Below, in pieces: positions 1 through 60,096 of a DNA stretch of 60,096 nt. The DNA comes from an uncultured Clostridia bacterium. GTDB taxonomy: Bacteria > Bacillota > Clostridia > UMGS1883. A model generated the notes under the pieces. That model was not told where the DNA came from, made no database searches, and saw nothing but the letters and a program-made list of their open reading frames with translations. Within the stretch, counting starts at the first letter, position 1, and the number at the start of each line of letters is the position of its first letter. Where the stretch lies: assembly GCA_947630975.1 (NCBI GenBank), contig CANRJP010000004.1, forward strand, positions 1-60,096, in the 5' to 3' direction. The position numbers were made by a program, and so were the translations under genes.

Positions 1-9096: not shown

Positions 9097-9522
9097 TTAG
9101 CAAATGTCTTCATGGGGAGCTACAGCCATAACAGTTTTCACGTTTCCGTCCTTGTCCATAAATTTCTCCTCAACGCTGTTGTCTGCGTAACGGTACGTAC
9201 CGATTTGTTTCCATTGCCTTGATCTCTCCGCTTCTTGTTCCTTTTCCTGCGCCTGTCTTTGCAGCTTTTTAAGGCGAACAAATTCATTTCCCGTAAGGCT
9301 TTTGCGCGGTTCAGACAGTGCATAATCGCTGATGTAGAAAGATGTAAACTCACGGTGCCATCCTGCGTTGAGCCAATGGTGTGTAACTTTTTCCGCATAG
9401 GCAATTAATTCTGCGTCATTTTCAATCGGCCCAAGATGACGTGCTTTATAAACAAATTCATCACGGCTATATGTGGGTTGACCGTTAACATACCCATAAA
9501 CATTGGATTCAAATTTCATCAT
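9097..9522 (-). CDS. Phage hypothetical protein
   Basis: 141-aa ORF with RBS. Confidence 0.75.
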   Translation of the reverse strand: MMKFESNVYGYVNGQPTYSRDEFVYKARHLGPIENDAELIAYAEKVTHHWLNAGWHREFTSFYISDYALSEPRKSLTGNEFVRLKKLQRQAQEKEQEAERSRQWKQIGTYRYADNSVEEKFMDKDGNVKTVMAVAPHEDIC

Positions 9523-9563
9523 TGCTTTTCCTTTCTCCCCGAAGGGTCGTTACTCTGTGTTCG

Positions 9564-9920
9564 TTAATTCATTACCCGCAATACAATGACGTTTTCCAAT
9601 TTCATAGGGTCAAAATCCAGTTCATGAATTTGGTTAGGATAGTCGCGGGCAATATCCGTAATCACGTCGCCCCAGTCATACAAATCGGCGCTACTGTTGT
9701 ATGCGTTAATCAGTTTTTTGTATTCCGCTTCGCAATCGGGATCAGTGTCCCAGCCATAAGCCCTGTCCTTGACATACGCCTTGACTGCGAACAGGTCAGC
9801 ACCGGAAAGACAGTCCCTACCGTTAAACAGTGACGGGACTACCCGGTACTGCTCGCCGTTGGTGCAAATTATAAAGTCGCCAAAAATCGCTGTGTCTGTG
9901 GTAAAATAGTATTTAGTCAT
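9564..9920 (-). CDS. Phage hypothetical protein (acidic)
   Basis: 118-aa ORF with RBS, downstream of the ribozyme. Confidence 0.75.
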   Translation of the reverse strand: MTKYYFTTDTAIFGDFIICTNGEQYRVVPSLFNGRDCLSGADLFAVKAYVKDRAYGWDTDPDCEAEYKKLINAYNSSADLYDWGDVITDIARDYPNQIHELDFDPMKLENVIVLRVMN

Positions 9921-9950
9921 GGTAAACGTCCTTTCTTTTTTTACGTTATA

Positions 9951-10015
9951 TGCCCTGCCATCGTCAGATCAGGGGAGGGCACCCTCTGATGACGGGCCGT
10001 GCGGCCCGTTTCGGC
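9951..10015 (-). ncRNA. Type II hammerhead ribozyme with loop I/3'-tail pseudoknot
   Basis: GCC-GAAA-CGGGCC(GCAC)GGCCCG-UC/AUCAG...CUGAU-CUGACGA-UGGC; loop UGCCCU can pair with the downstream AGGGCA. Confidence 0.88.
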
Positions 10016-10363
10016 TTATACGGATGGTTCAAGTTCAACGTCAACTTCAGGTTCAAGTTCGTCATCCACCGCAAGATGCGCGGGAATAACCAGAGCAGTT
10101 TCCGCTGTTTCGTCCGTTCCTTGAAGACGCCTGTCATGATAATTCTTAAATGCTCTCGCTGCCAGTTTTGAAAAATCCTCTATCGTGTCACGATAAAGCT
10201 GTCCTGCCGGGATTTCTTCAGCCAAGCACTGACGGAATAAATCGGGGTCTTGCGGTTTGCGGCGTTCAATTAAATCTTCCAACATTGCGTTATAAATTGC
10301 GCCGCTTGCTTCCTGGTTAATGTCATCCACCTTTTTTAAAATGTTGATGCTGATGTTTGCCAT
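10016..10363 (-). CDS. Acidic hypothetical protein, first gene of the accessory operon
   Basis: AGGAGG RBS before MANISINIL. Confidence 0.75.
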   Translation of the reverse strand: MANISINILKKVDDINQEASGAIYNAMLEDLIERRKPQDPDLFRQCLAEEIPAGQLYRDTIEDFSKLAARAFKNYHDRRLQGTDETAETALVIPAHLAVDDELEPEVDVELEPSV

Positions 10364-10390
10364 AATTGATAGCCTCCTGTTTTTTTGTTT

Positions 10391-10471
10391 AGTGAAATAT
10401 TTTTCACTGTGGTTACAGTATAGCACAGTTTATTTTACTTGTCAAGTGCTTTTAGTAAAAAACTTTTCACT
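10391..10471 (-). promoter_or_regulatory. sigmaA promoter overlapped by three putative repressor operators
   Basis: TTGACA(10445-10440)-17-TATACT(10422-10417); AGTGAA-N6-TTCACT at 10391-10408, variants at 10422-10439 and 10454-10471. Confidence 0.8.
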
Positions 10472-10500
10472 TTTTGTGAATTTTTTGTGAACGCCCAATA

Positions 10501-10746
10501 GTTACACTTTTTACGCGCGCGTATAGACATATATGAATTAGGCAGATTAGGCAGTTGTGTATCCCTCTAATCTCTCTAATTCATAGGTATATTAGGAATT
10601 TATGTAACATTGTAGACAAGAGCATTTTTTCTGTGCAATATCCGCATTTATAGCGTCTACATAATAGGTAACTTTTTTGTAACACCGTAACAGAAAAATG
10701 TTACACGTTACATATTTGTAACGCCGATGTAACGCCATTTGTAACA
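10501..10746. repeat. Second copy of the iteron-rich putative origin
   Basis: Direct repeat of 43535-43779; about 10 GTAAC/GTTAC pentamers. Confidence 0.85.
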
Positions 10747-10761
10747 TAAATAATGCACGAA

Positions 10762-10794
10762 AAAAGCCGACAGACGTTAATTCTGTCGGCTTTT
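10762..10794 (-). terminator. Terminator at the end of the late/lysis operon
   Basis: aaaagccgacaga-N7-tctgtcggctttt. Confidence 0.85.
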
Positions 10795-10802
10795 GGCTGT
10801 GT

Positions 10803-11060
10803 TTATTTCCTATTACTTATTTGGGCCACATACTGGCCATAGCTTAAACCGCATTTGCGGGCTTCAGCATTTATTTCTCCCAGTGATTGAGATTGCAAGG
10901 GCGGTTCAGTTGCAAATTCGTATGGAGCGTTCAATCCCTGACGGTGTAATGTTTTCCGCCTCTGAGCGCAGTAATTACCACATATTTTGCGTCTATTACT
11001 GTTAGCAGGTATTTTTCGCCCACAAACAATACAAAATTTAATCTTACCGTCACCCGCCAT
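10803..11060 (-). CDS. Small zinc-finger phage protein
   Basis: CIVCG...ICGNYC...GLSYGQYVA. Confidence 0.75.
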   Translation of the reverse strand: MAGDGKIKFCIVCGRKIPANSNRRKICGNYCAQRRKTLHRQGLNAPYEFATEPPLQSQSLGEINAEARKCGLSYGQYVAQISNRK

Positions 11061-11063
11061 AAC

Positions 11064-12011
11064 TCATTCTCCTTTGATGTATTTGATGGCTTTTCTTACC
11101 ATCGCCGCTACTTCAGCACGTGTAGCCGCCTCATCTGGCTTGAATAGACCGGTATTCTGACCGTCAACGGATGTGCCGCTAACGATGCCCATATTGGCAA
11201 GATCAGTAATATCCTGTTCTGCCCAATGCCCAGAAATGTCACTGAACATATTCTTTTTTGCCCCCTTTACCAATCCAGATAAGCAAGCATAATAACGTGT
11301 GCCGTTTTGAACAAATCGCGCCCAAGCGCCATCTGTTTTATCAATATTAAGTACGGTTCCTATAGGAGCCTGTTCATAAATACTGTAACTCGTTCCGGCA
11401 CCGTTGCGAATATTAAGGTAGCCGTCCGGATCAGTCACGGTGTACGCCTCAGTAGGCTGCTGGGGCGTGAGAAACGTCGGTTTATGAATGACGAAATAGT
11501 ATTTGACCTCAGACTTAAACACGCTCCAGGAGGCGCAGAGCCGGTTTGCTGCGGTGCTGGCAGGGTCGTTTATTAGAACATTATCGTTGCTGTCTATGCC
11601 GTACCACAATATAAAATGACCGCTCGACGTCCAACGCCCTTTACCCATACAGGCGATAACATAGTCGCCGCCTTTAACCGCATTATAAGCAGTTAAGTGC
11701 GCCGCTGCACTTGCATTTTTATATAGGCTTGAATAATTAAGCTGGTCACATATCAGCCCAAACCGTTTAAAATACGGTGCGAAGAAAGCGTAATAGGTTC
11801 CTTGTCCGGTGGCCTTATAGCCGTTTGCCATTGCCCATTGACACGCGGTAAGTGGATTTTCATCTGATTTGGCCCATTCCGCAACTACCATTGACGCGGC
11901 TGTAGGACCACAACCGGACCCTCCAATGGTGGTGTTTTCCGCTTGTGTAGCGTACTTCGTGTTTTTCCATCGAGCGTCTGTCTGAAGATAGGATACGGGT
12001 TTAAAGCTCAT
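11064..12011 (-). CDS. Endolysin: C39-like cysteine peptidase, SH3b and SLH domains
   Basis: YLQTDARW...SGCGPT...GHFI...INDP; LNIRNGAGT; FSDISGHWA...ATRAEVA. Confidence 0.88.
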   Translation of the reverse strand: MSFKPVSYLQTDARWKNTKYATQAENTTIGGSGCGPTAASMVVAEWAKSDENPLTACQWAMANGYKATGQGTYYAFFAPYFKRFGLICDQLNYSSLYKNASAAAHLTAYNAVKGGDYVIACMGKGRWTSSGHFILWYGIDSNDNVLINDPASTAANRLCASWSVFKSEVKYYFVIHKPTFLTPQQPTEAYTVTDPDGYLNIRNGAGTSYSIYEQAPIGTVLNIDKTDGAWARFVQNGTRYYACLSGLVKGAKKNMFSDISGHWAEQDITDLANMGIVSGTSVDGQNTGLFKPDEAATRAEVAAMVRKAIKYIKGE

Positions 12012-12014
12012 CGC

Positions 12015-12437
12015 CTATTCCTCCTTTTTGTCGGCCTTGTTTTTTAGCACCTCTATCGCCTGAGTAATGACGGGCGGTATAGGAACGCCCATCAATCCGG
12101 CATTTTCAATAATAGAAATGGTTTCATTGGCAACAAACGCAATAACTACGGCGTCTCTAATGAAGTTAGAGCCAATAATTAAATCCAATCGACAAGCGAC
12201 TAATACAATAAGCAGGGTAACACCTTTTCTGCAAAGGCCCTTCCATCCGGCGTGACTTTCCAGCGTACCGTTTTTTGTTTTTTCCGATTTATGGAAGATA
12301 CCGGCGACTATTAGTCCCGTTATGTAGTCTACGCTCATAAATATAACAAGAGTTATGAGTGCTGCGTCCCATCCGCCGAACATTGCTGAAATGATACCCC
12401 CTATAACACCTATAATTGCTGTGACTGTGTTTTTCAT
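12015..12437 (-). CDS. Holin (phage holin 4 / toxin-secretion family)
   Basis: GGWD...DYITG...GWKGL.RK...ANETISIIEN; adjacent to the endolysin. Confidence 0.92.
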   Translation of the reverse strand: MKNTVTAIIGVIGGIISAMFGGWDAALITLVIFMSVDYITGLIVAGIFHKSEKTKNGTLESHAGWKGLCRKGVTLLIVLVACRLDLIIGSNFIRDAVVIAFVANETISIIENAGLMGVPIPPVITQAIEVLKNKADKKEE

Positions 12438-12523
12438 ATTCTGCACTACTCCTTTCCCCAATAGTGATGCACCCGTGTACGGGAAGCTCACGGCTTTGTA
12501 CACGGGCACATCTTAGACGTATT

Positions 12524-12904
12524 TTATTCTACGCTGCTATCGCTGTGGCCGTCCGCGTCATCGTTGTGACTGTCGGTCTTATCAGCAGGGCTGTCGGCTT
12601 CGTCGGTGTCGTCAGCAGGAACGGCATCAGCGTGTTCAAGCTCGCCATCTACGGGCGTTTCGGCGGCTGTGATTTCTTCAAGCTCCGCCTCTAACGTGTT
12701 AATACTTGCCCGCCAAGCGCGACGAGATTTTACCAGCTCGCCGAAGCCCTCCAAGAACGCCTTAAAACAGGCCACAAGGCCGGTAATATTGGTACAGTCG
12801 GTTAGGTTCTCAACCAATTTCATGAGCTGATAATCGGAATTGCGTAAAAGGGATTTAAGGGCGTTAATTTCACCCTCAATGTAGTTCTTTCGGTTTTCAT
12901 TCAT
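12524..12904 (-). CDS. Hypothetical protein, possibly tail-fibre associated
   Basis: EINALKSLLRNSDYQLMK...RRAWRASINTLE; acidic tail. Confidence 0.7.
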   Translation of the reverse strand: MNENRKNYIEGEINALKSLLRNSDYQLMKLVENLTDCTNITGLVACFKAFLEGFGELVKSRRAWRASINTLEAELEEITAAETPVDGELEHADAVPADDTDEADSPADKTDSHNDDADGHSDSSVE

Positions 12905-14082
12905 AATAAACGCTCCTTATTTGTTATTTTTTTCCACGGTTTAGTACCGAACAATGAAACAAAAAGCTGATCCAAACTGTATACAGAGCGATAGGCGTTT
13001 CTTTGCATAAGTGCCCCGCGTGATGACATATAGGATTGCGTAATTTGGTCTAAAGTCATAACACCATTATCTAAAAAGTGTTTAAACTTTTTCAATTTGC
13101 GCCGTGTACGTACAATGCTGTCATGGTCGGCCTTTTGTATTACCTTGCCGGTAGTGGTTAGGAAATATTTAGTTTTTAAAAAGGTGAAGCCCCGACTGAG
13201 TTTGACAATCTGGGTCTTTTTGGTATTAGGAATAATGCCTACTTTTGCGTATTCGTCATAAAGTATTTGTTGAATACGCTGAAGAACGGATTTATCCTGA
13301 TAGATGATATAGGCGTCGTCCATGTAACGGCCATAATACCGTAGCCGTAAACCGTCTTTGATAAGGTGGTCAATGCGGTTAGGATATGCCACGGCATAAA
13401 TTTGACTGTCCTCCGGGCCAATATATAGCCCCATACCGTGTTCATGCTCCGGTCGATACCTGTCCGGTGAAGATACAAAGGATTTACATAAAGCGTTAAG
13501 TTTTTTATCAAAAATATATCTATCAAAAATACCATACAACGGTTTATGTAAAATGTGGTCAAAGTAGCCTTTAAAGTCGATTATTAAGATATAGCCGTCA
13601 TTACTGCCTGTTTCCCTGAAATACTGATGAAGATGTGTTTTACACCGGCCAGCGGAAAAACTGACACCCTTTCCGGCCAAACTCGCACCATTATCATAAA
13701 TCAGATTACTGGATAAAATAGGTACCAGTGCATTTACGCATATTGCACGACGTATTACACGTTCCGCATAATGCAAACTATGTATATTACGTTTTTTGCC
13801 GCGTTCAATAATGTCAAAACTGTAGAAGCCTTGCCGCACATCTTTTCCTTCGTGTAGCTCTTTTGACTGCAAAACGGCGTAATGCGCAAAGTGTGCGTTA
13901 TATCTGGCGACACTTGCCTTAAAAAGGACGCCCCTTCGGGCGTCCCAATTGGCTCGACGTAAAGCCTGCGGAGAAGTCGCTCTGTCAAAATTATCAAATA
14001 AATCTAATTTGGCTCGACGTTTTTCTTCTCGCGCAGCTTTACGTCTTTGGTAACGTGCTTCATGTCGTTCCGCACTGTTCAT
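12901..14082 (-). CDS. DGR reverse transcriptase
   Basis: LIIDFKGYFDHI, GPEDSQ, YGRYMDD, GFTFL motifs; lies downstream of avd and TR. Confidence 0.95.
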   Translation of the reverse strand: MNSAERHEARYQRRKAAREEKRRAKLDLFDNFDRATSPQALRRANWDARRGVLFKASVARYNAHFAHYAVLQSKELHEGKDVRQGFYSFDIIERGKKRNIHSLHYAERVIRRAICVNALVPILSSNLIYDNGASLAGKGVSFSAGRCKTHLHQYFRETGSNDGYILIIDFKGYFDHILHKPLYGIFDRYIFDKKLNALCKSFVSSPDRYRPEHEHGMGLYIGPEDSQIYAVAYPNRIDHLIKDGLRLRYYGRYMDDAYIIYQDKSVLQRIQQILYDEYAKVGIIPNTKKTQIVKLSRGFTFLKTKYFLTTTGKVIQKADHDSIVRTRRKLKKFKHFLDNGVMTLDQITQSYMSSRGALMQRNAYRSVYSLDQLFVSLFGTKPWKKITNKERLL

Positions 14083-14378
14083 TTCATAATCATACCTCGC
14101 AGAGTGTTATTGTAGGGGGCGCGTTGTATGCTCCTTTGCGACAATGACCATGAAACCTGGTACTTTACTGGATTCCGTCAGTTATATATCGCCCATCCCA
14201 GGCCATGCAAGAAGCGTCCGGTCAGTCGCGTCAAGGTATTTATTTACCCGCACAAGAGCACGGGAGGGTCATTTTCTCCTTCCGTTAAAGGAATTGTACA
14301 TAAGAAAACCAGGGGCATTGATTTCCACTCAAAAAGTGTACTCTAAGGCTTGCCCAGGAATGTATCGGAATCAGCTTT

Positions 14379-14517
14379 TACGGAATCAGACGGGCGCGCC
14401 GACCCACGTATTGGACGCCGTATTGTTGTTCGCATTGCCGTTGTTGTTGACATTCGTCCAATTCGTAGTGTTGTCAGCGCGAGGACTGAGCAGCCACCAG
14501 TTGTTACGGCTACCGGA
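14379..14517 (-). repeat. DGR template repeat (TR)
   Basis: 139 bp with 13 AAY codons; differs from VR1 at 17 positions, all TR adenines. Confidence 0.97.
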
Positions 14518-14548
14518 ACCCCGATAAAGCAGAAAATAACCCGTGCGT

Positions 14549-15001
14549 TTATGTTCTCTGAAGAAGTTTAGTTCGTTTCTTCCAGCCTTTTAACAGAATT
14601 TCTTCCCGGCTGAGAAGTTCACTTATACGGTTTATGTGATATTCCAGTCGGCGTCTCTCAGCGTTGTTTTCGTCTTTGTGCAATGTTTCCCACCAAAGGT
14701 CTTCCATCAGCTCTTGAAGGCAATCGAAAAGTTTTTCACACATAATGATACAACCGTTTTGCAGCTCATGACGCTGCGCCAGCATTTCAACGGTGTACGG
14801 ATATATGGCGTTGGCCTCAACTATGTCATCAAGAAGCTGACGGACCTTTTTCAAAATGGGAACGGTGTATAACGCTCGCCATTTTTTCGGGACGTTTTTC
14901 TCGTTACGCAAAAACAGTGACATTTCGTGCCGGAGGTCCACCGCATTGCGGTAAAACTCCATTTCGGATATGCCTCGCTGCCGCTGTAATACGTTACTCA
15001 T
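14549..15001 (-). CDS. avd: DGR accessory variability determinant (Avd-like)
   Basis: 150-aa helical protein between target and TR; IVEANAIYP...LLKGWKK pattern. Confidence 0.85.
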   Translation of the reverse strand: MSNVLQRQRGISEMEFYRNAVDLRHEMSLFLRNEKNVPKKWRALYTVPILKKVRQLLDDIVEANAIYPYTVEMLAQRHELQNGCIIMCEKLFDCLQELMEDLWWETLHKDENNAERRRLEYHINRISELLSREEILLKGWKKRTKLLQRT

Positions 15002-15017
15002 ACACTTTTTTCCTCAA

Positions 15018-15038
15018 CCGCGCCCACAAGGGGCGCGG
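15018..15038. promoter_or_regulatory. DGR hairpin downstream of VR1
   Basis: CCGCGCCC-acaag-GGGCGCGG (8-bp GC stem, 5-nt loop), 12 nt after the target stop codon. Confidence 0.85.
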
Positions 15039-15050
15039 ATACAAAAAGAT

Positions 15051-15947
15051 TTATGCGATACGGAAGCAGACGGGCGCGCCGACCCACGTATAGGACGCCG
15101 TAGTGGCGTACGCACGGCCGCCGCTGCCGACATTCGTCCAATACGTAGTGTAGTCAGCGCGAGGACTGAGCAGCCACCAGCTGTTACGGCCACCGGAGCG
15201 CAATTTAACACGGTTGTAAATGTTATGCGCAAATATAGGGTACTGTACCGCGGAGAGTGTCGCGTAAAGGGTATTGGCCCATACGCCCGAACCGTATACC
15301 TCAAATTCATTAGGAAGCCAGAGCTTACCGATAGACGCCCAGGCACCGGCATTACTTTCCGTGAGAAGACCGGAAGCGGAATACCGCTTTTCAAGATACA
15401 GCTTTTTCTCAGCGATAACACTTTTCAGGTTATCAGGCAGGAAGTAATACACGCCATCCTTTGTGTAGTCCACCTCTTTCATCTCAGGAGCAAGCGTCTT
15501 TGCGTTGGGAACAGAACCGGACAAACTGTTGAGCCAATGATACAAGTCGGACGCAAGCCAGGGATGCTCCTGCGTGGAAACGCCGTTGTTATAGTCAACA
15601 GGATTAGCAGGGTGGAGGGTGGGCCATAGCTCCCGCGAGATGAAATCAATATGGTGGCCGACAGCGGTATCGGCAAAATTACGATATGTGTCAATACCTG
15701 CGACTTCCATTTTCAGCGATACGCTGTTAGTAGTTTTGAGGGGAATATAGTCCTTTACGTGAATACCGATGTAATTTCCGGCCTTTATACGCGCCTGTAT
15801 CCATTTCCACGGATTGCCGCTATATGTAGAACCGTTTATCTCATCGGAAAATTTTACCGTCAAGTCTTCGCCCTCATAATACCGATCTCCATCAAAGCCC
15901 AGCAAAGGCTGGGCTTCGCTGTTATTGATATTAATTCTGTCAATCAT
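15051..15947 (-). CDS. DGR target protein (C-type-lectin-fold/DUF6273-like), probable receptor-binding protein
   Basis: KLWLPNEFEVYG...WWLLSP...GAPVCFRI; VR1 at the 3' end; located at the end of the tail module. Confidence 0.88.
   Translation of the reverse strand: MIDRININNSEAQPLLGFDGDRYYEGEDLTVKFSDEINGSTYSGNPWKWIQARIKAGNYIGIHVKDYIPLKTTNSVSLKMEVAGIDTYRNFADTAVGHHIDFISRELWPTLHPANPVDYNNGVSTQEHPWLASDLYHWLNSLSGSVPNAKTLAPEMKEVDYTKDGVYYFLPDNLKSVIAEKKLYLEKRYSASGLLTESNAGAWASIGKLWLPNEFEVYGSGVWANTLYATLSAVQYPIFAHNIYNRVKLRSGGRNSWWLLSPRADYTTYWTNVGSGGRAYATTASYTWVGAPVCFRIA
15059..15197 (-). repeat. DGR variable repeat VR1
   Basis: Colinear with TR; substitutions only at TR adenines. Confidence 0.97.
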
Positions 15948-15967
15948 TAGATTTTTACCTCCATAGG

Positions 15968-16147
15968 TTAAAATGATACAGTGATACTGAGGGCCGCGTT
16001 ATTGACGTCTGCCATAACTTTTGGCCCCCATCGTAATTCACTGTTTGATATGGTGGGGTATTGTATTTCCGGCTGCTGGCTGCCGCCCCCACTATCTCCA
16101 AGCCCTTTTGTGAGGGCGATAAGGAGCTTAATAAATTTGTTGCTCAT
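15968..16147 (-). CDS. Small tail-region protein
   Basis: RBS and in-operon position. Confidence 0.6.
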   Translation of the reverse strand: MSNKFIKLLIALTKGLGDSGGGSQQPEIQYPTISNSELRWGPKVMADVNNAALSITVSF

Positions 16148-16163
16148 GAAGCAAACCACCTTT

Positions 16164-16394
16164 CTACTGCGCTATAAACTGTCCAGCCTCATTTGCGATA
16201 TAGACCTTTGAGGCGGCTGAGGCATTTACAACAAAAAGGACACTGAATGGGGCGAATTTGTCTGTCGCCATAAGGCCCAGAATGTCTTTTCCCGTAGTTG
16301 GCAGCTCGTCGGGTACGTCATCAGAGATTAGTAAAACGTCCATAACACGCGCGTCCCCGTCATTACGCACCAGTGTAGCACTAACACACGTCAT
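16164..16394 (-). CDS. Small tail-region protein
   Basis: 76-aa ORF with RBS. Confidence 0.7.
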   Translation of the reverse strand: MTCVSATLVRNDGDARVMDVLLISDDVPDELPTTGKDILGLMATDKFAPFSVLFVVNASAASKVYIANEAGQFIAQ

Positions 16395-16421
16395 AAGGTT
16401 TCTCCTTTCCGAATATGGCTA

Positions 16422-16670
16422 TTACTTTTTAGAATAGCCCGCTATAAAGTCTTCAGTTTCCTTGATACTCGCTTCAATCTGAGCCTTTTCAGCGCGCAGT
16501 CCTTTAATGTTGGTATCTTCTGTTGCGTTGTCTATCTGTTCGCAAACATACTCATACCGGCGCTGCAAATTTGCCAGAGTGTACAGGTCATCTGACCGCT
16601 CGTAGGTAACGCGCTGTATTTCTATACGCTTACCGTTTTCATAGGTGGTGCTGGTTCTTTCTGTAGTCAT
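16422..16670 (-). CDS. Hypothetical coiled-coil protein
   Basis: 82-aa ORF with RBS. Confidence 0.7.
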   Translation of the reverse strand: MTTERTSTTYENGKRIEIQRVTYERSDDLYTLANLQRRYEYVCEQIDNATEDTNIKGLRAEKAQIEASIKETEDFIAGYSKK

Positions 16671-16725
16671 GTAAATACTCTCCTTTATTATTTTTTTATC
16701 GGGAATGTTCCCGATTTAAGCGTTA

Positions 16726-17094
16726 TTATTCGCTCTCCGTGTCTTCCAATTCGATTATGCCGTTCAAAGCGCAAAGATCGTTGTAGGAAAGGGTTATGTT
16801 TTCGGTTGTCGGCAGACAAACGGTTTTTAAGTCTTCCTGAATATCAACATTCGCCAATTCCGTCATACGATCTGCAAAAAGGTCGCGATTTTCGTTTGTC
16901 ACCTGCCATTTTCCAGGCTCGGTTTCCGTGCCAAGTTCTTTTATAATTCGGGTACGGCCCTCATTATAAATAGCAAGCTCTTTGTCTATTGCGGACAAGA
17001 GCTTATGCACCCTGTATAGTGTTTTTGGTGTTAAATTTGCGTCTGCCAGTTTTTGAAGAACGGGCAAAGCCGTTACAAGTTGACCCAGTTTCAT
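16726..17094 (-). CDS. Phage tail-region hypothetical protein
   Basis: 122-aa ORF with AGGAGG RBS. Confidence 0.75.
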   Translation of the reverse strand: MKLGQLVTALPVLQKLADANLTPKTLYRVHKLLSAIDKELAIYNEGRTRIIKELGTETEPGKWQVTNENRDLFADRMTELANVDIQEDLKTVCLPTTENITLSYNDLCALNGIIELEDTESE

Positions 17095-17112
17095 AAATTA
17101 TGCCTCCTATTG

Positions 17113-20100
17113 TTATACAAGTCCATAGCTATGTAATGCGTTAATAAGGCTATTTAAGCCGCTTGCAACACTTGAAAGGTCTGATGTTGAAGATACAGTT
17201 GATACGTATTTTCTTGCCGATCCTGATGAACCAAAAAAACCTATTTTGTCACTACCTGTACCAACTGTAGTATCCCCTGCCAACTTTAATCCAGTGCGGC
17301 TAAACGAAATTTGAGCAATATAGGATGAATCTCCTATTGTAATATTAGTCCCGCCTATTCTCAGTGTTTCAAAATTCCATTGAGTGCCCAAAGATGATGC
17401 AGTTAAGTTTTTTATTGTAACTTTGTTAGCGTCGATTGTGCCACCGCTTATGCGGTCAGCCGAAAGTGTGCCGGTAGATATGTTTGACGCATTAAGATTT
17501 TTTATTGTAACTTGACTTGCGTCGATTGTTCCAGTTGTAATATTACCGCCGTTAATCGTTGTTGTAGTGCTGACGGTTGATAAATTTTTGAATGTAACAT
17601 AACCATTAAATGTAATGTTTGCGCTGCCTAAATCTATGCCCGCCCCTGTTAATTTGATTGTGGAAGACGTACCGTCAGTATTATTTGTAACAGATAATTT
17701 AATCCCTTTTACCGCATTGGCAGCGATAGTAGATGCACCACTTTCTGATACGCAGTCAATAGTCGTTGATGATGATTTTGTACCGGCTTTCAACGTCAGT
17801 GTAGCCGACGAGCTGCTAGTCGTATGTGACAGCGTTATACCTTCTACTGCGTCCGCTACAATATCGGCGACTTGTGCTTTTGTTGTGCCTGTAATAGATA
17901 CAGTGCTTATGGTAGTACGTCCGGACGTTAGCGTTATTTTAGACGTAGTTTCATCTGATAGAGTTGAGCTTGTGACCGAAAGTTCCAGGCCGTCTGAAAA
18001 TCCTTCGATGGCGCTTGTGATTTGTTTTCCGGTTTCTGTTGTAGTGGAATAATCGGACAAGTCAAGTCGCGCGGCTTTGATCATACCGGTCGTGATGTTG
18101 TCGCCACTGATAGTAGTAGAACCTCCGGTTTCCAAATCAGTAAACGTGACAAAGCCTTCAAAACTTATAGTCCCGCTGGATAATTTTGTGGCACCTGCTT
18201 TTAGTGTTAACGTACTGGAAGTGTCGTTATTTGATACTTCCAGTGTAATGCCGTTTACGGCATCAGCGGCAATAGAGGCGGCCTGAGTTGCTGTTGTGCC
18301 CTTAATGGACGTGCTCGTGATAGAGACTGCACCGCTGTACATAGTAATTGTTGACGTAGTTTCATTACCATTTACTGACGAGCTGACACGAAATTCCAGG
18401 CCGTCCATCGTATCGCTGATGGTTTTTGTAACATACGTTTCTGTCTCATCAGTTGTGCTGTAGCTGGACAAGTCCAGAAAACTTGTACTGATTTGGCCGG
18501 AAGTAATAGACGCGGCACTCAAATTAATGATATTTACGTCATTTGCGTCTATAGTACCTGTTGTAATATTACTGCCATTAATAGTAGTAGTACCGGCCCC
18601 CTCTAAATCGGTAAATGTAACAAAACCGTTAAACGATATGGAACCGCTTGACAGTATAATTCCGTCCAAAGTTAACTCAATGGTGCTTGACGTATCACCG
18701 TCTGTTACAGACAACGCTAATCCATCTGAAAATCCTTCGATGGCGCTTGTGATTTGTTTTCCGGTTTCTGTTGTAGTGGAATAATCGGACAAGTCAAGTC
18801 GTGCGGCTTTGATCGTACCGGTCGTGATGTTGTCACCGTTTATAACGGTAGAACCTCCGGTTTCCAAATCAGTAAACGTAACAACACCGTTTATTGTGAC
18901 GTCAGCGGTAATCACGTATTTACCTTGTTTAGTGTCAAAGTAAATACGGTCTATCATGTTACCTTTACCGTCATCGGATTGCATGGAGAAAACAGATGCG
19001 TTTGCGGTTAAACGGGCTTTTACGTTGTCGCCAACTAAAAGTTCACTAACAAAACCTTCAGAACGGGTAATACGGTTGCCAAAGTATGTCTGATCTGTAC
19101 GCACTGTACGAGAAACGGCTAAATCCTGCATTGTATAATACGGGTATTCGTCCTCTGTTTCGTCTTCGGCGTCTGCAATAAGTGTACACGTACCGGCAAC
19201 TGTACAACCCATTTTTATAGAATACACTACCACGTTATATGTTTTACCGTTACGATCCTGAACCATAACGGTGTCTCCTAATTCTGTCAGGGGATCAAGA
19301 TAGGCCCCGGACAGCTCATACGGTAAATATGTTGCGCCGTATAACGTAGAATTATTGTTAAAATATAATAGTCCTTTTGACGCGCTTCCAGTACTTAAAC
19401 GTAAACAGTCTTTGTTGATGCTGCCACTCGGTACGCGTAACCGGTCTTTATTGACATATATAGTTGGCACAGAGCATATTTTTTCCACCATCGCCTGTGT
19501 AGCATAATCACACATAACTCCGAGGGTTAAGCCTGTATCATCACCGGATGTAAATTCATTTTTTGCTGTATCTGTTAATACAACACGTGTGAACATTTGA
19601 GCGGGACCCGTCAAAGAAAAGCCGCTGTGTGTACGTGATAGATTTTGGCCGGTGGAAATAGCGGGGGAGATAAACGGTATTAAACGCAACGCCCCGTTTT
19701 CTGTTATGATCCAGTTGCCGCCATGTGCAGCCGCAATCATGCCTAATACTTCAGACATCAGCACATCATCGTTCGGATAGCTTACGACATAATCTTTACC
19801 GGTATTTATAACTGTTCGGCTATCCACGCTAACGCCCATGATTTTTGCGATTTCGGTAACAACTGTTTTCATCGGCGCTGGCCATTGCGTTATAGCTGAT
19901 TTATCCCTGTACGTCTGACCGGCCTTGATCATATTGTCACAACAAGTTAATCGTACATGACTATTGCCGCTTCGTGAGGTTATATAATATTTACCCTGCG
20001 GTACCCACGTTGTAACAGTTTTACCGTCTATGGAACATAACCGGCAAAAGGCGTTTACCGTAGCGGCCTTCGGTATTACAGACGTTCCGGGCGATACCGT

Positions 20101-20280
20101 AACGTCTAATGAACCTGTACAGCATCTTCCTATTGCCGGTTTATCTAACAGTGGTTTTGTAATTTCCGGTGTTCCATGAACATTTTTGCCGTCATAATTG
20201 ACCCCGTTAATCACAAAACGGTATTCAGTTTTATGAGGGGCAACAAACAGTGACCCCCAATTTGCGGGCCGTGTTTGCAT
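17113..20280 (-). CDS. Tail tip/baseplate hub protein with Thr/Ser-rich repeats
   Basis: 1055 aa, follows the Dit-like gene; repeated GFVTFTDL...INGxNITTGTI motifs. Confidence 0.85.
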   Translation of the reverse strand: MQTRPANWGSLFVAPHKTEYRFVINGVNYDGKNVHGTPEITKPLLDKPAIGRCCTGSLDVTVSPGTSVIPKAATVNAFCRLCSIDGKTVTTWVPQGKYYITSRSGNSHVRLTCCDNMIKAGQTYRDKSAITQWPAPMKTVVTEIAKIMGVSVDSRTVINTGKDYVVSYPNDDVLMSEVLGMIAAAHGGNWIITENGALRLIPFISPAISTGQNLSRTHSGFSLTGPAQMFTRVVLTDTAKNEFTSGDDTGLTLGVMCDYATQAMVEKICSVPTIYVNKDRLRVPSGSINKDCLRLSTGSASKGLLYFNNNSTLYGATYLPYELSGAYLDPLTELGDTVMVQDRNGKTYNVVVYSIKMGCTVAGTCTLIADAEDETEDEYPYYTMQDLAVSRTVRTDQTYFGNRITRSEGFVSELLVGDNVKARLTANASVFSMQSDDGKGNMIDRIYFDTKQGKYVITADVTINGVVTFTDLETGGSTVINGDNITTGTIKAARLDLSDYSTTTETGKQITSAIEGFSDGLALSVTDGDTSSTIELTLDGIILSSGSISFNGFVTFTDLEGAGTTTINGSNITTGTIDANDVNIINLSAASITSGQISTSFLDLSSYSTTDETETYVTKTISDTMDGLEFRVSSSVNGNETTSTITMYSGAVSITSTSIKGTTATQAASIAADAVNGITLEVSNNDTSSTLTLKAGATKLSSGTISFEGFVTFTDLETGGSTTISGDNITTGMIKAARLDLSDYSTTTETGKQITSAIEGFSDGLELSVTSSTLSDETTSKITLTSGRTTISTVSITGTTKAQVADIVADAVEGITLSHTTSSSSATLTLKAGTKSSSTTIDCVSESGASTIAANAVKGIKLSVTNNTDGTSSTIKLTGAGIDLGSANITFNGYVTFKNLSTVSTTTTINGGNITTGTIDASQVTIKNLNASNISTGTLSADRISGGTIDANKVTIKNLTASSLGTQWNFETLRIGGTNITIGDSSYIAQISFSRTGLKLAGDTTVGTGSDKIGFFGSSGSARKYVSTVSSTSDLSSVASGLNSLINALHSYGLV
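17993..18875. repeat. Intragenic ~150-bp direct repeat (17993-18143 and 18725-18875)
   Basis: Near-identical DNA at a 732-bp (244-codon) offset. Confidence 0.85.
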
Positions 20281-20684
20281 TACACAGTTGCCTCCTTTAC
20301 ACTTATGAGGGTAAAGTTTATATCGTCTATAACAATACCGTCTTCCCGAAACTGCTCTTGCGCGGCAGTTATAGACGTGTTATAAAACAATCGAGTGCAA
20401 AGACCGTCCTTTAAATCTGCGTAAGTTACACGAACGCCGTCATCTCCGCCTTCAAGGTCTTTTTCAAGTTGCATAGCAACGTCAAAAGGCATAGGTCCGA
20501 GTTTTAATGTCAGTTTACGCTGGTGTGAGCGGACATTTGTGTGCATGGTGTCGTCTTCATCACGTCCAGCGTCACTATCACTTGTATTTTCACGCGCCCA
20601 ACCGAAACCTGTTTTTTGCTTCACGTATTGTGTATAATCGTGTCCGTTAATCTGAAATGTGCCTTGTACTGCCATATTATACAC
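20280..20684 (-). CDS. Distal tail protein-like
   Basis: Follows the tape measure gene; DAGRDEDDTMH motif. Confidence 0.75.
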   Translation of the reverse strand: MYNMAVQGTFQINGHDYTQYVKQKTGFGWARENTSDSDAGRDEDDTMHTNVRSHQRKLTLKLGPMPFDVAMQLEKDLEGGDDGVRVTYADLKDGLCTRLFYNTSITAAQEQFREDGIVIDDINFTLISVKEATV

Positions 20685-23600
20685 CTCCGTAATTTCGACC
20701 GTTCAATCTGTACAGTGACGTCAGTGCCCGCATAAGGCTGTCACCGTCAACGGTCAAATGCAATCTTGAAAGCAAATCAAATATTTGCTGTAAAATATAA
20801 TTTTGAGCCGATAAAACTTCGTCCAAATCAGATGACATGGCGAGAACATTTGTAGCACCCGTCCCACTATCACTGATACGTGTTTTATACGGTATTTCTG
20901 CGCCGGTTATAATAGCCGGGATTTGTATGTCCGGTAAATTTGCCGTTATGCCGCCAATACTATGAAAGATACTTGCAATGTCCGAAAGTTTATCCGCAAT
21001 AGTAGACAAACCAAGCAGCAATTTATCTGACGTAGTATCTATTTGCAGTGTAGCCTTATTTTCCGTTAATTGATCAGTAGCGTCGTGTGCCAATTTGGAA
21101 ACTGTATTTAACACGGTCTGTCGTTTGGCATTAATGCCCTGCATAAGGCCCGCGTCCAGATATTCGCCAATTTGCGCCCACACCTTTGACGGAGAATGTA
21201 TAGAAAAAGCACTACGTAAGGTAGAAGTAAGGCCGGAAGCAAGTCCGCTGACAAAGCTTGTTAAGCCGCTCCACGCATTTGAAATACCGGCGCGTAATCC
21301 GGATACCAAATTAGAACCTACTGAGTGCCAATCCGTGGTAGAAAGCGTAGTTTTAAGCCCGCTCCACAGTCGTGATACGGTAGATTTTATCGTACTCCAT
21401 TTTTGACTGGCCGTTGAATTGACATTTGTCCAAACATTTGAAATTGTGGTTTTTATATTGTTGCCGGTATTTTGTAAGGACGTTTTTAGCTGCGTGAATT
21501 TATCACCGACAGTCTGCTTAACTTTACCCCAAATATCCGATGATTTTGTTTTAATATTATCCCAGGTGGACGAAAGTTTGGTTTTGATATTGTCTCCGAT
21601 ATTTTGTAAGGATGTTTTTAGCTGCGTGAATTTATCGCTGACAGTATCTTTAATTTTGCCCCAACTTTCCGACGTTTTAGTCTTAATATTGTCCCAAAGA
21701 CCGGATATTTTGTCTTTCAGTTTAGCCCCGGCATCACTGAAGAAATCGGTTATAGAAGACCACAGACCTGAAATACCATTTAATAAACCCTCTATCAAAA
21801 ATCCGCCTAATTCGGCCATAACCGTTGACGGCGAGTTTATACCAAATAGCTTTTTGAAGCCATCAATAAAAGGTTTTGCTATATTATCGTAGAGCCATGA
21901 CCCTATATCCTTAAATATGTCTAAAATGCCTTCCAAAAGGCCCATTATGGTAAATTTGCCGTCCTCATAGGCAACATCACGCCACCAGCCCGTGATGCTG
22001 TCCCATGCTTTTAACAGGACTTCCGCTATGCCGCCTGCAATTAATTCGCAGCAAGCAAAAAACGCATCAATAATTCCCTTGACCAGTGTACCAACTAACC
22101 CAATCCAGTCAATGCCAAGTAAAAAATCTATTATGGAGCGCCCAATTCCGATCCAATCAATTTCTTCAATAGCAGTGATAATAAATTGAAGTACACCGGA
22201 AAATGCATCACTTAATGTTTTGCCGAGAGCGGCCCAATCCGTGTTAGTGAAAATTGCATTGATACTCGCGGCAAGTTTGGCACCGGCACCGGACCAATCT
22301 ACCGTATCAACAAAATTCAGTATTATTGAAACGAGACTGTTTATAGCCGTAGATATGGACTGACCGAGAGCGGTCCAATCGGTATTACCGAAAATGCGAT
22401 TTACACCGTTTCCAAGTGTTGTACCCAGACCGTCCCAATCTACGCCGTCGAAAAAGTGTTGAAGTAGAGTAACGATACCGTTTATGCCATTAGAGATTGT
22501 ATCAGCCAGTTTTTCAAAATTGAAGGTGTTAATTGCGTTTTGGACAAATTCGGCAAAGGAATCGCCTACATTTGCCCAGTCAAGATTTGTTACAAGACCG
22601 TAGATAAAGGACACAAGTGCATTCCAATAATTTGCGAAAGTCTGACCGAGTAAATCCCATTCAATGCGGTCAAAGAGGCCGTTAAAACCATTGGCAACAC
22701 CCGTTCCCAGCGCCTCAAAATCAAATTTTGTCAGGAACGTATTGAATATGTCAGCAATAGCGTTTATGCCATCGCCCAATGTAGCCCCTAAATTTGTCCA
22801 ATTAAATCCATAGACCAAGCCGTTCAATATTTCTGCGAAATTTCCAGCCCACTCAACGCCTTTAGGCCGGAAAGTGCTGTTAATCCAGTTGTCTACGGTA
22901 TCTACAATAGAATTTAAGCCGCTTGCGAGTTTTTCACCAACGCCGAACCAATCTCCGGCGTCTACAAGAGCCTTTAATTCGTCAAGAAATTGTTTTATTG
23001 TATCGGGCAGTACGGAGCTTATAGGAACTTCTTCAAACAGATCAGAGCCGTCCGAACCGGATGCACCCTTGTCTGACGTGGAGCTATTATCACTGCGTCT
23101 GTTTAATTCGTCAAAACCGTAAACCTGTTTGTTGTATTCTTTAGTCGCTTCAGCGGCTTTATCCGTGCTATCCGCCGTTTTATCCAGAGAAGCAGCATAG
23201 GAGGCGGTCTGCTTTTTTGCGACTATCATTGTTGACTTGCCGCTCAACATAGCAATAAAGGCGTTAAAGTACGTAGCAACACGTGACAGCATATCCATAA
23301 GCTGAGTTAAAGCAGGAGCAACGGCATTTATAAGCCCGCTGAGGGATACTGCAAGATTACCGGAAAAGCGTTTTGAGCTGTTCGTAATACTTGACATGGA
23401 CTTGTCAAATTCAGATGAAAATTTTGCCAGCTCGTTTAAACTGTCTTTAACACTGTTTATTATTGCGCTGATAAACATACGTTTAATGCGCGTTTTTAAC
23501 AGTGTTTTTACGCTGGTAAGTGACTTTACAAGTGCATTAGAAGATAAGATGGTCTGCTTTGCCTGTGACGCATAGTTTTTTAGTCCGTTTATTGCATTTT

Positions 23601-24774
23601 TAACACCTTTCGTAAATGTGTTAAACGCTGCTTTTGACAAATGTGCGATAAGTTGAGCGGCCTTTGCCGCGGCCACCTTTGCGGCGGCACCAAATGACGA
23701 TACTGTACGGGCAAGCCTCTCCCAACCGCTGATAGCGCCCTCACCGGGCCCCATATTCCCACCTTTCATGGACATTGACGACGCCACGTTATTTAATTCC
23801 TGCTGGGCAGCTTGCAAGTTTGCCAATGCTGTTTGCCTTTCGCTTTCAGTTTCGGCAAGGTTAACCTTTTCTTGGGCCACTTGAACATTTAACCGCGCCT
23901 GCGCCAACGCCTCTGCGTCAATCAATGCTTTGTTTCGCGCTAACGCAGCTTCGGTATTGTTCAAGGACTGTTCCATTTGGGCGTAAGTCCCTGTATTCGT
24001 ACCTTGGACAAATGCTGTACCGTTATTTTCCATTGCCGCTTGTTGTCTTTCGTAACGGTCAAGCTCGGTTTCAGTGTTTTTTATGTCCAGTGCCAATCGC
24101 TGCCAAGCCTTAGATTTAGACTTGACGCCGAGGTCCTTCATTTCATCGCGTCGGTCATACAGTTTAAAAAGGGACTGTTCTGTTTTTTCTATCTGCTTAG
24201 AAAGCTGTTGATAGTCTTCAGTTGGGATTTTCGTTGCACCAAACTGCGCTAATTTTTCACGAGCAGACGCTAATTTATTTTCTATATCAGATAGTTTTGC
24301 ATCAAAAGTAAGAACCGCTTTGCCGTTAGAAAAACCGGCTTCCGTACTACTTGAAATTGACTGCATTTTTTCTGCTAAAGAATTAACCTCCCGTTCGAGC
24401 TGGGAGGTTGTATTTTTCATGTTTAGCGCGCCGGTAGAAAAATCTGTCGCTGCTTGCTGCTCTTGACCCACAGCCTCCGCCGCTGCTTGTGCTGCCTGAA
24501 CTACCTGCTGTTCGGATGAAGCTATTTCAGTGTTAGCTTCTGCCGCCTGTGTAGCCGCTCCCGTTATCCGCTCAGCGATTAAAGATGTAGAATTAGCTAT
24601 ATTTGTTAGCAGGGGAAGCATTTTTGAAAAAGATTCCATCATGTTGTCGCCCATATTGTCAACGGAAGCCGTCACATCTTTTATGGCTTGCAACATTTTT
24701 TCCGAGCCTTTTTCAAATCCTGTATTATCTAATTCGGTGTCAAAGGTAATGGAACCGTCATTGTTTTCCGCCAT
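20677..24774 (-). CDS. Tape measure protein
   Basis: 1365 aa, helical; periodic Trp repeats; FGINSPS/FSIHSPS motifs. Confidence 0.93.
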   Translation of the reverse strand: MAENNDGSITFDTELDNTGFEKGSEKMLQAIKDVTASVDNMGDNMMESFSKMLPLLTNIANSTSLIAERITGAATQAAEANTEIASSEQQVVQAAQAAAEAVGQEQQAATDFSTGALNMKNTTSQLEREVNSLAEKMQSISSSTEAGFSNGKAVLTFDAKLSDIENKLASAREKLAQFGATKIPTEDYQQLSKQIEKTEQSLFKLYDRRDEMKDLGVKSKSKAWQRLALDIKNTETELDRYERQQAAMENNGTAFVQGTNTGTYAQMEQSLNNTEAALARNKALIDAEALAQARLNVQVAQEKVNLAETESERQTALANLQAAQQELNNVASSMSMKGGNMGPGEGAISGWERLARTVSSFGAAAKVAAAKAAQLIAHLSKAAFNTFTKGVKNAINGLKNYASQAKQTILSSNALVKSLTSVKTLLKTRIKRMFISAIINSVKDSLNELAKFSSEFDKSMSSITNSSKRFSGNLAVSLSGLINAVAPALTQLMDMLSRVATYFNAFIAMLSGKSTMIVAKKQTASYAASLDKTADSTDKAAEATKEYNKQVYGFDELNRRSDNSSTSDKGASGSDGSDLFEEVPISSVLPDTIKQFLDELKALVDAGDWFGVGEKLASGLNSIVDTVDNWINSTFRPKGVEWAGNFAEILNGLVYGFNWTNLGATLGDGINAIADIFNTFLTKFDFEALGTGVANGFNGLFDRIEWDLLGQTFANYWNALVSFIYGLVTNLDWANVGDSFAEFVQNAINTFNFEKLADTISNGINGIVTLLQHFFDGVDWDGLGTTLGNGVNRIFGNTDWTALGQSISTAINSLVSIILNFVDTVDWSGAGAKLAASINAIFTNTDWAALGKTLSDAFSGVLQFIITAIEEIDWIGIGRSIIDFLLGIDWIGLVGTLVKGIIDAFFACCELIAGGIAEVLLKAWDSITGWWRDVAYEDGKFTIMGLLEGILDIFKDIGSWLYDNIAKPFIDGFKKLFGINSPSTVMAELGGFLIEGLLNGISGLWSSITDFFSDAGAKLKDKISGLWDNIKTKTSESWGKIKDTVSDKFTQLKTSLQNIGDNIKTKLSSTWDNIKTKSSDIWGKVKQTVGDKFTQLKTSLQNTGNNIKTTISNVWTNVNSTASQKWSTIKSTVSRLWSGLKTTLSTTDWHSVGSNLVSGLRAGISNAWSGLTSFVSGLASGLTSTLRSAFSIHSPSKVWAQIGEYLDAGLMQGINAKRQTVLNTVSKLAHDATDQLTENKATLQIDTTSDKLLLGLSTIADKLSDIASIFHSIGGITANLPDIQIPAIITGAEIPYKTRISDSGTGATNVLAMSSDLDEVLSAQNYILQQIFDLLSRLHLTVDGDSLMRALTSLYRLNGRNYGGV

Positions 24775-24795
24775 TTTCTACACCTCTGTTTTTTT

Positions 24796-25371
24796 CTACT
24801 TGTTTTTTGTCAAATCATTAAAAATGTCTAAAAGTGCGTCCGAGCTTTGCTCTTTTGATGATTTGTACTCATCAACGTCGCAAAGGGCCTTATTAGCAAG
24901 ATAAAATTCTTTTTCGTATTTTTCCAGTGGCTTATGCTTTGCTCTTTTTTGTCGGATAGAGAGGATAAAACTCCATGTGTCGTCCTTATCGATGCCATGA
25001 AAATATCCCATAAATGTCCACCAATGAACGTATTCCGCTGTCCGTGTCTCAAAACCTGCCACCTTATTAATCGCGGGAAATATGAGTTGTTCATCTTTCA
25101 CCCAATTGACTAATCGAGGTCGCTTTTTAACGTCGTGTTGATGTTCACATTCTATAAATGTTAGCGCCTTATTGAATGCCTCCGTAAAATCAGCGCGCGG
25201 GATGGCCTCCACCTCCACATAAATTTGTTTCATGCAAACATATAATTTATCTTGATCAGTCAATTTTGGCGACTGATAGGCTGCGATTATTCTTAAAATA
25301 TCGCGAAAATCTGTACGAATATCATAAACGCGGCCATTTACTTCAAGCGTTGTTGGTAGCGCCCCCAACAT
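24796..25371 (-). CDS. Gp15-like tail assembly protein
   Basis: IRTDFRDIL...HWWTFMGYF...IRQK. Confidence 0.85.
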   Translation of the reverse strand: MLGALPTTLEVNGRVYDIRTDFRDILRIIAAYQSPKLTDQDKLYVCMKQIYVEVEAIPRADFTEAFNKALTFIECEHQHDVKKRPRLVNWVKDEQLIFPAINKVAGFETRTAEYVHWWTFMGYFHGIDKDDTWSFILSIRQKRAKHKPLEKYEKEFYLANKALCDVDEYKSSKEQSSDALLDIFNDLTKNK

Positions 25372-25924
25372 CGGCAGACGCCTCCTTTGCGGATGAAGGT
25401 ACAGCAGGTGTAGACCGTCGAGCTGCCCTATTATTAGAGGGCGTTAAAAACTCCTCTACGCGCGCCTGAGATAAGGCCGCTTCACGATTTATGGCGTTTG
25501 TTATGTACTCACCAAGTTTGTCAAAAACATTTATACAGAAAAATGTACCATTTACAGAAGAAAACGCCCGCCGTGTCGCAAAAATCTGATCTGCTTCATC
25601 CATATCGAATAACTCATTTATTCGGCGTTTAAGGTCGTTTTCTACGTCAGATAAGAGCTGCCAGTCTTTATCAAATGTCGGTGTGCCGTCCCGTTCAATA
25701 CTGATACGTGCCAATGGCGACAACACCGTTTGCAAATTTTTTATGAAGTCCTCGTATCTGTCTATGATTGACAGGTCTGCCGGACGGAAGTAAATAGTAC
25801 AAATTGTTTTGCCGAATTTATTTTTTATAGGAATTTCCCTTGTACCGTCATCAACAACAATACAAGTGTCGTCAAATTCAGGTGCCACCGTAGAATTTAC
25901 ACGTTTAATTTGTGATTTTGCCAT
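25343..25924 (-). CDS. Tail assembly chaperone
   Basis: Position between the major tail and Gp15-like genes. Confidence 0.7.
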   Translation of the reverse strand: MAKSQIKRVNSTVAPEFDDTCIVVDDGTREIPIKNKFGKTICTIYFRPADLSIIDRYEDFIKNLQTVLSPLARISIERDGTPTFDKDWQLLSDVENDLKRRINELFDMDEADQIFATRRAFSSVNGTFFCINVFDKLGEYITNAINREAALSQARVEEFLTPSNNRAARRSTPAVPSSAKEASADVGGATNNA

Positions 25925-25955
25925 TGATAATTAGCCTCCTACAATATAAAATTTA

Positions 25956-25984
25956 AAGGCCGCTGTAAATGGTGCAGCGGCCTT
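25956..25984 (-). terminator. Hairpin/terminator after the major tail gene
   Basis: aaggccgctg-N9-cagcggcctt. Confidence 0.65.
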
Positions 25985-26001
25985 ATTTGCTTTTTATTTT
26001 A

Positions 26002-26493
26002 TTAACCAGCCGGGGAAACGGTAACTTCACGAGTTGCAATCTGATATGTAACCTGGACATCTGTCATGGGTCCAACAGGATTAACCGTGAACGGAATACC
26101 GACGCCGGAGGTGTCACCACCGGTAGACTGGGGAACGATATATGCAGCCCGTTTCTTTCCGGTTCCGGTCATAGTACCGGCTTTAGCGTCTGCCTGATCG
26201 AAAAATACCTCAATAAAGTAGCCCTTTGTATCCTCGCCGTACTTTTCTTCAAGTGCAATCTCTACCAGTTTTTCATAGAGAACGGATTCACTGTCAGCAT
26301 AATACGGATCAACCGATACAGACGGCTCATAGCCGTTGTGCTTAAATGTAGTTTCTCCAAGCACATTTTTCGACGTTTCGGTATCAGGATTAAGGTCTTT
26401 AGACAGATCGTCATTATCTCGACCCAGAGCCTCATATTCTGTACCGTTAAACGAGGCAAAATACATATTACGGTTTCTGTCAAGTTTTGCCAT
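26002..26493 (-). CDS. Major tail protein
   Basis: LGRDNDDLSKDLNPDTE...IVPQSTGGD; RBS before MAKLDRN. Confidence 0.8.
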   Translation of the reverse strand: MAKLDRNRNMYFASFNGTEYEALGRDNDDLSKDLNPDTETSKNVLGETTFKHNGYEPSVSVDPYYADSESVLYEKLVEIALEEKYGEDTKGYFIEVFFDQADAKAGTMTGTGKKRAAYIVPQSTGGDTSGVGIPFTVNPVGPMTDVQVTYQIATREVTVSPAG

Positions 26494-26643
26494 AATCATG
26501 CTCCTTCCTATAATTTGTACGCCGCCATTAGACAGCGTTATTTTTGTTCGTTTATCAGAAATTAATAGGGCGTCATTAACTATGCTGCCAAAAGAAAGAT
26601 AAAGCCGCCCGTCAACTTTATAAGTCAAAGAACCTCCCTCACT

Positions 26644-27084
26644 TTATACTGAGCGTTTATAGGTCATTCGTAATTGAATTTGGTATTTTGCGGCATCGCT
26701 TCCAATTTCCGCTGGATACGCGGTTAAAGTTGGAACTATAGATTTAACATATCCGGCATTGATAGCGGGAAAATTGCGTTTTGCGTTTTGTTCCAGTATC
26801 CACAAAATAACTTCATCATAAAATCCCATATTAGCAAGATTTTGTTGAATATCAGCACCGTATGATTCTTTCGATGCAAATATGAAATTCAATGTTTGAA
26901 TATCGGCAGGGACTTCCTCGCCCAAAACATTTTCACGATAAGTCATAGTGGACGGAACCGCGTAAATCGCGTATTCCGTGGGGTCTTTGTCTAAGTAATC
27001 TATGCGGAAACGATTACTGTCAAGGATAGCGGGGCAAGTGCGAAACCAATTTCTTAATTGCTCCACGTTATTTAATTCCGGCAA
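26644..27084 (-). CDS. Tail terminator/minor structural protein
   Basis: Position; ends AKYQIQLRMTY. Confidence 0.75.
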   Translation of the reverse strand: MPELNNVEQLRNWFRTCPAILDSNRFRIDYLDKDPTEYAIYAVPSTMTYRENVLGEEVPADIQTLNFIFASKESYGADIQQNLANMGFYDEVILWILEQNAKRNFPAINAGYVKSIVPTLTAYPAEIGSDAAKYQIQLRMTYKRSV

Positions 27085-27526
27085 CAGATTTCGCCTCCCT
27101 TAGAATGTCTGCTGAATGATCCGCTTTCATACGTTCAAACCAAAATGCACCGGCAAGCGGGTTTACATCAGTTTTAAACTGTAAGTCGCGCCCGGTCAGG
27201 TGTTTTGGCCGACCAGGTGGCGAAAAGAATCGAGTGGGAACACCGCTGTTATCCTCAAAAACAGGAATGTTAGGTCCCATAACCTTACCAAAATACAAAT
27301 ACCGCGCATACGGACCAGGATAGATTACTTTACCGCTTCCAATTTGTGTAGCGGCATACGCACTTTTTGCTAATACACCCGTTTCCCAGGGACAGTATTG
27401 AAGACACCATTCAATAACAGACTTGTCTATAGTTTTTTGAACAAGACCGCCTTTTTCGATATTGTGTTTTTTTAATAGTGCAGTAATACCAATCCAGTTG
27501 AAATTTGCTTTGATGATAGTAGCCAT
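27068..27526 (-). CDS. Minor capsid/neck protein
   Basis: YCPWETGVL...PYARYLY...AGAFWFER. Confidence 0.8.
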   Translation of the reverse strand: MATIIKANFNWIGITALLKKHNIEKGGLVQKTIDKSVIEWCLQYCPWETGVLAKSAYAATQIGSGKVIYPGPYARYLYFGKVMGPNIPVFEDNSGVPTRFFSPPGRPKHLTGRDLQFKTDVNPLAGAFWFERMKADHSADILREAKSVAGIK

Positions 27527-27930
27527 TATGTTCCCACCACCTTCCAATGTGGGGATCGTCTGATGCGGCGATTATCGGTTACTCCCAGTATGGTTATTGC
27601 TTCGTATTGTTTGTGCAATTCAGCGGGTTTTACTGAACCGCTGGCAGTACCGCGTACAATTATATCGCCGTTTCGCAGCGTAAAAGACGAAGCAGGATCG
27701 CTCATATCGTAGTCTTGTGGACTGACAAAAGATTTCCCACTAAAATCAGCATTTGTCGGTATACGAATTACGCAGCTATCTGTAGCTTTTAGGCCAGACA
27801 TTATTACAGATGATGCAATCGTGTTGTGCCATGATACACCAGATATAACAGTTGCAGCGTATTCGTCAAAACCTGTATTTTCAGCCATACGGGAATTAAA
27901 CACCGTAATTGTTTCACAGCAGAGCTTCAA
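27526..27930 (-). CDS. Head-tail adaptor/closure protein
   Basis: ITVFN...GVSW...GDIIVRG...HWKVVG; position. Confidence 0.75.
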   Translation of the reverse strand: MKLCCETITVFNSRMAENTGFDEYAATVISGVSWHNTIASSVIMSGLKATDSCVIRIPTNADFSGKSFVSPQDYDMSDPASSFTLRNGDIIVRGTASGSVKPAELHKQYEAITILGVTDNRRIRRSPHWKVVGT

Positions 27931-28316
27931 TAGCCATACACCCCCCGATAAAGGAGAGGTACACCGAAATCGTCCCTAACGCCGTATAACATTTCGCGGA
28001 TAGTTGTGTCTGCGCTTTGCCGTAGATTGGCTATTTGTGTATCTGTGTTACCATAACTTTCAGAATACCCGTCATTATTAAATGACGCAATGAGCGGATT
28101 GTCGGCTAAAGCGTCGGAGCCGATTTTACTGTCCACCTTGATAAGCTCCATGATACACAGTTTAACTTCCTCCGGCACTTTAGCCATAAATTGTACGCGA
28201 CAATCCGTTAAATAGTCAATCCTCTTGCGAGCTTTAAATTCAGCTAAGGTAAAATCCGTTTCAGGTAAATCACCGCCGTGCTGTTGGTATTCGGTATAAG
28301 AAAGATATGTTGCCAC
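27927..28316 (-). CDS. Head-tail connector protein
   Basis: YLSYTEY...IDYLT...DGYSESY...LLYRG. Confidence 0.8.
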   Translation of the reverse strand: MATYLSYTEYQQHGGDLPETDFTLAEFKARKRIDYLTDCRVQFMAKVPEEVKLCIMELIKVDSKIGSDALADNPLIASFNNDGYSESYGNTDTQIANLRQSADTTIREMLYGVRDDFGVPLLYRGVYGY

Positions 28317-28531
28317 ATTAAGAGCCTCCCATCATTGTGATTTTGCCGCTTTTTTCTTTGTCGCGGCCTTTAATGACCGGGCCTTTACAACTTTATCCTG
28401 TGTAGCCGCAGCCTGTATTGGGACATCGCTTGCTGCTACTTTTGAACCGTCAGCCATCATATCACGCACTTTCACGGTACCGCTTAAAAGGCTCTGATCG
28501 CTTGGAAAAAAGTCTATACGATCAGAGCCGT

Positions 28532-29458
28532 TTATTCCCCCTCGGTAATGTTAAACTGAAGGGCATCCTGGCGCTGATTGAGGATAAATACATCCTCGTC
28601 GCTCTCCTCGAAATAGATATACTTGCCTTCGGTGACAGCGGAAGGGGAATCAAGCTGGGCAAATTCATAAGAAACGGGAGTAATGACCGCGGAAGGATGA
28701 ACAAGGAACAGATTAATCTGCTTGGCGTCTTCCGCCACTTTCCATCCCTTTGTGAAGTCATATTTTGTTTTCATGAGGGTAGAAGGAACAGAAACGACTT
28801 CCAGTTCATCAAGACGGGAAATTTCTCTGTTGATGGCGGAGCTACTGTTGCCCTTGACGTCAAGCTGACGAGCGATGCCGTCAGCGGTCTTAAGAAGCTG
28901 CCGAACCTGAGACGTGACATACAGGATGCGTCCATTGACGGGTACACGGGCCTCATCCATTTTCACCATAAGGCTGTCAATAACGCTAAGGATGTTTGCG
29001 GCGGTCAAAACCGTCTTGTCAGGTTCCATAGCCTTTTTGCTTCCATCCTTTTCATCGGCGGTAGTCGCCAGCGTATAAAGTGTAGAAATGGTATAAGCGT
29101 CCATCTCAGGGAATTTCTGCTCCTCGTTATAAACGCGGGTAACATTGGCTATAGAGGCAACCTCATTTGTCTGATCAATGTCTTTAGGATGGACCAGCGT
29201 AGACCATTTCCGATGATGGGAAAGTGTCTTAGGCTCCCAGGCGTTGTCATAGTTGCGAGTTGCCATCGCGATTGTATCACGATCAGAATTGACACGGCCA
29301 GTCGTGGTAATGTGGGGGATATATACGGTTTTGCCGTCTTCTCCCATACGATAGCGGCCATTGTTAGGTGTGGCGTATAGCGCACCAAAGTTCAACACAT
29401 AAGGGTACTGCTGCGCTAGTTCACTTGAATACTGTTCTGCATAGTTAATACCAGGCAT
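28532..29458 (-). CDS. Major capsid protein
   Basis: 308 aa after the scaffold; DIDQTN, PEMDAY, INLFLVHPSA motifs. Confidence 0.88.
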   Translation of the reverse strand: MPGINYAEQYSSELAQQYPYVLNFGALYATPNNGRYRMGEDGKTVYIPHITTTGRVNSDRDTIAMATRNYDNAWEPKTLSHHRKWSTLVHPKDIDQTNEVASIANVTRVYNEEQKFPEMDAYTISTLYTLATTADEKDGSKKAMEPDKTVLTAANILSVIDSLMVKMDEARVPVNGRILYVTSQVRQLLKTADGIARQLDVKGNSSSAINREISRLDELEVVSVPSTLMKTKYDFTKGWKVAEDAKQINLFLVHPSAVITPVSYEFAQLDSPSAVTEGKYIYFEESDEDVFILNQRQDALQFNITEGE

Positions 29459-29496
29459 ATAAAAATCTCCTTTACAATTTTATATTGCGTGGCGGT

Positions 29497-30183
29497 TTAC
29501 TCATTTTTAGGTCTTGGATGAACGCTTGTAAATTCAAAATTAAACAAGCCTTTTTTTTCGGACAGTGCCCCGTTTTTCCCCAATACGATCTGAGGAGGAG
29601 GCGTGTTCTGTTCTCCAGCCTGTGTAGGTTCAGGCGCATCCGCCACAAAAGCAGACGGGTCATCTGTTTTATATTTCTGTACATAGTCAGAAAAGCCCAT
29701 GATGGTGTCACCGTCCAGCTTCAGGTTTGCGTCAATCGCCCCGCGGATAAAATCTCTTTGTGCCGCCGCACTGGAAAATTTCAACTTACCCGCTTCGGTT
29801 TTAATTGCAAACTCATACGCCTGTTTTGCGGTTTTGTTCTCCCAATCATTTTTTTCAGTCTCATACTTGGACTGGAGATCGGTAAGAGCGGTTTGCGCTT
29901 CAGCCAGTTTCCCGGCATCAGCTTGCGCTGCGGTCAGCTTTGCACTCAGGTCATTCATATCAGTATCACGCTGGGACAACTGCCCTTGCAAATCTGTAAC
30001 CTGCTGTTTAAGCTGATTGGTCGTATCGTCAAATTTGTTCCGACTGACGTACTGGCCTTCCGACAGATCAACATAACGCACGTGCTTCAACTTGTCAGTT
30101 TCTTTTGCGTTATGTTCGTTGATGGCCGCTTCAACCTGTGAAAACAGGTCCGGGGCCAAAAGGTCTTTAAGTGTCATCTGCAC
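29497..30183 (-). CDS. Capsid scaffolding protein (GP20-like)
   Basis: GQYVSRNKF plus coiled coil; position. Confidence 0.8.
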   Translation of the reverse strand: MQMTLKDLLAPDLFSQVEAAINEHNAKETDKLKHVRYVDLSEGQYVSRNKFDDTTNQLKQQVTDLQGQLSQRDTDMNDLSAKLTAAQADAGKLAEAQTALTDLQSKYETEKNDWENKTAKQAYEFAIKTEAGKLKFSSAAAQRDFIRGAIDANLKLDGDTIMGFSDYVQKYKTDDPSAFVADAPEPTQAGEQNTPPPQIVLGKNGALSEKKGLFNFEFTSVHPRPKNE

Positions 30184-30356
30184 TCCTTTCTCAGCGGTAA
30201 CTATTGTACCGCTGTGAACAGTTTTAAGCCCGTATTCAGGGGCAATTCCGGCAATTTATAGCCCGTACCGGTCGGGAAAATATATGAAAGACCGATGGTT
30301 AATCGGTTTTCAAGCCTTAAAGGTTGCACGAAAAAAGCGCCTCTCGGCGCTAAATA

Positions 30357-31505
30357 TTAAACTTTCACCATTCGGAAGCCATCAACAACCATTCTGTCTT
30401 TACGCGCCGCAATACCGGAAGCCATTGACGCCCTTTCGTATTTTTGTGCTAAAGCGTTAATACGTTTTTGACACTCACGGCGCAGCTCCATGTCGTCTAC
30501 AGCACGAGCGGCATTTGCCGTATCCTTTTGACGGCGAACCTCGGTTTCTATTCGACGCATGAGCTGTGACGCCTGATAAATGGTGTAGTGCTTACCGTCT
30601 ATTTCACAGCCCTGTTGGTTTTCTGTGGCCCATTGATTTAATTGTGTGTCCGTATACCGGCGAACAGAATGTTGCGTTGAAAAACTCATAACTATGTGCA
30701 TACAATTCCACTCGCCAATTGGACGATTAAAGCCCTCATAATGCCTACCGTCTACATCTACAAACGGTGCGCCGATTTGCATTTTCTCAAATTCCGATTT
30801 CAAAAACACGCGCCCCTGTACCGGCTCATGGTCGGGAGCACTACGAGCGTGTGCGGATATTTCATAGGCGTCAAAACCTAATTCTTCGCCCATCAAAATA
30901 GAACCATTTTGCGCTATTTGATTTGCACCGTCAATGACATTTTGACGGACTGCGGTATCTAATCGACGATGATACCCGCTGGGATATTGAATTTGCATAC
31001 CGCCATAACCTATATCGCGAACCACTTCTCGTGTAGCTGCCTTGTAATCATCTAATCCGGCACTGACCGCTAACACTGCCTTATCAATAGCTTGCCGGTA
31101 GGTGTTAGAAATAATCGTTGTATTAGACAGATTTTGCATTGTACCCGCCGTTTGCATACTAACCGTTTGTGCATAATGCTCTAAACGAGCGCGCGCATCA
31201 GAGGACAAAGGACGCATGGTCAGCACTCGCGAAAAGCGTTTGTCTGTATATGTGTCATTCAGGGCAGTATTGTATATTCTAAATAGGTCTTGCGTACCTA
31301 ACTGAGCCGCACGTGCTAATCGAGAATTTATTTCCGCCATGTCGCTATTCATTTCAGCCATGATAACAAGCCTGTTTATATTTGATTGGGATAGCTCTCC
31401 GATTTTTTTGATTTGAGCCGCAATTTTCGCAATAAAAAAGCTGTTTACTTCATCAAACCTTGCCATTAGCAAATCAACTTGCTTTTGCAACTCCTGAACC
31501 GTCAC
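30357..31505 (-). CDS. Minor capsid protein (phage min_cap2 / MuF-related)
   Basis: YPSGYHRRLDTAVR, EISAH...PDH, WNCMH; follows the portal gene. Confidence 0.85.
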   Translation of the reverse strand: MTVQELQKQVDLLMARFDEVNSFFIAKIAAQIKKIGELSQSNINRLVIMAEMNSDMAEINSRLARAAQLGTQDLFRIYNTALNDTYTDKRFSRVLTMRPLSSDARARLEHYAQTVSMQTAGTMQNLSNTTIISNTYRQAIDKAVLAVSAGLDDYKAATREVVRDIGYGGMQIQYPSGYHRRLDTAVRQNVIDGANQIAQNGSILMGEELGFDAYEISAHARSAPDHEPVQGRVFLKSEFEKMQIGAPFVDVDGRHYEGFNRPIGEWNCMHIVMSFSTQHSVRRYTDTQLNQWATENQQGCEIDGKHYTIYQASQLMRRIETEVRRQKDTANAARAVDDMELRRECQKRINALAQKYERASMASGIAARKDRMVVDGFRMVKV

Positions 31506-31511
31506 CGCTTA

Positions 31512-33032
31512 TCACTCCTGCGTAGAAGACATTCCTTGTTTAGACGGCTCATCTTGGATAGTAGGAAGTATATCGGGCATTCCTGCTAACGCTTCCTTTT
31601 GGACGGCCGCAATAGCATTTTCTGCCTGAGCCTGCGTTTCGCCTAAATACCATTGGCGCAATTCGGCTTTGCCTATAATACCGGCGTTATACAATAAAAG
31701 CCGTTCCTGAAGCTGCTGCTCGGCGTCTGTGAGAATAGAATCGTCCCATTCAAATGACACATCATATTCGCCCTCCGGTGCTAAGTTATAGGCGGTAGCG
31801 TATTTATCCATAGCACGAATTACGTCACGTAAACAAGTTTCCAGAGCCGCTTGATTATCAGCGATAGTTGCATAGGAGCGTTGTTTAATGATTTTTAATT
31901 CTGTAGCCGTCCGGGCGTCTACATTTGCATCGGATAACGTGCCGCGGGACAAGCCGGTTAAATCTTCTATACGAATAAATAGTTGATTTAAACCATTAAG
32001 CAAGCTGCCATCACGAATAGCGGGGGAGAATACTTCATACAGATCACGGTCGCCTTTATCTGCGTCAACAGACCGGAAAAGACGTTCATTCAGCTTTGGC
32101 ATTTCAACACCGCCGCCCTCGGTCTTTTTGGGACGAAGGACTGTCGGGTCTACGTCGATTGCTAATTCTGAACCTTCAAATTCCCACAAAAGCCGGGAAT
32201 ATTGCAGGTCTGCCTCGCGTATTACGTCAACGGCTTTTGCAAAAACAGAAGCACCCAAAGGACTATCAACGTCAATATTGTTTGCCGACGCTACTTTATA
32301 CCAGCCGAATAACGGCCCTTCAGTATTCTGTACAGTAGCCTCAGCTTGCAGCGCCGCCCAGCGTTCCACCTCGGTCAGTTGTATTTCTGTACCGATACTG
32401 TCACGCATATTTGATTTAAAGGCGCGTTGAGAAATTTTCACACCATCTTTTGTAATGGTGTGTCTTTCGAGACGGGTATATGTTACTTTTCCCTCAGTAA
32501 AAACGTCAGGGATAATAACATCGGACAAATTACCGTCATCATCAAATGCAAGCGGATAAAAGGCCCAGTCCATAGTCCAATCAAAATATATATGACCATC
32601 AGCGGGATTAGGATATGGTTTAATTATCATGCCGCCAGCTGCGCAGCCTTGCTCCAACTTAAGACGTAAAATATTTACGAGTTTTTTAAACTCCGTTTTA
32701 AGGTATTCGGCCCTGGGATTGGTCATCTCTGCGCCGTCCGTTGTTTCTGTCATACCGTTTCTTGATTTGCCGGTTATGTTCCATTGCATTTCCAAAACTA
32801 TTTGCCGGGCTATCTCAGAGCTTATAAAGGCCGGTAGATTAAGAGATTTAACCGTTGTCGGTTTTAACCAGTCCGCTTTGTTTACGTATAGTTGATACCA
32901 CATATCAAGGGCCGTTGTCATTTCAGAGGACAGCGGGGTGTCTATATGCTCTGCCTGTTCAATACTTCTATACGGTATCATTCGCCTTATCACCTGCCTT
33001 ATCATGGAGAGTAATCTCGAAAAAATATTCAC
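31512..33032 (-). CDS. Portal protein (SPP1/A118-like)
   Basis: SPLGASVF, FSPAIR, TATE, VSFEWDDS; probable GTG start at 33032. Confidence 0.88.
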   Translation of the reverse strand: MNIFSRLLSMIRQVIRRMIPYRSIEQAEHIDTPLSSEMTTALDMWYQLYVNKADWLKPTTVKSLNLPAFISSEIARQIVLEMQWNITGKSRNGMTETTDGAEMTNPRAEYLKTEFKKLVNILRLKLEQGCAAGGMIIKPYPNPADGHIYFDWTMDWAFYPLAFDDDGNLSDVIIPDVFTEGKVTYTRLERHTITKDGVKISQRAFKSNMRDSIGTEIQLTEVERWAALQAEATVQNTEGPLFGWYKVASANNIDVDSPLGASVFAKAVDVIREADLQYSRLLWEFEGSELAIDVDPTVLRPKKTEGGGVEMPKLNERLFRSVDADKGDRDLYEVFSPAIRDGSLLNGLNQLFIRIEDLTGLSRGTLSDANVDARTATELKIIKQRSYATIADNQAALETCLRDVIRAMDKYATAYNLAPEGEYDVSFEWDDSILTDAEQQLQERLLLYNAGIIGKAELRQWYLGETQAQAENAIAAVQKEALAGMPDILPTIQDEPSKQGMSSTQE

Positions 33033-33087
33033 GTTTACACCTGCCTTTTCGGGCATGAAAAAGGCGCCGTTTCCGACGCCTTTAACA

Positions 33088-33786
33088 CTATTCAATTTCA
33101 GGCACCATGTCTTTCACGGCGTCTATGATGATTTGCGCCCGCTGAAGCGTTGGGACGCTTTGACCTGTGCGGATGCGTGTTATTTGTGTTGTGGCAAGGC
33201 CGGTCGCTTTTGCAATGCGGCTTAAGCTAAGACCGTGCTCGTTTACCGCTTTGTTAATTATCATAGCGCACTTGCCATCGTCTTTGGGAGATGAGGGGAG
33301 AGCGCATATCTCCGGCATGGGAAAACCTCCGCTTTTGAGGAAGCCAAGCACATACGGCAATCGCTCATTCTTACAGGTGGCGACAACTGCCGCCGCTTTT
33401 AGAAAATCGTCAACAGTGATTTCCCTCTGTGGAACCTGCTTTGCCCTTTCTTCCTCTTTTGTGTAGCTCCCTGTCCGTCTTATCGCCGGAAGCACCTCGC
33501 TCGTAATCCAGCGTTTGAATCGCTTTGCGGAAGGCAGTTTACTTGACAGGATAAGTGAATACATACCACTTTCGTTAATGATGTTGATTTTCTGCGTCCC
33601 GCCAGGGGTAGATAAATCACCCACCCCTTTATCCTCATCGTCAACGTGCATTTTGACGGCTTTGGCCGTGTCTTTGTACCCTAAAGCTGACGCAACGTCC
33701 TTACCGACAGCCCACGGCGTATCGTCGATCAGTACAGTGCGAAGCTGTCCAAATTCAGGATTATTGAAAACCTGCATTTCATTCAT
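33088..33786 (-). CDS. Bro-N antirepressor with C-terminal HTH
   Basis: FNNPEFGQLR...GKDVA...INESGMYSLILSSKLPSAKRFKRWITSEVLPAIR. Confidence 0.9.
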   Translation of the reverse strand: MNEMQVFNNPEFGQLRTVLIDDTPWAVGKDVASALGYKDTAKAVKMHVDDEDKGVGDLSTPGGTQKINIINESGMYSLILSSKLPSAKRFKRWITSEVLPAIRRTGSYTKEEERAKQVPQREITVDDFLKAAAVVATCKNERLPYVLGFLKSGGFPMPEICALPSSPKDDGKCAMIINKAVNEHGLSLSRIAKATGLATTQITRIRTGQSVPTLQRAQIIIDAVKDMVPEIE

Positions 33787-33968
33787 GCCGGACACGCCTC
33801 CTTTGTCGGGCGGGTCACGCATAGCTCTGCGGCATGACAGGTTATATCCTCGGCCAGCTCAAACATATCGGCGTAAAGCTCAGACGGCATATTTCCCGTT
33901 TCCGCTGTTTCTCGGCAGATTGTGAACAAACTGCCCATGATCCGCAGAGTATCTGTTAAATCTTTCAT
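33783..33968 (-). CDS. Small hypothetical protein
   Basis: RBS; coupled to the Bro-N gene. Confidence 0.6.
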   Translation of the reverse strand: MKDLTDTLRIMGSLFTICRETAETGNMPSELYADMFELAEDITCHAAELCVTRPTKEACPA

Positions 33969-33997
33969 GTTGGTTACTCCTTTTATCAAAATACTGC

Positions 33998-34104
33998 TTG
34001 ACAAAGTAACCAATCTGATGTATAATAGATTTCAGATAAGGTTTACCTTGTCGTGGATATAAGGCGTTGATTTGTTTGCGAGACGGACAACGCCTTATTT
34101 CTTT
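33998..34104 (+). ncRNA. Putative antisense sRNA (promoter plus ~70-nt transcript)
   Basis: TTGACA(33998)-17-TATAAT(34021); terminator ataaggcgttg...caacgccttat followed by a T-rich tail. Confidence 0.65.
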
Positions 34105-34240
34105 AGGACTTTTTATTAAAATATTCTGAACATATAATCCTGACCATAGAAGCTAAAGAAATATTTTTATTCTCCGCTTCTTTTTTTAAGGCATTATACA
34201 ATTCAGAGGATATTTTAATATTTAAAGTCTTATCATTCAA
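34103..34240 (-). CDS. Arc-like ribbon-helix-helix regulator
   Basis: TLNIKISSELYNALKKEAENKNISLASMVR; TTG start with AGGAGG. Confidence 0.75.
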   Translation of the reverse strand: MNDKTLNIKISSELYNALKKEAENKNISLASMVRIICSEYFNKKS

Positions 34241-34265
34241 GTCATTCACCTCCTGTGCTACTACA

Positions 34266-34294
34266 ATTATACTACAAGTCTTGTAGTGTGTCAA
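34266..34294 (-). promoter_or_regulatory. Consensus promoter with internal palindromic operator
   Basis: TTGACA-17-TATAAT enclosing CTACAAG-n-CTTGTAG (34272-34286). Confidence 0.8.
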
Positions 34295-34365
34295 GAGGTT
34301 TTATCAATTTTTCAGTAATTTTTTATTTACTATACATGGCATTAGCAAAGTATTTTTTACTGGAT

Positions 34366-34402
34366 AACAAAATAGCAGAGATGTGATCTCTGCTATTTTG
34401 TT
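34366..34402. terminator. Terminator of the moron gene
   Basis: aacaaaatagcagaga-N5-tctctgctattttgtt. Confidence 0.85.
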
Positions 34403-34408
34403 GTTGTG

Positions 34409-35377
34409 CTATTTTACGTCATCCACTGTAGCGGAAAAGTAGTATTCAAACTTCGAGCTGTCATATTCCGTGCCGATCATTTCGTTCAGCTTATCAGCCA
34501 TAGCCGTGCCCAATTCTTCGGCGGCTTCTGCATCTTCGACCGCTGTTCGTTTATAAGAAGTGAATATGTTCGCCCATTCTTCCTGTGTCCCAGCATAATA
34601 TATACTTACCTTCTCACCTTTACTTGGGTGAAGATATGACAGTGTGTAATCGTAGACAAGTGTCAAGGACTTTGGAAAAAACACTTTTTTGACGTTGCTT
34701 GAATTGAAGATAGACGTTTTTATTTCAGTTATGCCCTCGTCTAAAATAAGAGTTTTGACATTGTGGTTGCCAATGCCCGCTTGAAAGTCGGATATATCAG
34801 TCTGATAGATTTTTCCGTCGATTTCATATGATGCGGCTACCTCTAATAGCTCTTTTGAACCTGTGTATGACTTCAAAAGGATTTTGTCCCCGGAAATATC
34901 ATAGGTAAAGTCCTCTATGGCAGGTTTTTCGGTCCCGGCGCTCGCGTCGCCGCTCGTCGTGATCTTGTTGCCATCCTTGCCGCCAAATATCGTACCTATT
35001 ATTCCGATAAATACAAGTATACCGACAAAGATAAGAACGCCCTTAATTATTTTCGACTGGCTTCCGCTTCCTTTAGCTGTCCATGAATATCCGCAATTTT
35101 GACATACGGCCATAGTATGATTTATTGATTTATCCGCCCAAAAGCCTAAACCTCCGCGATTGCGTCTATGAAAGAATAAATTCCACCACCAGCCGATAAG
35201 AACCCAATATACAGGTTTCCACCACCAGCCGATAAGTGTCCAGTATAGGCAACCGTGACTTTTTTTCGCCGGTACGACATAAACCTTGTTAGTTTGCGCT
35301 CCGACTGATCCGGACTGTTCGCGTTGAAAAATAATATTTGTGCTGCCGCAATTCGGGCAACTAACCACATTGCTCAA
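34409..35377 (-). CDS. Moron membrane protein (split zinc ribbon, TM segments, BspA/LRR-like extracellular part)
   Basis: CPNC...CQNC; Trp-rich and hydrophobic segments; LILDEGITEI...VFFPKSL; own promoter and terminator. Confidence 0.75.
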   Translation of the reverse strand: MSNVVSCPNCGSTNIIFQREQSGSVGAQTNKVYVVPAKKSHGCLYWTLIGWWWKPVYWVLIGWWWNLFFHRRNRGGLGFWADKSINHTMAVCQNCGYSWTAKGSGSQSKIIKGVLIFVGILVFIGIIGTIFGGKDGNKITTSGDASAGTEKPAIEDFTYDISGDKILLKSYTGSKELLEVAASYEIDGKIYQTDISDFQAGIGNHNVKTLILDEGITEIKTSIFNSSNVKKVFFPKSLTLVYDYTLSYLHPSKGEKVSIYYAGTQEEWANIFTSYKRTAVEDAEAAEELGTAMADKLNEMIGTEYDSSKFEYYFSATVDDVK

Positions 35378-35414
35378 TGACCGTTCCTCCCTCAAAAACA
35401 TTTTAGTTAAATAA

Positions 35415-35443
35415 ATTATACTACAATATTTTGAAGATGTCAA
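35415..35443 (-). promoter_or_regulatory. Consensus sigmaA promoter of the moron
   Basis: TTGACA-17-TATAAT. Confidence 0.85.
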
Positions 35444-35452
35444 GAGCCTTAT

Positions 35453-36709
35453 TCATTGTCCTTTTCGCTTATACACACGTTCCATAGCGTAACGCACACA
35501 ATCAATAGAATGGTTGTCCGCATCCGGATAGCGTCCTGTTAATTCGTCGTCTTTTGTGCGTTCATATTCATAGTTTATAAATTCTTGGGTCGTTGCCGGG
35601 CACCGAACAGGATCAATAACGATTGATTTAAGGGATTGCAGCCACTTCATGCCGTAACGTACACTGTCAGGGCCTTTGATGGCCGGTCGGCAAAGAGCGC
35701 CATAATCGCGATAATCGCCAATAGACTTAGGCTCGGCGCTATCCGCCGTAATAAGGTCGGTACCGGTCACGCCTTTAAGCATGACAAGACTATTCCAAGT
35801 ATCGGCGTTGCTCATCTTTTTTACCCTAAATTCGTCATAAATATATAGTGTCCGGCGCGCGGCGTCATAGTGCATTTTACCCCAATGAAACGGGTCGGGA
35901 TACCAGCCCCAGTCAATACCCATATAGATGTTATCAAAATGGCGTATTTCTTCGCCCGGTATTTCGCGAATGTCGAGATTAGTAAAGACTTCGCCGCCCG
36001 TGCCGATAGCGTCACCTAAATATTCATGCTGATAGGCCCTCGGATTAGTTTGACGCAAATCCTCGGCATCGTCTATAAATTGTTCGCCTAACCACTCTTT
36101 CGGCACGTCTAAATAACAGGATTTATGCCGTAAAGCACGGCTTTGCGGCTTCATCACATATTGATTAGCCCAATTGGATTTACTGATTGGCGGATTAAAC
36201 GATTTGAACACAACGTATTTCGGTCCGCCTCGTAGAACAGATTGTTGCACGGAACGAATTTCTTCCTCACCGTCAAACTCGTCGAGCTCTTCAAACCAAC
36301 AGTATTTTAAATAACCACGGGAAACCTTTATAGATTTGATCTTTTTTGCTATGTCCAAACCACGAAATAAAATGACCTGCCCTGTTGGAAGATAGGTCAT
36401 TTTCATGGGATTAACTGTACATTTCCAAAGATGCGTTACACCTAAAGCGTCGATACCCCACATAACCTGGGCAAATACCGACGTACTTAATGTACTTGCA
36501 ACCTTACGGAAAACAATAGCATTGGCTGACGGGTCTTGCATAATGCCAAGCGGTATCATGATGCCAATAAAAGACGATTTTGTACTGCCGCGTCCGCCAT
36601 ATAAATCGTAGTATGTGTGTAGCCCTTCCATCACATCCCAATATACGGGGTAGAAGGACGGGGCAATAAGATCGGACAAGCGTACACCGTCTGTATTAGC
36701 TGTCGGCAT
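35453..36709 (-). CDS. Terminase large subunit (PBSX family)
   Basis: GGRGSTKS Walker A, WFEE Walker B, GIDWG, DNHSID. Confidence 0.95.
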   Translation of the reverse strand: MPTANTDGVRLSDLIAPSFYPVYWDVMEGLHTYYDLYGGRGSTKSSFIGIMIPLGIMQDPSANAIVFRKVASTLSTSVFAQVMWGIDALGVTHLWKCTVNPMKMTYLPTGQVILFRGLDIAKKIKSIKVSRGYLKYCWFEELDEFDGEEEIRSVQQSVLRGGPKYVVFKSFNPPISKSNWANQYVMKPQSRALRHKSCYLDVPKEWLGEQFIDDAEDLRQTNPRAYQHEYLGDAIGTGGEVFTNLDIREIPGEEIRHFDNIYMGIDWGWYPDPFHWGKMHYDAARRTLYIYDEFRVKKMSNADTWNSLVMLKGVTGTDLITADSAEPKSIGDYRDYGALCRPAIKGPDSVRYGMKWLQSLKSIVIDPVRCPATTQEFINYEYERTKDDELTGRYPDADNHSIDCVRYAMERVYKRKGQ

Positions 36710-37187
36710 CAGGCGTCACCTCTACAGTAGGGGCGGATACCTGTGGCGATTCTTTGGGAATATCACATACGATATTTATTGTTGGCGATTTAACTTCATC
36801 CGGTTTATCCTCGCGCCAGCGCTTAAAATTATACTGAAGACTAAATTTAGCGCCATTTGCGCCATCCTTGTCAAATAACCGTTCTTCAGTGTATTGTTCA
36901 ATACGAGATTTCGCGCGTAATATCGTTTCGCAAAATTCTTCTTTGCCTTGATAGTCTAATAGACTAATCCGCGTGGCAAAGCCCAAAGCAAGCGCTAAAC
37001 CTGTCACGGTAGGCGGATGCCGGTCCACATAAACCGGATAGCCCCATTTATCATAAACCGTGTTACCGTCATTATCGGTAAGGATATGCCCCTCGCAACT
37101 TTTAAAATAGTCCTCGATAAGGCCCTCTATCTGTTCTTTGCTCGTGTATTTTGGCGGTCTGCCGATAGTCTTTTTCTTTTTCGCCAT
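36696..37187 (-). CDS. Terminase small subunit
   Basis: GRPPKY...PPTVTGLALALGF; directly upstream of TerL. Confidence 0.85.
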   Translation of the reverse strand: MAKKKKTIGRPPKYTSKEQIEGLIEDYFKSCEGHILTDNDGNTVYDKWGYPVYVDRHPPTVTGLALALGFATRISLLDYQGKEEFCETILRAKSRIEQYTEERLFDKDGANGAKFSLQYNFKRWREDKPDEVKSPTINIVCDIPKESPQVSAPTVEVTPDADS

Positions 37188-37210
37188 ACGGCATACCTCG
37201 CTTTATGAAC

Positions 37211-37249
37211 GTAAAAATCCCTCTGCCGGTTAAGGTGAGGGATTTTTAC
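37211..37249. terminator. 13-bp inverted repeat closing the effector cluster
   Basis: gtaaaaatccctc-N13-gagggatttttac. Confidence 0.7.
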
Positions 37250-37386
37250 TTTGATTTTTTTGCCGGTTTCCTTTTCGCCGTAGATTGAGCCTTGCCATTT
37301 TTAATAACGGCGTCATTTCCGGCTGCCAGTGCGCGGGAAATCGCTTTTGCACCGGCGCTGTCAAAATGTTCTTCCTTGTAAGCCAT
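37246..37386 (-). CDS. Small Lys-rich partner 3 (46 aa), not in the ORF track
   Basis: Translated by hand: MAYKEEHFDSAGAKAISRALAAGNDAVIKNGKAQSTAKRKPAKKSK; AGGAGG RBS. Confidence 0.7.
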   Translation of the reverse strand: MAYKEEHFDSAGAKAISRALAAGNDAVIKNGKAQSTAKRKPAKKSK

Positions 37387-37397
37387 AAAAAAGCCTC

Positions 37398-38240
37398 CTA
37401 TCTATCATCTCGCCTATAAACAATAGCACGACGGTCTATAACATTGTGGTAGTTATTATGACTTGATTTAATCACATTATACCCCATAGCCATCGCATAA
37501 ATGCTTAGATTATCATTGCCGCCCCTCGTAAAGAAACCTGACCCGCGTAAACCGCCAGTTGCTTGTGCAAATTTTGGATGGGACTGCTCAAATGCAGGTA
37601 TAGCCGCCCTTAACTGCGTATCTGTAATAACACGTGCTGTAGCTGGATTAAGTACGGCGTTAATAGTTGTATTACCATAGCCCGTATTACCGCCACCATT
37701 CATAGCAAAATATGTTCCAGCACCGTATAATTGGCCACCATACTTACCGCCAATGTAGTTTAACCGACTGTATTTTAGTAGTCTGCTAACACGGTCTGCC
37801 GTCATTTTGATGGCTGTACCGTCATTGTTGGTATATGTTATATCATCTACTGACCGAGATAGAATTTCTGACTGCCCTATGTTGTTATCTGCCATAAATT
37901 GATCAAAGGCGTTATCATCCAGGACCAACGGTTTTTCATTTGCACCAATAGTATAAATAAATCGCTGTGTGGCGTCATCCACGTCACTAAGCATATTAGG
38001 CATTTGAATTGTCCGTGAATCAATTACAGCTTGGGCCAGCGCATCATCACTCCATGTTGACAAATCAGGTACGGCACCGGACAGTACCGGTGTATTGTCG
38101 TCTGACGGTGGCTGTGTCTGTATTGGCATAGGTTGCGGCTGAGGTGGTGTTATTGGCTGTGGAGATGCGTATTGCATACTGCCAAAACGCCCGCCTGTAC
38201 CAGAGCCGATCAATCCGCTTGAACTGCCTCGACCTCCCAT
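37398..38240 (-). CDS. MGGRG-leader protein 3, putative ADP-ribosyltransferase-fold (PARP-like motif)
   Basis: Leader and P/Q linker; YGAGTYFA and GYNVI...NVIDR resemble ART-fold motifs. Confidence 0.6.
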   Translation of the reverse strand: MGGRGSSSGLIGSGTGGRFGSMQYASPQPITPPQPQPMPIQTQPPSDDNTPVLSGAVPDLSTWSDDALAQAVIDSRTIQMPNMLSDVDDATQRFIYTIGANEKPLVLDDNAFDQFMADNNIGQSEILSRSVDDITYTNNDGTAIKMTADRVSRLLKYSRLNYIGGKYGGQLYGAGTYFAMNGGGNTGYGNTTINAVLNPATARVITDTQLRAAIPAFEQSHPKFAQATGGLRGSGFFTRGGNDNLSIYAMAMGYNVIKSSHNNYHNVIDRRAIVYRRDDR

Positions 38241-38255
38241 AAGCCCACACCTCCG

Positions 38256-38411
38256 TTACTTCTTTTTACTGCCAGCGGGCTTTTTACCGCCCTTAGCTGG
38301 GGCTTTCGACGGAGAGGATATTGGACGAATGCCCGCCCCGTCATCGTCGAAAAAGAAGCCGGGTAATCTTGGCTCTTTAGACTTTCCTGTGTTTTTCTTT
38401 GTCGTTGCCAT
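38256..38411 (-). CDS. Small Lys-rich partner 2 (51 aa), not in the ORF track
   Basis: Translated by hand: MATTKKNTGKSKEPRLPGFFFDDDGAGIRPISSPSKAPAKGGKKPAGSKKK; AGGAGG RBS. Confidence 0.7.
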   Translation of the reverse strand: MATTKKNTGKSKEPRLPGFFFDDDGAGIRPISSPSKAPAKGGKKPAGSKKK

Positions 38412-38430
38412 AAATAAAACCTCCTATTTT

Positions 38431-39258
38431 TTAGCCTATTGTTACGTCAAACTCTATCCGGTCATAGTAAAATGCGCCGGATCGCCCTTGTACACGTCTG
38501 CCATTTGAATCCGTGACAAAATGGACACCTGTAATAGTATAACGCTGATTAGGCGCTAATACCATTTCACCCAAAGCACCGCCCGGACCGTTACCCGGCA
38601 TCAGCGCCTGTGTAGCTGCCGGTGCCTTATAGTTGATCTTAACTGCCTTGTCGGTAAATGGTGCGCCGCCATTAGGCGCTGTGCGGAAATCATTGTAGGA
38701 CGTACTAATAAAACCGTCTTCAGTAAAACTCTTGCCAACAAGCAATTTCTGTATTTGCGTTTCCGACATACCGGAATAGTTACTTAGATTTTGTCCGGCA
38801 ATCTTACTGAGATTAGACATAAAGTCTACGCGGGCATAACGAGTTAAATTTACGTTATAGCCTATATTGTGCATTCCGTCCATCATAGCGTCACGCATAA
38901 ACTGTTGGTTGGCCGTCAAAGCAATACCCATCTTCATGGCATGATTGAGCTGTTGACTGGGGCTGTACATACTCCCCGGTGTGGCCTTATCGCTTAGATA
39001 ATCCTGCAAAGCCATTTCAGTGTCAATACTGAATTGCTGTTGCTGATAATATTGGCGGCCATTATATAAGTCGTGAAAATCTGCGTCATCTGTCGCGCTA
39101 AAGCCTGTTGTATCTACGGCTAACGGTGCGACAGGCGGTTGCTGCGGTTGTGGCTGCGGTTGCTGTATTAAGGGCTGCGGCGACGCATTTTGCATGGTGC
39201 TAAATCGTCCACCGGTACCAGAACCGATCAATCCGCTTGAACTGCCTCTACCTCCCAT
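38431..39258 (-). CDS. MGGRG-leader protein 2, R-S-E type ADP-ribosyltransferase (VIP2/C3-like)
   Basis: LTRY (Arg), GFISTS (STS), GEMVL (Glu) in canonical order. Confidence 0.75.
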   Translation of the reverse strand: MGGRGSSSGLIGSGTGGRFSTMQNASPQPLIQQPQPQPQQPPVAPLAVDTTGFSATDDADFHDLYNGRQYYQQQQFSIDTEMALQDYLSDKATPGSMYSPSQQLNHAMKMGIALTANQQFMRDAMMDGMHNIGYNVNLTRYARVDFMSNLSKIAGQNLSNYSGMSETQIQKLLVGKSFTEDGFISTSYNDFRTAPNGGAPFTDKAVKINYKAPAATQALMPGNGPGGALGEMVLAPNQRYTITGVHFVTDSNGRRVQGRSGAFYYDRIEFDVTIG

Positions 39259-39294
39259 TATATCACCTCATCACTAATTAGTCAATCCTGCTTT

Positions 39295-39450
39295 TTAACG
39301 CTTTGTGAGTGTGGCCTCTGCTTCGGCAATAGTTGTGATACCGAGGCTTTTCATACGCCGCATCTCGCTTTTTGCCGCGGTCATTGACTGTTTTTTTGTC
39401 GGCATATAAGATGGCGTTAAATTCTTTTTACCGTTTCCCTTTTTAGGCAT
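39295..39450 (-). CDS. Small Lys-rich partner 1 (51 aa)
   Basis: MPKKGNGKKNL...; GGAGG RBS. Confidence 0.7.
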   Translation of the reverse strand: MPKKGNGKKNLTPSYMPTKKQSMTAAKSEMRRMKSLGITTIAEAEATLTKR

Positions 39451-39464
39451 GATAAAACCTCCCT

Positions 39465-40190
39465 TTAGCCCAATTCTCGCTTTAAAATATCCCACACCGC
39501 GACTGATAACGGTTTAGCCGCGCGTCCGTTTGCCTTGTAATCAGCAACGCATTCAGCTAATGCCTCCGAACGATTTTTAGCGGCGTATCCGGATACATCC
39601 GTAATTAAAGTCTTTATACCCTTGCCCTTTTCACTGGGTAGTTTTTTCACAATTTTACTTGCTTCAGATATGACTTTTGATGCGTATGTACACTTTTGCC
39701 AAGCGTTTCGAGCCTCCGCCGTGACGAGAAAACTATTTCCCTTGCTTAAAACATATTTATCAATCAGAGCGCGCTCCAAAATGTGTCCGGCTTCATGAAC
39801 GGCAATATGATCGCCATCCGTACCTTCAGGATGCCATTTAGCACGCACTGAATAATCATACGACCGCTTATACTTTTTCGTGCTGTCAAATGCGTGTTGC
39901 GCCAATGTTATAACGCCATTATAGGAAGCTGTGGCCTGTGCTGAGCCCGTATTTCCACTTGTTAATTCGTGGAAATTTAAGGCGGCACCTGGAAAATCAA
40001 CAATAATACCTTCAATTCCTGATGCCGCGGTACGAACACTTTCAAAATCGCATTTGGATAAAGCGCTTACGTTAAGCCGCATAGCGTATTTGTCGGACAT
40101 ATATGTAGCTAAAGCGTCAAGGTCACTTGCGTCTGACGCCCGTAATGGCGACGTAAAAGAAAATCCGCTTGAACTGCCTCTACCACCCAT
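39465..40190 (-). CDS. MGGRG-leader protein 1, zincin-like metallopeptidase
   Basis: HEAGH (HExxH) and downstream SGYA...EALAE; ATG at 40190. Confidence 0.75.
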   Translation of the reverse strand: MGGRGSSSGFSFTSPLRASDASDLDALATYMSDKYAMRLNVSALSKCDFESVRTAASGIEGIIVDFPGAALNFHELTSGNTGSAQATASYNGVITLAQHAFDSTKKYKRSYDYSVRAKWHPEGTDGDHIAVHEAGHILERALIDKYVLSKGNSFLVTAEARNAWQKCTYASKVISEASKIVKKLPSEKGKGIKTLITDVSGYAAKNRSEALAECVADYKANGRAAKPLSVAVWDILKRELG

Positions 40191-40204
40191 TATACCACTC
40201 CGAT

Positions 40205-40822
40205 CTATCGCTGACGCCATTTAGACTGAAAAGCCCGCACGGGAACAATGTTTCCATGGCATTCATCCGGCACGTTACCATACATAATAATTTTTGACGG
40301 CTGTAAACGGGCCAACATTTCGTTATACCCATCCAAGAAAAGCCGCTGCGTTTCAATATTGTTTTGTGTCCCTACGCTGGATACGGCCACTGTCGCGCCT
40401 TCCGGCTCGCCGGTAAAGCACCAATCATAACTGCTTCGGTCTGACCAGCTAATAGTTGGGATTACCCGAATACCGTTTAGCTGCCAATATGCGCCTAACC
40501 AGTGTTTTCTATAATGGTTATAAACCTGTATTGCTTTTGGAAAATCTGTATAGGTAGAAAAGTCCGGTGTTAAAACGGCTTGAAATTTTCTAAGCATTCC
40601 AAGATACGTGTCCGGCTGTTTCCACACACGAATAAATTGATAATCGTCTATGAAAAAATGAATACCGTGCTGCTCCGGCTCGTCACACGTCAAGGCATAG
40701 TTGAAGCTAATCCAATTATCGACGTTATAATCTGCCCCGGCAATGACCGGGATGCCGTATTCTCCGGCACCGGTGAATATGGCCTTGTTTAAGTTTTCAT
40801 AGTGACGCTGCTGTCTGTACAC
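40205..40822 (-). CDS. DUF4417-like protein
   Basis: IHFFIDDYQF, TPDFS, YRKHWLGAYWQ, VIPTISW; GTG start with AGGAGG. Confidence 0.8.
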   Translation of the reverse strand: MYRQQRHYENLNKAIFTGAGEYGIPVIAGADYNVDNWISFNYALTCDEPEQHGIHFFIDDYQFIRVWKQPDTYLGMLRKFQAVLTPDFSTYTDFPKAIQVYNHYRKHWLGAYWQLNGIRVIPTISWSDRSSYDWCFTGEPEGATVAVSSVGTQNNIETQRLFLDGYNEMLARLQPSKIIMYGNVPDECHGNIVPVRAFQSKWRQR

Positions 40823-40994
40823 GTGTCGTACCTCCTGTATAGATAAAAGGCCCCCGGCATGGTACGCATTACCAAAAGCAAGAGGCGCGCCGGGAACCTT
40901 CCATGAGGGGATTTTATGAGCATAAGCCAATGGGTATAGTGTGAGCCGGGGAGGAGGCGGAACCCCGCATCAGCTTACATAAAATCCATGATAT

Positions 40995-41027
40995 ATTATA
41001 GCACACGTTAACGGGACATTCGGGACA
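40995..41027 (-). promoter_or_regulatory. Putative activator-dependent late promoter
   Basis: TGnTATAAT extended -10, no -35, tandem TGTCCCG repeats (41012-41018, 41021-41027), right after the RinA/ArpU-like gene. Confidence 0.65.
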
Positions 41028-41028
41028 A

Positions 41029-41430
41029 CTATTTTTGTTTGTGCAAATACCGGTAACATATTTTTTTAACGCTGTCTTCCGTATTATTCCCGCCCACGCT
41101 ATAAGCCACCTGTAACCAGGGTAAACCGTTTACAAATCTAAACGTAAATATCATGCGCGTTAAGCTGTCAGGGATTGTATTTATGTATCTTTCCAGGCGT
41201 TGACGTTCATGGATACACTGTATTTGTTTTGCCGCTATAATCGCCCTCAGGTCCGCTATTTCCGCGGCCAACTGTTCAACCTTACTATGCGGCATACCCT
41301 TCACGTGCGGCATTCCGTCTAAGATCGGTGAACTGGGATAGCACCTACTTTCTAAATCAATCAAACGGCGTTGATCTATTTCAATTTCACGGTTGAGATA
41401 GTATAACTGCGATAATTCTTTAACTGTCAT
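41029..41430 (-). CDS. RinA/ArpU-like late transcriptional activator
   Basis: ELSQLYYL...RMIFTFRFVNGLPWLQVA; position before the late genes. Confidence 0.75.
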   Translation of the reverse strand: MTVKELSQLYYLNREIEIDQRRLIDLESRCYPSSPILDGMPHVKGMPHSKVEQLAAEIADLRAIIAAKQIQCIHERQRLERYINTIPDSLTRMIFTFRFVNGLPWLQVAYSVGGNNTEDSVKKICYRYLHKQK

Positions 41431-43103
41431 TTTTGCATATCCCCCTTAATTTGTTCAATCCGGGCTTTTAGCGCCGTCAAAAGACTTTCCTGCCCTGCAT
41501 CTTTCGCTTCAAGAGATTGTATAACGTCCTCGTCCATACCGCCCTGTACAATCAGTCTGTGAATTATAACAGGGTACTGTTGCCCCTGCCTGTGGCACCG
41601 TTTATTAGCCTGTTGATATTCTTCTAAATTCCAGGTCAAGCCAAACCAAATTACATGATGCCCGCCGTCCTGTAGATTTAAACCGTATCCGCATGACGCG
41701 GGCTGCGCTAATAACACATCGATATTTCCGGCGTTCCAATCGGCCTCATCCTGCGCGCCCCTATATACGCGCACACGTAAATCAGTAGGGGCCAACGCTG
41801 CCCAAAGCCGGTCACGGTCATGCTTATAGTGATAGTATATAATAACGTGCTGCCCGTTTAACTGCTCCACCGTCTCTAACAGGACTTCCAGTTTACAATT
41901 GTGTATGGGTATAACTGCGTTGTTTTCGTCGTAAACTGCGCCGTTACAGCATTGCAAAAGTTTATTTGTGAGTGCTGCCGCTGTCGTAGCCGTTATCATA
42001 TTACCGTCAACTAACAGAGCGTTGCATTTCCCGGTTTTCCACATTTCAATGTCATCTCTGTTACCATAATGACGAACTGTAAAACCATTAGCGGTTAAAA
42101 CCGCCATTAGGTCCTCTTGCTGTCGATCCATGTGATGATATATAATAACCTTTTCTGCCCCTAAAGAACGTATGACAGCAATGTAAGCGTTTATATCATA
42201 GCTGTCTATTTTAACAGAATTACCCTGCGTGTCAAACACCATACCGACACACGGCTCCACTTTTGCCCCTGTCAGCTCTGTTACTATTTCCCCACCAACG
42301 GTTAATAAGGCTTCCCTCGCTAAGTTGTCATACGCTGTGCGCGCCGCTTCATCCAGCATTACAGGTATATCATCTACGATTAAATCCGGTAAATTCAAAT
42401 AATCTTCAGACTTCATACTAATACATATATCCGATATTGCCGTATAAATGGCTTGCTCCGCTCCGGGCTTCAACTTGTAGTCGAATATCGTGTTTCTGTT
42501 ACGGCGACCAGGTGTAAAAAACATTTCGCGATAAACGGATATAGTCCGGCCTAAGCGTTCGCCGCCATCCAGTAAATATAGCTGCGCCCACAAATCCATC
42601 AAGCCTTTAGGACTGGGTGTGCCCGTTAATTCAATCAGTCTTTTAATTTTTGGTCGTACCAGCTTTAACGCTTTAAAACGCTGTGTTTTTTGTGATTTAA
42701 AGGAACTGCTTTCATCCAGCACCACCACGTCAAAGGGCCAATCATACCTGTACAAATCAACGATCCATTTCGTGTTGTCTCGATTGATAACGTATACGTC
42801 AGCGGGCACGGACAAGGCCGCCTTTCGTTTACGCGCTGAACCTAATACTGTGACAACTCGTAAATTACGTAAGTGATTCCACTTTGCCGCTTCCTTTGTC
42901 CACGTTATCTCAGCAACTTTTTTTGGCGCGATAATTAACGCCTTATGGATGTTCCACATCTCATACTTCAAGCTGTGTAGCGTCGTCAGCGTACAGACTG
43001 TTTTGCCTAAGCCCATGTCCAGAAATGCGCCCAGATATGGTGTATCAATCATACGTTGCGTGGTGTACTGTTGATATGGATATGGGATGTAATCTTTGCC
43101 CAT
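41427..43103 (-). CDS. SNF2-family helicase
   Basis: DMGLGKT, LDESS, TGTP, GYGLNLQ, RCHRQGQ. Confidence 0.92.
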   Translation of the reverse strand: MGKDYIPYPYQQYTTQRMIDTPYLGAFLDMGLGKTVCTLTTLHSLKYEMWNIHKALIIAPKKVAEITWTKEAAKWNHLRNLRVVTVLGSARKRKAALSVPADVYVINRDNTKWIVDLYRYDWPFDVVVLDESSSFKSQKTQRFKALKLVRPKIKRLIELTGTPSPKGLMDLWAQLYLLDGGERLGRTISVYREMFFTPGRRNRNTIFDYKLKPGAEQAIYTAISDICISMKSEDYLNLPDLIVDDIPVMLDEAARTAYDNLAREALLTVGGEIVTELTGAKVEPCVGMVFDTQGNSVKIDSYDINAYIAVIRSLGAEKVIIYHHMDRQQEDLMAVLTANGFTVRHYGNRDDIEMWKTGKCNALLVDGNMITATTAAALTNKLLQCCNGAVYDENNAVIPIHNCKLEVLLETVEQLNGQHVIIYYHYKHDRDRLWAALAPTDLRVRVYRGAQDEADWNAGNIDVLLAQPASCGYGLNLQDGGHHVIWFGLTWNLEEYQQANKRCHRQGQQYPVIIHRLIVQGGMDEDVIQSLEAKDAGQESLLTALKARIEQIKGDMQK

Positions 43104-43411
43104 TAACGTACCTCCCTATTTACCTGTGTTCGACAGTATTCAATAACCTTTTCAACCTTTTCGGGGGTATCGACAGCGGAAAAAACGGTATAGCCTAACG
43201 CTCTAAGCTGCGATTGTACATATTCTTGCCGTGGACGCTCACGCTTTTTCGGCGCTTTTGTTTCAACGGCGACAGTACAACCACCGGGCAATAATATCAG
43301 TCTATCAGGGACGCCTGTAAATCCCGGCGCTTCCCACTTCAAACATAGGCCGCCTAACGCCCGTATCGGCGCTATCAATTTTTGCTCAACAGTTTTTTCC
43401 AGCATAACCAA
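43103..43411 (-). CDS. VRR-NUC nuclease
   Basis: GVPDRL...VETKAP. Confidence 0.88.
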   Translation of the reverse strand: MVMLEKTVEQKLIAPIRALGGLCLKWEAPGFTGVPDRLILLPGGCTVAVETKAPKKRERPRQEYVQSQLRALGYTVFSAVDTPEKVEKVIEYCRTQVNREVR

Positions 43412-43534
43412 ACCTCCAAAAACTTCTTACGCGCGCCCGTGTGAGACGGGTATATAAAGGGACAGCGCGCGCCTTATCCTATACGGCGGCATCTAAAAAT
43501 CCTCAAAGAGAATACGGGTCTATGGCTTAACGGT

Positions 43535-43779
43535 GTTACACTTTTTACGCGCGCGTATAGACGTGTACGAATTAGGCGGATTAGGCGATTATATATTCCT
43601 CTAATCCCTCTAATTCGTAGGTATATTAGAAATTTATGTAACATTGTAACATAATCGTAGTTTTAGCGATAATACGGCGGTTTTTGGCGTTACAAACTAT
43701 GTAACTTTTTTGTAACTTTGTAACAGAAAAATGTTACACGTTACATATTTGTAACGCCAATGTAACGCCATTTGTAACA
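43535..43779. repeat. Iteron-rich putative replication origin
   Basis: About 12 GTAAC/GTTAC pentamers, AT-rich, immediately downstream of the primase-helicase gene. Confidence 0.75.
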
Positions 43780-43784
43780 AATTA

Positions 43785-46199
43785 TTATTTCGTCCACAAA
43801 AAGCCGCGCTGAACATTATAGGGACCGCATCTGATAGGTTTATTTGCTCGCCGCCAGCCGTTCACATTTGCAATTACTGCATTAATTTCTCGCGCATCTG
43901 CGGATTTTATGTCTTTTTGACTGCCATAAAACAGCTCACACCAAACCTCGATTGCGCAAATACGGTCACGGTAAACCAAATTATAATCCCCCTGCGCGTT
44001 TCCCGCCCAGTAATCACGGCGTCGATCCAAAGGCCATTTAGACCAATCGTCCGGTACTTTGCGCGAAATGAAGTCCTGAATAAGGCCCTCTTTGGGGGAC
44101 GCTTCTCTATGCTGCTCTTGCCGCTCTTTTGCGGCCTCCTCGACCTCGCCCGTCAAGTATGTAGCCTCTCCGACCTGCCAACGGGTTTTTGCCTCAGCCC
44201 AAATTTGATTGATAACTTCGTCGGTTAAATCACGCCAAACGGTCTTTTCGTGCGGTACTTCGCCAACATCGACCGGCCAAAAACGCCTGTTGCCTGTAGT
44301 ATCCTGAAGGAAGTCCATTTGATTGCACGTACCAAAGAATACACAGCAACGGGGCAACTCCTTCACGTTGCGGCCATAAGCCGCCCGGTAACGGTCTGCA
44401 CGTAAAGATAAAAACTGCTTAATACGGGCAACGTCAGTCCGCCTAAAAGCATCCAGCTCCGCAACTTCGACCAGCCAAACGCCCTGTAATAACTCCGATG
44501 CTTCCTTGCCCTCAAATGTCCGTATACTGTCGTTAAACCAGCCTCGCGACAGTTTGTCTAATAATGTGCTTTTCCCTATACCCTGCGGCCCACAGAGTAT
44601 TAGCATATTATCAAATTTGCATCCCGGCGTCATAGCGCGGGCGACCGCCGCCGTAAAGGACTTGCGGCATACTGCCCGACAATACCCAACCGGGTCATCT
44701 ATTGCACCTAAATAGTCAATGAACACCGTATCTAACCGCGGAACACCGTCCCAGACTAAACTATTCAAATAATCTTGCACCTCATTAAATGCGTGTGTAG
44801 CCGCATGAATATCCAGCGCGGCATCTATGTTCCCGCGACCGGTTATCTGATACGCCCGTTCCATATACCAGTACAAACCGTTGCTGTCTGTATCAGACCA
44901 CAGTCGCCTCTTGCCGCTGCCGTTCCAGGGAAGCGGGCCAAGTACCTCACCGCGACCGGCGAATTGATTAAGTGCAAATTTACCTTTGAGTAAACTATCG
45001 TTGTCCAATATGATAAGAATATTGTCAATAGTCGGTTTTGGAATACCGGTTTTAGCACTGAGATCAAGTTTTTGCATCCAATTTACAGGGTCCGCGGTAT
45101 TATCAGCGCCAACACCGTTGAAGTCTTGCACAGCCTGTTCGTGTCGTTCCTTTGCCAGCAATGCCGCTGTTAGCGGGTCTGCTACCGCAAATTCACACAT
45201 AGCCGTATAAGATGGCAAGCGATTATTGGGTGTGCCAGGCGCTGCACTGTCGTCCTTGTCGCCAAACAGATGTAGCCGTACCAAGTCAAAACAGTTGACA
45301 AGTTTACCACCGCACGGGTCCGTAGCGTGGTGTGAAAAAAGAAATTTCCCGTTATCGTAGACTACCGCGCCGCCTGTCGTCGAGCCGCCCAAGTACGTAA
45401 ACCGATTAGGGTCATTATCCACAGGTTCATAGATGCCGGGAAGTAATTTTGTTATGACATTGTATACGTCTCCATAGGCCCTATTAAATGCGCCCACAAT
45501 GCCGGGCTTAGTATCAGGATCACCCTGTTTTACTGCCAGCCTCTGATAGCTCACAGAGCCGGGCACAACAGGCCATGAGGTCAAATCGTGCCAATCCGTA
45601 TACGTTCCAAGAATTGCATCGGCACCAGCTAATGGCGCATCCTGATACCTGAATATGTATTCACTGTCAGCACAGCATGACGGCCAATACATAAGTCGCG
45701 ACGGTTCAAACGTAGTTGGGTCTGCCATTTGAATGCCAATTTGTCCGGCCAAATAGCGGGCAATCGGTTCATATTCGTCAGCCGTTACCGTCCGATCCAG
45801 CGGAAATAAGATGCGTAGCCGTGGCGCTGTAGGAAGATGTTTGCGCGTACTGTAAACGGCATAACTACAACCTAATGACGCCACAGTCTGTAAAAGTCCG
45901 TCTGTTCCATAGGCCGGTACAGTGTCAAAATCCAATGTTACAACGTCTCTGCCGGTTACGGCTGTCGCTTTACGACGGCCACCATTTAACGTACCAGCCA
46001 CGAAACCGCCAACGTCTTTCAAATCGTCCTGCTGTCCCTTTTTCATGGCCAGGTATGCCGTTATAGTTTCCGTCCCTCTCGATGGGACGCTCAGTTTTTC
46101 CCACAATTCACTAATTGACAGCGTTTGCGGTTTCCATTTTATATCTTTACGGCTATTGCCGACAGAGATGTTTATTTGTCGGTCATACTGTAATTTCAT
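43785..46199 (-). CDS. Primase-helicase (VirE/VapE family)
   Basis: LDFD, YSTRKH; GPQGIGKS Walker A; DTTGNRRFWP. Confidence 0.92.
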   Translation of the reverse strand: MKLQYDRQINISVGNSRKDIKWKPQTLSISELWEKLSVPSRGTETITAYLAMKKGQQDDLKDVGGFVAGTLNGGRRKATAVTGRDVVTLDFDTVPAYGTDGLLQTVASLGCSYAVYSTRKHLPTAPRLRILFPLDRTVTADEYEPIARYLAGQIGIQMADPTTFEPSRLMYWPSCCADSEYIFRYQDAPLAGADAILGTYTDWHDLTSWPVVPGSVSYQRLAVKQGDPDTKPGIVGAFNRAYGDVYNVITKLLPGIYEPVDNDPNRFTYLGGSTTGGAVVYDNGKFLFSHHATDPCGGKLVNCFDLVRLHLFGDKDDSAAPGTPNNRLPSYTAMCEFAVADPLTAALLAKERHEQAVQDFNGVGADNTADPVNWMQKLDLSAKTGIPKPTIDNILIILDNDSLLKGKFALNQFAGRGEVLGPLPWNGSGKRRLWSDTDSNGLYWYMERAYQITGRGNIDAALDIHAATHAFNEVQDYLNSLVWDGVPRLDTVFIDYLGAIDDPVGYCRAVCRKSFTAAVARAMTPGCKFDNMLILCGPQGIGKSTLLDKLSRGWFNDSIRTFEGKEASELLQGVWLVEVAELDAFRRTDVARIKQFLSLRADRYRAAYGRNVKELPRCCVFFGTCNQMDFLQDTTGNRRFWPVDVGEVPHEKTVWRDLTDEVINQIWAEAKTRWQVGEATYLTGEVEEAAKERQEQHREASPKEGLIQDFISRKVPDDWSKWPLDRRRDYWAGNAQGDYNLVYRDRICAIEVWCELFYGSQKDIKSADAREINAVIANVNGWRRANKPIRCGPYNVQRGFLWTK

Positions 46200-46266
46200 T
46201 CTGCGCCTCTCCCTTTATGACGCCCCCCGTAATCGAAGCGTAAGCGTTTCTTATTTATGCGTTTGG

Positions 46267-46629
46267 TCAGTACATACACCCTACATCAGAAAATGTTTTA
46301 AAGATTTTCGGGGCCTGTAATGCAAACCAATCGACGTATGTTTCAGGTACTCCAAAGGGGGGATTAGCAACGTCGGTATTCATTCCAGATTCATTAAAAT
46401 AGGCGTGAATGATCTCATGACGCATAACTTTTCTTTGATAGGCGGGAAAATTTTCTAATTCGCAGTCGGGTTCGTAAACGCCCACAACAATTTTTTTTGT
46501 AGAAAAATCCACACAGCCACCGCTGTTTTTTAATGATATGTCGTCCACAGAAGATTTTAGTTGTATTGAATATTCTGTGCCTAAGATGTTCACATGATCA
46601 GGAAATATGTTGTCCGGATATACGTCCAT
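46267..46629 (-). CDS. Phage protein with HExxH motif
   Basis: VMRHEIIHAY...VDWFA. Confidence 0.7.
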   Translation of the reverse strand: MDVYPDNIFPDHVNILGTEYSIQLKSSVDDISLKNSGGCVDFSTKKIVVGVYEPDCELENFPAYQRKVMRHEIIHAYFNESGMNTDVANPPFGVPETYVDWFALQAPKIFKTFSDVGCMY

Positions 46630-46632
46630 GAC

Positions 46633-46998
46633 TTACGCCTCCTCTGCACTTTCCACCGCGTTATGTGTAGCCTTCTCGCTTGATGACGGCTTTAACTCTT
46701 TTCTTAATTCTTCAATTTCAAGTTTGGCCTTTTCCAGCTCAACACGTGCTTCGGCTAAATCAGCAACGCAATCACTGACTTCTGCCGGGGATAGTCCGGT
46801 TTCTTGGTACTCTGCCAGCGTATCCGGCTTACCTGTCAGCATGGCGTAAATGTGTTCATGCGGAACACGGCATTTTATGGCGTTTTCCATAAACAACGCT
46901 TTGGCGGTTGCATTTGCTGTAGTTTCATATAATCCAAGTAAACTGGATACCGGAAGTGTAACACGTTCTTCCGGCGTAAATATATCAGTAAGACCCAT
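46633..46998 (-). CDS. Phage hypothetical protein
   Basis: LAEYQETGLSPAEV motif. Confidence 0.7.
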   Translation of the reverse strand: MGLTDIFTPEERVTLPVSSLLGLYETTANATAKALFMENAIKCRVPHEHIYAMLTGKPDTLAEYQETGLSPAEVSDCVADLAEARVELEKAKLEIEELRKELKPSSSEKATHNAVESAEEA

Positions 46999-47025
46999 AA
47001 TAAAAACTCCTTTCAATTATCCTAA

Positions 47026-47344
47026 TTAATCCGGGGATCCCCAAACAATACCCTGAGCCTCCATTTTTTCTATGGTTTGTTTGAGTTGAGAGATCACAGC
47101 GTTGACGTTTTCCCCCATATCTACGTAGGATTGGGGATTTTTTAATCTTGATTCTAAACAGGCTTTGTGCCAGTCTAAATCAGTTTTCATTTTTATGTCT
47201 ACCAACGGTATAAGAACATCGTCATTAACCTTTACATATCCTTCAATAGGGTACTGCTTTCCTTGAATATCATATTTGGCGGATTTAACGGGGGGGGGGT
47301 ATAACCTCAATTGTGGTCATCCGTTTGGTGGTTTCTACAATCAT
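47026..47344 (-). pseudogene. Hypothetical protein frameshifted at a 10-nt homopolymer (47290-47299)
   Basis: The ATG at 47344 (with RBS) is in frame with the PPPVKSAK ORF only if the tract is 9 nt. Confidence 0.5.
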
Positions 47345-47481
47345 TCCTTTCACCCCTTTCAATATCGTCTGTTGAGCTTATTATCACACAGCAAATGGCT
47401 CCGACCGCAATCATTATTAACAAGAAAATACCACAGCCCATTAATAGTGACACAACACTCCACTCCTTTTTAAAAAATAGA

Positions 47482-47772
47482 TTAGCCGACAATCAACTCG
47501 TCCTGCGGTGTAGCTGCTGCGATCTCTCCGGCGCAAGCCGCATATCCGGCTAAATCGACATAGTTGTCACCGGTACCACCGCCACCTTTTACACGAGCCA
47601 CTTTTAACAGTGCCATCATCATGGCCACGTCTACCGGTAAAATTGTTATACCAGTATATACAGACCACAAATCGGCAATCCTTTTGAAATTACTTTCGGG
47701 GCTGCCGTAATCCTGTTCACGTCTCCCGCAAACGCATTTACTGGCTTCCTCCAACACTTCAATTCTTGTCAT
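47482..47772 (-). CDS. DUF6378-like protein
   Basis: REQDYGSPESNF...DVAMMMALLKVAR...DNYVDLAGYAAC. Confidence 0.8.
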   Translation of the reverse strand: MTRIEVLEEASKCVCGRREQDYGSPESNFKRIADLWSVYTGITILPVDVAMMMALLKVARVKGGGGTGDNYVDLAGYAACAGEIAAATPQDELIVG

Positions 47773-47786
47773 AATAAATCCTCCTT

Positions 47787-48394
47787 TTAATTTATCCAAC
47801 GGACAACCGGCTCCCCGGTATATCCTTTTTCCCACACAAACCATGCGTAGGCTATGGCGTTTGACTTTGCATATTTTTCAAAATCACCGTTCATAGCACA
47901 ATGTAATCTGCCACTTGATACGTATATCACTTTTGGCGGCCATTTCTTAAATAGCTTTTTGCGTTCCTTCCCTTCAAGGAATTGCAATTTTAAAAACATC
48001 GCGACTTTGTGTCCCGTATCTATAATAGACATAGCGTGATCGACAAATTCTTTTGCTTTTGAATAGGGCGGGTTAGTTATAATATCAAAACCTTTCAGGG
48101 GGGGGCGGACGTCATCAAAAAATCACAAACGTATCCGTAGCCTCTGTCAATCAAATCCGTAGAATAGACATGATACCCAGCCTTTTCAAATTCCTTTGAT
48201 AAATGCCCTTCTCCACAAGCGCACTCCCATATCAGTGAAGAAAATGTCTCTACCTGCATTAACAGTAGCGCAGCGCGCGGTTCAGTTGCATAATAGTCAT
48301 GCTGTTCTCGCGGTTCTAATGCGTAGTTTCGTGCGCCTAATACGGCGTGTGCGGACCTTTTATTTCCTGTCCAATCTTTGTTCATTGCGGTCAT
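47787..48394 (-). pseudogene. DNA amino-methyltransferase, frameshifted at an 8-nt homopolymer (48098-48105)
   Basis: DYYAT and WECACGEG in frame 1; DIITNPPY...AYAWFVW in frame 2. Confidence 0.75.
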
Positions 48395-48406
48395 AATGGG
48401 CTTCCC

Positions 48407-48574
48407 TCAATGCGTATTGGCAAAATAAATACTTAGAACAAACAGGGTGAATATTAAAATGCGTGTTAGTGCTGCCAAATAGACGTCTTTATTTTGCCTG
48501 TCTTTTTCTCCGATTGTAACCAGCAGAGCTGCTGTCGCTAAAAGCATACTAATAATTATAATGACCGTTATCAT
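48407..48574 (-). CDS. Small two-TM protein (55 aa), not in the ORF track
   Basis: MITVIIIISMLLATAALLV...ILIFTLFVLSIYF; overlaps the thyX stop. Confidence 0.55.
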   Translation of the reverse strand: MITVIIIISMLLATAALLVTIGEKDRQNKDVYLAALTRILIFTLFVLSIYFANTH

Positions 48575-49206
48575 ATTGACAATTCCTCCATTATATCGTT
48601 AAACAATTCCGGCATTTCTTCACAGCACTGATTTAAAAGCTGTGTAGCCACCTCCCGCATTTGCGGATGCGCTGCCGGAGCACATCGGAGTTTGAGAAAA
48701 TGCCGCCATTCACGAATGTTAGCAGTCATCACAACTTCCGTTTTTAGGCTATTCGGTAATACGGAGCGCGCCTCCTGCGCAGTATAGCCGTGCTCTAAAA
48801 GTGCAAAATACGCATTTTCTGAACTTTGACAACTCTCTCTCCACGTATTATAAGCGGGTGTATCCGGCTTAAGAAAACAAGGTTCAATAACTGTAATTTC
48901 GGTTCCGAATTTATTGTTGCTGTAATTACAGTAACGGGTAGATTCCTGACTGTACGATGCAATTCTATGACGTACTATTTCATGTGAAATACCCCGGTCT
49001 ACTATAAATTTGACTGTAAATGAGCAATGTTCAAGAACGGATTCATGTCCACGTCGAATTATATCCTTTACAAATTCCTTAGCACTGTCAGACGTAATTC
49101 TATTTTCAGACTTATAACAGACGCGCCCACATTCCTCAATCCGGCGCAAAATCGCACTGTTATTTATGGGCGTGATAAACTGTACATACGGTTTAATGAT
49201 TTTCAT
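48571..49206 (-). CDS. thyX: FAD-dependent thymidylate synthase
   Basis: GHESVLEH, RHRIASYSQESTRY, EARSVLP. Confidence 0.93.
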   Translation of the reverse strand: MKIIKPYVQFITPINNSAILRRIEECGRVCYKSENRITSDSAKEFVKDIIRRGHESVLEHCSFTVKFIVDRGISHEIVRHRIASYSQESTRYCNYSNNKFGTEITVIEPCFLKPDTPAYNTWRESCQSSENAYFALLEHGYTAQEARSVLPNSLKTEVVMTANIREWRHFLKLRCAPAAHPQMREVATQLLNQCCEEMPELFNDIMEELSI

Positions 49207-49222
49207 TTCGCTACCTCCAATC

Positions 49223-51229
49223 TTAATCCTTCGTGAAAAAGTCACCGACCCAGCCAGCAGAGCCTAATGGTAAATCCGGTGCCCATGAAATAGGTTGCGT
49301 CATAATAGCGCATACCTGATCCAACATGACCTTATCCTCGGCATACGGAACGATGTCAATAACAACCTCATCATGCACGTGGAAAACGATAGAAAATCCT
49401 GCGGCCTCCAAGTGTTCAATCGCTTCAGCCAAACAGTCACGGGCAATCGCCTGAACGCAATTCTCGGTTAACTTGCCACCGTATGTTTCAATACGCTGCC
49501 ATTTTTTACTGGTCTGATCCAGTCCCATATACGTTATAGATGGATTACCCCAACGATTTTCACCAACTTGCGGGTTTATATAAAACAGTTTCCGGCCAGA
49601 GGGGAGACGTATGGTAAAACAATAAACATTTTGACTGTGGTCGTATTCTCGTGACAATCGCAAACCGTGAACATTAGCCGTACCGCCGTTTTGAATAACT
49701 TGTACAGCGGCATTATCCATTTCATACCATAAATTTTGTATGTGGCTATTTGCGGCGCGCCATCGCGACACTATATCCGGCAATTCATCTTCAGTCAGTC
49801 CCATATCTAATGCGCCCATGTTTTTTAGCGCACCAGAGCTTCCCTGATAGCCTAATGCCAATTCCGCGACCTTGCCTTTTGCGCGCAGCGCATATTCTGG
49901 ATTGCCCTTTTTTATGCGCTCAATGGGGACGTTAAACATTTGAGACGCGGACGCCTCGTAGATTTTACCATGCGTTTTAAACACGTCAAGACGCCACTGT
50001 TCGCCAGCCAGCCATGAAATAACACGTGCTTCTATCGCCGAAAAATCGGCGTCAATCAATTTATGGCCGGGGCTTGCAACAAAAGCCGTTCTGATTAACT
50101 GTGAAAGCGTGTCTGATACGCTGCCGTATATACAGCGCACGGCATCCGTTTTCCTATCAGTTACCAATTCACGCGCCAGCTCTATTTCTTTTGTGTAGGT
50201 TCTCGGTAAATTCTGAACCTGCACCAATCGTCCAGCCCACCGACCGGTCCGGTTTGCCCCATAAAACTGCAACAATCCGCGTACCCGTCCGTCCGGACAA
50301 ACGCACATTTTAATCGCATCATATTTTTTTGTGGACGTTTTTCCCAACTCTTGCCGGATTTCCAACATCCGCTGCACCGCGGGACTATTATCGTCTCGGT
50401 TTAATAGTCTTTTAACGGTGTCCTTTGACAAACTGATGATTTCTGACGATTCTTCCCCCGTGTCGATTTCCCGATTGAGCCAACCGGTGAGCTGTTTTAC
50501 ACTGTTGGGATTATTAAGCTGCGTTATGGTAACCGCCTCAGTCAATAATTCCGTTTTAACTTGACTACCCATAATAAGCGCCCCATCTACGAACGGTATA
50601 TCGACTGCCACACCGCGGGAGTTGATAATCAAATCCGTTTCCCACTGTTTTTGTACAAAATCCGGAATAGGAAATACTGACAAGCGCCGTTCTATTTCCC
50701 GCTCGGTTTCAACGTCTTGCCCGCAATATTCTTTAAACATTGCCCATTTGTCAAGGTCATGTTTCGGTAAATTACGTGTTCGACCAGCATTACTTTTTGT
50801 AGGTTTACACGGGACGCAAAAGTAGCGTATTAATGCTTTGCCTGTATTTAGCTTTTGTTTGTCTTCCGGTAAACCTAAAGCCCGGCCTACGGCTTCCAAA
50901 CTCGCCGGGTATCCATGATATAAACTGCTCATCATAGAACACCGCCATTGGCTCGGTACCATTTGTCCGTATACCTTTGACAGGCAAGCCCATTCAAATG
51001 CGGCGTTGTGCGCGTGTTTTATAAAAGTGGGATCACGGAGCGCCGACAGCATCCAAAACGGTAACGGCTCGCCCTGTGCCAAATCCACAACATACCGCGG
51101 ATTGTCATCTAACGCATAACCGAAAAGCAAAATTTGAAAATCGTTTGACGAAATATATTTTTGCGCGCCAGCCTTAGCTAATGGGACGCTCGAATACGTT
51201 TCCAAATCAATATGTAAATGGTGTATCAT
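49223..51229 (-). CDS. polA: Family A DNA polymerase
   Basis: IDLET exonuclease, DFSAIEAR (motif A), KVAELALGY (motif B), HVHDE (motif C). Confidence 0.95.
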   Translation of the reverse strand: MIHHLHIDLETYSSVPLAKAGAQKYISSNDFQILLFGYALDDNPRYVVDLAQGEPLPFWMLSALRDPTFIKHAHNAAFEWACLSKVYGQMVPSQWRCSMMSSLYHGYPASLEAVGRALGLPEDKQKLNTGKALIRYFCVPCKPTKSNAGRTRNLPKHDLDKWAMFKEYCGQDVETEREIERRLSVFPIPDFVQKQWETDLIINSRGVAVDIPFVDGALIMGSQVKTELLTEAVTITQLNNPNSVKQLTGWLNREIDTGEESSEIISLSKDTVKRLLNRDDNSPAVQRMLEIRQELGKTSTKKYDAIKMCVCPDGRVRGLLQFYGANRTGRWAGRLVQVQNLPRTYTKEIELARELVTDRKTDAVRCIYGSVSDTLSQLIRTAFVASPGHKLIDADFSAIEARVISWLAGEQWRLDVFKTHGKIYEASASQMFNVPIERIKKGNPEYALRAKGKVAELALGYQGSSGALKNMGALDMGLTEDELPDIVSRWRAANSHIQNLWYEMDNAAVQVIQNGGTANVHGLRLSREYDHSQNVYCFTIRLPSGRKLFYINPQVGENRWGNPSITYMGLDQTSKKWQRIETYGGKLTENCVQAIARDCLAEAIEHLEAAGFSIVFHVHDEVVIDIVPYAEDKVMLDQVCAIMTQPISWAPDLPLGSAGWVGDFFTKD

Positions 51230-51337
51230 CGCTGTGCCTCCTTCCAGCGAATAGGGGATTAACGGGAGATCGAATTGCCCATACGCACCGTAGGTACGAC
51301 CTCCGGGCGGCCCCATTAACCGCCGTGCGTACATTAT

Positions 51338-52045
51338 TTATACAGGGAGGCCAGTAACAGGATTAACCATCCCAGCAATCGGATTAATCATCCCAGCAAT
51401 CGGATTAGCCATTCCAGTAGCAGGTATTGCCGCCCCATATCTTTGTGTAGCCGTTTCATTTACAGCAGCACCAGCCGGGGGAGCAATGACGTTCTGCCCG
51501 ATGCCCTCAAAGTCAGTAGCGGCTGAAGCACCACCGGATAAGGGTTCACCGTCACGAGTTTTCATCACATTGCCCAGGCCACAGCCAACACCTTTGTTTA
51601 CACCGGTATTAAACGTGAAGAAATTAAGTGTTACACGGGCGTACATACCGCTGTAGATGTCCTGCGGGGCCAATTCACAATTGATATTGGAGATACCTAC
51701 AACTTGGGGCTTTTGCTTTGTTCCAGCCGTTATTACCCAATGCCCGGCGCATTCGGGACCAAATTTGCTGCCATCATTGCGGAAGCCGTCTCCGTCGTAG
51801 ATGAGCGCATTTTTAAGTTGTGGACGGGCACCCTGCCATTTGTTCTTTACGCCGTCCTCATACGCGGCTTGGATAGATGCGTCAATATCGGCTTTTGTCG
51901 CCGCGTCGGTTTTAGGAATTAAAAGTGTTACGCTATACTTGGGTTCGGACCCTTGCTGATTAGGATTCGCATAGGGTTCAAGCAGATGAACATAAGATAA
52001 GCGTACTTCACCGGTCAATACTTTAGTAGGGATATTCTGATACAT
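51338..52045 (-). CDS. ssDNA-binding protein (DUF2815-like)
   Basis: VRLSY...KYSVTLLIPK...YSGMYAR...GLGNV. Confidence 0.88.
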   Translation of the reverse strand: MYQNIPTKVLTGEVRLSYVHLLEPYANPNQQGSEPKYSVTLLIPKTDAATKADIDASIQAAYEDGVKNKWQGARPQLKNALIYDGDGFRNDGSKFGPECAGHWVITAGTKQKPQVVGISNINCELAPQDIYSGMYARVTLNFFTFNTGVNKGVGCGLGNVMKTRDGEPLSGGASAATDFEGIGQNVIAPPAGAAVNETATQRYGAAIPATGMANPIAGMINPIAGMVNPVTGLPV

Positions 52046-52057
52046 AGTTGTTCCTCC

Positions 52058-52361
52058 TTAAAATTCGGTACTTTTATAATGATTTTTGTCTTTTATTTGT
52101 TGCCATAAGGGTATAATCTGTTGTAGAAAACGGTTTTTTGCCTTTTCCGTGACGTTCATGTGTTTTAAGTCCATAAAGGTTTCCGGCGAAGTTAAAACGG
52201 TATCCAATGTTTTAATAGCTGTGGCGTTCCAATCAGGTTCAGAAAACATTAACGTAAAAACCGTTTTAGCGTTCTTTTTTTGACATACCTACAAATGCGT
52301 TGATGAGTATCATCATTTCACCGTGCGGCCACCACCGGAAAGTTATAGCTCTTGGCGTCAT
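52058..52361 (-). pseudogene. Hypothetical protein frameshifted at a 7-nt homopolymer (52275-52281)
   Basis: ATGA-coupled start at 52361 joins the 52058-52249 frame if one base is removed. Confidence 0.5.
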
Positions 52362-53548
52362 GATACTACCTCCGCAAAATCAGCTTTAGCAGGGTTATAG
52401 GGTTCCCGCTTATCACTGGCTACAACTAAGGTTGGCGCTCCTACAGGCTTGACGATCTGCTTGCCTAAAATCTCTTGGAATTTTTTTACGCCAATAGTCT
52501 TTTCCAACACAGAGAGTGACTTTGCGGTGTGTGTATACAGCGTTTTGTCATCATATCCGGCAGCTTTAAGTAATTCCAGGGCTTTGTCGGCATCGGCAAA
52601 TACCCGATTGCTGCGACCGGCGACGGCCTTCCATCCAGGGATGTTTTCACCGTTTAATATAGCACTAAGCGCGTATTCTTGTAATTCTTCATACCATTTT
52701 TTCAGGCCCGCACCACGAGTTAGTAGATCGCCCACATCCGCATTGGTTAATACACCAGGTACTGCTTTATCCTCAATAGTGTTTTTAGGCAATGCGAAAT
52801 CTTTAAAATCTTCCAATGCCGTATATTTTTCGGCGCGTGCTTTGCACTGAGCTTTTCCACGGCAAAACAGGCACCAGTCACCGGCTTTAAATTCGCCCAA
52901 TCCCGTGTAGGCCTTATACGCCAGAGCTTTTGCCTTCTCGCCCCATGTGAGAAGTTCGTCAACTGTAATCGTTTCTTCGCTGACAGTTTCAGCTATACGG
53001 GGCTGAACGATGGCCATAGACACATTTTTAACGGAAAACAACATAGAATATTGCTGTATCGCACCTAATGCGTAAAGACGCATTTGTGAATTATTTTCAG
53101 CAGATACAATAACGCCCTTGCCGTGTTTGTAATCCGTGATATGTAATGTATCATCACCTATCATAATACAGTCACACGTTCCAAAGCCGTCCGGTATATA
53201 TGAAGAAAGATCAACGCGCACTTCCTGTTGTATATAAGGCGGATGCTCAAACGTCATGGCTTTTTCTTTTAGGTACTGCACATAAACATCTGCTGTTTGG
53301 ATCATTTCTTCCGAAAAAAACCGGTCTTCACGCAATTTCTTTAACGAAGAATTGAGTGAGCGTTTAGTGATACCACCAAAAGCATATTTTGCGTATAATT
53401 CGCAAATGGCATGAGCTGTACGACCTTCTTCAGCATAATCGGATGTTGTAGCTGGAAAATTCTCCTCAAATCGAGGGGCGGCGGTACAATGCATCCACCG
53501 TTCCGATGATGAAGCTGAACAAAGTGCGTGTTTAGTTGGCGTAGCCAT
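52358..53548 (-). CDS. PD-(D/E)XK nuclease (DUF2800/Cas4-like)
   Basis: HALCSASSSERW, GFGTCD, DYKHGKG, QMRLYA, WCLFC. Confidence 0.88.
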   Translation of the reverse strand: MATPTKHALCSASSSERWMHCTAAPRFEENFPATTSDYAEEGRTAHAICELYAKYAFGGITKRSLNSSLKKLREDRFFSEEMIQTADVYVQYLKEKAMTFEHPPYIQQEVRVDLSSYIPDGFGTCDCIMIGDDTLHITDYKHGKGVIVSAENNSQMRLYALGAIQQYSMLFSVKNVSMAIVQPRIAETVSEETITVDELLTWGEKAKALAYKAYTGLGEFKAGDWCLFCRGKAQCKARAEKYTALEDFKDFALPKNTIEDKAVPGVLTNADVGDLLTRGAGLKKWYEELQEYALSAILNGENIPGWKAVAGRSNRVFADADKALELLKAAGYDDKTLYTHTAKSLSVLEKTIGVKKFQEILGKQIVKPVGAPTLVVASDKREPYNPAKADFAEVVS

Positions 53549-53567
53549 TATGCTGCCCTCCCTTGTT

Positions 53568-54083
53568 TTATATGTCAGCACCCAGCGCCCGTAAATCGGC
53601 TGCAACGGATGGATATTGCGCCGGATTAAGCTGCATGATGGTAGTTACACCGTATTTTTGCAATACAGCAATAACCTGCGTCATTTTACCCATATCTATC
53701 AATGCCGCCCCGGCACGAGAAATAGCATCCACGGTTATCTGCTCAATCTGTGTAGCCACCGGTGCCGTTGTCTGCGTGACAACCGGTGCCGTAGGAGTTT
53801 CCGTCTGAGCGGGAGCTGATACTGCTTCCTCCCAGGGGACGCCCGCTTGAGCAGCGACGAATGCTGCGGGAGCTTCCATTTGAGTAGGTGCCGTTTGCAC
53901 AGGGGCCAAAGCCGGGCCATCATTGGGTTCGCTTGATGTAGGCGAGGCCGTAGGAACGGACTGCGTAACGCAATTCTGCTTTTGAACTTGGATAATTGCT
54001 TCAGCAGACTTTGTAACTGCCTCAGTTAACTTCAAAATCGCCTTAGTAAAATCTGCGGCTTCTATAATATTGATCTCCAACAT
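53568..54083 (-). CDS. Phage protein with Ala/Pro/Thr-rich linker
   Basis: Usual position upstream of the DUF2800-like gene. Confidence 0.75.
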   Translation of the reverse strand: MLEINIIEAADFTKAILKLTEAVTKSAEAIIQVQKQNCVTQSVPTASPTSSEPNDGPALAPVQTAPTQMEAPAAFVAAQAGVPWEEAVSAPAQTETPTAPVVTQTTAPVATQIEQITVDAISRAGAALIDMGKMTQVIAVLQKYGVTTIMQLNPAQYPSVAADLRALGADI

Positions 54084-54276
54084 TTTCTTTCTGCCTCCTA
54101 AATATTTTTAAATCCTTTTTCTTTGCTGTTGCCCGCTGTTGTTCCCATTGCTCAAATTTTCGCACGTTTTCGGGATTACTGTAGTAATCCTTAACGGCTT
54201 GACAAAAAGTTTGCGCAAGGTTATGGGCGTCAATAGCGGAAATTTCACATACCTTGATTTGCCCCTGATTGGTCAT
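54043..54276 (-). CDS. Phage hypothetical protein
   Basis: YYSNPENVRKFEQW motif. Confidence 0.65.
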   Translation of the reverse strand: MTNQGQIKVCEISAIDAHNLAQTFCQAVKDYYSNPENVRKFEQWEQQRATAKKKDLKIFRRQKENVGDQYYRSRRFY

Positions 54277-54505
54277 TAGACGCCACCTCGATTTCCGCCT
54301 CTAATTCGGCGAGAGCGTTAATTATGCGGGCCTGGGTTTTTTGCTTTGCTGCCTCACTTTCAAATTGCTTGCCCCCGTTTAACACGGTCGATAAATAGGT
54401 GTGAGAGTAGCCGCATTGTTCGGCCAGCATTTGGTTTGTAATGCGGTATCGATGCATTCTACCAACAACGTCAGCCGTCCATTCTTCGTTTTGTACAATG
54501 CCCAT
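54245..54505 (-). CDS. Cro-like HTH regulator
   Basis: ITNQMLAEQCGYSHTYLSTVLNG; divergent from the repressor. Confidence 0.82.
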   Translation of the reverse strand: MGIVQNEEWTADVVGRMHRYRITNQMLAEQCGYSHTYLSTVLNGGKQFESEAAKQKTQARIINALAELEAEIEVASNDQSGANQGM

Positions 54506-54547
54506 AGAACGCCTCCTTTCTTCTCAGTGAAATTTTTTTACAAAACC

Positions 54548-54732
54548 AGTTGAATTTTTTTCACTTTTGTGGTACAATGAAATTGCCATATCTCACTTAA
54601 CCACTTACAGCAACTATTTATTTGTGCGCGCAGTCAAATAATATTTGCTGATAGTGAAATATACTTCACTGTACTTATAGTGTAGCAAAAAATATTTCAC
54701 TTGTCAAGGGGTTTGGTGAAAAAAATTTAACT
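54548..54732. promoter_or_regulatory. Lysis-lysogeny switch: opposing promoters and operators
   Basis: + strand TTGAAT(54550)-17-TACAAT; - strand TTGACA(54707-54702)-17-TACACT; AGTGAA-N6-TTCACT at 54653-54670, variants at 54548, 54684 and 54715. Confidence 0.8.
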
Positions 54733-54751
54733 TTTTTCGGAGGTGTCATTC

Positions 54752-55144
54752 ATGACGTTTTTTGCTCGCTATTCAAGAATTTGTGAACAACGTGGTATTA
54801 AGCCCTGCTCACAAAAAGCGGCGGATATGCTTGGCGTCACAAAGACCACAATATCCGTTTGGAATCGTACTAACTCTGCACCCAAAGGAGAAACGGTGGC
54901 AAAAGTTGCAAATGCGTTAAGCGTTTCAACCGATTATCTTTTGGGCCGAACAGATGACCCGACTGACTATACTGTCGCAAAACAAAAAAGCGTTCCACTA
55001 TCACAAGACAGTGGGAACGCCCAAAATCAGGCTATGATACAAATGTATAATAAGTTAGATGAAATAGATCAAGCGAAAGTTGACGGAATCGTTCAGGGCC
55101 TACTTCTGAACGATAAATACAAGATAAGTCAAAACCTTGCATAA
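54752..55144 (+). CDS. CI-like XRE repressor
   Basis: HTH (AADMLGVTKTTISVW) and LSVSTDYLLGRTD. Confidence 0.88.
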   Translation: MTFFARYSRICEQRGIKPCSQKAADMLGVTKTTISVWNRTNSAPKGETVAKVANALSVSTDYLLGRTDDPTDYTVAKQKSVPLSQDSGNAQNQAMIQMYNKLDEIDQAKVDGIVQGLLLNDKYKISQNLA

Positions 55145-55247
55145 TTCGTAAAGAGAAAAACATAATTTTTGCTGACTTTAAAAACTTATTTAATCGTCAT
55201 TAATTGTGTAGCGCCATTACACGTTATTTAGGGGAGATTAATGTACA

Positions 55248-57011
55248 ATGAAAAAAGAGACAAAAGGTGAATTAGCCGTTGTATATGCACGGTATTCATA
55301 TCACGCACAAGGAGAACAGTCCATAGAAGGGCAACTCGCGGCTGCTAAAAAATACGCAGAGCTAAAAGGGTATAGAATTATACATGAGTATATCGACCGC
55401 GCTGTTTCCGGTCGTACTGATAACAGAGATGCGTTTCAAAAAATGCTATCGGATTGCGCAAAGAAACAGTTTCAGGTTATTATTGTGTGGAAAGTAGATA
55501 GGTTTGGACGCAATCGAGAGGAGATTACATTTAATAAATATATCGCCAAGAAAAATAATGTTCGTATTGAATATGTGGCTGAGAATTTACCTGATTCAGC
55601 GGAAAGTGTTATACTGGAAAGCGTATTAGAGGGAATGGCCGAATATTACAGCCTACAGCTCGCGCAAAACGTCAGTCGCGGTATGCTTGAAAGTGCCAAA
55701 AAGCACCAAGTCACCGGTATGGTTCCGTTTGGATATCGTAAATCCAAAGATTTAAAATACGAAATTGATCCAGAATTTGCGCCCACAGTAAAAATTATAT
55801 TTGATATGTATGCCGCGGGTTCAACTATGACCGAAATCATAAATTATTTGAATGCACACAGTTATAAAACACGTGCAGGAACGCCCTTTAAGAAAAATAT
55901 GCTGCCGCGTATGTTAAATAATGAAAAATACATTGGGACGTACATTTACAAAGACTTAATTCGAGAAGAAAATGCCATTCCCGCAATTATTGATAGAGAG
56001 ACTTTTGCTAAGGTACAGGAGATGTTAAAAATTAATCGTCGAATGCCTTCACATAGATGGAGCTACACGGATTTTTTGTTGACCGGCAAACTTTTTTGTG
56101 GGCATTGTGGAAGTGCTATGACCGGTGAAAGTGGTACAAGTAAAACCGGTGGGAAATATAGCTATTACGTTTGCCACCAGCACCGTAAAGACGGGACGAT
56201 CTGTAAGAAAAAGGCAGTACGTCAGGATATGATTGAAAAAATAGTATTAGATGAAATACAAAAGGTGCTAAACGATGATGAAATTTTTAATTTTATCGTT
56301 GAACAAACATGGCGTTTTTACACTCAACAAGATGAAGATCAGGTACAATTAACTATGCTGCAAAAACAAATCAAAGATGTTGAAAACAGTATTGCTAATT
56401 TGGTAAAATCCATTGAGGCTGGACTATTTACGTCAACAATAAAAGACCGTATAAATGAATTGGAGGCAGAAAAAACGGCAATTAACGCGGAAATCGCTGC
56501 CTATAAATTAGAGCGGCGCTATAAATTAACAAAAAACAATATTATTCATTTTTTAGATCAAATGAAAAAGTTAAATATAAAAAATCGAGATTGTCAGCGC
56601 CGATTAGTAGAAGTGTTCGTTAATTCAATTTTTGTATATGACGATCATTTAACAATGACATTTAACTACGGCGGCGCTGATAGGACTATAACTTTCTCCG
56701 AAATCAGCGACGTAGAGGCATCTTCTGAGTTCGTTTCCTGTACGCAAGGGTTCACCAGATCAAGAAAGCCCGTAATCATCGAGAAATCCGATGGTTACGG
56801 GCTTTTTATTGTTGCAGAAATGCGAATTGGAGGGTTAGAATTTGTACGTGAATGTACGTGTTTTTTGGGTGTCAAATCGGTGTCAGGAAACCTATGGGTG
56901 TCAAAACGGGTGTCAATTTTGGAAACGGTGTCGATGGTGGAGCCTATAAAATTTAGCATAAGATTTAGCGACAACGTCGCGCCTTTAGTGACCCGCAGGA
57001 TGGGCAAATAA
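55248..57011 (+). CDS. Large serine recombinase (integrase); reads across the right att
   Basis: YARYS catalytic Ser, DRFGR, recombinase domain, CGHCG zinc ribbon, coiled coil. Confidence 0.95.
   Translation: MKKETKGELAVVYARYSYHAQGEQSIEGQLAAAKKYAELKGYRIIHEYIDRAVSGRTDNRDAFQKMLSDCAKKQFQVIIVWKVDRFGRNREEITFNKYIAKKNNVRIEYVAENLPDSAESVILESVLEGMAEYYSLQLAQNVSRGMLESAKKHQVTGMVPFGYRKSKDLKYEIDPEFAPTVKIIFDMYAAGSTMTEIINYLNAHSYKTRAGTPFKKNMLPRMLNNEKYIGTYIYKDLIREENAIPAIIDRETFAKVQEMLKINRRMPSHRWSYTDFLLTGKLFCGHCGSAMTGESGTSKTGGKYSYYVCHQHRKDGTICKKKAVRQDMIEKIVLDEIQKVLNDDEIFNFIVEQTWRFYTQQDEDQVQLTMLQKQIKDVENSIANLVKSIEAGLFTSTIKDRINELEAEKTAINAEIAAYKLERRYKLTKNNIIHFLDQMKKLNIKNRDCQRRLVEVFVNSIFVYDDHLTMTFNYGGADRTITFSEISDVEASSEFVSCTQGFTRSRKPVIIEKSDGYGLFIVAEMRIGGLEFVRECTCFLGVKSVSGNLWVSKRVSILETVSMVEPIKFSIRFSDNVAPLVTRRMGK
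56729..56757. other. Right attachment junction
   Basis: GTTCGT...GCAAGGGT-TCACCA; shares TCACCA with the tRNA-Lys end. Confidence 0.75.
56765..56805 (+). terminator. Terminator that followed tRNA-Lys before prophage insertion
   Basis: aaagcccgtaatcatcg-N7-cgatggttacgggcttt plus T-tract. Confidence 0.8.
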
Positions 57012-58125
57012 ATTCATGTCATGCCGGTCGAGCCGGGAAAGAATTTCGGTCTCGTCCTCGGCGCAGTGGGTGTATATGTCGAGGGTTGTTTCAACGCGGG
57101 AGTGGCCGAGTATACGCTGAGTATTTTTTAAATCGATACCGCTGTAAAACATATCCGTGGCGCAGGTGTGGCGGAGTATGTGGGCGCTGATGGTGGACGT
57201 GTCAACGTTACTGAGGTCGTTCTTTTCGGCGGACGCGGCTATGGCCTTGGATATTCCCCTCCAGAGCTTTGTGTAGCTGCTGGCGGTGGTGTAGCCGCCG
57301 TTTGTCATGGGGAAAAGCAGCGGCGTTTCAAGCGATTGGACATAAGGGGCGAGAACCTCATACAGCGGGAGCCTGATTGGGACATCTCTGAAACCGGCGT
57401 CGGTTTTAGGACTGTTTTTAAGCTCGGTGTGAGTGTTCTTTATGACAAGGTTTTTGTTGACCGTGATAATCCGCCTTTCGAGATCGACGTCCTTGGCGGT
57501 AAGGGCCAAGATTTCACCACGGCGGAGGCCCGCATACAGGCCCAGATACACAAACGCCCGCTGCTTGGGAGTAAAATCGGCCTTTTCGATGGCGGTACGC
57601 TCGTCGGGAGTGAGAGCCCGTTTTTCTTTGTGCTCTTTTTTTGGAAGTTTAAGGCCGCGTGTGGGGTTCTTCAAGAGCATATCGTTGTTTTATGGCGGCC
57701 TCGAACATTTGATCAAGGGTGCATTTCAGCAGCTCCAAGGTGCGGGTGAGACCGGCGGCGGCCTTTTGGTTAATGAGCTGTTGAAGGTGCCCGAGCTTTA
57801 TGTCCTTCAAGGGAATTCCGGCAATGTCGGAGGAGGCTATGTGCTTTTCAACAATGGTCTCGTAGGTAAAATGTGTGTTGTATGAGACGTTGTTCTTGTA
57901 AGTTTTGAGCCATTCCCTTGCCCAGTGGGCCAGAGGCTGGCTGGCGCTGTCCAGCATTACGCCCTGGGCGAGCTGGGCCTTGAGAGCGGCCTCCTTTTCC
58001 TTGAGCTCGCGCTCGGTGGCGGCGTAAAGGGTCTTGTACTCGGACTTGCCCTCGATATTTTTCCCGATGTTGACCTTGACCTGGTATCTTCCGTCGGAGC
58101 GGTGGGTGTAGCGGGACTTGGGCAT
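56985..58125 (-). pseudogene. Tyrosine integrase, frameshifted near 57688-57691
   Basis: RSDGRYQ N-terminus; GLRRGE, HILRHT, LGH...IYTH; one extra A in ATAAAACAAC. Confidence 0.85.
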
Positions 58126-58254
58126 GAATAGGCCTCCTTTCTGTGTAAGGCACCAATACAGGGGCGCCATTTTTATTTTGCGAAGCTATTTACAAATGAG
58201 GTGAAATATGTTATAATACGTCTGTCGGCTCACCGACCGAAGGGAGGTGAGATA

Positions 58255-58341
58255 ATGAGTTACATAATCGACTTCATCATTTCCGTTATGGCGGGTATAG
58301 TTACATACTACATCTGCAAGTGGCTTGACGGAAAGAAGTAG
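58255..58341 (+). CDS. Type I toxin peptide (Fst/holin-like, 28 aa), not in the ORF track
   Basis: MSYIIDFIISVMAGIVTYYICKWLDGKK; GGGAGG RBS; TTTACA-17-TATAAT promoter (58189-58217). Confidence 0.82.
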   Translation: MSYIIDFIISVMAGIVTYYICKWLDGKK

Positions 58342-58354
58342 CCGACAAAGCCCA

Positions 58355-58468
58355 AAACAAGAAAGGCTCGGAGCTGCAACTCCGAGCCTTTCACTTTTTG
58401 GCGGCGAGACAAGTCACACAACCATACTTCATCACTTATAGTGTATCATAAACTGCCAGAATTGTCAA
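58355..58468 (-). ncRNA. Putative convergent antitoxin RNA with shared terminator
   Basis: TTGACA(58468-58463)-17-TACACT; hairpin gaaaggctcggag-N6-ctccgagcctttc (58361-58392). Confidence 0.65.
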
Positions 58469-58791
58469 TAGTGTCAATATTAAATTTTTGAGAAATTTCA
58501 ATCCCTATCCTCCAATTACGCAACCAAAATCCCCAAACGGGGATTTTGAGCAGAGTAATCCCATTTGGGGATAAATACACAAACATCGCAGAGGAGGGCG
58601 TTTTTTTAATTAAATTGCGAGCCCATTTTTCAAGGGGTCCCCGAAAACAACGAAGTTGTTTTTGGGGAAGAGGAGACGCAGCGAGGTAAGCCACGTTCCG
58701 ATTTTTAAAATCGGAACAAGCGATACCGAGCTTGCGGCGACGACAGCGAGCCTTTAGTGACCCGCAGCGACGGACAAGTAATATCAAGCTG

Positions 58792-60000
58792 TTACCGGCG
58801 GCCTTCGTGGCAGAGGGAACAGGGCTGGCGGCCATCTTTAAGAGCATCTTGTAAGGTTACAACGTGCTTTGACGATGAATTTTCCAACGTGGGGCAATTC
58901 GCATAATGATACTTTGTTCCTTCACGAGTTACCCATACTCGACGCATGGGATCGTGTTCAACTTTATATAGGCTGTCATTGCTGGACTGTCCGCTGAAAA
59001 GGTAGCTGTTTGATCGGGTGGTTGGGGTTACAATCTGTGGATTTGAACTTTGTACAGAAGAGGGAGAGCTTACAATATGGTTATTTACATTTGAACTCAA
59101 TTCTTTGTTTTCGGCAATAAGCTGTGAGTTTTTATCGTTCAGAGAATCAATTTCATCAAGCAATCCTTCATTTTCATCAAGAAGCTGATCGATCTCGTCT
59201 TGTAACTCTTGATTTTCTTCTGTTAATTGCTTAAGGTCGTCGTCGTTCTTTTTTTGCAAAGCTATCAACTGATCATGAGCTGATGAGCGCACCTCAACAA
59301 AGTCGCTTCGTACCCAGCCGGTTTTGTTGTGGCACGATACTTTGTACCACAGGTAAGTACTGTTTTCCTTGTCGGAATCCTTTTTGCACTCGCCAAGAAA
59401 TGTCATGGACGAATAATCGTCGGTGTTGAGTTCTGTCACGGGATTTCCGCTTGAAAGGCTCGGGCCGGGATAAACAAGGACTTTTGAATCCAGCGCGGCA
59501 ATACGGGTGAGTTTTTCGTCCTTTTTGAATGGCACCTCACTTAGAGGATAAAACTTTATAAAGTATAGTGCAATAGCCAAAACTGTGACGGCGAAAGCCA
59601 TGATGAGCGCAACGGCTCTTTTTGATAACGTTGAACGGGTTTTACTGTATGAGTCTGTATCGCGGGGGTATTGTGTTTGTCGCTGTTTCGTTGTGTCGTC
59701 GGCTTCGGTAATGAGAGTTGGCAGGTTAAGCGCCGGAGGCTTGGAGGCAGGGATTGGTTTTGACTGAGGAGCGGGAACGGTTGTTTTCTTCGGCACGGCA
59801 ACGTCCCTCGCCGGGTTTTCTCCCTGTTTGACCTTGCCGTATTTGGCTATGAGCCAGTCGATCATCTCATCCACGGTGAGCTTCTCCGGGTCGTAGCCTT
59901 CCTTTGCCATGTCGGCCTTGACGGAATAACGGACGCCCTCGTCAGGAATAGGAATGTCGGAGTTATTTGGTTTTGATTCTTCAGGCTTCATTTGTTTCAA
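58792..60000 (-). CDS. Membrane-anchored protein: SH3-like domain, coiled coil, C-terminal Ada-like metal-binding motif
   Basis: TM segment; WYKV...GWVRSDFV; VWVTREGTKYH..C...PCSLC. Confidence 0.72.
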   Translation of the reverse strand: MKQMKPEESKPNNSDIPIPDEGVRYSVKADMAKEGYDPEKLTVDEMIDWLIAKYGKVKQGENPARDVAVPKKTTVPAPQSKPIPASKPPALNLPTLITEADDTTKQRQTQYPRDTDSYSKTRSTLSKRAVALIMAFAVTVLAIALYFIKFYPLSEVPFKKDEKLTRIAALDSKVLVYPGPSLSSGNPVTELNTDDYSSMTFLGECKKDSDKENSTYLWYKVSCHNKTGWVRSDFVEVRSSAHDQLIALQKKNDDDLKQLTEENQELQDEIDQLLDENEGLLDEIDSLNDKNSQLIAENKELSSNVNNHIVSSPSSVQSSNPQIVTPTTRSNSYLFSGQSSNDSLYKVEHDPMRRVWVTREGTKYHYANCPTLENSSSKHVVTLQDALKDGRQPCSLCHEGRR

Positions 60001-60096
60001 CTCCTCTGTATGAAAGATATTGGATCAATGTCAATAAAGTGGACAGAAAAATTAGAAAAAATTAATGAACAAAGAATAAGCGTTCACGCTCATTGG

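What the first reader, a model, noticed from the sequence alone, without database searches (positions are those of the whole stretch)
9951..10015. Hammerhead ribozyme inside the accessory operon
Seen: directly after the stop codon of the first gene, the minus strand has every hammerhead core element in type II order: stem II GCC/GGC, GAAA, stem III, GUC cleavage triplet, stem I AUCAG/CUGAU and CUGACGA. A 6-bp pseudoknot (UGCCCU/AGGGCA) is also possible. Predicted cleavage is between 9991 and 9990, 70 nt before the next ATG. Inference: it separates gene 1 from the rest of the transcript and gives the downstream mRNA a 5'-OH end.
Basis: partly seen in the sequence, partly recalled or inferred. 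Interest (0 to 1): 0.7.

Follow-up and report, generated by a model that had tools for sequence, protein, structure and literature searches.

The report
Type II hammerhead between prophage genes
A complete type II hammerhead motif (an RNA predicted to cut itself) sits flush against the stop codon of the first gene of a likely early operon in a gut-bacterium prophage and likely splits that gene's message from the rest; this is a solid new example of an arrangement known since 2011.

Summary
Minus strand 10016-9949 passes Rfam Hammerhead_II (41.4 bits, cut-off 37) and is the genome's only match. The predicted cut at 9991/9990, 70 nt before the ATG, is right.

The motif belongs to a large phage subfamily. 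The loop I–tail pseudoknot covaries, and an upstream ORF ends within −1..+2 nt of stem II in 79 of 103 viral members (control 1%). The operon's promoter copies the cro promoter and its operators, so it is probably an early lytic unit.

Best reading: constitutive cleavage into a gene-1 mRNA and a downstream mRNA, each with a structured end. Cleavage is untested and no RNA data were available. Against an essential role: gene-2 homologs lack a ribozyme, and contigs from two other samples carry a weakening U4C change.

Type II hammerheads between prophage genes are published (Perreault 2011), and this scan noted the stop-codon habit before on other DNA. Useful addition: active phage Mushu carries an unannotated copy in the same layout.

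The parts
9951..10015 (-). Type II hammerhead ribozyme with U9a insertion and loop I-3' tail pseudoknot
   Evidence: Rfam RF02276 41.4 bits, cut-off 37; coordinates
10016..10018 (-). UAA stop codon of gene 1, flush with stem II
   Evidence: family habit
10013..10015 (-). Stem II 5' strand GCC (pairs with GGC 9959-9957)
   Evidence: register supported by compensatory pairs in relatives
9992..10012 (-). GAAA core strand and stem III (7 bp, loop GCAC); would end the upstream product
   Evidence: pair probabilities 0.83-1.0
9990..9991 (-). Predicted cleavage site after GUC (C17 = 9991)
   Evidence: hammerhead consensus; not measured
9968..9990 (-). Stem I (5 bp, bulged A, 3 bp) with loop UGCCCU 9981-9976; would start the downstream product
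9960..9967 (-). CUGACGA core strand plus extra U9a (9960); U4 = 9966
   Evidence: U4C variant in contigs of runs X7 and X8
9951..9956 (-). Pseudoknot tail AGGGCA
   Evidence: 6 of 6 Watson-Crick pairs with loop I, duplex -9.1 kcal/mol; family covariation
9929..9936 (-). Shine-Dalgarno-like AGAAAGGA for gene 2, outside the ribozyme
   Evidence: sequence
10016..10363 (-). Gene 1, 115-aa acidic protein of unknown function
   Evidence: no Pfam or PHROG hit; one homolog at 55% identity
9564..9920 (-). Gene 2, 118-aa acidic protein of unknown function
   Evidence: no Pfam or PHROG hit; homologs in L491 and L494
10417..10445 (-). Sigma-70-type promoter (TTGACA, 17 nt, TG-extended TATACT); copy of the cro-side promoter
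   Evidence: (D9, 74% to 54652-54737)
10391..10471 (.). Two operator-like palindromes (10391-10408, 10454-10471) of the type found four times in the cI-cro gap

Best explanation
The element is a type II hammerhead motif with a bulged extra U and a loop I-tail pseudoknot that likely cleaves itself during transcription of a probably repressor-controlled early operon, and so would split the transcript into a gene-1 mRNA and a downstream polycistronic mRNA. Shown: motif, register, position, promoter and operator copies, family layout. Inferred steps: (1) on induction the promoter at 10445-10417 fires, start about 10410; (2) the RNA folds stems III, I and II plus the 6-bp pseudoknot and cuts after C9991; (3) the roughly 420-nt upstream piece ends in the GC-rich stem III hairpin with a 2',3'-cyclic phosphate, like a terminator end; (4) the downstream piece starts with a 5'-OH at A9990 inside stem I or the pseudoknot helix, 70 nt before its own Shine-Dalgarno-led ATG, so it looks like a fresh transcript with a structured 5' end; (5) decay and translation of the two pieces are thereby uncoupled. 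It acts as a generic punctuation module rather than a regulator of one gene.
For: Rfam hit above cut-off. The search pattern required no pairing, yet 104 of 105 distinct viral hits and 82 of 118 genome hits form stems I and III. Stem II covaries around the bulged U: 59 of 61 and 25 of 25 paired when the 3' strand changes. Pseudoknot of 5 bp or more in 73 of 103 against permuted mean 37.6, maximum 47. Core is conserved: a complete scan for U4 substitutions found 16 records, 15 structured and all U4C (6 distinct cores), against more than 122 for the intact core. Layout: ORF end at -1..+2 in 79 of 103 (45 protein clusters) against 35 of 3605 control windows; Shine-Dalgarno plus start within 120 nt in 78 of 99, median 55 nt from the cut. 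Downstream genes are varied (47 clusters), short (median 78 aa), and 60 of 65 representatives tested have no PHROG family. In 87 loci of 5 kb or more, all descriptor hits of a locus lay on one strand. A gene-2 homolog in the same genome (76 of 118 identical) stands directly behind a promoter with a leader of about 38 nt, the place the cut would give gene 2 here. Tandem prophage hammerheads, including from Clostridium scindens, cleaved in vitro (PMC3088659 section 6). An A-to-U change at the same extra position raised cleavage 3-4-fold in a viroid hammerhead (PMC3705267, passage). 5' hairpins stabilise downstream mRNA in B. subtilis (PMC3997798 section 7).
Against: No cleavage or transcript data. 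Nested folding ranks the hammerhead fold 4.4 kcal/mol above the MFE and gives stem II probability 0.0, so the fold depends on the pseudoknot, which the program cannot model; the isolated downstream product is predicted to prefer the loop-tail helix to stem I. Contigs in two other samples of one study carry U4C in this very ribozyme (depth 4.6 and 2.5), a change described as considerably lowering activity (PMC3088659 section 11). Both gene-2 homologs found lack a ribozyme. RNase J1 can attack 5'-OH ends, as after glmS cleavage, so the direction of the effect is not settled. An antisense gene fragment at 7734-8074 makes a single transcript beyond 8081 uncertain.
Confidence: 0.6

Rival explanations
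1. Translation-gated cleavage. A ribosome ending on the UAA would cover stem II and the GAAA core, so cleavage would occur mainly when gene 1 is not being translated, coupling release of the downstream mRNA to the translation state of gene 1.
For: The stop codon is flush here and in 79 of 103, 48 of 79, 72 of 119 and 32 of 67 members of four sets, against about 1% of control windows and 3 of 35 unstructured chance hits. A twister and a pistol ribozyme in the same loci are also flush (+2 and -1). Stem II has only 3 bp.
Against: Most genes of this operon abut or overlap, so flush placement may be plain compaction. The base before stem II is A in 101 of 103, which makes UAA or UAG cheap to acquire. 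Only 1 of 3 further type II copies checked was flush. Termination is brief, and the RNA may fold before the first ribosome arrives (own knowledge, not tested).
Confidence: 0.15
2. Cleavage lowers downstream expression. The 5'-OH product is degraded from its new end by RNase J1, as for glmS mRNA, so gene 1 is made in excess over genes 2 onward.
For: RNase J1 degrades the 5'-OH glmS product (PMC3997798 section 7). The 5' hairpin of the product is not secure in nested folding.
Against: The new 5' end lies in stem I or the pseudoknot, and 5' hairpins and bound ribosomes protect mRNA in B. subtilis. 19 of 87 loci carry two or three copies, which fits segmentation better than destruction.
Confidence: 0.12
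3. The element is mainly a mobile stop-ribozyme-SD cassette that serves as a junction for gene shuffling, like the PeSL cassettes of T4-type phages; cleavage is real but nearly neutral for this operon.
For: Upstream and downstream genes vary widely around near-identical cores (171 and 207 clusters over the four sets). One contig of run X7 joins gene 1, the ribozyme and 29 nt of gene 2 to 9089, skipping genes 2 and 3 (short side only 29 nt, weak). U4C in close strains. PeSL model: PMC2839356, abstract only.
Against: Shuffling needs only sequence identity, not a conserved catalytic core, pseudoknot covariation or compensatory stem II changes. There is one copy in this genome.
Confidence: 0.1
4. 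A chance or inactive look-alike.
For: The score is only 4.4 bits above the cut-off; a competing fold is predicted; 4 of 18 consensus hammerheads tested in PMC3088659 were inactive (section 11).
Against: All core bases, three stems, a 6-bp pseudoknot and the family's layout are present.
Confidence: 0.03

Closest known systems
Type II hammerhead ribozymes of bacteria and prophages (Rfam RF02276; Perreault et al. 2011, PMC3088659; sections 6, 8, first part of 11, passages and a term search of supplements seen)
   Same: Permutation with open stem II, short stem II, loop I-3' tail pseudoknot, place between small genes of a prophage, proposed processing of polycistronic RNA.
   Different: Carries a bulged U between A9 and G10.1; a single copy rather than a cluster; the paper's main text has 0 occurrences of 'stop codon', 'ribosome' or 'translation', so the flush stop codon is not discussed there.
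CChMVd plus-strand hammerhead with an extra nucleotide between A9 and G10.1 (de la Pena and Flores 2001, seen only as summarised in PMC3705267, passage)
   Same: Same insertion position; U at that position is reported to raise cleavage 3-4-fold.
   Different: A viroid ribozyme used in rolling-circle replication, not a DNA phage operon element.
glmS ribozyme (PMC6765202 and PMC3997798, passages and section 7)
   Same: Self-cleavage upstream of a start codon in a Firmicute mRNA, leaving a 5'-OH.
   Different: Different fold, needs GlcN6P, leads to RNase J1 decay; no ligand site is evident here and the new 5' end is structured.
Twister (RF02684) and pistol (RF02679) ribozymes in the same phage operons
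   Same: Found in 2 of 20 related loci, also flush to an upstream stop and before an SD.
   Different: Unrelated folds; none in this window.
PeSL promoter-stem-loop cassettes of T4-type phages (PMC2839356, abstract only)
   Same: Small repeated cassettes between non-essential small genes.
   Different: Promoter plus terminator, no catalysis.

Membership tests
Hammerhead ribozyme, type II (RF02276) | Conserved core C3 U4 G5 A6 N7 G8 A9, G12 A13 A14 A15.1, U16.1, H17 | tested here: met
   U4C in contigs of two other samples
Hammerhead ribozyme, type II (RF02276) | Three stems around the core, stems I and III closed by loops, stem II open | tested here: met
   stem II register by covariation; stem II is not favoured by nested folding
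Hammerhead ribozyme, type II (RF02276) | Covariance model score at or above the gathering threshold | tested here: met
   41.4 against 37 bits
Hammerhead ribozyme, type II (RF02276) | Loop I-3' tail pseudoknot | tested here: met
   6 bp possible; family covariation 73 of 103 against permuted maximum 47
Hammerhead ribozyme, type II (RF02276) | A9 followed directly by pair 10.1-11.1 (no insertion) | tested here: not met
   extra U at 9960; a described, tolerated deviation; 14 of 20 such relatives still pass RF02276, so membership stands as a core variant
Hammerhead ribozyme, type II (RF02276) | Site-specific self-cleavage giving 2',3'-cyclic phosphate and 5'-OH | not testable with these tools
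   needs an in vitro assay or end mapping
Clustered prophage hammerheads flanking genes (Perreault 2011) | Two or more ribozymes in one operon | tested here: not met
   one copy in window and genome; 68 of 87 related loci also show one type II copy within about 5-6 kb
glmS-like regulated ribozyme | glmS fold and ligand dependence | tested here: not met
   no such Rfam match; ligand dependence itself not testable

The most novel reading that the evidence does not exclude
Phage ribozymes of this subfamily are ribosome-gated switches: the upstream stop codon is built against stem II so that a terminating ribosome blocks folding, and the phage releases a protected downstream mRNA only when the upstream gene is poorly translated. 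U9a (possibly faster) and U4C (slower) alleles would tune the rate between strains. Phage Mushu, an active prophage of a cultured gut commensal, carries an unannotated copy with the same layout, which makes this testable.
Probability: 0.15. Interest if true: 0.65.

Novelty: new member of a known kind. Interest (0 to 1): 0.3.

Why it matters
The role of self-cleaving ribozymes in bacterial and phage genomes is described as largely unknown (PMC6765202, passage from section 13). This locus does not answer that, but it is a clean single-ribozyme test case behind a definable promoter. The family survey adds a quantified layout (stop codon, ribozyme, SD, ATG), natural rate alleles (U9a, U4C), and an unannotated copy in phage Mushu (NC_047913.1, after the gp06 stop) that Rfam's threshold misses, where cleavage could be mapped in a cultured host.

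Tried and rejected
No RNA holder listed for 8500-11500; this says nothing about expression. No relatives of gene 1 or gene 2 in viral contigs by protein search; 2 and 1 hits in the large protein set, each including the window's own protein; 6 hits for gene 2 among cluster representatives, none informative. No Atlas result was obtained for either protein, so their folds stay open. No second ribozyme of any Rfam class in the window at E up to 1. Test of whether family members lie close behind a promoter: 22 of 49 on the same strand against 25 of 49 on the opposite strand, uninformative, so 'after the first gene' is not shown as a family rule. No att repeat found between 400-1400 and 54000-60096. 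The possible extension of stem II through UAUA/UAUA (seen in the MFE) was not tested for conservation. The idea that the ribozyme core is itself the SD does not apply here, since the SD lies 15-22 nt beyond the tail. The X7 joint skipping genes 2-3 has a 29-nt short side and is weak. Literature: searches listed no paper whose title or abstract start describes stop-codon abutment or a ribozyme in Mushu; only listings were seen for most, and subscription journals are not covered. A term search of 11 Perreault supplements held as text found neither U9a core string, but gapped alignments and figure PDFs may hide them, so the U9a subfamily may well be in their Dataset S1. Rows dropped before counts: hits with under 250 nt upstream (1 of 104, 3 of 82, 3 of 122, 1 of 68). 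In one search, 65 of 73 cluster representatives were submitted (left out: 3 from non-Clostridia records and 5 from short loci).

Full report
Observation. Rfam Hammerhead_II matches 10016-9949 at 41.4 bits against a cut-off of 37, and it is the only match in the 2.95-Mb genome. The cut falls between 9991 and 9990, 70 nt before ATG 9920. Stem I is longer than described: five pairs, a bulged A and three more pairs close a 6-nt loop that is exactly complementary to the 6-nt tail.

Setting. The window is a temperate tailed prophage: repressor and serine integrase at 54.7-57.0 kb, replication genes, terminase, head, tail, a reverse transcriptase with RT-2 RNA, holin and a cell-wall hydrolase-like protein. 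Its terminase is at most 57% identical to deposited phages. Related ribozymes in named genomes are mostly from Lachnospiraceae, Oscillospiraceae and other Clostridia. After the lysis genes and a hairpin at 10762-10794, a strong promoter at 10445-10417 leads about 20 small, mostly unknown genes running to about 1285. That promoter is a 74% copy of the cro-side promoter. It carries two of the operator-like palindromes that occur four times in the cI-cro gap; the only two perfect copies in the window are at 10391 and 54653 (8 matches in all, shuffle mean 2.3). I infer an early lytic unit under repressor control. Gene 1 is 115 aa from ATG 10363, gene 2 is 118 aa; both are acidic and unassigned.

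Family and structure. Stems I and III form in 104 of 105 distinct viral hits and 82 of 118 genome hits. A pseudoknot of 5 bp or more is possible in 73 of 103 viral members, against a mean of 37.6 and a maximum of 47 in 200 permutations of tails. When the 3' strand of stem II was forced to differ, the unconstrained 5' strand followed: 59 of 61 paired at 11.2-10.2 (U-A 42, A-U 9, G-C 8) and 25 of 25 at 11.3-10.3. So the U is a true bulge. Versions with no insertion (122 structured, truncated scan) or with A, C or G inserted (68 structured, complete scan) also exist. An extra base at this position is described for the CChMVd hammerhead, where U raised cleavage 3-4-fold (PMC3705267, passage). 14 of 20 U9a relatives pass the Rfam cut-off, so the variant is largely inside RF02276 already.

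Layout. An ORF of 40 codons or more ends within -1..+2 nt of stem II in 79 of 103 viral U9a members (45 protein clusters), 48 of 79 genome members, 72 of 119 without insertion and 32 of 67 with another inserted base. Control windows give about 1%, and unstructured chance hits 3 of 35. A Shine-Dalgarno-led start follows within 120 nt in 78 of 99, a median 55 nt from the cut. Downstream genes are short and varied, and 60 of the 65 tested have no PHROG family. A twister and a pistol ribozyme in the same loci are also flush, but only 1 of 3 further type II copies was. I measured this before reading the scan's earlier notes, several of which report the same habit on other DNA.

Mechanism. Most likely (0.6) the ribozyme cuts constitutively. 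It would leave a gene-1 mRNA of about 420 nt ending in the stem III hairpin, and a downstream mRNA starting with a 5'-OH inside stem I or the pseudoknot. Each piece would have a structured end, and decay and translation would be uncoupled. In support, a gene-2 homolog elsewhere in the same genome stands directly behind its own promoter with a leader of about 38 nt, the position that cleavage would give gene 2 here. Comparable tandem prophage hammerheads cleaved in vitro (PMC3088659 section 6). All steps after the sequence anatomy are inferred.

Results against. Nested folding puts the hammerhead fold at -27.2 against an MFE of -31.6 kcal/mol and gives stem II no weight; only the unmodelled pseudoknot (duplex -9.1) would tip it. 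Contigs from two samples of one other study carry U4C in this same ribozyme at low depth, while two runs of the likely source sample match the window. U4C is described as much slower in vitro yet viable in a viroid, and it is the only U4 change among structured viral hits (15 of 16 records, 6 distinct cores). Neither gene-2 homolog has a ribozyme. RNase J1 can degrade 5'-OH RNA (PMC3997798 section 7), so the cut could lower rather than raise downstream output. Flush placement may be compaction, since most genes here abut.

Comparison and novelty. It works like, and is a member of, the type II hammerheads of bacterial prophages (RF02276; PMC3088659), as a core-insertion variant; self-cleavage is the one defining feature not testable here. 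Processing of polycistronic phage RNA is the standing proposal and remains unproven (PMC6765202, passage). The stop-codon abutment is not mentioned in the main text of either paper (0 occurrences of 'stop codon') and I did not find it in the listings. A practical gain: Faecalibacterium phage Mushu has a U9a type II motif flush with the gp06 stop, with the same tail sequence, not annotated in RefSeq and below the Rfam cut-off. Mushu produces virions in cultured strain A2-165 (PMC5883640, passages).

Verdict. Real, well-formed, a new member of a known kind; interest 0.3. The boldest reading not excluded is ribosome-gated cleavage (probability 0.15, interest 0.65 if true).

Noticed in passing
window 7734-8074 (+) versus 15370-15030 (-): A 341-bp inverted copy (90% identical) of the last 105 codons of the DGR target gene lies inside the accessory operon, with its own, differently diversified variable repeat (81% to the template repeat, some changes not at adenines). 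Recombination between the two inverted copies would swap the target's C-terminal domain and flip about 7 kb that includes this ribozyme, the lysis genes and the reverse transcriptase: a possible DGR-plus-inversion cassette. Untested; the most curious side feature of the window.
   Followed up: partly
window 12901-15947 (-): Diversity-generating retroelement: RT 12901-14082, RT-2 RNA 14072-14303, template repeat 14379-14517, variable repeat 15059-15197 with 17 of 17 differences at template adenines, target gene 15051-15947.
   Followed up: partly
window 10501-10746 versus 43535-43779: Two direct-repeat blocks (89% and 92%) duplicate the non-coding region after the primase-helicase gene, rich in short GTAAC-type repeats; possibly a second copy of an origin-like region just upstream of the accessory promoter.
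   Followed up: no
window 1749-1770 and 8273-8294: Exact 22-nt direct repeat, 6524 bp apart, inside two unrelated ORFs in different frames; unexplained.
   Followed up: no
window 58434-58468: A third partial copy of the cro-type promoter lies upstream of a split tyrosine integrase (57649-58170 and 56985-57680), suggesting a second, decayed element beside the prophage.
   Followed up: no
L682 2204-2266 (NC_047913.1 about 2238-2300): Unannotated U9a type II hammerhead motif in phage Mushu, flush with the gp06 stop and missed at the Rfam gathering score.
   Followed up: partly
L683 298-362 (-) and 2504-2571 (+): Dulem virus 39 has type II hammerheads in both arms of a divergent small-gene region.
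   Followed up: no
window 571-1162 (+): Five tRNA genes face the end of the accessory operon; a two-way terminator-like hairpin lies at about 1248-1280.
   Followed up: no
L494 (G000:C12) and L491 (G004:C18): Gene-2 homologs followed by a Cys-rich protein and a small gene occur in other mobile elements without a ribozyme.
   Followed up: partly
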